This document shows positions 1 through 64,000 of a stretch of 64,000 nt of DNA, piece after piece; the stretch's first letter is position 1; each line of letters opens with the position of its first letter. Below the pieces are notes generated by a model. That model did not search any database. It worked only from the letters and a program-made list of their open reading frames with translations, and was not told where the DNA came from. The translations under genes and the position numbers were made by a program. The DNA lies in IMG/VR virus record IMGVR_UViG_3300028832_000003, positions 1 to 64,000 of that record; one strand, 5' to 3'. This stretch comes from a virus. Taxonomy: Duplodnaviria > Heunggongvirae > Uroviricota > Caudoviricetes.

Positions 1-306
1 GTCAGAAGATCGGCAATTACACCTATGCAGAACTTGAGGGAAATAAGTCCACTAAGGACAAGAACCTCATCATCAAGAAGATTAATCATCTTGTAACGAT
101 GATGAAGAACTACTTTGAGATTAGCGATGACAGTGCTGCATAAGCACTGTTCCTCTAAAAGGAGATAATGAAATGGAACTTCTATATTATATATTCGGAA
201 TGTTTATGTTGGCAACCGGAGTCTATGCAACAACTGTAATTGATTCCGACGCTCCTAAAAAAGAAAAGATAGTCGTGTGGGCTATTGTGATTGTTGAACT
301 GATTAT

Positions 307-546
307 TTGTATTTGTTTGTTACTGAATTTATCGTAAGAAAGGGAAATGAGATGGCATTAAGTTTGTTTTGTAAACATGATAACTATGAGGTTATCACCT
401 GGAAGTATGTGAACATCGGAAAGTACGACCAGTATATTGAAGCACGGGTTAAGTGTGATAATTGTGGGAAGATTGTCACAAAGAAAATCGAAGGTGAGAG
501 AGCTGCGGTGTTTGCGGTAATCTATGATGACAAATTTGGACAATAG
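307..546 (+). CDS. hypothetical small protein with two CxxC pairs (zinc-ribbon-like)
   Basis: ORF track; CKHD...CDNCGK cysteine pairs; one of a tightly packed run of small early ORFs. Confidence 0.45.
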   Translation: MYLFVTEFIVRKGNEMALSLFCKHDNYEVITWKYVNIGKYDQYIEARVKCDNCGKIVTKKIEGERAAVFAVIYDDKFGQ

Positions 547-561
547 AAGGGAGATTTTAAA

Positions 562-711
562 ATGGGAACTGCAATTGCGTTTTTTGCTGGGTTATTTATT
601 GGTGGCATTATTGGAATGATTGCGACTGCTCTTTGTGCCGCATCCGGAATGCACAGAGAAGAAGACGAGGTTGGAATTAATGAGATGGCAAGAGATGTCA
701 AAAATAAATAA
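562..711 (+). CDS. small hydrophobic membrane peptide (~49 aa)
   Basis: ATG preceded by GAAGGGAG RBS; sequence MGTAIAFFAGLFIGGIIGMIATALCAASG is a single TM helix. It is not in the ORF track (<60 aa). It displaces the antisense ORF 522..716. Confidence 0.4.
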   Translation: MGTAIAFFAGLFIGGIIGMIATALCAASGMHREEDEVGINEMARDVKNK

Positions 712-889
712 GACAACTTCGGTGATATATTGTGAAAGTGAAAAAGAAAGTTATGCCGTAAAAGAGATTTATAAAAGTGGTGTACTCACAGTGTATTATC
801 TCGAAAGCAGATGGGGAGTGTTTGACATTCCAAGGGAAAGATTTTTCAAATATAGTGAGTTGCTTGACAGAGATTATAAATTGATATAA
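680..889 (+). CDS. hypothetical protein
   Basis: Internal ATG (MRWQEMSKINK...) in frame with track ORF 620..889; the upstream part overlaps the membrane peptide. Confidence 0.4.
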   Translation: MRWQEMSKINKTTSVIYCESEKESYAVKEIYKSGVLTVYYLESRWGVFDIPRERFFKYSELLDRDYKLI

Positions 890-902
890 GAAAGGATAAA
901 AA

Positions 903-1145
903 ATGACAGTATTAGAAGCGATTGACAGAATACAAAAAATACTTGATTATATGGAATCCCTTAATGCTGATGAAGAAGAATTTAAAGACATTGAGGCATT
1001 AAGAATGGCAATCAAAGCATTGCAGACGGAGCAGAATGCATATAAGGAAGGTTATGACGCTTGTAAGCGCATCATGGCAAGGGAGAAGAACTTTAACCAT
1101 TACTGTCCTAATTGCGGTAAGAAGATGGCAGAAAGTGAGGAATAA
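903..1145 (+). CDS. hypothetical protein with C-terminal CPNCG zinc-ribbon motif
   Basis: ORF track; RBS AAAGGATAAAAAATG; ends in the conserved AESEE junction repeat. Confidence 0.5.
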   Translation: MTVLEAIDRIQKILDYMESLNADEEEFKDIEALRMAIKALQTEQNAYKEGYDACKRIMAREKNFNHYCPNCGKKMAESEE

Positions 1146-1148
1146 GGA

Positions 1149-1409
1149 ATGAAAACTTTTGAAGAGGTATTAAATGAAATGGATGATTGGGAAAAAGAAT
1201 GTTTAATGACCACATCAGAGTTTATAGATTGTATGGAATCGGGATTATTCACACCCTATGATGGAGTTGGAGACATCCACGATGGAAATGATTTCATAAC
1301 AGATGGATTTGAAGTTAGTATATTTACATTTATTGAAGATAAAATAAAAAACATGAGTGTTGAAGATTTTAAAAAGAAATACCCTTATGTAGCTTGGTAT
1401 AACAAATAA
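1149..1409 (+). CDS. hypothetical acidic protein
   Basis: ORF track; its start lies inside the junction repeat GGCAGAAAGTGAGGAATAAGGAATG. Confidence 0.5.
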   Translation: MKTFEEVLNEMDDWEKECLMTTSEFIDCMESGLFTPYDGVGDIHDGNDFITDGFEVSIFTFIEDKIKNMSVEDFKKKYPYVAWYNK

Positions 1410-1430
1410 GGCAGAAAGTGAGGATAAGGA

Positions 1431-1718
1431 ATGACTAACTTAGAAAAACTTAAAGAAATTATTAAAGAGACTTTTGGATGTGATGGAAATTTATCTGATA
1501 TTATCCATTTAGCAAGGATTATTGGTATAGAAAACAAACAACTTTCTTGCCAAGGTTTTAGATGCCCTTATTTGGACGCTGACCAAGTTGTAAGTGGACA
1601 ATGTAAAGTTGTTGATTGTAAATATCAACATTTCTGGGAACTTGAATATGATGTGGTTAAAAACTATCCTCTTAAACAAATTTATAAAAAACTAATAGAG
1701 CAGGAGGATGGGGAATGA
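1431..1718 (+). CDS. hypothetical protein (Cys-rich)
   Basis: ORF track; preceded by the junction repeat; ATGA overlap with the next ORF. Confidence 0.5.
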   Translation: MTNLEKLKEIIKETFGCDGNLSDIIHLARIIGIENKQLSCQGFRCPYLDADQVVSGQCKVVDCKYQHFWELEYDVVKNYPLKQIYKKLIEQEDGE

Positions 1719-1891
1719 CGAGAAGTGAACAGAAGTATCAAAAAGCAATAAAGATGTTTGCAGAAGAATACCGAAAGTCTCAAGCAATGGTATTTGTGCG
1801 CAAGCCGATGGCATATGCATTGTACCAAGTCTGGAAGTGGTTTGACGAGAATGAAAAGCCGAGAATTACAGAAAGTGAGGACGAAGAATGA
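1715..1891 (+). CDS. hypothetical 58-aa protein
   Basis: ATGA overlap with both neighbours (MTRSEQKYQKAIK...ITESEDEE). It is below the 60-aa cutoff of the ORF track. It fills an otherwise uncovered gap and ends in the junction-repeat tail. Confidence 0.35.
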   Translation: MTRSEQKYQKAIKMFAEEYRKSQAMVFVRKPMAYALYQVWKWFDENEKPRITESEDEE

Positions 1892-2136
1892 CAGTAGCAG
1901 AAGTGATTAAAATATTTAATGATTGGGATGGTTATTTTATCGGTCATGGTACAGGTGATGTAACAGAGGCTTTTGACATGGCAATTCGTTCGCTTGAGGC
2001 GTGGGAAAAGGTAAAAGAGGAAATTAAAGATAATCGTGATGATTGGATAAAAGGTCTAGACCCAGAATGGCATACATACGATAGGTGTATTGCAATCATC
2101 GACAAGCACTTAAGGGGGGTGACGAAATGCAAGTAG
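1888..2136 (+). CDS. hypothetical protein
   Basis: ORF track; ATGA coupling. Confidence 0.5.
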   Translation: MTVAEVIKIFNDWDGYFIGHGTGDVTEAFDMAIRSLEAWEKVKEEIKDNRDDWIKGLDPEWHTYDRCIAIIDKHLRGVTKCK

Positions 2137-2372
2137 TGATTGATATTGACGAGAGGGATTTTAGTCGTGTTGTAAATACGGGAAAAACTTGCGATAATTC
2201 TATTTATGTTGCTTTTAAGAATGGCATCGTTCTGCCTTCAGGGCATGGCGATTTGATTGACCGTGACAAAATAGCGTTTGATAATTGGAGCGTGGATGGT
2301 CATGTGTGTGTTAACAGGCAAGACATTTTAAATATGCCTGTGATTGTTCCGAGAGAGGGGGTGACGGAATGA
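2127..2372 (+). CDS. paralogue family 'VIDI...GHGDLIDRD' member 1
   Basis: MQVVIDIDERDF...LPSGHGDLIDRDKI; same architecture as 3218..3640 and 5577..5864. Confidence 0.5.
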   Translation: MQVVIDIDERDFSRVVNTGKTCDNSIYVAFKNGIVLPSGHGDLIDRDKIAFDNWSVDGHVCVNRQDILNMPVIVPREGVTE

Positions 2373-2677
2373 AATTCATAGCCTTAGTTGAATACGAATA
2401 CCCGGTTCTGCACAAGCCGCCCGTCAAGGCTGAGTTGGTGTTGCATGGTGACAGGGTGGAAACGGAGAATGTAAAGATTATTGCCGTGGACAGGAGCAAA
2501 TCTGGCGTATGGATAACACGCATTGATGACAAGGGGCAATTCCGAGGTTACAAGTGCTCAGAATGCGGATGCAAAAAGACAGGCGATGAGGGCGAGTGGG
2601 TCGAGTTGATTGACTACAAATATCAATATTGCCCTAATTGCGGAACATTCATGACGAATGGGGGTGATGCAGAATGA
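2369..2677 (+). CDS. hypothetical zinc-ribbon protein
   Basis: CSECGC...CPNCG motifs; ORF track. Confidence 0.5.
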   Translation: MKFIALVEYEYPVLHKPPVKAELVLHGDRVETENVKIIAVDRSKSGVWITRIDDKGQFRGYKCSECGCKKTGDEGEWVELIDYKYQYCPNCGTFMTNGGDAE

Positions 2678-2877
2678 TAGAAATAATAATGGGTATTGGT
2701 TGTATAGTTGCTGTTTTGATTCTCATGGTGCCGCCGGTTTTGTTTGGATATTTTTTGAACGAAACAATAAATGGTTGCGGTGATGAAGGAACAATGAGAT
2801 TTGTAACCACTTTGTGTGTGATCGAGTTTGTTACTTTAGCTATTGCGCTAGTATTGTATGTGAAAAATTATATATAA
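2674..2877 (+). CDS. small membrane protein
   Basis: Two hydrophobic helices (IGCIVAVLILMVPPVLFGYF ; LCVIEFVTLAIALVLYV). Confidence 0.45.
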   Translation: MIEIIMGIGCIVAVLILMVPPVLFGYFLNETINGCGDEGTMRFVTTLCVIEFVTLAIALVLYVKNYI

Positions 2878-2893
2878 AGGGAGTACCATAAAA

Positions 2894-3103
2894 ATGGCTG
2901 AATATCATGTTGGTTGTGGAATTACTGGAATTTTCGCAGGTACATTGAATAAAAACGGAGACAAGTGGATAAACAAATCTGATGTTACAGATGAAGCTTT
3001 TAGTGCCGTTGCGCAGTATTGTGTCGAGAATGACGAAGCATTGGAATTTAGTTATAACAAGAAAAGATATAGATTGTCAGTAGAGGAGATAACTGAAAGT
3101 TGA
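2894..3103 (+). CDS. hypothetical protein
   Basis: ORF track; RBS GGGAGTACCATAAAAATG. Confidence 0.45.
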   Translation: MAEYHVGCGITGIFAGTLNKNGDKWINKSDVTDEAFSAVAQYCVENDEALEFSYNKKRYRLSVEEITES

Positions 3104-3217
3104 ACTCATTGAAGAGAATGTTGAGGAAGAATAATGAAAATACAATTCAGCATGTTTAATCATAAGAAGTTTACGCAAAGATAATATTTGCGTATGTTTC
3201 AGAAAGGAGAAAAATAA

Positions 3218-3640
3218 ATGGAAATTGTAATTGATATTCCTAAATCAACTTATGAATCGATAAATAAACATGGCTCTATTCAACGCGGAGTAGAATATGA
3301 AGATGTAATTATCGGAATTCAAGATGCGATTATTCTACCATATGAGCATGGTGCTTTAATCGATCGTGACGAATTAAGAGATACTTACAGAATGCCAGAA
3401 ATCAAGACCGCAAAAGTATTAGTGCCATATAAAACACATCTTGCGTCCGACTGTCCTAATTGTGGAAGAAACATACTTGATTATGTAGACGTGAATTGGG
3501 AAAAAGAATGTGATGAATATTATAAAATAACCAACTTTCATCCTTATTTTGACGGTGAGTTTTCTGGACATGAGTGGACTGTTGAATGTATCTGCCCATA
3601 TTGTGATACGGAATTTTCATATATTAACGGAGATGTGTGA
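3218..3640 (+). CDS. paralogue family 'VIDI...GHGDLIDRD' member 2 with C-terminal zinc ribbon
   Basis: MEIVIDIPKSTYESI...LPYEHGALIDRDEL, plus CPNCG...CPYCD. Confidence 0.55.
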   Translation: MEIVIDIPKSTYESINKHGSIQRGVEYEDVIIGIQDAIILPYEHGALIDRDELRDTYRMPEIKTAKVLVPYKTHLASDCPNCGRNILDYVDVNWEKECDEYYKITNFHPYFDGEFSGHEWTVECICPYCDTEFSYINGDV

Positions 3641-3641
3641 T

Positions 3642-3941
3642 ATGAATGCAAGACAAAAATGCAAGAAACTGAAAAGTGAAATTAAAAGAATGAAAGATGG
3701 CGCACCTAGAATTATTAAAACTTATATGCCACTGCAAAAATATGTTGCGACATCTCCTATTTCCCCAGAATTAGGAGATCATGCAATTGAGTTTGCGAAA
3801 AGGTGTGTTATAAGAGAATTAATTCCAATTATAGAAGATTATGTGGAATGGGAAAATGTTGATTACATGAACAACGAGATGCTGATGGGTCGCATTATAA
3901 TGGTTGGAGAAAGGAAAACGGATTGTGAGCAAGAAATTTAG
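3642..3941 (+). CDS. hypothetical basic protein
   Basis: ATG (MNARQKCKKL...) in frame with track ORF 3549..3941. The upstream part of the track ORF overlaps the previous gene in another frame. Confidence 0.45.
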   Translation: MNARQKCKKLKSEIKRMKDGAPRIIKTYMPLQKYVATSPISPELGDHAIEFAKRCVIRELIPIIEDYVEWENVDYMNNEMLMGRIIMVGERKTDCEQEI

Positions 3942-4122
3942 AAAACCACATCCGTCACCACCTAGATGGATGTGGCTTAACGATTTAGATGACAACTGTT
4001 GGAACTGTAAGGATAAAACTGGATGCAGTTCATGTACAAAAATCAAAAGAGGACTTAAATTTCGAGATATCCTGAGTGGACATGATCAAAGAGAAATGCA
4101 GAAAGGAAATAATAATGATTAA
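3904..4122 (+). CDS. hypothetical Cys-rich protein
   Basis: ORF track only; overlaps its neighbours; the start is uncertain. Confidence 0.3.
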   Translation: MEKGKRIVSKKFRKPHPSPPRWMWLNDLDDNCWNCKDKTGCSSCTKIKRGLKFRDILSGHDQREMQKGNNND

Positions 4123-4414
4123 GATTATCAAACCTAGAGGAATGGGGAAGTCATTAGATTTAATCAAAATTGCGGAAAAATCTAATTCCTATATAATTGT
4201 TCCAACAAGAAACCACGCATTAAACCTCATGAAACTTGCGGAAAAACACGGACATAAGATTTTATTTCCTATCACATTCGATGAATACATGAGATACGGG
4301 ATGAAAGGTTCTTATGTCAAGCGTATTTTGATTGATGATGCAGATATTATATTGCAAATGCTATTCCGTGACGTTGCGGTTGACGCAATAACAATGACGG
4401 AAGAACAGGAGTAA
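4115..4414 (+). CDS. hypothetical protein (PRGMGKS P-loop-like motif)
   Basis: Internal ATG MIKIIKPRGMGKS... in frame with track ORF 4076..4414. Confidence 0.4.
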   Translation: MIKIIKPRGMGKSLDLIKIAEKSNSYIIVPTRNHALNLMKLAEKHGHKILFPITFDEYMRYGMKGSYVKRILIDDADIILQMLFRDVAVDAITMTEEQE

Positions 4415-4417
4415 AAA

Positions 4418-4618
4418 ATGACAAACAAACAAGAAAGAACTATTAAGTTTATAACAGAAATATTAGATGTTGAATACAATGGAAAAAATGATTATGATGC
4501 ATGGGCATTTATAAGAGATCATCTGAGTGATGCAAAATTTGCTCAAAGGAAAAAGTCGTGGCAGATTGATGATGATTTAGCTGACGAATATGGTTATGAT
4601 GCATCGATGTTTTGTTGA
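4418..4618 (+). CDS. hypothetical protein
   Basis: ORF track; RBS GGAGTAAAAAATG. Confidence 0.45.
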   Translation: MTNKQERTIKFITEILDVEYNGKNDYDAWAFIRDHLSDAKFAQRKKSWQIDDDLADEYGYDASMFC

Positions 4619-4672
4619 ATAAATATGAAGTCATGTATTGGGCAAGGCTTTATGACATGCCAGCGATAAAGA

Positions 4673-4954
4673 ATGATAATGGAGAATATAATTATGAAGG
4701 CTAAAGTAGAAGAAATAATTGAAGAGCTTAAAACAAGATATCTGACCATGAGTCAATGTCCTGATAAAGAAGAATTGCATAAAGCAAACGAGGCCATTGA
4801 TATTGCGATCGCAAGCATCATTACATTAAGTAAAGTTAGAAATGCATTATTAAATTGGGCAGACGAAACAGATAACTATTGGGACTGTGTTGAGTTAATC
4901 GAGCAAACAATGCAAAAGGAGTTGGAGAATATTGGTACAGTATCACATCATTAA
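4673..4954 (+). CDS. hypothetical protein
   Basis: ORF track. Confidence 0.45.
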   Translation: MIMENIIMKAKVEEIIEELKTRYLTMSQCPDKEELHKANEAIDIAIASIITLSKVRNALLNWADETDNYWDCVELIEQTMQKELENIGTVSHH

Positions 4955-5231
4955 GGAACTACAGGAAACGGTTGCAAATTACAATTCATTAAAGGCTAAA
5001 GTTTGGAAAATTGCAGAAAAATGTTCTTATGATTTTCGGGCTGGATACAATCAAAGCATTACTTTTTCAGTTGATGAAAAGAATATCAATGTATCTGATG
5101 ATTATCAAAATGGTAGTAACGGAGAACACAAATGGGAATACATAACATTTCCAATTGATTGGATTTATTTTTCTGATGATAAATTATACGAAGCAATTAA
5201 AGAGAGAAAGGATTGGGGGATAATGAAATGA
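4932..5231 (+). CDS. hypothetical protein
   Basis: ORF track; 23-nt overlap with the previous ORF. Confidence 0.4.
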   Translation: MVQYHIIKELQETVANYNSLKAKVWKIAEKCSYDFRAGYNQSITFSVDEKNINVSDDYQNGSNGEHKWEYITFPIDWIYFSDDKLYEAIKERKDWGIMK

Positions 5232-5410
5232 GTGTTTTAATTCAAGATATGATGAAGATTTTGGAGAGGATAAGAACCGAGATTGAAAATGTAACTCCAA
5301 AAGCAAAATTCCAAACAGGAAAAACAAGCGTTGATGTTCAGATGATGATACCACAAGAGAAGGTATTGCAGATTATCGACAAGTACAAGGCAGAAAGCGA
5401 GTGCGAGTAA
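5213..5410 (+). CDS. hypothetical protein
   Basis: ORF track; ends in the junction-repeat tail YKAESECE. Confidence 0.45.
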   Translation: MGDNEMSVLIQDMMKILERIRTEIENVTPKAKFQTGKTSVDVQMMIPQEKVLQIIDKYKAESECE

Positions 5411-5593
5411 ATGAAGATATGCAAAAGAATTGATGATAAATTTACTAATGCAAAAGAAACTGATTGGATCCGGAAAGGATTTACAGATGATGAAGTTGAG
5501 AAAATCTGTAATCAGGCAAGAGAGGATGCGAAAAAAGAAAGGATGTTACAGTACAAGGCAGAAGGGAGCGAAGCTGATGCAGATAGTAATTGA
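5411..5593 (+). CDS. hypothetical protein
   Basis: ORF track; ends ...YKAEGSEADADSN and overlaps the junction repeat. Confidence 0.4.
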   Translation: MKICKRIDDKFTNAKETDWIRKGFTDDEVEKICNQAREDAKKERMLQYKAEGSEADADSN

Positions 5594-5864
5594 TATTCCA
5601 GAAAAGACATATTCATATATTAAACGGGAATGGGTAGAAAATGATTTTGATTCTCCTATGAATCATGCAATGAATGGCATTAAGAACGGCACGCCACTTC
5701 CAAAGGGGCATGGCGATTTGGTTGATAGAAGCGAAACATTAAGAACAGATCGTTTTAGTGATGGACATGAAGGTTTAAGAACAATTCAGGAATATGCAGT
5801 TTATGCAAAAATACGCAGATATTTACAATCATTACCGGTAATCATTCCGGCAGACAAGGAGTGA
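5577..5864 (+). CDS. paralogue family 'VIDI...GHGDLIDRD' member 3
   Basis: MQIVIDIPEKTYSYI...LPKGHGDLVDRSETL; internal ATG in frame with track ORF 5430..5864. Confidence 0.5.
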   Translation: MQIVIDIPEKTYSYIKREWVENDFDSPMNHAMNGIKNGTPLPKGHGDLVDRSETLRTDRFSDGHEGLRTIQEYAVYAKIRRYLQSLPVIIPADKE

Positions 5865-5871
5865 GATAATA

Positions 5872-6069
5872 ATGAGATACATTAAAAAAGAAATTTCAAA
5901 GGAACTGTTTGATAAAGCAAATGAGGTTGGATATCCCGGAATGAAGGAACTTTTTGACATTCCGATTGAGTGGTGGTGCGGTTACGGTTACTATGGCTGT
6001 GCAGTACACCATGACATTGACGCTGGAAAGTATTTTGTAATTCATACGATAGGAGATAGTTGCGACTGA
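5872..6069 (+). CDS. hypothetical protein
   Basis: ORF track. Confidence 0.45.
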   Translation: MRYIKKEISKELFDKANEVGYPGMKELFDIPIEWWCGYGYYGCAVHHDIDAGKYFVIHTIGDSCD

Positions 6070-6299
6070 TGGAAGATAAGATTATGAATTTTCTGGAGAA
6101 ACATGATTCGTTGATTAATAAGTTCATGATTGTGTGCTATTTTATTGTCATGTTACTTGAATTCCTGCTTAGTTTTTATGCATTAATAAATGATAAATTA
6201 GTGCATTGTGCCATTGCTTTTGTTAGTGCAATCATTTTTGCTATATGTTGTTCTATATGGGTAAAAATAGACGAAAAAGAGCCTGAAGATAGGGAGTAA
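6069..6299 (+). CDS. small membrane protein
   Basis: TGATG stop/start overlap with the previous ORF; two TM helices (FMIVCYFIVMLLEFLLSFYALI ; AIAFVSAIIFAICCSIWV). Confidence 0.45.
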   Translation: MEDKIMNFLEKHDSLINKFMIVCYFIVMLLEFLLSFYALINDKLVHCAIAFVSAIIFAICCSIWVKIDEKEPEDRE

Positions 6300-6339
6300 T
6301 TTATCAAATAAAATAGTGTTTTTATTTGGAGGAATATTA

Positions 6340-6555
6340 ATGAAATATCAAGTTTGGATGGAAGAATTTGTTGTAATGGAAGGACATGTAACGGCTGAAT
6401 ATTTAGGAGAATATGAGGCAGATTCTTTTTTAGATGCATGTCAAAAAGCTGCAGATGATCATCCTGGATATGGAAACTATAATGCAAAGCAAAATAGTAT
6501 TTGGGGTTGTCGATTGTTTGACAATGAAATAGATGCTAGAAAAGATTTTGGTTGA
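6340..6555 (+). CDS. hypothetical protein
   Basis: GGAGG RBS 8 nt upstream of ATG (MKYQVWMEEF...). Confidence 0.5.
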   Translation: MKYQVWMEEFVVMEGHVTAEYLGEYEADSFLDACQKAADDHPGYGNYNAKQNSIWGCRLFDNEIDARKDFG

Positions 6556-6613
6556 TGTTTAATAAGGATGAGAAGAATAATTAAATCAAAAATATCTTTT
6601 TATTGAAAAATAC

Positions 6614-6648
6614 ATCCACGTTGGATTCCAACGTGGATTTTTTATTTT
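6614..6648 (+). terminator. rho-independent terminator
   Basis: Perfect 11-bp inverted repeat ATCCACGTTGG/CCAACGTGGAT with a 3-nt loop, followed by TTTTTATTTT. Confidence 0.7.
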
Positions 6649-6729
6649 AAAAATTTCAAAACGGAGAATTATTCATTAGGCATTTTGTTCTAACACAAAT
6701 ATAACAAATGAAAGGAAAGATATTGTCTA

Positions 6730-8406
6730 ATGAATAATTCTAAAAAAGAGAAACTGACTCTGATCGAATTATTTTCCGGGATGGGTGCGCAAGCAAAAGC
6801 ATTTGAACGGTTAGATTGTTTTGAGACGGAAGTCGTTGCAACATCTGACCTTGATAAGGAAGTGGTTTGTAATTACGCTGCAATTCATTGCGGATTAACT
6901 AACGAAATGATTAACAGTTATCCTTATCCTTCTAAAGAAGAAATGATTAAGGAATTGTCAGACAAGAACCTTGGTTATGACTTTGAGAAAGATAAGCCTT
7001 ATAACTGGGAGAAGCTTGCTAAGAAAAAAGATAAGACTAAGGGAATTGAAAAGTATTGGCTGGCTGATAAGTTAAGCAAGAACTTTGGTGACATTACAAA
7101 AATCAAGAGTCTCCCGGAAACCAACATGTTATTTTACAGTTTTCCCTGTACGGACATATCTGTGGCTGGTAAACAAAAAGGAGTAACATGGACTTGTTCT
7201 GATTGCGGTGCGAAATACAACCCAATGAATTATGAAACGGAAGACAGATATACATGTCCATGCTGTAGAAGTCACAACATTAAGTCCACCAGATCAGGGT
7301 TGTTGTTTGAGGTCGAGAGACTTCTTGTTGATTATCAGAACAGAAATCTATTGCCGGAATATTTGGTACTTGAGAACGTGGCAAATCTTGTGTCAAAGAA
7401 GTTCATTGACAGTTTTAATGACTGGGTTCAGAGACTTGACAACTTCGGATATAACACCTATTGGGCTTTAATTAATGCAAAGGACTGCGGAGTTCCTCAG
7501 TCTAGAAACAGATGTTTTGCAGTGTCAATTAGAAAAGACATTGATACTGGATGGTTTGAATTTCCAAAACCGTTTGATCTTGGTATCAGACTTAAGGATG
7601 TTCTTGAGGACGATCAGGAAGTGATTGCAAAATATTTTCTGTCTGACGAAATTCAGGCGAGATTGCAGATTACTAATAAGAATTTTGACACGAACGTGAT
7701 TGGTACGACTAAACCTGATTACAGGAAAATTGGTGAGTCCGATGTCGTTTATAACAAAGACGGAATTGTCGGAACGCTCTTAGCAAGGGATTATAAACAA
7801 CCGAAACAGATTTTTGTTGGTGAAAACAAGCCAATTCAGTCTGCGACAATGATGGGAAAATACGAGAAGATGATGGATATTTCTCGTAGAGTATATGATG
7901 AAAATGGTATTTCTCCAACATTACATTGTCTTAATGGTGGCAATCAAGAGACTAAAATCAGCAGAAACAACCTCAAAGTTGTAAGAAAACTTACTCCAAA
8001 GGAAGTATTCAGACTCCAGTCATTTGATGACGTTGATTATGAACGCTGCAAAGCATTGGGCATGTCAGATTCTCAGGCTTATAAGGCAACCGGGAACAGT
8101 ATTTGCGTTAAGTGTTTGGAACTAGTATTCCAACACTTATATAAGGCTCAGTATGACAGTGATTATAAGTGCTTTGACGAAGAATTTTTGAAATATAAAA
8201 ACGAAATGGAACATGCCCCTAGCTATTTAAATACAGTAGGAGATATTTACATTGCTGCGAGTCGTGGTCGCATGAATGAGAACGGAGTTTACGATCAGCA
8301 TTTAGAGATTAGGAGTAACGAGTATTCAAATACTCATACAACCGTTCCGACGGATAATCTTGTAGTTGAGGTAGATTCTGGAAATTTTATGAATCCACCT
8401 GCGTAG
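6730..8406 (+). CDS. dcm: DNA (cytosine-5)-methyltransferase with an inserted zinc ribbon and a C-terminal extension
   Basis: Motif I FSGMGAQ, motif IV FPCTDIS, motif VI ENV, motif VIII QSRNR, motif X TGNSICV. A CxxC...CPCC insertion lies between motifs IV and VI. About 100 aa follow motif X. Confidence 0.85.
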   Translation: MNNSKKEKLTLIELFSGMGAQAKAFERLDCFETEVVATSDLDKEVVCNYAAIHCGLTNEMINSYPYPSKEEMIKELSDKNLGYDFEKDKPYNWEKLAKKKDKTKGIEKYWLADKLSKNFGDITKIKSLPETNMLFYSFPCTDISVAGKQKGVTWTCSDCGAKYNPMNYETEDRYTCPCCRSHNIKSTRSGLLFEVERLLVDYQNRNLLPEYLVLENVANLVSKKFIDSFNDWVQRLDNFGYNTYWALINAKDCGVPQSRNRCFAVSIRKDIDTGWFEFPKPFDLGIRLKDVLEDDQEVIAKYFLSDEIQARLQITNKNFDTNVIGTTKPDYRKIGESDVVYNKDGIVGTLLARDYKQPKQIFVGENKPIQSATMMGKYEKMMDISRRVYDENGISPTLHCLNGGNQETKISRNNLKVVRKLTPKEVFRLQSFDDVDYERCKALGMSDSQAYKATGNSICVKCLELVFQHLYKAQYDSDYKCFDEEFLKYKNEMEHAPSYLNTVGDIYIAASRGRMNENGVYDQHLEIRSNEYSNTHTTVPTDNLVVEVDSGNFMNPPA

Positions 8407-8429
8407 AAAACTCAGGTGGTTACACAGAT

Positions 8430-8639
8430 TTGGAGAATATTATATTACCAGATGCACCGTATCTGAAGAAACAATATTACAAATTCTACGAAAAACATGG
8501 ATACATGCCGAAGTTCTTCCAACCTTACAACTGTGCAGAGGTTAAGGATTATGCACACACTCTGACGATTTCAAGTGGAAGTACGACGGGATGTGGTCAG
8601 TGTTTGATAGTAGAAGAAATTCAATTAAAAGGAGAATAA
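8430..8639 (+). CDS. doubtful ORF
   Basis: ORF track only; no RBS; it overlaps a GAGAAT(A)TTATAT promoter-like motif at ~8433. Confidence 0.2.
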   Translation: MENIILPDAPYLKKQYYKFYEKHGYMPKFFQPYNCAEVKDYAHTLTISSGSTTGCGQCLIVEEIQLKGE

Positions 8640-8644
8640 AAATT

Positions 8645-8944
8645 ATGGAAAACATTATTGCAACAACAACTGTAACTGATGGTGATGTAGTAACGATTGA
8701 GGCCCCTAAGAAGACCGAAGGTGATGCTACGAGTGGCTATGTATCTACCGTTAAGACTCATCCTAGAATGTATGCGGTCGCAAGGATTGATTTTGATTGT
8801 CAGTTTGATAACATCGAAATTCCTTTTGCGATTAGGAGTTCCATTCTTAGGGCTATCGAAAGTGCTGGGTATAGCGTGACGATGCTTGATAGTGACACCG
8901 CAACTATTAATGTTATCAAGAAACAGTTGCAGAAGGATGCTTAA
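8645..8944 (+). CDS. hypothetical protein
   Basis: AAAGGAGAATAAAAATTATG RBS/start in frame with track ORF 8591..8944. Confidence 0.5.
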   Translation: MENIIATTTVTDGDVVTIEAPKKTEGDATSGYVSTVKTHPRMYAVARIDFDCQFDNIEIPFAIRSSILRAIESAGYSVTMLDSDTATINVIKKQLQKDA

Positions 8945-8965
8945 TATACTGAAGGAGAAAAAAGA

Positions 8966-9211
8966 ATGAGTGATTTAATTAAGAGAAGTGACGCATTAAA
9001 GCCATATGAAGGATTGGGAGATAATGATTTAATCAGCGTCAGGACGATTCGTGAGAATTTGGTACACATGCAGGCAGTTGATTTTGAGGATGAAGGAAAA
9101 TGTTCCACCTGTAAACATGATTTTGGGGAAGAGAACTGTGGAGATTGCGAATGGGATTCCGTTGCGCACACAAACACAAATTGGGAGCCGAGAGTATTAG
9201 AGGAGGAATAA
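8966..9211 (+). CDS. hypothetical Cys-rich protein
   Basis: ORF track; RBS GGAGAAAAAAGAATG. Confidence 0.5.
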   Translation: MSDLIKRSDALKPYEGLGDNDLISVRTIRENLVHMQAVDFEDEGKCSTCKHDFGEENCGDCEWDSVAHTNTNWEPRVLEEE

Positions 9212-9660
9212 TGTCAACACATGCAGATGTTATCTTTGCCATTAACGGAGTAAAAATCGTAAAAGTATTTCATGTTTATGACGGTTATATTGACAGTTTA
9301 GGAAAAGAACTTGCTGAATGGCTCATGTGGCATAAGATTTGTAATGGTTTTGGATTGTCATCATCCGTTGACCAATATGACTTAAGAAATGGTTATGCCA
9401 ATGGTGCTGAGGATTTGGCTGCTCAGTGGATTGCCTACAGTAAAACGTGTGCTGGAGATGTGTATGTCTATCCTTTAGAATCGTCAAATAAATATATTGA
9501 TTACACATACTTTGTAAACATCAAAGACCCTAGAGATATCAGCAAAGCTCATGATGTAAATGATATAACGGTTATATCCATTACTTGTTTTGATAATCCT
9601 GAGATTATTTTTAAGGGATCACCTAAAGAGTTGTTGGAATATAAGGAGTTAGAAGAATGA
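9211..9660 (+). CDS. hypothetical protein
   Basis: AGGAGGAATAATG start (MSTHADVIF...) in frame with track ORF 9145..9660. Confidence 0.5.
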   Translation: MSTHADVIFAINGVKIVKVFHVYDGYIDSLGKELAEWLMWHKICNGFGLSSSVDQYDLRNGYANGAEDLAAQWIAYSKTCAGDVYVYPLESSNKYIDYTYFVNIKDPRDISKAHDVNDITVISITCFDNPEIIFKGSPKELLEYKELEE

Positions 9661-9842
9661 TATACGATGATGATACATTTGAGAGTTTTCGAATTTGCTT
9701 TGATCGTGTCCCAAGTAGAAAAAAAGATGAGGTAATTGAAGCATTAAAAGATTGCGGTTTTTCAGTCGTTTATTTGGATTCAGAAAATGAAGAAGTTATG
9801 TTTTGTTTGACTGCAAAACAAATTGATGATTTGTGTTATTAA
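9657..9842 (+). CDS. hypothetical protein
   Basis: ORF track; ATGA overlap. Confidence 0.4.
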   Translation: MIYDDDTFESFRICFDRVPSRKKDEVIEALKDCGFSVVYLDSENEEVMFCLTAKQIDDLCY

Positions 9843-9968
9843 AACAGAGAATCATACATTGTGAGGCGTGATACGGGTGCTATTTGAAACTGTCCTATGT
9901 GAAGTAAATCACTTAGCGAAACTCCTTAATGAGCAGATAATGGATTGACCGCACTGCCACCTCATTAT

Positions 9969-10041
9969 GCGAGAGTACCCAAGTGGTGATGGGGCTAGTC
10001 TTATATACTGGTTGCCGGGAGTTCGAATCTCTCCTCTCGTA
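9969..10041 (+). tRNA. tRNA-Ile (anticodon UAU, reads AUA)
   Basis: Hand-folded cloverleaf. Acceptor GCGAGAG/CTCTCGT. Anticodon stem CTAGT/ACTGG with loop CTTATAT. T-arm GGGAG-TTCGAAT-CTCTC. Discriminator A. 73 nt. Confidence 0.6.
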
Positions 10042-10043
10042 GT

Positions 10044-10196
10044 TCCTTTGTGGTGGAATAAGTAGACACATAGTAAGGGCAGAAATGTCAACAGGCTGAC
10101 GAGGTAGAGCGCGGAACAATGATCAAATTGATCATAAGGCAGGCGAGAGATGTTGGTCTGGCATCTCATGTAAGGTGAAAATCCTTACCAAAGGAA
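10044..10196 (+). ncRNA. tRNA-like RNA (~153 nt) with ~80-nt insertion between D-arm and anticodon-like arm
   Basis: Perfect 7-bp acceptor pairing TCCTTTG...CAAAGGA plus discriminator A. D-arm GTG-GAATAAGTAGA-CAC. T-arm TAAGG-TGAAAAT-CCTTA. Anticodon-like hairpin GATGT-TGGTCTG-GCATC. It is too long to be a canonical tRNA. Confidence 0.4.
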
Positions 10197-10381
10197 TAAC
10201 GGTTCATACAGCAAACAAATATAACAATCCTTTAAATTGTGAAACTGAACCGTGTTTTGGAAGTGAAACTGAAATAAAAGGACGCTTTTATTTTATGTGC
10301 GGCTGATGATCCGTGGGTTTCACATGTCAGTATATGGTAATAGGTGGTTAGGCTGACAATCCCCCCAACGGCAAATGAGCT

Positions 10382-10506
10382 TCCGTCGTGGCGAATAGGT
10401 AGACGCTTCAATAAGTGCGATTTTGTCGGTCAAACAAGCTGTATTTAAGATTGCTACAGCGGGTTGTAAAGGCAATCATGTGAGGTTCGAGTCCTCACCG
10501 ACGGAA
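10382..10506 (+). ncRNA. tRNA-like RNA (~125 nt), paralogue of 10044..10196
   Basis: Acceptor TCCGTCG...CGACGGA. D-arm GCG-AATAGGTAGA-CGC (same as the other element). T-arm TGAGG-TTCGAGT-CCTCA. The interior is a 6-bp stem with a 17-nt loop, not a 7-nt anticodon loop. Confidence 0.4.
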
Positions 10507-10521
10507 TTATAAAGGAGAGAA

Positions 10522-11034
10522 ATGATGCAACTAATTAGATTTATGAGCAGCGAAGAGTTTGAAAAACTTATGAGCGGCGATGTGCTTGAGAACACAATAG
10601 ATCACTGCGCTCAAGGTCATCACACCAATAGCGTTGGATTCTGTTTTATGGCAAGACATTCATCACCTTATTTTGAAGATGACAAAATCATATCTGACTT
10701 AATGTGGTTTTACTCATTTATGAGTGGCATTGTCTCAGATGACTATGTAGTAGTGTTCGAGTCTGGCGATACTGAACTCAAAAAAGGATATGGAATATAT
10801 GCAGTTCCGGACGGTGGGTTCTTCGACACAATGAGTGAAACGGAATATAGTATTAAGTCTTATGATAGAACGACACTAAAACCTATTTACTGGCTCTGCG
10901 GATGTGATGATTATCTTTACGAATGGTGTGAAGATGAGTTAAGAACAGAAGAGTGGGAAAAAGAACAAAACAAAAAGTTTGTTGAAAAAGAAAGGGCATT
11001 CTACGATGGCTGCAAAGTTGGAGAGGATTTATGA
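10522..11034 (+). CDS. hypothetical protein
   Basis: ORF track; RBS AAAGGAGAGAAATGATG. Confidence 0.55.
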   Translation: MMQLIRFMSSEEFEKLMSGDVLENTIDHCAQGHHTNSVGFCFMARHSSPYFEDDKIISDLMWFYSFMSGIVSDDYVVVFESGDTELKKGYGIYAVPDGGFFDTMSETEYSIKSYDRTTLKPIYWLCGCDDYLYEWCEDELRTEEWEKEQNKKFVEKERAFYDGCKVGEDL

Positions 11035-11050
11035 AGAGAAAGAAGAGATA

Positions 11051-11338
11051 ATGATGAGCTATGATGATGTTTTAGAATTTATTCACAGAAGGTTCCCGGT
11101 AGACAACGATTGGCTCACTGGAAATTGTTATTACTTTGCAACGATACTAAAGGAAAGATTTGGTGGAACGATCTGCTATGACGTTATTGACGGTCATTTT
11201 CTGACAGTAATTGATGGTGTTAAATACGACTGGTCTGGAGTTGTACCGACAAATAATCATCCATATGTGATATGGGATAGTTTTGAGTGGTATGATAGTA
11301 ACCAATTCAATAGAGTTTATATGGATTGCATTTTGTGA
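11051..11338 (+). CDS. hypothetical protein
   Basis: Internal ATG MMSYDDVLEF... in frame with track ORF 10979..11338 after the stop of the previous gene. Confidence 0.45.
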   Translation: MMSYDDVLEFIHRRFPVDNDWLTGNCYYFATILKERFGGTICYDVIDGHFLTVIDGVKYDWSGVVPTNNHPYVIWDSFEWYDSNQFNRVYMDCIL

Positions 11339-11384
11339 ATATATGATTTATCAGAAATACTAGAAAGGTTGATGAGATATAAAA

Positions 11385-11813
11385 ATGGAAATAGATTTTA
11401 AAAATTTTCGTGAAATAGATGGTTTTGACGGAATGTATTTTGTAGATATAAACGGTAATGTATTTTCAAAATATGTTAATCGTTTTTTAAAACAAAATAT
11501 ATATCACGGATATTGGAGAGTTATATTGTTTGATAAAAAAAATAAGAAACATATAAGTAAATATGTACATAGATTAATTGCTACATATTTTATTTCAAAT
11601 CCTAATAATTATTTATATGTTAACCACAAAGATGAAAATAAACTTAATAATAACATAGAAAATTTAGAATGGTGTACTGCCACATATAATAATACATATA
11701 ATAATGTGCATTTAAAAAGAGGATGCAAAATAAAAGAAACAATCAAGAAAAAAGGTGGTGCATACAATAAAGGTGTCAAAATGTCCGAAGAGCAAAAAGA
11801 AAAAGATAAGTGA
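11385..11813 (+). CDS. HNH homing endonuclease (HNH_3 / NUMOD4-type)
   Basis: GMYFVDINGNVFS...YHGYWRVILF...HRLIATYFISNP...VNHKDENKLNNNIENLEW; strongly AT-rich relative to its flanks. Confidence 0.75.
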   Translation: MEIDFKNFREIDGFDGMYFVDINGNVFSKYVNRFLKQNIYHGYWRVILFDKKNKKHISKYVHRLIATYFISNPNNYLYVNHKDENKLNNNIENLEWCTATYNNTYNNVHLKRGCKIKETIKKKGGAYNKGVKMSEEQKEKDK

Positions 11814-11894
11814 AAAAATGAAAAACAAACCATTTAATGGAAATCAATATGTAGATAAATATGGGAACAAAAAATCGCAGATAGCATAGTTTAC

Positions 11895-11966
11895 AGCCCC
11901 ATCGCCAAACGGAAAGGCATGTGATTTTGGTTCACATTATTCTAGGTTCGAATCCTAGTGGGGTTG
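11895..11966 (+). tRNA. tRNA-Gln (anticodon UUG)
   Basis: Acceptor AGCCCCA/TGGGGTT. D-arm GCC-AAACGGAAA-GGC. Anticodon stem TGTGA/TCACA with loop TTTTGGT. T-arm CTAGG-TTCGAAT-CCTAG. 72 nt. Confidence 0.65.
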
Positions 11967-12036
11967 CTAATGTCAATAAAAATTGACAAAACAGCCGTTT
12001 ATGTCAATTATTATCGACATTAAAAGGAGAAATATA

Positions 12037-12261
12037 ATGACGACATTGCAAATTGAAAAAGCATATTCAAGTGAATTACCTAATAAGGAAAAAATATTGC
12101 GTGCATTGTTAGCTGCGAAAGAATGTGTTGATGCACACTATTGTCATATGGAATATGGTTATATAAATCCAGAGACAAATAAAATGTTTACTGAAGAAGA
12201 AGTTTCTTCTGAAATTCAAAATCTTATTGATTGTATTGAAGAAGGAATTGTTTCAATGTAA
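12037..12261 (+). CDS. hypothetical protein
   Basis: AAAGGAGAAATATAATG start (MTTLQIEKAY...) in frame with track ORF 11983..12261. Confidence 0.5.
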   Translation: MTTLQIEKAYSSELPNKEKILRALLAAKECVDAHYCHMEYGYINPETNKMFTEEEVSSEIQNLIDCIEEGIVSM

Positions 12262-12498
12262 CATTGAAATTTCAAAAAACAGTGAAAAATTGAAATTGCT
12301 CACAAAAATTTAAAAAGCAATTTCAATTTTAGAGAATTAAATAGTGCAACTTATTAGTCCATTTGACAGTACATCTTATCCATACTGTACACCTCCATGA
12401 AATATATGGTATGCCTATCTGAAAACCTCCCCCCTCACGGATAGGTGTACCGCCAAGTGGACTAATATAATTTATAAAATATCCAGGAGGTAGTAAAC

Positions 12499-13443
12499 AT
12501 GGCATTTGTAAAAGCCGTAAGAGAGAAAGTTTATGCCAAGGTTTTGCTGACCGGTGCAAGTGGAAGTGGTAAGTCACAATCAGCACTCGAACTTGCAACA
12601 GGCGTGGCAAGAAAGTGTGGCAGTTCTATTGCCTACATCGGAACAGAGGGCGATAGAGACAAGTTGTATGCTCAGTGTAAGTCTAAGCATGGTGATTATA
12701 CTTTTGAGTATGATCTGCTCCAGCTTGAAGATCCGTTCACAACAGATAAGTTTGTCGCAGCGATTAACGAAGCAGTTGATGCTGGTTACAAGGTAATTAT
12801 CATTGATGGACTGTCTGCTGAGTGGAAGTGGTTGAACGACGTGCATGATAAGATGCCCGGAAATTCATTCACAAACTGGGGTAAGTTAAAACCTAAGCAC
12901 CGTGAGTTGATTGACAAGATTCTTACTGCAAATGCACATATCATTTGTTGTGCTAGAGGTAAGGACGAGTGGTTGCTTGAGGAAAAGAATGGCAAACAAG
13001 TTCCTAAGAAGGTTGGTCTTGGTTCTCAGACTGATAAGGACATTTCCTATGAGATGATGCTTTCCATTCAGCTTGATCAGGACACCCACCTTGCACATGC
13101 TGACAAGGACAACACAGGTCTTTGGGATGAAAACAGATATTCCGTTATCAATGCAAAGGATGGTGAAGTTCTTTATGATTGGTGTGAGAACGGTGCAATC
13201 CCTGCGGTTAAGCCACCTAAGATTCAGCCTAGTGAAGATATTGTAGCATCCGTAGACGAAGACCTCACAACCATTAAGAAGGAAATCATTACCTTGTGCA
13301 ATCAGCTTGGTGGTACTAAGAATGAGGATTTGATGACTACTCTTAAGGAGTTTGTATCTAATGGCAATCCTAATGCAATCAAGTCTCTTGACAAGGCTAA
13401 GGAGTGTCTGGAAAAGATTAAGGCGATTAAGCCAGTAGAATAA
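12499..13443 (+). CDS. RecA-superfamily ATPase, AAA_24 / Sak4-like recombination protein
   Basis: Walker A GASGSGKS; Walker B-like VIIIDGLS; typical position upstream of SSB in a phage recombination module. Confidence 0.7.
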   Translation: MAFVKAVREKVYAKVLLTGASGSGKSQSALELATGVARKCGSSIAYIGTEGDRDKLYAQCKSKHGDYTFEYDLLQLEDPFTTDKFVAAINEAVDAGYKVIIIDGLSAEWKWLNDVHDKMPGNSFTNWGKLKPKHRELIDKILTANAHIICCARGKDEWLLEEKNGKQVPKKVGLGSQTDKDISYEMMLSIQLDQDTHLAHADKDNTGLWDENRYSVINAKDGEVLYDWCENGAIPAVKPPKIQPSEDIVASVDEDLTTIKKEIITLCNQLGGTKNEDLMTTLKEFVSNGNPNAIKSLDKAKECLEKIKAIKPVE

Positions 13444-13454
13444 GGAGATAAAAC

Positions 13455-13877
13455 ATGAATAAGTTTTGTGGCGTTGGTAGATTAGCGGGAGATCCTGAGG
13501 TTAGATATTCTCAGGGTGCAAATTCAACTTGTGTTGCTCGTTTTTCTGTAGCAATCAACAGAAAATTTAAGAATGCGGAAGGTAATTATGAAGCAGATTT
13601 CATCCGTTGCACTGCTTTTGGAAAGACTGGAGAGTTTATTGAGAAGTATTTTAGGAAGGGCATGGCAATTGGAATTACTGGAAGAATTACGACTGGTAGT
13701 TACGTTAACAAGGACGGACAGACGGTATATACTACCGAGGTTACCGTAGAGGAAGCCGAGTTTGTTGAGAAGAAGTCTGAGAACAATGGCAGTACTACTA
13801 CTTCTACGGCAGCGAATGCTAGTGACGGATTTATGAACATTCCTGATGGCATTGAAGAAGAACTTCCTTTCGCATAA
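13455..13877 (+). CDS. ssb: single-stranded DNA-binding protein
   Basis: OB-fold-like N-terminus; Gly/Thr/Ser-rich linker; acidic tail DGIEEELPF (cf. DDDIPF). Confidence 0.75.
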   Translation: MNKFCGVGRLAGDPEVRYSQGANSTCVARFSVAINRKFKNAEGNYEADFIRCTAFGKTGEFIEKYFRKGMAIGITGRITTGSYVNKDGQTVYTTEVTVEEAEFVEKKSENNGSTTTSTAANASDGFMNIPDGIEEELPFA

Positions 13878-13887
13878 GGAGTAGTAA

Positions 13888-14292
13888 ATGGCTGGCATAA
13901 AACATGTCTGTGCCTATAAGCATTGTTTACACCACGGTGAAGAGGTCGAAAGACCAAACGCCGTGGTTCTTAATAAGAAATGGTATCACAAAGATTGTGC
14001 AGACATGATGAAATCGATTAGAAAAATATCTTTTTTATATGCAAGAGATGTCATAAAAGACCAATCAAAGTATCCAATGGCATGCAATATTATTACGGTT
14101 ATGGCTACTAAAAATGCAGTGCCGTTAGATTATATATATAAATTTATTATGAGGCAGAAAACATATTTTTCCGAAAGATCTGTGTATGCATTATATTGCA
14201 TTCGCAAAATGTTTTGGATGAAAGAGATGGTGAATAATGTCAGCAGTTGTGGAGAAAGAACTAATCAGCAAGGCCAAGGAGAAACTAGGTGA
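13888..14292 (+). CDS. hypothetical protein with Cys/His cluster
   Basis: ORF track; RBS AGGAGTAGTAAATG; CAYKHCLHH...HKDC. Confidence 0.5.
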   Translation: MAGIKHVCAYKHCLHHGEEVERPNAVVLNKKWYHKDCADMMKSIRKISFLYARDVIKDQSKYPMACNIITVMATKNAVPLDYIYKFIMRQKTYFSERSVYALYCIRKMFWMKEMVNNVSSCGERTNQQGQGETR

Positions 14293-16141
14293 TCAGAATG
14301 CCCATCTCATGGCAGAGCTGCTTGAACTAGATAAATTTGACGAGAAAAATTTGAAGGCTTGTTGTCCATATCATCGTGAGAAGACTCCAAGTTTTATCTA
14401 TAACAAAAAAGAAGGTTATTTCCACTGTTTTGCATGTGGGAAAACAGTTGATTTGATTGACGTGTTAATGGAAAAAGGTAACACGTTTATAGACTCAGTA
14501 AAATATATGTGTGAAAAAGCTGAGTTGGATTTTAGTTGTCCCGAGCAACATGTTAAGGTTCTTCATAAATACAGATATCCTCACGAAGAACCTCGCTGGA
14601 ATGACATGACAAAGGTGTATGACTATCTAGGCAACAGGGGTATTAGTAAAAACACCATTGATTATCTGGACATTCGTGCAGATACAAGTGGAAACATTGC
14701 TTTTCATACATACGATCAGTATGATACTTTAACCGTTGTTAACTACCGTAAGTCATATAAGACAGATGAACAGAAGTGCTGGTTCCAAAAGGATGCCGAC
14801 ACTGCCGACATATTGTTTAACATGAACCGCGTTAACACAACCAAACCTCTTGTAATTACGGAAGGTCAGATTGATTGTGCATCTGTCATTGAAGCCGGAT
14901 ATCTCAATTGTGTTTCCATTCTTAAAGGCTGTCAAGGAATGGGTTGGATTGAAAATCTATGGGATTGGTTACAGGAATTTGACTCAATTATAGTCTTCAG
15001 TGACGGTGACAAGCCCGGATTGAAGATGAGGGATGAGGTTATCAATCGTCTTGGGGCTGTGCGTTGTAAGTATGTCGAAGTTCCAAAAGAACTTGAGTAT
15101 AAAGATACTGGAAAGATGGTTCCAGTAAAAGATGCAAATGAGATTTTACAATGCAAAGGAAAACAATTTCTTTTGGATTTAATCTTAGAAGCAAAAGACA
15201 TTCCCATTACGTCCGTTGCAAAACTCTCAGAGATTAAAGAACTAAATCCTACTGAGATGGACGGATTTGAAATCGGAATTAAGGAATTGGATTCAGAACT
15301 CATGAAGATATTCACTGGTGGCGTGACCATCCTTACTGGGCTTCCTAGTGCCGGAAAGACGACGTTCCTTAATCAGATTGTTCTGATGGCGATGGATCAT
15401 GGGTATAAATCATTTTTGTTTTCAAGAGAATTGTTGAACGGCATGTCGAAAGGTTGGTTTTCTCAGGTCGCAGCCGGAAGAAGAAACATGCATGCAATAC
15501 GATTGCCGAATGGTAATGACTTTTGGATTGTCAATGACGGCATTAAGGACACAATAACAAAGTATTATGATGACATGTTCTATCTCTATAAAGATGAGGA
15601 AGAGAACTCTGAGGATAAACTGTTTGAGTCCATGGAATTATGTGCTACTAAAAAGGGATTGAGGTTGTTCATTATTGACAATCTCATGACGGTACAACTT
15701 AAGGACATGCAAGACACTAACAAGGCTCAGACGGATTTTGTTAATCGGCTGATTAAGTTTTCAATGAAGTATGATGTTGCAGTAATCATGGTTGCGCACC
15801 CTAGAAAAATCCAGGGTGGTGCGGATATTGGTTTGTTCGACGTTGCAGGAACTCAAAACATTGTAAACCTTGCAACGAGAACGATTGGACTTAAGCGCGT
15901 AAAGGAAGAGATTAAGAAGAACCCTAGAGAAAAATACTATGGGTATGATGTCGTGATTACAATCATTAAGGACAGAATTTTCGGATCGCAAAAGGAAATT
16001 CCAGTCCATTATGATACAGTTGATAGGAGATTTTATTCCAACTATGAGGAGTTCGACAGAATTTATGGTTGGGATAAACAGAAACATGTTGGACGGATTC
16101 CATATCCTTTGGATAGTGAGAGTCAGTTCCCAGATAAGTAA
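14237..16141 (+). CDS. bifunctional DNA primase-helicase (DnaG-like Zn finger + TOPRIM + DnaB/RecA-like helicase)
   Basis: CHC2 zinc finger CCPYHREKTPSF...HCFACG; TOPRIM ITEGQIDCASV / FSDGDKPG; Walker A TGLPSAGKTT; Walker B LFIIDNL. The alternative start at ~14309 would remove the overlap with the previous gene. Confidence 0.8.
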   Translation: MSAVVEKELISKAKEKLGDQNAHLMAELLELDKFDEKNLKACCPYHREKTPSFIYNKKEGYFHCFACGKTVDLIDVLMEKGNTFIDSVKYMCEKAELDFSCPEQHVKVLHKYRYPHEEPRWNDMTKVYDYLGNRGISKNTIDYLDIRADTSGNIAFHTYDQYDTLTVVNYRKSYKTDEQKCWFQKDADTADILFNMNRVNTTKPLVITEGQIDCASVIEAGYLNCVSILKGCQGMGWIENLWDWLQEFDSIIVFSDGDKPGLKMRDEVINRLGAVRCKYVEVPKELEYKDTGKMVPVKDANEILQCKGKQFLLDLILEAKDIPITSVAKLSEIKELNPTEMDGFEIGIKELDSELMKIFTGGVTILTGLPSAGKTTFLNQIVLMAMDHGYKSFLFSRELLNGMSKGWFSQVAAGRRNMHAIRLPNGNDFWIVNDGIKDTITKYYDDMFYLYKDEEENSEDKLFESMELCATKKGLRLFIIDNLMTVQLKDMQDTNKAQTDFVNRLIKFSMKYDVAVIMVAHPRKIQGGADIGLFDVAGTQNIVNLATRTIGLKRVKEEIKKNPREKYYGYDVVITIIKDRIFGSQKEIPVHYDTVDRRFYSNYEEFDRIYGWDKQKHVGRIPYPLDSESQFPDK

Positions 16142-16151
16142 AGGAGAAAAC

Positions 16152-17108
16152 ATGGTAGGATTAATTTTAGGAATTGTTATTTTTGTTTTAGGAATTTTTT
16201 GTGGAGCCGCAGCTATTGCAGACGACGATTCAAGAGCATATGGCGCACCTATTATGGTTGCTGGTTTTGTAATTGGCTGTATTTGTGTTGTTTTCGGTTG
16301 CGTCAGATCTGTTCCAACCGGACAGACTGGTGTTGTAACCACTTTTGGTAAGGTTGAAAATTACACACTTGATGCTGGTATTCACTTTGTCGCTCCTTGG
16401 AGAGCAGTAACTAAGATGGATAATCGTACTCAGGTTGCAACGATTGAGATGCAGAGCTTCTCTTCCGACATTCAGGAAGTAAAGATTAAGTACACCGTGA
16501 ACTATCAGATTAATAAGGAAAATGCTCAGGTTATTTACAAGACTATCGGCACTGATTATTATAACACGGTTATGACCCCTAAGATTCAAGAAGCCGTTAA
16601 GAGCGTGTTCGCAAGATATAATGCCGAGAAGTTAATCGAGTCTAGAGGTACTCTTTCTAGAGAGATCGAGGCAATTTTGATTGACGATCTCGCCACCTAT
16701 AACATTGAGGTCGTGACTACTTCCCTTGAGGATATTGACTTTACCGATGCATTTACCAATGCAGTAGAAGCAAAGCAGGTAGCAGAACAGAACAAGCTGA
16801 GAACTACAACGGAACAGGAAACTGCAAACATTCAAGCAGAAGCTGAAGCTAAGAGACAGGTCATTAAAGCACAGGCTGATGCAGACTCTTCAATCCTCGC
16901 TGCGAAAGCAGATGCAGAGGTTCAGAAGATTGGTGCGGATGCGGCTGAGTATGCTGGCAAGAAGGATGCAGCCATTCTGTCTGCCGTAGGTGAACAGTTG
17001 AATGCATATCCTAATCTGATTCAGTATCTGTATTATCAGCATTGGAATGGTGAGTTGCCTAAGACAATGCTTGGTGACGAACCAAATCTTTTGTTCGAAG
17101 TTAATTAA
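16152..17108 (+). CDS. SPFH / Band-7 (prohibitin/HflK-like) domain membrane protein
   Basis: AAGGAGAAAACATG start; N-terminal TM segments; VVTTFGKVENYTLDAGIHFVAPW...; C-terminal Ala/Glu/Gln coiled coil typical of SPFH proteins. Confidence 0.7.
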   Translation: MVGLILGIVIFVLGIFCGAAAIADDDSRAYGAPIMVAGFVIGCICVVFGCVRSVPTGQTGVVTTFGKVENYTLDAGIHFVAPWRAVTKMDNRTQVATIEMQSFSSDIQEVKIKYTVNYQINKENAQVIYKTIGTDYYNTVMTPKIQEAVKSVFARYNAEKLIESRGTLSREIEAILIDDLATYNIEVVTTSLEDIDFTDAFTNAVEAKQVAEQNKLRTTTEQETANIQAEAEAKRQVIKAQADADSSILAAKADAEVQKIGADAAEYAGKKDAAILSAVGEQLNAYPNLIQYLYYQHWNGELPKTMLGDEPNLLFEVN

Positions 17109-17178
17109 ATAGAGAATTATATAGTGGTGGTTGCTTATTGCAACTGCCACTATTTTAGATTAAAGGAGCGATAAATTA

Positions 17179-18021
17179 GTGGAAGGTGAGCAATTTATAC
17201 TTGATGCAATGACTTGGAGTTTTTCCAGATTAAACAGTTTCTATAATTGTCCTCACGAATGGTACTGCCAATACATCCAAGATGACCGTGGTGAGAACGG
17301 CTTCTTTGGTGAATTTGGCGGTGCTTGTCATAAAGTTCTTGAGGAATATATTAAAGGCGATATCTCAATCTTCGATGTTTCTGAAAAGTACAAGGAGTAT
17401 TTTTCAGAGATGGTCGTTCACGATGCACCACCCAATAAGTATGTTGACTTAATGGAGTCATATTACAATAAGGGACTTGATTATTTTGATAACATTGATC
17501 TTGATTTGGAAAATTATGAGATATTGGGTGTTGAAAAAGAGGTAAGATTTGAGATTTCCGACAAGCCGTTTGTCGGTTATATTGATCTTCTTCTAAGAGA
17601 AAAGGAAACGGGGAAGATTATTATCTGCGACCACAAGAGTGCATCAATCAAGGTGTTAAAAAATGGGCAAGTAAGCAAGTCCGATCAGGAGCATTTCCGG
17701 GAGTTTGTCCGTCAGCTTTGTTTGTATGCTATTCCAGTAATTAAGGAATATGGTAAGGTTGACGAGTTGTGGTGGAACATGTTCAAGGAGCAGAAGTGGA
17801 TTAAAATTCCTTTTACTCAAGAAGATTATGATGAAGCGATTACGTGGGCAAGTAATACAATTAAGTTAATTGAAGCAGAGGAAGAGTACCCTTGTAATCC
17901 AGACTTCTTCTATTGTAATTATTTATGTTCGCAGCGTAATAATGCTTGTGAGTTTAAACCACAACCAATATCAAAAGAAGATCCTTCTGATGACTATTAT
18001 AATCCAGAGAATGGGGGGTGA
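17179..18021 (+). CDS. PD-(D/E)xK exonuclease, Cas4/RecB-like with C-terminal Cys cluster
   Basis: GYIDLL...DHK nuclease core; N-terminal CPHEWYC; C-terminal CNPDFFYCNYLC...C (Fe-S-type arrangement); GTG start after AAAGGAG. Confidence 0.65.
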   Translation: MEGEQFILDAMTWSFSRLNSFYNCPHEWYCQYIQDDRGENGFFGEFGGACHKVLEEYIKGDISIFDVSEKYKEYFSEMVVHDAPPNKYVDLMESYYNKGLDYFDNIDLDLENYEILGVEKEVRFEISDKPFVGYIDLLLREKETGKIIICDHKSASIKVLKNGQVSKSDQEHFREFVRQLCLYAIPVIKEYGKVDELWWNMFKEQKWIKIPFTQEDYDEAITWASNTIKLIEAEEEYPCNPDFFYCNYLCSQRNNACEFKPQPISKEDPSDDYYNPENGG

Positions 18022-35962: not shown

Positions 35963-36309
35963 CAGTAGAGCAGATTCAAGAAATTGTGCAAATGGCTATG
36001 GAGAATGGTTATGATTTCAATATTGAGATTAAAGGCGATAACACCAACATCAGTGTAAAGAAGTCACAAAACCAAATTACTTATATTCCTCAGACACAGG
36101 ATGTTAGGGATATTAAAATCACATATCCAGACACTAGGTATCCATGGGATAATGTTTGGTACTATGGAGATCCATACTATGGCTATCCGAAATGGTATTA
36201 CGACAGCGTAACTTGCGGGCCAAACAATGCGACGCAATGGATTAAGACAGATACCACAACTGGGAAGTCTGAACCATTAAAGAATGAGGTAAAGCATAAT
36301 GACTATTAG
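35959..36309 (+). CDS. hypothetical protein
   Basis: AGGAGAAAAAAGATG start in frame with track ORF 35929..36309. Confidence 0.5.
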   Translation: MTVEQIQEIVQMAMENGYDFNIEIKGDNTNISVKKSQNQITYIPQTQDVRDIKITYPDTRYPWDNVWYYGDPYYGYPKWYYDSVTCGPNNATQWIKTDTTTGKSEPLKNEVKHNDY

Positions 36310-36703
36310 AACTTTTAAGTGTGATCCAGACAAAAAGAAAACCACGCTTAATGCATGGAAGTATAAAGGTATCCGTAACGAGATGTCTTCCGTTGATAGT
36401 CTCGGTAAAGAGGTCACTCGCTACATTTTGAAGAGTTTATATGGCAGACCAATGTGGTACACTGGTGACTGCGAAGTAGTTGTGTCTGCACAGTGTGCAG
36501 ATGGTGACGAGTATGATGAAAAGGTTGGTAAGGAGATTTGCAATGTTAGGGCTGATCTCAAGTACCACAAAATGATGTATAATCGTTACCTTAGTGTTGT
36601 ATGGACATTGAGTATGCTCAAGTTTAAGCTTGAGAAACTGATGAACATGCATCAGGAGAAAATCGAAAGATTGGAAAAGGACTTAGATCAATATGTAAAG
36701 TGA
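36299..36703 (+). CDS. hypothetical protein
   Basis: ORF track. Confidence 0.5.
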   Translation: MTIRTFKCDPDKKKTTLNAWKYKGIRNEMSSVDSLGKEVTRYILKSLYGRPMWYTGDCEVVVSAQCADGDEYDEKVGKEICNVRADLKYHKMMYNRYLSVVWTLSMLKFKLEKLMNMHQEKIERLEKDLDQYVK

Positions 36704-36714
36704 GAGTGATTGTC

Positions 36715-38895
36715 ATGAAAGTAGTCAAGAAAGACGGTACTATCGAAGATTACAAAGAGCAGAAAATTATAGATGCATGTAACAAAGCCGCAAGAAGAGC
36801 AATGATTACATTAACAGATGCAGATTATATTACAATTCTCAATGATGTTTGGCAAACAATCGAAGAGAATTATGATGAAGACGGTGAAATTGAAGTCTAT
36901 GACATGCATAATATTGTTGAATCCGTATTGGAAGAGGATTATCCCACAATAGCAAAAATGTATAAAGAATATAGGAACTATAAAAAAGACTTTATACACA
37001 TGATGGACAAGGTTTATGAACAAAGCCAGTCAATCAGATACATTGGAGATAAAAATAATGCCAATACGGATTCTGCTTTGGTAGCTACCAAAAGAAGCTT
37101 AATCTACAATGCCCTTAGTGCTGAGTTATATAAAAAGTTTTTTATGACATTGGATGAGATTCAGGCGGCTAAGGACGGATACATTTATGTACATGACAGA
37201 AGCGCAAGACTAGATACTATGAATTGTTGCCTAAGCAGAGTCGGATATATTCTTAAAGGCGGTTTTGAAATGGGCAACATTTGGTACAATGAACCAAAAA
37301 CATTGGATGTTGCATTTGATGTTATTGGAGATATTGTATTAGCTACTGCAGCGCAGCAGTATGGAGGCTATACCATCCCGGAAATCGATAAAATCCTAAG
37401 TTATTATGCAGAAAAATCATATAAAATATATTACGACGAGTATATTGAAAATGCATCTGACGTCTATGGAACATTATATGGTGATTGGAATAGTAACGAA
37501 AAAGAACTTAATCAGTTGGCAGATAAATATGCAATCAAAAAACTCCAACGTGATTTTGAACAAGGATGGCAAGGACTAGAATATAAATTAAATTCCGTAG
37601 GGTCTTCTCGTGGTGATTATCCATTTGTCACGGTTACGATAGGACTCGCAACTGATAGATTTGGAAAGATGGCCGCAATTACTTTGCTTCAAGTGCATAG
37701 TGGCGGTCAGGGTAAAAAAGGATTTAAAAGACCTGTTTTGTTCCCTAAGATTGTTTTCTTGTATGACAAAAATTTACATGGAGACGGATCGGATAAATAT
37801 CCTAGTGCAGACGTATTTAATGCAGGATTGGATTGCTCATCAAAAACAATGTATCCTGACTGGTTAAGTCTTACTGGAGAAGGATATGTCCCTGAAATGT
37901 ACAAGAAGTATGGAAGAGTCATATCTCCCATGGGATGTCGCGCCTTCCTTTCACCTTGGTATGAAAGAGGTGGTATGCATCCTGCGGATGATGACGACAA
38001 ACCAGTATTTGAAGGAAGATTTAATATGGGCGTTGTGTCACTTAACCTTCCTATGATACTTGCAAAAGCAAGACAGGAGAATAGGGATTTTTACGAAGTT
38101 CTTGATTATTATCTTGAACTTATTAGAAAACTTCAATTGAGAACAATTGATTATATTGGTGAATTAAAAGCATCAGTTAATCCAGTAATGTTCTGTGAAG
38201 GTGGTTTTTATGGCGGTAATTTACAACCAAACGAAAAGGTAAAAAAGATATTAAAACCGATGACAATTAGTTATGGCATTACTGCATTAAACGAATTGCA
38301 AGAATTATATAATGGCAAATCAATTCGTGAAGACGGTGAATTTGCTCTCGAAGTAATGCAATACATTCAAAAATATGTTGACAGAATAAAAGAAGAAGAC
38401 CAAGTTTTATGGGCAATTTACGGCACTCCAGCAGAATCGCTTTGCGGATTACAAGTGGAACAGTTCAGAAAGCTTTATGGAATTATTGAAAATGTATCTG
38501 ACAGACCATATGTTAGCAATAGTTTTCACTGCCATGTGACAGAAAAAATTTCTCCTATTGAGAAACAAGATAAAGAAGAAAGGTTTTGGAATTATTTTAA
38601 TGGCGGTAAAATCCAATATTGCAGATATAATCTTGGATATAATGTCGAAGCAATTAAAACACTTGTATTAAGGGCTATGGAGAAAGGTTTTTATGAAGGA
38701 GTGAACCTTGCCATGTGTTACTGCGAAGATTGCGGATATCAACAAATAGAGATGACAGTATGTCCTAAATGTGGAAGTACAAAACTTACAAAGATTGACC
38801 GCATGAATGGTTATCTTGGTTTTACGAGAGTACATGGTGAAACAAGATATAATCCGGCAAAGAATGCAGAGATTGCAGAAAGGGTGTCTATGTAA
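36715..38895 (+). CDS. nrdD: anaerobic ribonucleoside-triphosphate reductase (class III RNR)
   Basis: N-terminal ATP-cone VVKKDGTIEDYKEQKII; C-terminal Zn ribbon CEDCGY...CPKCGS; glycyl-radical motif RMNGYLG (cf. RVCGYLG); 726 aa. Confidence 0.8.
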   Translation: MKVVKKDGTIEDYKEQKIIDACNKAARRAMITLTDADYITILNDVWQTIEENYDEDGEIEVYDMHNIVESVLEEDYPTIAKMYKEYRNYKKDFIHMMDKVYEQSQSIRYIGDKNNANTDSALVATKRSLIYNALSAELYKKFFMTLDEIQAAKDGYIYVHDRSARLDTMNCCLSRVGYILKGGFEMGNIWYNEPKTLDVAFDVIGDIVLATAAQQYGGYTIPEIDKILSYYAEKSYKIYYDEYIENASDVYGTLYGDWNSNEKELNQLADKYAIKKLQRDFEQGWQGLEYKLNSVGSSRGDYPFVTVTIGLATDRFGKMAAITLLQVHSGGQGKKGFKRPVLFPKIVFLYDKNLHGDGSDKYPSADVFNAGLDCSSKTMYPDWLSLTGEGYVPEMYKKYGRVISPMGCRAFLSPWYERGGMHPADDDDKPVFEGRFNMGVVSLNLPMILAKARQENRDFYEVLDYYLELIRKLQLRTIDYIGELKASVNPVMFCEGGFYGGNLQPNEKVKKILKPMTISYGITALNELQELYNGKSIREDGEFALEVMQYIQKYVDRIKEEDQVLWAIYGTPAESLCGLQVEQFRKLYGIIENVSDRPYVSNSFHCHVTEKISPIEKQDKEERFWNYFNGGKIQYCRYNLGYNVEAIKTLVLRAMEKGFYEGVNLAMCYCEDCGYQQIEMTVCPKCGSTKLTKIDRMNGYLGFTRVHGETRYNPAKNAEIAERVSM

Positions 38896-39194
38896 TGAAA
38901 GCACAATCAAATTGGAATTTCAGCCGTGAACTGTCAGATCGTGAAAACCAAATATATCTTCACTCATTTCCTATTATCCGTGACAAAAATAACGGCAGAA
39001 TTACAATAATGGGAGAATTTATATACAACGAGTCTACCAAAACAATCCGTACCAATGTTTATGATGTTGGAACTGGTAGCATGTATGCTCCTTATTATGA
39101 CAGAGGATATGGTGATTTTAGCATCATTGTTAATCGATGTATTGATGCTATCAACAAAGAAATGAAAAGGTTGGGTATTAAAAAATGTCAATGA
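38895..39194 (+). CDS. hypothetical protein
   Basis: ORF track; ATGA overlap with nrdD. Confidence 0.45.
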   Translation: MKAQSNWNFSRELSDRENQIYLHSFPIIRDKNNGRITIMGEFIYNESTKTIRTNVYDVGTGSMYAPYYDRGYGDFSIIVNRCIDAINKEMKRLGIKKCQ

Positions 39195-39370
39195 TTATTA
39201 CTTCAGAATGCGAAGAATGCGTTTACGGTGAATGTTTTATGGTTGGCAAAATAGAAAAGGTTCGTTGCTCTTATAAAGAGAGGGAATACTATTACGGTCA
39301 ATGCATTCCATGTGAGCATAAACAAAAGAAAAGGAAGGATATTGAAGATGAACCAAATGGCGAACTTTGA
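39185..39370 (+). CDS. hypothetical Cys-rich small protein
   Basis: SECEECVYGEC...C...C..CEH; ORF track. Confidence 0.4.
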   Translation: MSMIITSECEECVYGECFMVGKIEKVRCSYKEREYYYGQCIPCEHKQKKRKDIEDEPNGEL

Positions 39371-39902
39371 GAAGGTTAGTTTTGAACAGTATTTAAATGA
39401 TTTTAAAAAATTGTTTCCTGAAATTGATATATCATCTCAGAATGTGTTAAATCAAATAAAAAACGAATATTCAAATATTAAATTACCAAAGAGAGCAACC
39501 GCACAGAGTGCTGGATACGATTTTTATAGTCCGATAAACTTTGATTTATACAGATGCGACCACGAATATGAATTAAGAGGAAATAAAGGTGTTGAAATCA
39601 CAATTCCAACCGGGATAAGATGTCGCATGAATGGAGATTATGTTTTACTTTGTTTTCCAAGAAGTAGTCTTGGCTTCAAATATAAACTTATGTTTGCGAA
39701 TACAATTCCAGTAATCGATGCAGATTATTATTTTGCAAAAAATGAGGGACATATTATACTGAAACTTGTCAACCGTGAAAACAATTTGATAACTATTAAA
39801 GCTGGAGATCGTTTTGCACAAGGTATATTCATTCCTTATGGAATTACCGTAGACGATGATGCCACGGCAGTAAGAACTGGTGGGTTTGGAAGTACAAACT
39901 AA
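39348..39902 (+). CDS. dut: dUTP diphosphatase (trimeric dUTPase)
   Basis: All five motifs are present: SAGYDF, PRSSLG, IDADYYF, GDRFAQ and RTGGFGSTN; AAGGAAGG RBS. Confidence 0.85.
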   Translation: MNQMANFEKVSFEQYLNDFKKLFPEIDISSQNVLNQIKNEYSNIKLPKRATAQSAGYDFYSPINFDLYRCDHEYELRGNKGVEITIPTGIRCRMNGDYVLLCFPRSSLGFKYKLMFANTIPVIDADYYFAKNEGHIILKLVNRENNLITIKAGDRFAQGIFIPYGITVDDDATAVRTGGFGSTN

Positions 39903-39904
39903 AC

Positions 39905-39940
39905 TTGTTTGCACAAGTTGGACAAACAAGTTTTATATAA
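39905..39940 (+). terminator. rho-independent terminator
   Basis: CTTGTTTG-CACAAGTTGGA-CAAACAAG hairpin followed by TTTTAT. Confidence 0.55.
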
Positions 39941-39962
39941 CAAATGTATAAACAAGTTTGAA

Positions 39963-40035
39963 ATTAAAACTGTACCCTATAGGGTATGATTTCATCTAAA
40001 AATGACCAAACTGTACCCTATAGGGTACGATTTTC
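39963..40035. repeat. two direct ~26-bp repeats, each carrying the 16-bp perfect palindrome GTACCCTATAGGGTAC
   Basis: AAACTGTACCCTATAGGGTATGATTTCAT and AAACTGTACCCTATAGGGTACGATTTTCAT, 45 bp apart, between dut and int. Confidence 0.6.
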
Positions 40036-40039
40036 ATGG

Positions 40040-40071
40040 CAGAGTCTAAAATGGCTCTGCCATTTTTTTAC
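40040..40071 (+). terminator. rho-independent terminator
   Basis: GGCAGAG-TCTAAAATGG-CTCTGCC followed by ATTTTTTT. Confidence 0.7.
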
Positions 40072-40106
40072 TTTTGGAGAATTACTTACTGAAAGGTGGT
40101 GATCCC

Positions 40107-41393
40107 ATGGGTGACTTCAACGAAAGCGATGTGTTGCAATACCTAATACAAAGTGGTAAAATAGACTTGCGCAACACACTAGATAGCATGGAGGATGATA
40201 AAAGAAAAGAAAAACTAAAAAAACATAAGTATTCAATCTATCAAGGCAGTGACGGGCGGTGGAGAACAACCATTCCTGATAAAGAAAAGAAACGAAAGCT
40301 CATTGCAAAAAGTAGTAAAAAAGATCTGGAAGACTTTCTTATTGATTATTATGGTGAGGAAGAATCTGAAACAAGAATACCAAAAGACATAACGTTAGAA
40401 GAACTGTATCCGATTTGGATTAAGTCTAGGATACTTGAGTCAACTAACATGAGGACGGTAAAAAAGAACGATCAGGATTGGAAAAAATTCTACCTCGGCA
40501 CTGAGATTACCAAAAAACCTATGGCCAAAATGACTCCAAACCAACTCAAGGACTGGGCGCATGGACTTATTGATGACTACGGATTGAACAAGAGAGAGTA
40601 TTACAACATGGCTCTGATAATCAAGAAGTGTTATGAGTTTTTGGAAGATGAAAACGTTTGTGAAAACATTTGGCGAAAGGTTAGAATTAACACTAAGAAA
40701 TTAAAAAGAATAGTAAAGCCTGACAACTCAACTCAGATATTCTTTTCCGACGAAAAGGACAAGATTATCCGTAAAAGCCTTGAGAGTTTTGCAATGCGAC
40801 CATGGAACATAGGAGTACTTACTCTGCCGTTACTGTTTGTAACTGGAATGAGAATTGGTGAACTCGTTGCTCTTAAATATGAAGACATTGGCGACAATAC
40901 AATTTCAATTAAGAGAGAAGAAGTAAGTGACTACATGTACAACGACGAGACTGGAGCATTTCAGTACATCGGCAAGAAAGTGGAAGAGCATGCAAAGACA
41001 GAAGCTGGAGTAAGAGAAATTCCACTGACTGATGCTGCGAGAAAAATAATCGGATTGGTTAAGGATGCAAGCAGTTACTACGGATACAATGACCACGGAT
41101 ATATTTTCTGTCCCAGAGGAAAAAGACTTACGACAAATTCCGTAGATCAGTTACTGTACAGATACTGTGACGAACTAGGTATTCCAAAGAAATCTGCACA
41201 CAAAATCAGAAAAACTTACATCAGTAAGCTTGTAACTTCCGGGGTTGACCTTGACACGGTATGTAGGGTTGTCGGTCACGTTGACGTTCAGACGACATTC
41301 AATTCTTATCTCTACAGCCTTGATAGAAAAGAAGAAACGTACAAAAAATTTGAAACCATTTTTGATGAGAACAATTCCTTGATTTCAATATGA
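40107..41393 (+). CDS. int: tyrosine site-specific recombinase (integrase)
   Basis: ATG with AAAGGTGG RBS, in frame with track ORF 40074. N-terminal SAM-like and core-binding domains. Catalytic RIGELVAL..., HKIRKTY and ...NSYLYS (R, H-x-x-R, Y). Confidence 0.8.
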   Translation: MGDFNESDVLQYLIQSGKIDLRNTLDSMEDDKRKEKLKKHKYSIYQGSDGRWRTTIPDKEKKRKLIAKSSKKDLEDFLIDYYGEEESETRIPKDITLEELYPIWIKSRILESTNMRTVKKNDQDWKKFYLGTEITKKPMAKMTPNQLKDWAHGLIDDYGLNKREYYNMALIIKKCYEFLEDENVCENIWRKVRINTKKLKRIVKPDNSTQIFFSDEKDKIIRKSLESFAMRPWNIGVLTLPLLFVTGMRIGELVALKYEDIGDNTISIKREEVSDYMYNDETGAFQYIGKKVEEHAKTEAGVREIPLTDAARKIIGLVKDASSYYGYNDHGYIFCPRGKRLTTNSVDQLLYRYCDELGIPKKSAHKIRKTYISKLVTSGVDLDTVCRVVGHVDVQTTFNSYLYSLDRKEETYKKFETIFDENNSLISI

Positions 41394-41702
41394 CGTATAC
41401 ACTTGTATACAACCATCGTAGAAAAACCGCATGAAAAATTGGACTTGTTAGTTTGGTTCAAGTCCCTCTTTCTGCATTTGAAAAAGCCAATAAAATAAGG
41501 AGGTTTCGTGTGTTGCGCACGATGGTGTATACGTAATAGTATACAAATCGCTTTTTGTAGTCAGTGATAAGTATTTTAGTTATAAAGTATTTATCAGTGA
41601 AAAGTTTCTTAAAAATTTTTGGAGCAGATTTTTGTCTGCTCCATTTTTTTGTTTCAAAAAGTAAAAAAAGGGAGTCGAGAAAATCTCGACCCCCAAAAAT
41701 AA

Positions 41703-41915
41703 TCACTCGCCAACCCAGTTCCAAGTACCAGTTGACTTAAGATAGCCTACCTCACCGTCAGCAGTAATAGCCTTGCTACCCCACGGAATAACAAAATCAT
41801 CCGGCAGACCTTCGACAACCATGCCGTCGACAATATCCGTCTTCTCGTCTGCAAACAGGACTACTCCACTGTATGGATAAGCTTCTTTATAAAATTTAAG
41901 AACTCTTACAGCCAT
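41703..41915 (-). CDS. hypothetical protein (start of minus-strand late module)
   Basis: ORF track; RBS GGAGGAATAAATTATG on the minus strand. Confidence 0.5.
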   Translation of the reverse strand: MAVRVLKFYKEAYPYSGVVLFADEKTDIVDGMVVEGLPDDFVIPWGSKAITADGEVGYLKSTGTWNWVGE

Positions 41916-41936
41916 AATTTATTCCTCCTATTACAT

Positions 41937-42179
41937 TTACTCAGCATTAGACTCCGCATTAGGTTCAGGTTCCGGAACATGATAATAATGCTTATTCATA
42001 ATCGGAGTACCTTCCTCGGTGTACATGATAGCTGCATGAAGTGGCAACGTAGATACCGCAGCTGCTGCCAAGATGCTGTAGAACTTAGCCTCTGCCTGAT
42101 TTCTGTCATCGTAGTCATTGGTCAGAGTTGATACAGTCCCGTTTTCAAATTTTTGGATTTCAGTTACTAAGAATTTCAT
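41937..42179 (-). CDS. hypothetical protein
   Basis: ORF track; RBS AAGGAGGAAAAATCATATG on the minus strand. Confidence 0.5.
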   Translation of the reverse strand: MKFLVTEIQKFENGTVSTLTNDYDDRNQAEAKFYSILAAAAVSTLPLHAAIMYTEEGTPIMNKHYYHVPEPEPNAESNAE

Positions 42180-42197
42180 ATGATTTTTCCTCCTTGT

Positions 42198-44612
42198 TTA
42201 TCCGTTATATAAACTAAATGCACCATTTTGATATTTATATATGCGATGGTCTTCATCTAAAGTTAATATGGTTGTAGATATTGCCATTCCTAATCTCATG
42301 TATAATAAATTATCTTCCGAAGTAGGAATTGTTTGAGTCACCGATCCTGCAAAATTAGAAGCCGAAAATGTAAATACTGTTCCAGACAATGTTCCTGTTA
42401 CAAATATAGGAGCATAAGGTGTCATATTCATAAGGGATATACTCAATAATAAACCCGAAATCCTTCTCTTTGTGCGATATATTCCTGGTACATTAGGAGA
42501 AACATCATAATTTTCCGATGTTTCACTAAATAGTATTGGATATAAAATATTTATACATTGGGCTGTAGCGGTTCTACGATACCCTCCTGTTTCATCTGCT
42601 ACAATTAGTACCCCGCTACTATTAGAAGGATCTAATAAATTAACAGAACCATCATATAGACTATATGTGTCTAATGAAGACGATACGAATTGCCAATAAC
42701 TTCCAGTGTATACAAAACAATTTAAACTTAATGGACTGCATAAATTATTTCTTGTTTCATAATATAAATTTGATTGTTGGCTAGTTCCCAAAACTTGTTT
42801 ATATCCAGTGCCACTCACATTTAAATATACTTTTGATGCAGTGTTCCAATAGGTGAATCTAACAAAAATAATTGTTCCTACTCTTAATATAAAAGAATCT
42901 GTTGTAAGTGCTATTGCTGTATCAGGTACAGTTGTTGTATATATATTAACATCTTTATAACTATCATTTCCAGCAGAAAGACAATATCCATAATATGTTG
43001 TATTGCTTTGATATTCAATTAACTTACTACCATTATAAATATACCACTTATTATCCTGATCAAGTACTATACGACAATTTGATGTAGTAGAATCAAAACA
43101 TCTGCCAACATAAATATAAATCTTGCTTGAATCATTCGGTGTTTGTGTCCACCAAGTAGTATCAAGATAAAATAATCCATCGGTTGAATTGATTGTACCA
43201 ACAAGATAAATAGGAGTGTAAGTTGTTAAACTTCCAGCAGTTAAGGTAGTATTAAAAGCATATCTACTATCAAACGCAGTACCATATTGTGATAGTACTT
43301 TTGAAGCATCTGAAATATTTACATTTGGATTATATGATTGATTAATATAAAATATCGTGCTACCAACTTTAAATCCATAAATATTAGCCTTCTTTGTAGT
43401 TGCTGTAGTTCTATTAGAACTAGTAGCAGTTCCGTCAGATGCAGTACAAATACTCATTAATTTATCACTACTATCTAACATGGCAAGACCACCTTGCCAT
43501 ATACCTATATTTGAACTTGTCTTACCAGAATAGTTATTCCAACCAATATTATAAGCATATGTGTTGTCATCACCTGTCTCTCTCAAACCATTAGTATAGG
43601 CATCCATTTGAGAAAGCCCACTATAATTTGTAGAACCAGTACCAGGAACACTTGCATACTTTAATGCAGTATCCCAAGGAGTATAAGTACAACTTATTGT
43701 TTCAAGAATTTCAACAGTAATAGTTCTTGAATTTGCAGATGTAGTTGGATTCCAACCATTATGAATATCAATTCCTAAAAGGTGGCCGTATCCTCCGGTT
43801 ATACCCGCTGAAGTTGCTCTATATAAATTTGTATAATAAATTGTTCTATAACTATTATTTACAACAGTATTGTAGTTATGATAAGTCATCATAGATGATT
43901 GCGTACCAGTAATCCAACAATCAAAATAACCTTTTGCATTATTATTTCCAGCAGCAACAGCAGTTATTTTAAAGTGAATTTTCCAAATATCATAATACCC
44001 GCCAGTAGGCATAATAGTACCAAAGTAAAATGATGCACCAGCCGCATCGTTTGAAGAACCAATTAATCCGGTGTATGTTTTAGTTGACAAAGGTTTGATA
44101 TAGGTTGAATCAATGTCATCTTTGAATGCCAAGTCTTCCAAGCCATGTACTGGTACAGATTGTGCAGAACTACCACTAGGAGTTACAGAGAATGCACCAT
44201 TTGTACTGCCTTCCGCAAATGTATAAGTTGTATTGTTGTCCGTAGGCTTAACCCAAGTACCATCATTCCTAAGATACTTCGTCGTATCAGTACCAATAGC
44301 AATACCGCGTTCAATCTTTCCAGAATTACTTGTATCACTCATCAGTATATAGTCTGTGTTTGCTGGAGTAACTGCGGTAGACGAGATAGTACCGCCATTT
44401 TGTACATTACCATGAGTATGAGATGTTGGGGTTCTACTGTTAGTAAGTCTAGTATCATTACCTAAAACAACCTGGGTTGTAGATGCATCACCAGAGGTCG
44501 GAGTATCATGCCCGCCTACTGATCTAGCATCACCAGTAATATCTCCATTAATTTTATTGGCAAAACGTGCAATCCCAGTTACAATTAAATCTTTTAGCTG
44601 CGCCACGTCCAT
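42198..44612 (-). CDS. tail fibre / receptor-binding protein
   Basis: Conserved fibre N-terminal motif KYLRNDGTWVKP; the rest is a long Thr/Ser/Asn/Tyr/Gly-rich beta-rich sequence; 804 aa. Confidence 0.65.
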   Translation of the reverse strand: MDVAQLKDLIVTGIARFANKINGDITGDARSVGGHDTPTSGDASTTQVVLGNDTRLTNSRTPTSHTHGNVQNGGTISSTAVTPANTDYILMSDTSNSGKIERGIAIGTDTTKYLRNDGTWVKPTDNNTTYTFAEGSTNGAFSVTPSGSSAQSVPVHGLEDLAFKDDIDSTYIKPLSTKTYTGLIGSSNDAAGASFYFGTIMPTGGYYDIWKIHFKITAVAAGNNNAKGYFDCWITGTQSSMMTYHNYNTVVNNSYRTIYYTNLYRATSAGITGGYGHLLGIDIHNGWNPTTSANSRTITVEILETISCTYTPWDTALKYASVPGTGSTNYSGLSQMDAYTNGLRETGDDNTYAYNIGWNNYSGKTSSNIGIWQGGLAMLDSSDKLMSICTASDGTATSSNRTTATTKKANIYGFKVGSTIFYINQSYNPNVNISDASKVLSQYGTAFDSRYAFNTTLTAGSLTTYTPIYLVGTINSTDGLFYLDTTWWTQTPNDSSKIYIYVGRCFDSTTSNCRIVLDQDNKWYIYNGSKLIEYQSNTTYYGYCLSAGNDSYKDVNIYTTTVPDTAIALTTDSFILRVGTIIFVRFTYWNTASKVYLNVSGTGYKQVLGTSQQSNLYYETRNNLCSPLSLNCFVYTGSYWQFVSSSLDTYSLYDGSVNLLDPSNSSGVLIVADETGGYRRTATAQCINILYPILFSETSENYDVSPNVPGIYRTKRRISGLLLSISLMNMTPYAPIFVTGTLSGTVFTFSASNFAGSVTQTIPTSEDNLLYMRLGMAISTTILTLDEDHRIYKYQNGAFSLYNG

Positions 44613-44628
44613 TACCTCCTTTTATATC

Positions 44629-45228
44629 CTATATTTCTATAAATTCTCTTCCAGAAAAATAATCTGCTCCGACATGGGCTTTTGTGTCTGTGGAAGAAGA
44701 ATATTTATCTAAAATAACTTTAATATCTTCTAATGTAATCCTACCAACTCCATTAGAATAATTTGCTCTAATACCAACATGAACTCCTGAATAGGTACTA
44801 ATCCAACCAGTAGTAAGTGAAAAAGTGGTATCATATACAAATGATCCTTTATCTGCTGACAAAACTAAATTCTTTAAATTTTGTGCATTACCTAATGCAG
44901 TAGTTATAGGATTTATGTTTAACCAATCCCATTCAGAAGTTGTGGTATTATATCTATTTCCTTGAAAATAAATATTAAATGTTCCAGCGGTAGAAGATTC
45001 ATCAAATCCAGACCAACTTACTCTTGCTATTACACGAAATACTGTATTCTCATCATAAGTAATATCAGCCTCGTCAAACATCAATGTTGCTATATTATGC
45101 AGACAAGAGTTGTCTGTGTCCGCCGCCGGAACATAAGACCTATTATTAATCATAGAGGTGATTATATCCATGGCATCTGTTTCATCAAATTCATTAGATG
45201 TAATAATTCCACTTTTTGTAATACCCAT
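44629..45228 (-). CDS. tail-fibre-associated hypothetical protein
   Basis: ORF track; tightly packed in the fibre operon. Confidence 0.5.
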   Translation of the reverse strand: MGITKSGIITSNEFDETDAMDIITSMINNRSYVPAADTDNSCLHNIATLMFDEADITYDENTVFRVIARVSWSGFDESSTAGTFNIYFQGNRYNTTTSEWDWLNINPITTALGNAQNLKNLVLSADKGSFVYDTTFSLTTGWISTYSGVHVGIRANYSNGVGRITLEDIKVILDKYSSSTDTKAHVGADYFSGREFIEI

Positions 45229-45229
45229 A

Positions 45230-46957
45230 TTACACCTCCTCTAAACTATATCCCATGACAGTTCCATTATTGGATATACTACTACTAATTTCATAAAGTT
45301 CTCTTACATCATCTGCAGAAAGTGCAGTTGCATATGCTCTGAAATCAGATAGCTCACCATTAAAGAAATTCGTATATGCGCCACTAACATGAAGATTACC
45401 AATATTCAATTTATTAAGGTCTGTTCCCCAATAGCTAGTTGCACTTCCAGTAGCAAGAACTCCATTAACATAAACATTATTTTTAGTTGGATCACTTGTT
45501 TTTACTACCACAATATGATTCCATTTGTTTGCAGTATAATTGGTGGAAGAAATAGCATATCTCGTCCCAGCAGAATCTACATTCGTGATGATATTCCCCC
45601 CTGAAGAAAGACCAATAGCCAACCCACCTTGCTTATCAATAACAAGAATACTGTGTGCGGAAGGTGTGACAGAACTTGTTTTTACCCAAATGCTGATTGA
45701 TTTTGTTTCTGCAGGAAGCGGATTAGATTCTATATAATTCGTACTTCCATCAAAAATTGTACTCACACTGTATCTAGCAGAATCGGCATCATACGTGAAA
45801 GTTCCAGCCTTAGTACCATCATATCCATTTCCGCTTAAATCATATTCAATAGTGTCGGAATTATATCCTAATGGTATGTATTTAGAATCACCGTTTCCTG
45901 GCATATAAACTGTTTGTTTGTCTCCCAACTCTAATTTTACTTGAGTTAGATAATAATCAACATTTGTATCTACAAGTCTAAATGTTAATGTTCCACCTTC
46001 AACGGTTGCTGTTGATATAATTTGTCCAGAGTATCTTTTCCATTCTGTTGTTAAAGAAAATTCTGGAGACCAGTTTGTATTAGATCTAGACATTCTGCAT
46101 ATAGCACCATTTTGTGAAGCCTTAGCTAAAAATGATACTGTATAAGTTTGTCCTTGAACCCATACATTTGATACTAATCTGTAAATTCTTTGATTTGCAG
46201 TAGTAGTATTTGCTTTTAATACATTGCCATATACCGAATCGATATAATCTACACAAGTAGTACCATCTGCAGTCCATTTACTTTTAATAGATTCAAAATC
46301 ATATATATTTTGTAATCCACCAAATCCATCTAATTTGTAATGACAAATTAATCCTCTTGCTATTAGTTGAACTTCTTTCTTAGAAAGAGCATGATCGTAA
46401 ATACGAACATCATTAAGATATCCATAATAAGGATTAATTCTAAAAGTAGTTCCGGTCTCAGGTGTTAGCCCACTAGTATCCCATGTAGCCGTTGGATAAC
46501 TTGCATCCAATTCTCCATCTATATAATGTGTACTAACACCTACACCAGTTGTGGTTTTATCAATAACAACCGCTATATGATGCCAATTTGTAGTATCACT
46601 ACTTATTGCTTGAGATGTAATTCTTTTACCATTGTTATTGTCATCATTTATTACCCATCTAGGATTACTATTATTATTCCCATACCATAGACCAGAACCA
46701 CTAGCAAGTCTAATGAGCCAACCAGAAATATCAGTTGATTTTACCCAACAAGTAATAGACCATGAACGACCTTCAGATAGTATATTTGGTATTGATGTGC
46801 AAGTAAAATCTATATTTGTGCTACTTGATGCAGTTAAGCATTTACCAAGTTTGCCGTCGATAAAACTTGCAGATGATGGTAATGATGGAATTGTCATATT
46901 TTCAATACCAATATTTCTTAAGTCCTTTGTAAGAGGCATCCAAATTCTTAATGACAT
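45230..46957 (-). CDS. tail protein with tandem LamG / concanavalin-A-like lectin domains
   Basis: Two Laminin_G_3-like signatures: ...GYLNDVRIYDHALSKKEV and ...FNGELSDFRAYATALSADDVRELY. Confidence 0.65.
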   Translation of the reverse strand: MSLRIWMPLTKDLRNIGIENMTIPSLPSSASFIDGKLGKCLTASSSTNIDFTCTSIPNILSEGRSWSITCWVKSTDISGWLIRLASGSGLWYGNNNSNPRWVINDDNNNGKRITSQAISSDTTNWHHIAVVIDKTTTGVGVSTHYIDGELDASYPTATWDTSGLTPETGTTFRINPYYGYLNDVRIYDHALSKKEVQLIARGLICHYKLDGFGGLQNIYDFESIKSKWTADGTTCVDYIDSVYGNVLKANTTTANQRIYRLVSNVWVQGQTYTVSFLAKASQNGAICRMSRSNTNWSPEFSLTTEWKRYSGQIISTATVEGGTLTFRLVDTNVDYYLTQVKLELGDKQTVYMPGNGDSKYIPLGYNSDTIEYDLSGNGYDGTKAGTFTYDADSARYSVSTIFDGSTNYIESNPLPAETKSISIWVKTSSVTPSAHSILVIDKQGGLAIGLSSGGNIITNVDSAGTRYAISSTNYTANKWNHIVVVKTSDPTKNNVYVNGVLATGSATSYWGTDLNKLNIGNLHVSGAYTNFFNGELSDFRAYATALSADDVRELYEISSSISNNGTVMGYSLEEV

Positions 46958-46968
46958 ATGACCACCTC

Positions 46969-48333
46969 CTAATTAAGAAACACGAAGTCAATTGTTTGTG
47001 TATTAGAATTATACTGTATACTTGCGGCTCCGTTACCAATATTGACATTTGTTTTTGAGGTAAGAACTTGTGATCTAAGAGTTCCTGTACTTGCTTGTAC
47101 TTCTACTTTTGGAGTAAGATGCACTTGTTCACTTGTGGCAGATACGGCAGTTTCTGGATTAACATCATTTTGTGCGCTTAACACGACTTTTCTCCAATTA
47201 GCAGTAGTTGTAACAGATTGATATACTTTATCATTAAAACGCGTCCAAGAACCCCAAGTTCCATTACTACAAACTCTTGAATACATGGTATTGCTTGTTG
47301 CAGTATATATTTGGACATAATAATCACTCATTGCTGTTTTTATAACTTCAAGCCCAAATCCAGTTGATTGTGTATACCCGCTAGGCATATTAGAACAACC
47401 ATTATTGCCCCCAGCATAATAAAATCCAACTTGTTTTACTGTATTTAAATCTGTATTTACAAGATTGTTATTTACTGCAAATGTCTGTTCATAAATTCTG
47501 AACGAACCATTATCATATTTATAAATAGGATGATATGGTAATAAATAAAAATTAGTCGTGCTAACAGCAATTCCTAAATAAAGGTAATGATAATTATCAA
47601 CATCAGTGGGTTCTGTCTGCGTAATAGGCGAAGTACCAATGGGAGTAAATGTTGTTCCATTTAGTGTTCCTTTAATATATACTGGCTTATAAGCAGTTAA
47701 TGTTAAGCTCTGTGTAGTTGCAACTGCCATATTAAGCATAATATAGTTATTAGTACCAGTTCCATTCGCCGCAATATTATCAGCTGCATACAAGATTGGC
47801 CATCTAATGTCAAAAGCTGTACCTTTTTTAAGATGATAATATAAATTAGAACTATTAGCACAAATAATATTTGCTTTTACAATATCATTGGTTCCAGCTT
47901 TTATAGCACCATTGTATCTTAAATTTGTATTACCAGAATCACCATCTAAACTTCTTCCAGCAAATATCCAATAAGTGCCATCATACATGTAATAATGATA
48001 ATTATTAGCAATACCAAAAGCTGCAGTTTGAGTACCTGTTGTAGCATTTGTATTGCTATACCATATATCAAAAGCACCCGTACTGTTTACATTTAATGTA
48101 ATATGGTTACTAGCTGTAGCACTATATGAGTTTGTATTGCTAAACTTAACTGCAACCATTGAACCTACTTGCAGTACAAAATTTTGGTCACTAGAAACAG
48201 TAGCAACCTTATCTTTTGTACCAGCCGCAGTAGTACAAGTGCCATAATATATTGATCCCTTCGCACGAGCAACAGTATCTTTAATGTCATACTCACTGTT
48301 GTCAGGAAGTTTAACTTTAGAGATGTCAGCCAT
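46969..48333 (-). CDS. tail fibre-like structural protein
   Basis: ORF track; Thr/Asn/Gly/Tyr-rich beta-rich composition; lies in the fibre operon. Confidence 0.5.
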   Translation of the reverse strand: MADISKVKLPDNSEYDIKDTVARAKGSIYYGTCTTAAGTKDKVATVSSDQNFVLQVGSMVAVKFSNTNSYSATASNHITLNVNSTGAFDIWYSNTNATTGTQTAAFGIANNYHYYMYDGTYWIFAGRSLDGDSGNTNLRYNGAIKAGTNDIVKANIICANSSNLYYHLKKGTAFDIRWPILYAADNIAANGTGTNNYIMLNMAVATTQSLTLTAYKPVYIKGTLNGTTFTPIGTSPITQTEPTDVDNYHYLYLGIAVSTTNFYLLPYHPIYKYDNGSFRIYEQTFAVNNNLVNTDLNTVKQVGFYYAGGNNGCSNMPSGYTQSTGFGLEVIKTAMSDYYVQIYTATSNTMYSRVCSNGTWGSWTRFNDKVYQSVTTTANWRKVVLSAQNDVNPETAVSATSEQVHLTPKVEVQASTGTLRSQVLTSKTNVNIGNGAASIQYNSNTQTIDFVFLN

Positions 48334-48351
48334 TCGCAGTCACCTCCTTGA

Positions 48352-49731
48352 TTATGTCGTCTTAGGATCTACATCGTAAGTCTCAGCAGTACCACTAAAC
48401 GTCTGTGCTGCGGCCGTACCAGTACCAATGCTAGTAATTGCAGTTACTTTATCATTTGTTCCAACAGTAATAGTCTGTGCTGCAGCGGTTGCCGCACCAA
48501 GGGCAGTAATTGCACTTGCAGTATTTCCGGAAGTACTAGTATCAAACGTAACAGAATTAGTTCCGCTTGTACCAACCGCAGAAATATAAGCAACTCTGCC
48601 AGTTGCCGTTGCTGATTCAGATGCCAAAGTAATTGTAGGCTGAGTAGTAACAGAAACGGTTTTAGCAAAGGTGTCTGTTGAAGGAGTTGAATATCCAGTT
48701 ACGGCACTTGCCGTCGTTGCAGTACCAAGCCCAGTCATAACTGAAGCCCCACCACCACTTGCATTAAGTGAGCCAGTTGCAACGGTGGTTGCGGAAGTAG
48801 CTTTGATTGGTACTGTAACATCTGCAAATGTATATGGGGTGATAGTTCCATTACTCTTAGCAGGAGTAACACTTGTAGTAGACATAGGCTTAAAAGTAAA
48901 GCTTAAAGTCTCATTAGAAACAGTTGCTCCCCACATGGGGGAGTCGGCAGTTCTAGTTGAGGTTTCCGTACCTAAAGAACCAGTGGCAACTGTTTTTGCC
49001 GTATCAGTTGTGGCTACGTTCACGGCAGTTCCAGCAGTTGCTTTTGATGCAGTTGTAGTACTCGACTGTACTCCAGTTACAGTAGAAGTTACGAGTTTAG
49101 AAGTAGCACCCGGATAAGACTTAACAAATGTATCTGTATCAGCCGTGCCTAACCCTGTTAAAGCAGAACCAGAAGTTGCAACGCCTACAGCCGTTCCACT
49201 TGCAGTTGCCTTCATATATTTTGTGGTTCCAGAAGGTTTAGGAACAGTTGCAGTAACGGAAGAAGTCAACACTGTAGCTGTTGTGTGCGCTCCAAAGCTA
49301 ACGCTTGAAGTTCCATTTGTAAAAGTAGTGGCCTCACCTAATACTTTGTCAGTTGTTCCACCACTGAAAGTAACAGCAGATGCAGCATTTGAACCATGAG
49401 GAGTAATAGTTACAGTACCCTTATCCACATAAGCCATTGCACCAATTCCGCTTAAATCACCAAACTCTTGCCATGTTCCATTTTGAGCGCCCGCTGGCTG
49501 TGACCAAATAAATTCTTTAGATTGATAAGTAACAATGTCACCGTTGGTTGCAGTGACCGCAGTACCATTGATTGTAACAGGATTAGTCGTTGAACCATCT
49601 GAGATTGCCGTTGTAGTAACGCCTAACCACTCATTGAAATTACCTAATTCTGCGATTAAATCTCTGGCATATGCGTCCTTTATGTCATATGTGTTGCCAC
49701 TAGGCAACATAATTTTACTAATATCAGACAT
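48352..49731 (-). CDS. Thr/Ser/Ala/Gly-rich fibrous structural protein
   Basis: Low-complexity runs of T/S/A/G/V (e.g. TATVLTSSVTATVPKPSGTT). Its composition explains the antisense plus-strand ORFs 48671..49117 and 49145..49399. Confidence 0.55.
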   Translation of the reverse strand: MSDISKIMLPSGNTYDIKDAYARDLIAELGNFNEWLGVTTTAISDGSTTNPVTINGTAVTATNGDIVTYQSKEFIWSQPAGAQNGTWQEFGDLSGIGAMAYVDKGTVTITPHGSNAASAVTFSGGTTDKVLGEATTFTNGTSSVSFGAHTTATVLTSSVTATVPKPSGTTKYMKATASGTAVGVATSGSALTGLGTADTDTFVKSYPGATSKLVTSTVTGVQSSTTTASKATAGTAVNVATTDTAKTVATGSLGTETSTRTADSPMWGATVSNETLSFTFKPMSTTSVTPAKSNGTITPYTFADVTVPIKATSATTVATGSLNASGGGASVMTGLGTATTASAVTGYSTPSTDTFAKTVSVTTQPTITLASESATATGRVAYISAVGTSGTNSVTFDTSTSGNTASAITALGAATAAAQTITVGTNDKVTAITSIGTGTAAAQTFSGTAETYDVDPKTT

Positions 49732-49744
49732 ATCATTCTCCTTT

Positions 49745-51193
49745 TTAATCGATTGTGAAAACTAATTTCTCGCTGTCAACCGCAGACATGTAACAACTAA
49801 CTTTATTGTTCCAAAAAAGTCTTTCCTGCGGAGTAATATGCGAACTTGCATCGTTAATGTGATTAACTAAAGCTGATGCATTTCCGTCAATGAACGGAGC
49901 ATCAATTAGGTATGCCAATCCATCCCCAGCCTTTAAGCCCGGAATGTTGACTCCGTTCACCTGATCATGGTCTGTGTATATATAAAAATGCCCAGCCAGT
50001 CCGACAAGACTAGGTTGAGCATCCCAATAGGCAGTAGTGTTCGCATGTACCATTTCCATAGATGCGGCGATTGTCACCGATTTTTGAAGAGTGTCCGGCA
50101 CCAACGAGATGTTAGTGCCAGCCACAAGTTCAACAGTGTCAGTTGGAGTCGTCGCAGTTATGGTTTGCAGACCAACTTTTACGTTACTGATTGCATTCTG
50201 ATTTCTGTCAGCATTCTGAGGGATTAAATCAAGTTTCACTTTATCAGCAGAACTCATTAATCCGTCAGTAGTTGAAGTGGCTGGAGAGTAGGTAGTGTCT
50301 GTAAAAACCGCATTGGCAGGAACATCAGAAAGAACAGTATGCCCATTTACGGTTGCAGCATCTCCAGCCATTGGAACGGATATCCTCTGCTCATTACCGC
50401 TGTTATCAGTTAATACAATCTGTTTTGTATTTGAGTCCACGCTAATCGTATAGGTGGTATTTTCATCCGTAAATACGGCATTCGCTGGCACGTCAGAAAG
50501 AACTGTGTGATTGTTGACCGTACCAGCATCTGCCGCATATTGTATTGTCACCTCTTGCGCATTTCCGTCTGAATCAGTCAAGGTGACTTTTGTTCTGTCG
50601 TTTGGATTAATTGAAATGGTATAAGTAGTGTCGGTAAAAATTGCACCTTCTGGAACGTCAGACCTAAGAGTGTGATCCCCAATCTGTGTTCGTATTCCGT
50701 CCAATATTTGCAAGAACTCCGTAACGTCGTCAAGTTCCGCTAGAATAGGAAGGTTTGCAATTACAGCCTCTATAACCGTCCATTCATCCGATGACACCAT
50801 ATTGGTTGCATTAAAGGAGGATTTTATAATATGCAGTTCAAATGGGAACGTCGCCAAAGACATTCCTTCAGCTTCGAGTCCAACCTGATCAGGCACTTGA
50901 TTATACAAAGCAATCTCGAAGTGACCGATTCCGGGAACAGCTAGTATTTGGTTAGTAAGTTCAACAACGATGTATCCGTCAACCTTATTGCATTCATTAA
51001 ACACCGTAGTTCCATCTGGCTTAGTACCACGGAACACTGGATAAATGTTTTCAAGCGGATACGGCTCACCATCATTCAATACTGACACATATAAAAAACG
51101 TGTTTTATTGTCGCCCTGCATGGCTCTGATTGTATCTCTATATATGCCTGAGTCGGTCAAATCCAACTTCATATATGTTATGCTTTGATCCAT
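49745..51193 (-). CDS. baseplate/fibre protein with BppU-N-like N-terminal domain and three fibre repeats
   Basis: The N-terminal ~200 aa are paralogous to the N-terminus of 51794..55552. Three repeats HTVLSDVPANAVFTD(T/E)TY follow. C-terminal GLMSSADKVKLD is of the phage-fibre-repeat type. Confidence 0.65.
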   Translation of the reverse strand: MDQSITYMKLDLTDSGIYRDTIRAMQGDNKTRFLYVSVLNDGEPYPLENIYPVFRGTKPDGTTVFNECNKVDGYIVVELTNQILAVPGIGHFEIALYNQVPDQVGLEAEGMSLATFPFELHIIKSSFNATNMVSSDEWTVIEAVIANLPILAELDDVTEFLQILDGIRTQIGDHTLRSDVPEGAIFTDTTYTISINPNDRTKVTLTDSDGNAQEVTIQYAADAGTVNNHTVLSDVPANAVFTDENTTYTISVDSNTKQIVLTDNSGNEQRISVPMAGDAATVNGHTVLSDVPANAVFTDTTYSPATSTTDGLMSSADKVKLDLIPQNADRNQNAISNVKVGLQTITATTPTDTVELVAGTNISLVPDTLQKSVTIAASMEMVHANTTAYWDAQPSLVGLAGHFYIYTDHDQVNGVNIPGLKAGDGLAYLIDAPFIDGNASALVNHINDASSHITPQERLFWNNKVSCYMSAVDSEKLVFTID

Positions 51194-51211
51194 ATGGTTT
51201 TACCTCCTTTC

Positions 51212-51781
51212 TTATTTGATATACATTTTATAAATATTTAAACATGCTTTACTTTGATACCCAGTATAAGGGGATGACGAATATGCGTAAGCAGTTATGT
51301 CAAAATCATGTATACCAGTAACATTTGTTATATCAAACTCTGAGACAACCTTACCATTATAAAGATTAGCCACATCACTACCCCAAGCATTTGGTATGTT
51401 ATTACCGTGTCTAAATATTTCTTCGATTGAAATATATAAATCGATTGTCGCATATATTTCTCCATAACTATTAAAGCTACCATTGTAATCCCATACAACT
51501 GTTAATGTCGTAAAATCTGTTAAATCAACGCCAGTTGATACACTAGCAGATGCACTAAGATGTGGGCCATCACTATCTCCTTCATGTGCATAACTTACAT
51601 CTGTTGCAATTGCTAATGGTTCAACAGGTTCATAAATTGGAGTACCCATATCACTAGTTTGAATTGACAAAATCTCATCATGGAAATCCTGAGCATTAAT
51701 TTCAGCATCAGTGCCTTTTTTCTCACGAATGGCATCCGCAGTATCCTTTAGGAAGTCTTGTAGGTTATTATTCTTTGCCAT
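51212..51781 (-). CDS. hypothetical tail-associated protein
   Basis: ORF track. Confidence 0.5.
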   Translation of the reverse strand: MAKNNNLQDFLKDTADAIREKKGTDAEINAQDFHDEILSIQTSDMGTPIYEPVEPLAIATDVSYAHEGDSDGPHLSASASVSTGVDLTDFTTLTVVWDYNGSFNSYGEIYATIDLYISIEEIFRHGNNIPNAWGSDVANLYNGKVVSEFDITNVTGIHDFDITAYAYSSSPYTGYQSKACLNIYKMYIK

Positions 51782-51793
51782 GACAACACCTCC

Positions 51794-54700
51794 TTAGTAT
51801 GAACCATTAAGAGATGATATAATCATATCTTTGAGTTCGTATATATCACTTCTAATGTCAGTGGTTTCGTTGAGGGTTGCATATCTTCCAATAGAACAGT
51901 CAAAAGTAATTAGGTTTTTCATGTATCTAGACCTAAGTCTATTTGGATTACTATTCATATTCATATAAGTCCACAAATAGATGCCATGGTTCGAATAATT
52001 AACATAGAAATCTTTTTGTGACCATGAACTATTATATATATCAATTGGATAATTTGGATCAGATCCATTAATATTATAAGGAACTTCATATGTTCTAGTA
52101 TATGCTATTGCTTTCCCCACTACTGGTTGTGCATTTTCTTGATAATACTCAGAATCTGGATCATTGCTTAGTTGATATTGATACCAATATCTCGTCTTCG
52201 CTTGAGACGTTTCTGGAAGCATATATGTAGAAGTTAAATCGATTATACTATTGTCATATTCTTCCATAAAATCAATCGAATAATATTCTTTAGAATTAAT
52301 ATTTATCGTACCATTCAGAAAAACATCTGTATCCGTATACTCTGGAGAAACCGTTGGCCTTCCAGTCGCAGCATTTGAATGGTCACAGAAATAACTTGCA
52401 TATGCTTTTGCTTTATTTATGGATGATTCACTAAACCATAGCATATTAGTTCCATAATAATATCTATTATTGTTTGTCGGCCATCCACTTAATCCACTAC
52501 TTATATCTCCAGTAAGTCTAGAAGAGGATGTAATATTAGAACCATTATATACAGTATATTGAACATAATAATCATTATCAGATTCTGGTATAGCCATTAG
52601 TTTTGTCAACTGATCAGAAGATGGATTTCCACCAGGCGTTAGATAATATATATCTCCGCTATATAAGTATTGATTCTCTAATGCAACCAAAACATAATTA
52701 CTAAATATTTCATACTGCACATTTACATTATATGCATTTCTTAATACATAGGTGTATTTATAATATTTATTGTTATATTTACATTTCTTTACCATTGCAC
52801 GTGTCTCATATGGACTTAAAACGGCAACATATGCAGAATTATATCTACCGTTATAAAATCTTAATCCAATATTATCAACTCTAGGAATTCCATAAATATA
52901 ACTATTTGAAGAATCGTCGTTATACATAACTGGAAATAGTTTCATCTGCATATTTAACAAATATTGTTTAGAATATACACTTAAATATAAACCCTGTCCT
53001 TCAACGGTGTAATATTGGTAAGGAATTATATCATAATTATAGTTGTCACTATAATATATATGTGCATTAATACCATTTTTCTTTGTGCCGAGAAAATCTG
53101 TTAAATTATCGTAAAATCCTTCTTCTGGAACTGGATGATAACCAAGTGCATCATAAATATCAGTATCCGTAACTTCCTCATCAACTATGTCTTTTTGATA
53201 TACCAAAGAGTTTTTAGAATATTCTACATGGATTTTTATATTAAATGAATCATCAAAGTTGCTCATTCCTATACTAAAATTAGAAACCCCAATACAACCT
53301 TCCGGGATATCTGTGTGTTTAACTATGATGTTTTTTGTTGAATCAAAATCAACATAGTACCCATGTAATGTGTCATAATATGTAATAAGGTTTCCAATCT
53401 GTTTATAAATTTTTTGTTTAGCAGGATTGACTACATCGTCAGTACATATTTTCATTGGGTTTTTATATTTATAAACAACAAAATCACCAATGGATGGAGT
53501 CGTATCTGGATGGGTTATGCACGATTCAAATGCACTGCTACAATATGACATGTCGAACCCACACCACTGAGGGATTACTAAATATTTTTCATAGGCGATG
53601 CCATTTCTATAGTCATATATCATTCCATAAGAATATCCGTATTCATAATTATTCTTAAGATTCCATTGGTTGTCTAAAAAATCTATGATTTCAGTTTCAT
53701 AGGATGTGGTATATGCTTGCTCTGAAGAATCATAATGGCAACTGCTATCAAAAATTATGTTGGAAAGACTGCTACCACTATAAAAATAATTCGAAAGAGG
53801 ACTAGATAAACTTGTAATATAATTACCATTTTCATATATTGCAAAATCTGATTTATATAAATCCTCTGCTGCATTGTATTTGAGTTCTGAATTATAGTGA
53901 TCGTAAAATACAAAACTTCCGTTTGTCATTGTATTTGTTGCATATATTAACGGAAAGTTTGACCAAATCTCAAAAATATGACCACTTGGATTTCCTGGAG
54001 TGGTAATCAAATAGTAATAATATTTATAGTAACTAGAATACTCGTCACCGTCATATATGTCATTAGGACATTTTTTACTAAACGATCCAAGCGAATCAAA
54101 AGGAAGATACATAGATTCAATGTTTGTTTGATCAGACCCAACATAGTACCCTTGATTTAAATAAAAATTAGCATACTTATAAATAGGAACAAAAGTTTCT
54201 GCTGTTGGGCTTTCTTCAGAATCTTGACTTACTTCTACAACAAGATTAGATACATAAGAGTCTGCCACTGGTCTATAATCAACACCCTCTGGTGCATCAA
54301 AAAAACCATCGTATGTTCCAAAATTATAATAACCATATTCAAAAGTAGTAGACTCACCAGTATGCCATGTATCTACAAGCACCCATTCAGATGTCTCGTC
54401 ATCATAATTAAACTCAGCATAACAGTATCCATCAAAAAGTTGTCCACTTTCACCTTCAGTTCCTTCAGTTGCGGTTGCAAAACCAATACAAGGATTTTCA
54501 TCACCACCAAAAACCATGTATGAATAATGATTCAAGTTGTATTGCTCTGTCCATTTATCTAATATTGTTTTACATGTTTCAATACTGCAATCAAGAGCAA
54601 CATCATACATGATGTCTTTTAACTTATTGGCATAATAATCTTCATCAGGATTTGTTCGATAGATTTCTATCATTGAAGTATAATTTTGACTAGAAGAATC

Positions 54701-55552
54701 ATATGTTTCAACACTATCTAACTTAATGAGATCTTCTTCTACACCGCTTCCACCACCATCAAACACAATCTCATTATTTGTGCCAACAGAAACCCCTTCT
54801 CCAGTAAAAGTGAGAGATGCAGTTTTTGATCCTGCGGTAACAGTATCTTCACCGACAATAATGGATGAGAAAGCATTCTGATTGACTTCAGCACCGCTTT
54901 CGATTGCATTCATCTTGGCTTTATCAGAAGAACTCATAAGACCATCAGTGCTTGTCGTAGCTGGGCTGTAAGTTGTATCGGTAAACACCGCATTTGCAGG
55001 CACATCAGATCTAATCGTATGTCCGTCAACCTCACCCTCAAGAGTAGAAATTCTGTCCTCATATCCGTTAACCGTCTCAATGTAATCATCAAGTTCGGAC
55101 ATCAAAGGAATATTCTGCATTGCCTCTTCAAGAACCGTCCACTCATTAGAAGACTCCATGTTAACTGCATCAAACGATGATTTTACCACATGAATTGTGA
55201 ATGGAAAAGCGGAGATTACTTGGTTTGAATCCGACCCAGGAGTAGGAGTGTTGCTATATAAAGCAATCTCATATCTGCCCATTCCAGCAACCGTAAGGAT
55301 ATTCTGAGTCAACTCAACCATAACTTTATTATCAACGACAGTACACTCATTAAATACGGTAGTACCATCACTCTTTGTTCCACGGAGTACCGGGAAGACG
55401 CCAGTAAGGTCAAATGGATGACCGTCATTTAAGACAGTAACTCTCGCAAAGCGAGTGCCATTGTCTCCTTGCATAACGGTGACAGTATTTTGGTATCTTC
55501 CAAAATCTGCAAGGTCAACCGTTATATTTTTAGTACTTGTTTCAATACTCAC
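51794..55552 (-). CDS. large tail fibre / host-specificity protein (1252 aa) with BppU-N-like N-terminal domain
   Basis: N-terminus paralogous to 49745..51193 (…GDN(G/K)TRF…VLNDG.P…VFNEC…ALY…FPF.(I/L)H(V/I)(I/V)KSSF…). Shares the HTIRSDVPANAVFTDTTYSPAT…GLMSS.DKAK repeat. GTG start with GGGAGG RBS. Confidence 0.7.
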   Translation of the reverse strand: MSIETSTKNITVDLADFGRYQNTVTVMQGDNGTRFARVTVLNDGHPFDLTGVFPVLRGTKSDGTTVFNECTVVDNKVMVELTQNILTVAGMGRYEIALYSNTPTPGSDSNQVISAFPFTIHVVKSSFDAVNMESSNEWTVLEEAMQNIPLMSELDDYIETVNGYEDRISTLEGEVDGHTIRSDVPANAVFTDTTYSPATTSTDGLMSSSDKAKMNAIESGAEVNQNAFSSIIVGEDTVTAGSKTASLTFTGEGVSVGTNNEIVFDGGGSGVEEDLIKLDSVETYDSSSQNYTSMIEIYRTNPDEDYYANKLKDIMYDVALDCSIETCKTILDKWTEQYNLNHYSYMVFGGDENPCIGFATATEGTEGESGQLFDGYCYAEFNYDDETSEWVLVDTWHTGESTTFEYGYYNFGTYDGFFDAPEGVDYRPVADSYVSNLVVEVSQDSEESPTAETFVPIYKYANFYLNQGYYVGSDQTNIESMYLPFDSLGSFSKKCPNDIYDGDEYSSYYKYYYYLITTPGNPSGHIFEIWSNFPLIYATNTMTNGSFVFYDHYNSELKYNAAEDLYKSDFAIYENGNYITSLSSPLSNYFYSGSSLSNIIFDSSCHYDSSEQAYTTSYETEIIDFLDNQWNLKNNYEYGYSYGMIYDYRNGIAYEKYLVIPQWCGFDMSYCSSAFESCITHPDTTPSIGDFVVYKYKNPMKICTDDVVNPAKQKIYKQIGNLITYYDTLHGYYVDFDSTKNIIVKHTDIPEGCIGVSNFSIGMSNFDDSFNIKIHVEYSKNSLVYQKDIVDEEVTDTDIYDALGYHPVPEEGFYDNLTDFLGTKKNGINAHIYYSDNYNYDIIPYQYYTVEGQGLYLSVYSKQYLLNMQMKLFPVMYNDDSSNSYIYGIPRVDNIGLRFYNGRYNSAYVAVLSPYETRAMVKKCKYNNKYYKYTYVLRNAYNVNVQYEIFSNYVLVALENQYLYSGDIYYLTPGGNPSSDQLTKLMAIPESDNDYYVQYTVYNGSNITSSSRLTGDISSGLSGWPTNNNRYYYGTNMLWFSESSINKAKAYASYFCDHSNAATGRPTVSPEYTDTDVFLNGTININSKEYYSIDFMEEYDNSIIDLTSTYMLPETSQAKTRYWYQYQLSNDPDSEYYQENAQPVVGKAIAYTRTYEVPYNINGSDPNYPIDIYNSSWSQKDFYVNYSNHGIYLWTYMNMNSNPNRLRSRYMKNLITFDCSIGRYATLNETTDIRSDIYELKDMIISSLNGSY

Positions 55553-55574
55553 TTATCATTTCCTCCCTTCTTAT

Positions 55575-64000: not shown

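What the first reader, a model, noticed from the sequence alone, without database searches (positions are those of the whole stretch)
10044..10506. Two paralogous 125-155-nt tRNA-like RNAs with large internal insertions, next to a canonical tRNA-Ile(UAU)
A normal tRNA-Ile(UAU) is at 9969-10041. Both downstream elements have perfect 7-bp acceptor helices with a discriminator A, a near-identical D-arm (G(T/C)G-AATA(A/G)GTAGA-C(A/G)C) and a good T-arm. One extra nucleotide sits between T-stem and acceptor in both. They also carry ~80 nt (element 1) and ~35 nt (element 2) of extra sequence between the D-arm and an anticodon-like hairpin. The extra sequence is too short for a group I intron. The insertion is not at position 37/38. 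They resemble the tRNA-like stable RNAs of unknown function found in the T4 tRNA cluster. They could also be tRNAs with a novel intervening sequence, or processing or regulatory decoys (RNase P or anticodon-nuclease substrates). The whole 9845-10510 stretch is ORF-free and preceded by a GAGAAT promoter-like motif.
Basis: seen in the sequence. Interest (0 to 1): 0.6.

Follow-up and report, generated by a model that had tools for sequence, protein, structure and literature searches.

The report
Phage tRNA-like RNAs without anticodons
The two elements are real genes for tRNA-shaped RNAs, derived from tRNA-Leu, that keep the acceptor arm and the "elbow" but carry a variable insert where the anticodon arm should be; they belong to a large, unannotated family in phages of Gram-positive bacteria and probably act as tRNA mimics, not decoders.

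Summary
Observation confirmed. E1 (10044-10196) and E2 (10382-10506) each have a 7-bp acceptor helix, a tRNA-Leu-type D-arm and a T-arm. They follow tRNA-Ile(UAU) on the same strand. ARAGORN and all 4227 Rfam models miss them.

They are not chance. These scans revealed a family with an invariant scaffold:
- a 7-bp acceptor helix;
- U8-G9 and a 3-bp D-stem with loop AAUAGGUAGA;
- an insert, giving elements of 71-301 nt overall;
- (C)AU and a 6-bp T-stem with loop UGCAAAU;
- no encoded CCA.

A covariance model built without the window sequences scores E1 at 60.6 bits and E2 at 58.2 bits (E about 1e-13). It also finds a weaker third copy, E3 (27710-27833). Helices covary. A D-loop G and a T-loop C covary as G:C to A:U (p = 6e-18), so the tRNA elbow forms.

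Members lie unannotated in cultured phages (phi3T, SPO1-like, Lactobacillus Sha1 and Lenus). They sit in tRNA clusters or between the late activator gene and HNH/terminase.

No anticodon arm is conserved, so these are neither intron-containing tRNAs nor detectable T4 rnaC/rnaD homologues. Function is inferred, not shown: a processed, non-decoding tRNA mimic. E2 keeps the full LeuRS identity set.

The parts
9843..9859 (+). AACAGAGAAT-type promoter-like motif about 110 nt upstream of tRNA-Ile. Possible start of the tRNA-Ile/E1/E2 transcription unit.
   Evidence: Sequence. AGAGAAT(T)A motifs recur upstream of genes at 12331, 17111, 27695, 27915 and 33755. Promoter function is inferred, not shown.
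9969..10041 (+). Canonical tRNA-Ile(UAU), 2 nt upstream of E1.
   Evidence: ARAGORN. Rfam RF00005 at 60.7 bits.
10044..10196 (+). E1, an anticodon-less tRNA-like RNA of 153 nt. Acceptor 10044-10050 with 10189-10195; D-arm 10053-10069 (D-loop GAAUAAGUAGA); insert 10070-10166; CAU 10167-10169; 6-bp T-arm 10170-10188 (loop UGAAAAU); discriminator A10196.
   Evidence: Family model R1 at 60.6 bits, E = 4e-14, full length. The minimum-free-energy fold contains the acceptor, D and T helices, z = -2.5. The D-loop A with T-loop A combination is rare: 1 of 52 AAG-type members, L406.
10147..10166 (+).
   Evidence: Predicted. The same module with one compensatory pair change occurs in tRNA-like elements of two gut Clostridia MAGs, L213 and L232. 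It is not a general family feature.
10197..10381 (+). Spacer of 185 nt between E1 and E2. No element recognised.
   Evidence: Fold is not better than shuffles, z = -1.1. No R1 or Rfam match.
10382..10506 (+). E2, an anticodon-less tRNA-like RNA of 125 nt. Acceptor 10382-10388 with 10499-10505; D-arm 10391-10406 (D-loop AAUAGGUAGA); insert 10407-10476; CAU 10477-10479; 6-bp T-arm 10480-10498 (canonical loop UUCGAGU); discriminator A10506. The ribosome-binding site and start codon of ORF 10522-11034 follow 16 nt later.
   Evidence: R1 at 58.2 bits, E = 2e-13. Fold z = -2.6. ARAGORN in intron mode calls it tRNA-Leu(UAA) with a 32-nt intron, but with only 3 good anticodon-stem pairs.
11895..11966 (+). 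Canonical tRNA-Gln(UUG) in the same gene cluster.
   Evidence: tRNA-Gln(UUG) and tRNA-Ile(UAU) are also frequent neighbours of family members elsewhere.
27710..27833 (+). E3, a probable third and divergent member. Acceptor AGGUCGU 27710-27716 with ACGACCU 27826-27832 (7 of 7); T-arm 27806-27825 with one bulged A and loop UGCAAAG; atypical 33-nt D-loop; discriminator A27833.
   Evidence: R1 at 22.2 bits, E = 7e-4. Sequence. It lies in an intergenic gap. It scores below a true phage tRNA-Leu(UAA) (29 bits), so membership is tentative.
27861..27895 (+). Terminator-like hairpin plus U-run about 28 nt after E3.
   Evidence: Read directly from the sequence (GUAGGCGUCCGGUCAAACGGACGUCUAC UUUUUU). Family members have such terminators within 150 nt downstream in 32 of 147 cases against 4 of 134 controls.

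Best explanation
E1 and E2, and probably E3, are genes for non-decoding, tRNA-Leu-derived tRNA-like RNAs. They belong to a large family carried by phages and prophages, mainly of Bacillota.

Shown here:
- The RNA keeps the acceptor helix (7 bp), U8, the class II D-arm, U48, a T-arm lengthened to 6 bp, and a D-loop:T-loop Watson-Crick pair. It therefore folds into the tRNA L-shape.
- The anticodon and variable arms are replaced by a heterogeneous insert, so it cannot read codons.

Inferred:
- In the window the elements are co-transcribed with tRNA-Ile from an upstream promoter.
- Host RNase P cuts at the 5' side. RNase Z cuts after the discriminator, and CCA is then added because none is encoded.
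- The stable product acts as a tRNA mimic towards a tRNA-binding host or defence factor. It would work either as a competitor or decoy that cannot be cut in an anticodon loop and cannot enter the ribosome, or as a non-ribosomal amino-acid acceptor.
- E2 has every bacterial LeuRS identity element, so it is the best candidate for leucylation. E1 lacks the D-loop G and C56, so it is not.
- The 13-bp acceptor/T stack should disfavour EF-Tu.
For: Family and structure:
- A D-arm pattern scan of viral contigs gave about 40 normal tRNA-Leu(UAA) and about 80 non-tRNA hits that share the scaffold.
- A T-arm pattern scan of genomes gave 120 loci; of the first 100 loci searched with the model, 104 matches came back, several loci with 2-3 tandem copies.
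- In a 59-sequence alignment 99.3% of stem cells are paired and 11 of 16 pairs show double changes. The unconstrained T-stem pair 108:122 is AU 34, CG 8, GC 7, UA 6.
- The acceptor helix is 7 bp as a rule: in 64 of 123 members it does not extend, and longer extensions fall off about as chance predicts.
- Tertiary covariation: D-loop G with T-loop C 48:0; D-loop A with T-loop U 40, C 11, A 1; Fisher p = 6e-18.
- Model R1, built without the window, scores E1 at 60.6 and E2 at 58.2 bits.

RNA rather than DNA site:
- G.U 48 against A.C 6 in the stems.
- Always the same strand as neighbouring genes and tRNAs.
- Terminators downstream in 32 of 147 against 4 of 134 controls.

Fit to tRNA processing:
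- No encoded CCA. Position +74 is U in 60%. Position -4 is A in 54%.
- E1 starts 2 nt after tRNA-Ile.

Not a decoder:
- No Rfam tRNA, tmRNA or tRNA-Sec hit at E <= 10.
- First pair is U-A, G-C or A-U and the discriminator varies, whereas true phage tRNA-Leu(UAA) have G1, A73 and a 5-bp T-stem.
- L252 has both a tRNA-Leu(UAA) and a member.

LeuRS:
- Identity is A73 plus U8-A14, G18-U55, G19-C56 and variable-arm orientation. Deleting the whole anticodon arm costs only 2.5-fold in affinity (PMC2377443).
Against: - No expression, processing or binding data exist for any member. All functional steps are inferred.
- The discriminator is A in only 53% and position 55 is G in most members. A73 changes cut leucylation 45- to 143-fold, and the G18-U55 contact is critical in the A. 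aeolicus study. Leucylation cannot be the general function.
- No protein partner co-occurs consistently, so the target is unknown.
- Inserts are not on the whole more stable than shuffles (median z = -0.35), so whether they matter is open.
- The acceptor pairs in my sets were partly selected for pairing (at least 6 of 7), and the pattern scans fixed the D-arm or the T-arm sequence. Conservation of those segments is therefore overstated by ascertainment.
- The Fisher test is not corrected for relatedness.
Confidence: 0.6

Rival explanations
1. A tRNA scaffold for a functional insert. The conserved tRNA body only provides processing and stability, as in the engineered 'tRNA scaffold' used to express RNAs. 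The variable insert would be the active part: an sRNA, an aptamer or a protein-binding module that differs between phages.
For: - The same scaffold occurs with quite different inserts in related phages (GUGCUUG-type in L004, L017, L031, L054, L076, L090).
- Several copies with different inserts occur in one genome (E1, E2 and E3 here; L195 with three).
- Some insert modules recur with compensatory changes: L054/L005/L110, L017/L063, the E1 hairpin in L213 and L232, and a UAAAACGAGGCGUC...ACGCCUAU module in L044, L137 and L159.
Against: - Some members carry only about 15-25 nt between D-arm and T-arm (L222 at 71 nt overall, L010 at 76 nt).
- Inserts are not generally more stable than shuffles.
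- No antisense match of the E1, E2 or E3 inserts to the window stands out from chance (the best, 13 nt, has E = 0.05).
- No Rfam aptamer lies in any insert.
- A mere scaffold would not need loop sequences that vary so little in the pattern-selected samples.
Confidence: 0.15
2. A cis-acting processing or regulatory signal ('t-element'). The tRNA-like fold only recruits RNase P and RNase Z to cut polycistronic transcripts. This would define the 5' end of the downstream mRNA (ORF 10522, or the late operon in temperate phages), or form part of an attenuator in front of the late genes.
For: - E2 ends 16 nt before the start codon of ORF 10522.
- In temperate phages the element lies between the late activator gene (ArpU or RinA type) and HNH/terS/terL on the same strand.
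- In Sha1 a terminator sits between the element and the HNH gene, with no room for a promoter after it.
Against: - Many members lie inside tRNA clusters of virulent phages, or have their own terminator and no downstream gene to serve.
- Tandem arrays occur.
- RNase P and Z do not need a Leu-type D-arm, a G55 T-loop or a 6-bp T-stem, yet these are conserved.
Confidence: 0.15
3. A true tRNA-Leu(UAA) interrupted by a new kind of short intervening sequence that is removed to give a decoding tRNA.
For: - ARAGORN in intron mode calls E2 tRNA-Leu(UAA) with a 32-nt intron, and a UUUAAGA string lies in a hairpin loop.
- The D-arm is identical to that of phage tRNA-Leu(UAA).
- Group I introns do occur in phage tRNA-Leu(UAA) (L014, L030).
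Against: - The proposed anticodon stem has 3 good pairs.
- E1 gets no such call.
- Family members share no anticodon arm, and some have no room for one.
- The 6-bp T-stem, non-G1 starts and variable discriminator differ from the true tRNA-Leu found in the same scans.
- No group I intron model matches.
- L252 and L015 carry a normal tRNA-Leu(UAA) beside a member.
Confidence: 0.04
4. Decaying tRNA pseudogenes or chance hairpins.
For: Standard tRNA tools and Rfam reject them. E1 has lost the D-loop G and C56.
Against: E values of 1e-13 against an independent family model. Pairings are maintained by compensatory changes across hosts from Bacillus to Clostridia.
Confidence: 0.02
5. A DNA-level site, such as a packaging (cos/pac) or attachment site made of inverted repeats, rather than an RNA.
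For: Position just upstream of HNH/terS/terL in temperate phages. In phiJL-1 the element ends 2 nt from the end of the linear genome record.
Against: - G.U is tolerated but A.C is not (48 against 6), which fits only RNA of this strand.
- Members also lie in tRNA clusters far from packaging genes (and this window).
- Intrinsic terminators follow.
- The D-loop and T-loop covary like an RNA tertiary pair.
Confidence: 0.03

Closest known systems
Class II tRNA-Leu(UAA) of phages and bacteria
   Same: - Near-identical D-arm (UG-GCG-GAAUAGGUAGA-CGC), 7-bp acceptor, U8, A14, A15/U48 and a T-loop with U54 and A58.
- Gene position in tRNA clusters.
- Very probably the evolutionary source of the family.
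   Different: - No anticodon arm and no regular variable arm.
- T-stem of 6 bp, not 5. T-loop UGCAAAU (G55) rather than UUCGAUU.
- First pair often U-A or A-U. Discriminator is A in only 53%.
- Below the Rfam tRNA threshold even at E <= 10.
Phage T4 stable RNAs species 1 (rnaC) and species 2 (rnaD)
   Same: - RNAs of 119-139 nt, of unknown function, encoded head-to-tail with tRNA genes.
- rnaC ends in a canonical T-arm plus an acceptor-like 3' strand (read).
- Same idea: a tRNA-like shell around a large internal region.
   Different: - The family model gives no hit in the T4 region at E <= 10.
- rnaC has a 5-bp T-stem and loop UUCGAAU.
- I could not recognise a Leu-type D-arm in rnaC or rnaD.
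- Their hosts are Proteobacteria. This is analogy, not shown homology.
tRNA-like domain of tmRNA
   Same: A non-decoding RNA whose ends form an acceptor/T-arm unit around a large internal domain. It is processed by RNase P and aminoacylated without an anticodon (established knowledge; PMC3985003 abstract).
   Different: - tmRNA has no true D-stem, a G3:U70 alanine identity, a tag reading frame and pseudoknots.
- ARAGORN's tmRNA search on the whole window reports none.
- No Rfam family other than tRNA reaches its threshold anywhere in the window, and none matches this region even at E <= 10.
Bacterial and phage Y RNAs (YrlA)
   Same: A tRNA-derived D-arm, T-arm and acceptor-like stem with tertiary contacts. 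Some are cut by RNase P and receive CCA. Also found in phages (PMC4201824).
   Different: - Permuted topology. [quoted passage not shown]
- YrlA is encoded next to Ro60 (Rsr). No such gene appeared among the commonest neighbour gene clusters.
- No Rfam match.
tRNA-like processing elements: plant mitochondrial t-elements, MALAT1 mascRNA
   Same: Acceptor/T-arm mimics without decoding function that RNase P and RNase Z recognise (established knowledge).
   Different: Those are eukaryotic or organellar, are not derived from tRNA-Leu, and mainly define the ends of the flanking transcript. Here many copies are stand-alone genes with their own terminator.
tRNA-Sec
   Same: A 13-bp acceptor/T stack and a long extra arm. 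The 13-bp stack is known to exclude EF-Tu (established knowledge).
   Different: tRNA-Sec is 8/5 in bacteria, with a 6-bp D-stem and a UCA anticodon. Here the split is 7/6, the D-stem is 3 bp and there is no anticodon. No Rfam hit at E <= 10.

Membership tests
Canonical tRNA (Rfam RF00005 / ARAGORN) | Cloverleaf with a 5-bp anticodon stem and 7-nt loop; score at or above the 29-bit gathering threshold. | tested here: not met
   Only 9969-10041 and 11895-11966 are found. Nothing overlaps E1 or E2 even at E <= 10.
Canonical tRNA (Rfam RF00005 / ARAGORN) | A 7-bp acceptor plus 5-bp T-stem (12-bp stack). | tested here: not met
   The acceptor is 7 bp, but the T-stem has 6 pairs: G10170:C10188 and G10480:C10498. 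That pair is G:C in 57 of 59 members.
Intron-containing tRNA-Leu(UAA) (group I intron) | Intron in the anticodon loop with a group I core; exons rebuild a 5-bp anticodon stem with a UAA anticodon. | tested here: not met
   No group I intron match. The inserts of 97 and 70 nt are too short. ARAGORN intron mode gives E2 a 3-pair stem and gives E1 nothing.
tmRNA | tRNA-like domain plus a tag reading frame and pseudoknots. | tested here: not met
   ARAGORN's tmRNA search and Rfam find none.
T4 rnaC/rnaD stable RNAs | Sequence and structure similarity to T4 species 1 and 2. | tested here: not met
   Model R1 has no match in T4 69000-75000 at E <= 10. No T4-based model was built, so the reverse test was not run.
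YrlA / bacterial Y RNA | Ends in a Ro60-binding stem, a closed acceptor-like stem-loop, and a gene next to Ro60 (Rsr). | tested here: not met
   Here the ends form the acceptor helix. No Rfam match. No Ro60-like gene among the commonest neighbour gene clusters. YrlA topology taken from PMC4201824.
New family defined here (model R1): anticodon-less tRNA-Leu-like RNAs | 7-bp acceptor helix flush with U8-G9 on the 5' side and with the T-stem on the 3' side. | tested here: met
   E1, E2 and E3 all pair 7 of 7. In the family 64 of 123 helices do not extend, and longer extensions fall off about as chance predicts.
New family defined here (model R1): anticodon-less tRNA-Leu-like RNAs | 3-bp D-stem with loop (G)AAUA(G/A)GUAGA. 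| tested here: met
   Met by E1 and E2. Not met by E3, whose D-loop is 33 nt without GUAGA.
New family defined here (model R1): anticodon-less tRNA-Leu-like RNAs | (C)AU, then a 6-bp T-stem closed by G:C, then a 7-nt loop U-G/U-C-R-A-R-U. | tested here: met
   E1 has loop UGAAAAU (rare variant). E2 has UUCGAGU (minority variant). E3 has UGCAAAG with a bulge in the stem.
New family defined here (model R1): anticodon-less tRNA-Leu-like RNAs | Significant full-length score with a model built without the candidate. | tested here: met
   E1 60.6 bits, E2 58.2 bits, E3 22.2 bits (E = 7e-4). A true tRNA-Leu(UAA) scores 29 bits.
New family defined here (model R1): anticodon-less tRNA-Leu-like RNAs | Watson-Crick pair between the D-loop (G or A) and T-loop position 56 (C or U). 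| tested here: inconclusive
   Family: 48 G:C, 40 A:U, 11 A/C, 1 A/A. E2 has G and C. E1 has A and A, so the pair is not formed as Watson-Crick in E1.
Leucine-accepting RNA (LeuRS substrate) | A73, U8-A14, G18-U55, G19-C56 and a regular acceptor helix (PMC2377443). | tested here: inconclusive
   By sequence E2 has all of them. E1 lacks the D-loop G and C56. E3 lacks a normal D-loop.
Leucine-accepting RNA (LeuRS substrate) | Actual aminoacylation by LeuRS. | not testable with these tools
   Requires a biochemical charging assay.

The most novel reading that the evidence does not exclude
Phages of Gram-positive bacteria carry a widespread, so far unannotated class of anticodon-less tRNA-Leu mimics. 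These are matured like tRNAs and are used in trans. One possibility is an uncleavable decoy that soaks up tRNA-targeting defence or toxin enzymes, such as anticodon nucleases or enzymes that modify the acceptor end. Another is a dedicated aminoacyl (Leu) carrier kept off the ribosome by a 13-bp acceptor/T stack. Either would be a new RNA-based layer of phage-host conflict, directly testable in phi3T, SPO1-like and Lactobacillus phages.
Probability: 0.25. Interest if true: 0.85.

Novelty: new variant of a known kind. Interest (0 to 1): 0.7.

Why it matters
- tRNA-like stable RNAs of phages have been known since T4 species 1 and 2, yet their function is still open.
- This family is abundant. A third scan, for one D-loop variant alone, gave 71 loci.
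- It is structurally well defined. It is present but unannotated in genetically tractable phages: Bacillus phi3T, SPO1-like Goe3 and SBSphiJ, and Lactobacillus plantarum phages. The question therefore becomes experimentally accessible.
- It shows that tRNA finders and Rfam 15 miss a whole class of tRNA-derived genes. Some of these are currently overlaid by spurious 'hypothetical protein' calls.
- It offers a natural example of a tRNA body that tolerates large insertions in place of the anticodon arm, and sometimes in the D-loop and T-loop.
- If the RNAs prove to be decoys or amino-acid carriers, that would add an RNA-based mechanism to phage counter-defence.

Tried and rejected
- Similar DNA in cultured phages for 9800-10550: none.
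- Relatives of the two flanking proteins in viral contigs: none. No orthologous locus could be compared. The only other contig with the downstream protein is 100% identical.
- Relatives of the nearby AAA protein: 17 loci, but only one (L252) carries a strong member, so the tRNA region is accessory.
- Rfam at permissive thresholds on the window region and on 23 family loci: only ordinary tRNAs.
- Nine literature searches, including one for the conserved sequence strings, found no description of the family. The library holds only open-access papers, so this does not prove novelty. The 10,006 candidate viral RNAs of PMC10690425 could not be compared by sequence.
- A common insert architecture (a CUUA-loop-UAAG stub hairpin plus a closing stem before CAUG): seen in a subset with covariation, but only 15 of 112 have the stub and 35 of 112 a closing stem. 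Rejected as a family rule.
- The E1 hairpin 17-mer as a probe: 75 viral hits, but about 70 lie in a conserved protein-coding sequence and are unrelated to tRNA-like elements.
- Antisense targets of the inserts within the window: no antisense match stands out from chance (the best, 13 nt, has E = 0.05).
- A conserved protein partner: none. Neighbours are generic late-region genes.
- T4 rnaC/rnaD homology: not detected.
Full report
**1. The observation**

The window is a phage-like contig. It encodes a C5 methylase, a primase-helicase, a split DNA polymerase III alpha, NrdD, and tail genes on the other strand. ARAGORN and Rfam find two tRNAs: Ile(UAU) at 9969-10041 and Gln(UUG) at 11895-11966.

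Two nucleotides after tRNA-Ile starts E1 (10044-10196). E2 (10382-10506) follows 185 nt later. Each has these features:
- a perfect 7-bp terminal helix and discriminator A;
- U8-G9;
- a 3-bp D-stem with a (G)AAUA(A/G)GUAGA loop;
- a T-arm.

The 'extra' C between T-stem and acceptor pairs with the G that precedes the T-stem, so the T-stem has six pairs. The minimum-free-energy fold of E1 contains the acceptor, D and T helices; that of E2 contains the acceptor and T helices but not the D-arm. Both score z of about -2.5. No + strand ORF of 50 aa or more lies in 9842-10522. No Rfam family matches either element, even at E <= 10.

**2. It is a family, not a coincidence**

- About 40 are ordinary tRNA-Leu(UAA) with exactly this D-arm.
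- About 80 are not tRNAs. They share a fixed architecture: 7 nt, UG, GCG-GAAUAGGUAGA-CGC, an insert of very variable length, (C)AU, a 6-bp stem closed by G:C around the loop UGCAAAU, then at once the complement of the first 7 nt.

The reciprocal scan of one genome per species with the T-arm string also hit its limit. It returned mostly Bacillota: Clostridia MAGs, Lactobacillaceae, Weissella, Leuconostoc, Bacillus, Paenibacillus, Listeria and Enterococcus. A few MAGs were assigned to other phyla.

In a 59-sequence alignment 99.3% of stem positions pair, and 11 of 16 pairs show changes on both sides. Sliding the partners by 1-3 columns drops pairing to about 40%. The acceptor pairs were partly selected for pairing by my extraction. 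The middle T-stem pair was unconstrained and still covaries (AU 34, CG 8, GC 7, UA 6).

The terminal helix does not extend in 64 of 123 members, and longer extensions fall off about as chance predicts. Members are 71-301 nt long, with a median of 125.

**3. Membership of E1, E2 and a third copy**

A covariance model was built from that alignment, which excludes the window. Its scores in the window are:

| Element | Coordinates | Bits | E-value |
|---|---|---|---|
| E1 | 10044-10196 | 60.6 | 4e-14 |
| E2 | 10382-10506 | 58.2 | 2e-13 |
| E3 | 27710-27833 | 22.2 | 7e-4 |

Both E1 and E2 match full length. With filters off nothing else reaches E < 0.1, and the two real tRNAs of the window do not score.

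E3 has 7 of 7 acceptor pairs and a UGCAAAG T-loop. It also has an atypical D-loop, a terminator-like hairpin about 28 nt downstream, and an AGAGAAU motif directly upstream. A genuine tRNA-Leu(UAA) scores 29 bits with the model, so I call E3 probable only.

**4. The fold is tRNA-like in three dimensions**

A scan for the D-loop variant AAUAAGUAGA, which is the E1 type, gave 71 loci.

| D-loop base | T-loop C | T-loop U | T-loop A |
|---|---|---|---|
| G (AAUAGGUAGA) | 48 | 0 | 0 |
| A (AAUAAGUAGA) | 11 | 40 | 1 |

Fisher p = 6e-18, not corrected for relatedness. This G:C to A:U switch is the signature of the D-loop:T-loop Watson-Crick pair of the tRNA elbow. U8, A14, A15 with U48 (the U of CAUG), U54 and A58 are also kept.

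E1 has the rare A with A combination, seen once elsewhere in L406. E2 has G with C and a fully canonical UUCGAGU loop.

**5. RNA, not a DNA site; a gene, not debris**

- G.U occurs 48 times and A.C 6 times in the stems.
- Elements always lie on the strand of the neighbouring genes and tRNAs.
- A strict intrinsic terminator follows within 150 nt in 32 of 147 cases, against 4 of 134 controls.
- Tandem arrays of two or three copies occur.
- No CCA is encoded. The base after the discriminator is U in 60%, and position -4 is A in 54%. From my own knowledge of B. subtilis RNase Z and RNase P preferences, this fits tRNA-type maturation. That step is inferred.

**6. Where it sits**

In cultured phages the element is present but unannotated:
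- L. plantarum phage Sha1: between rinA and HNH/terS/terL, followed by a terminator.
- Phage Lenus: between two tRNA-Arg genes.
- Bacillus phi3T: after yonO and yonN, partly under a 'hypothetical protein' call.
- SPO1-like Goe3: in the tRNA cluster.

The model scores these at 67-80 bits.

Across 157 loci the commonest neighbours, all on the same strand, are:
- upstream: ArpU-like (19 loci) or RinA-like (15 loci) late regulators;
- downstream: HNH (19), large terminase (27 + 12) and portal (16).

No specific protein partner emerges. The acceptor sequence tracks the host genus.

**7. What it is not**

- *An intron-containing tRNA.* ARAGORN's intron mode proposes tRNA-Leu(UAA) with a 32-nt intron for E2 only, with three good stem pairs. 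No anticodon arm is shared in the family. Some members have only about 15-25 nt between the arms. True tRNA-Leu(UAA) from the same scans have G1, A73, a 5-bp T-stem and UUCGAUU. L252, a relative of this phage, has both a tRNA-Leu(UAA) and a 73-bit member.
- *T4 rnaC/rnaD.* No match.
- *YrlA.* That RNA has a permuted topology and a Ro60-linked gene.
- *tmRNA or tRNA-Sec.* No hits.

**8. How it most likely works**

Shown: an L-shaped tRNA body without an anticodon, encoded like a tRNA gene.

Inferred for the window:
- Transcription of tRNA-Ile, E1, E2 and ORF 10522 as one unit.
- RNase P cuts before U10044 and U10382.
- RNase Z cuts after A10196 and A10506, and CCA is then added.

The product cannot decode. 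Its 13-bp acceptor/T stack should disfavour EF-Tu (established for tRNA-Sec; inferred here).

The inserts are heterogeneous and on the whole no more stable than shuffles. The D-loop and T-loop vary little, although these segments were used to find the members. I therefore place the function in the scaffold. On this reading it is a tRNA mimic acting on a tRNA-binding factor, either as a decoy or as an amino-acid acceptor.

Bacterial LeuRS needs A73, U8-A14, G18-U55 and G19-C56, and barely needs the anticodon arm (PMC2377443). E2 has all of these. E1 does not. Most family members have G55, and only 53% have A73. Leucylation is therefore plausible for E2 but cannot be the general rule.

Two rivals stay open at about 0.15 each: a scaffold for a functional insert, and a pure processing or attenuation signal.

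**9. Novelty and limits**

Rfam 15 has no model for the family. Nine full-text searches found no description. Subscription literature and unpublished motif collections were not searchable.

The kind of object, a phage tRNA-like stable RNA, is known. This scaffold, its spread and its elbow covariation appear to be new.

All functional statements are inferences from sequence. The scans fixed either the D-arm or the T-arm, so family diversity is underestimated and conservation of those segments is overestimated.

Noticed in passing
window 27710-27833 (+), terminator-like hairpin 27861-27895: A third, divergent tRNA-like element (E3). It has 7 of 7 acceptor pairs, a UGCAAAG T-loop and an unusual 33-nt D-loop. 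It has its own terminator-like hairpin, and an AGAGAAUUAUAUUAU motif ends right at its first base, so transcription may start at +1 with no need for RNase P.
   Followed up: partly
window 9846, 12331, 17111, 27695, 27915, 33755 (+), also 3813 and 6660: A recurring A-rich motif, AA(A/C)AGAGAAU(U/C)A-N-AUA, in short gaps just upstream of + strand genes and of the tRNA/tRNA-like units. It may be a phage-specific promoter. A stricter 17-nt pattern was not enriched over shuffles (8 found against 4.4 expected).
   Followed up: partly
window 18018-19364, 19456-20346, 20498-22627 (+): DNA polymerase III alpha is split into a PHP/N-terminal gene and a finger-domain gene. A 296-aa ORF with no Pfam match lies between them. 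This could be a mobile insertion or a natural split.
   Followed up: partly
L241 (Lactobacillus phage Sha1) about 3279-3340: A second, roughly 62-nt mini tRNA-like element about 160 nt upstream of the main one. Acceptor AUCGCUG with CGGCGAU, a GGC-UAAUUGGCAA-GCC D-arm, and a UAGG-UUCGAGG-CCUA T-arm. There is almost nothing in between.
   Followed up: no
L123, L127, L166, L193, L194, L203, L228 (D-loop); L057, L094, L117, L046 (T-loop): Some family members carry an additional hairpin insertion of 30-180 nt inside the D-loop (between AAUAG and GUAGAC) or inside the T-loop (UG-[ACUAUACGAGU...ACUCGU]-CAAAU). These sites are at the elbow itself.
   Followed up: no
L252 3840-3905 and 4265-4395: The tRNA cluster of a relative of this phage holds further odd tRNA-like stretches with GGUUCGAAUCC-type T-arms. 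ARAGORN does not call them.
   Followed up: no
L045, L056, L148, L191, L355, L377, L407: A recurrent insert of about 130 nt, giving elements of 157-159 nt, contains an internal second T-arm-like hairpin (CGGUUCGAUUCCG) and conserved strings (CAGAUAG, GAAAUA(A/G)CUGA). It looks like a distinct subfamily with a nested tRNA-like module.
   Followed up: no
window 10074-10088 and 35235-35249 (+): A 15-nt exact direct repeat (UAAGGGCAGAAAUGU) between the E1 insert and a region that looks protein-coding. It was E = 0.004 within the window and is unexplained; it may be chance.
   Followed up: no
L243 (Bacillus phage phi3T) 3000-3135; H41 (phage KLEB27-1); H9/H10 (phage LP65): In several GenBank phage records the element is overlapped by short 'hypothetical protein' CDS calls, for example phi3T_57. 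These are probably spurious.
   Followed up: no
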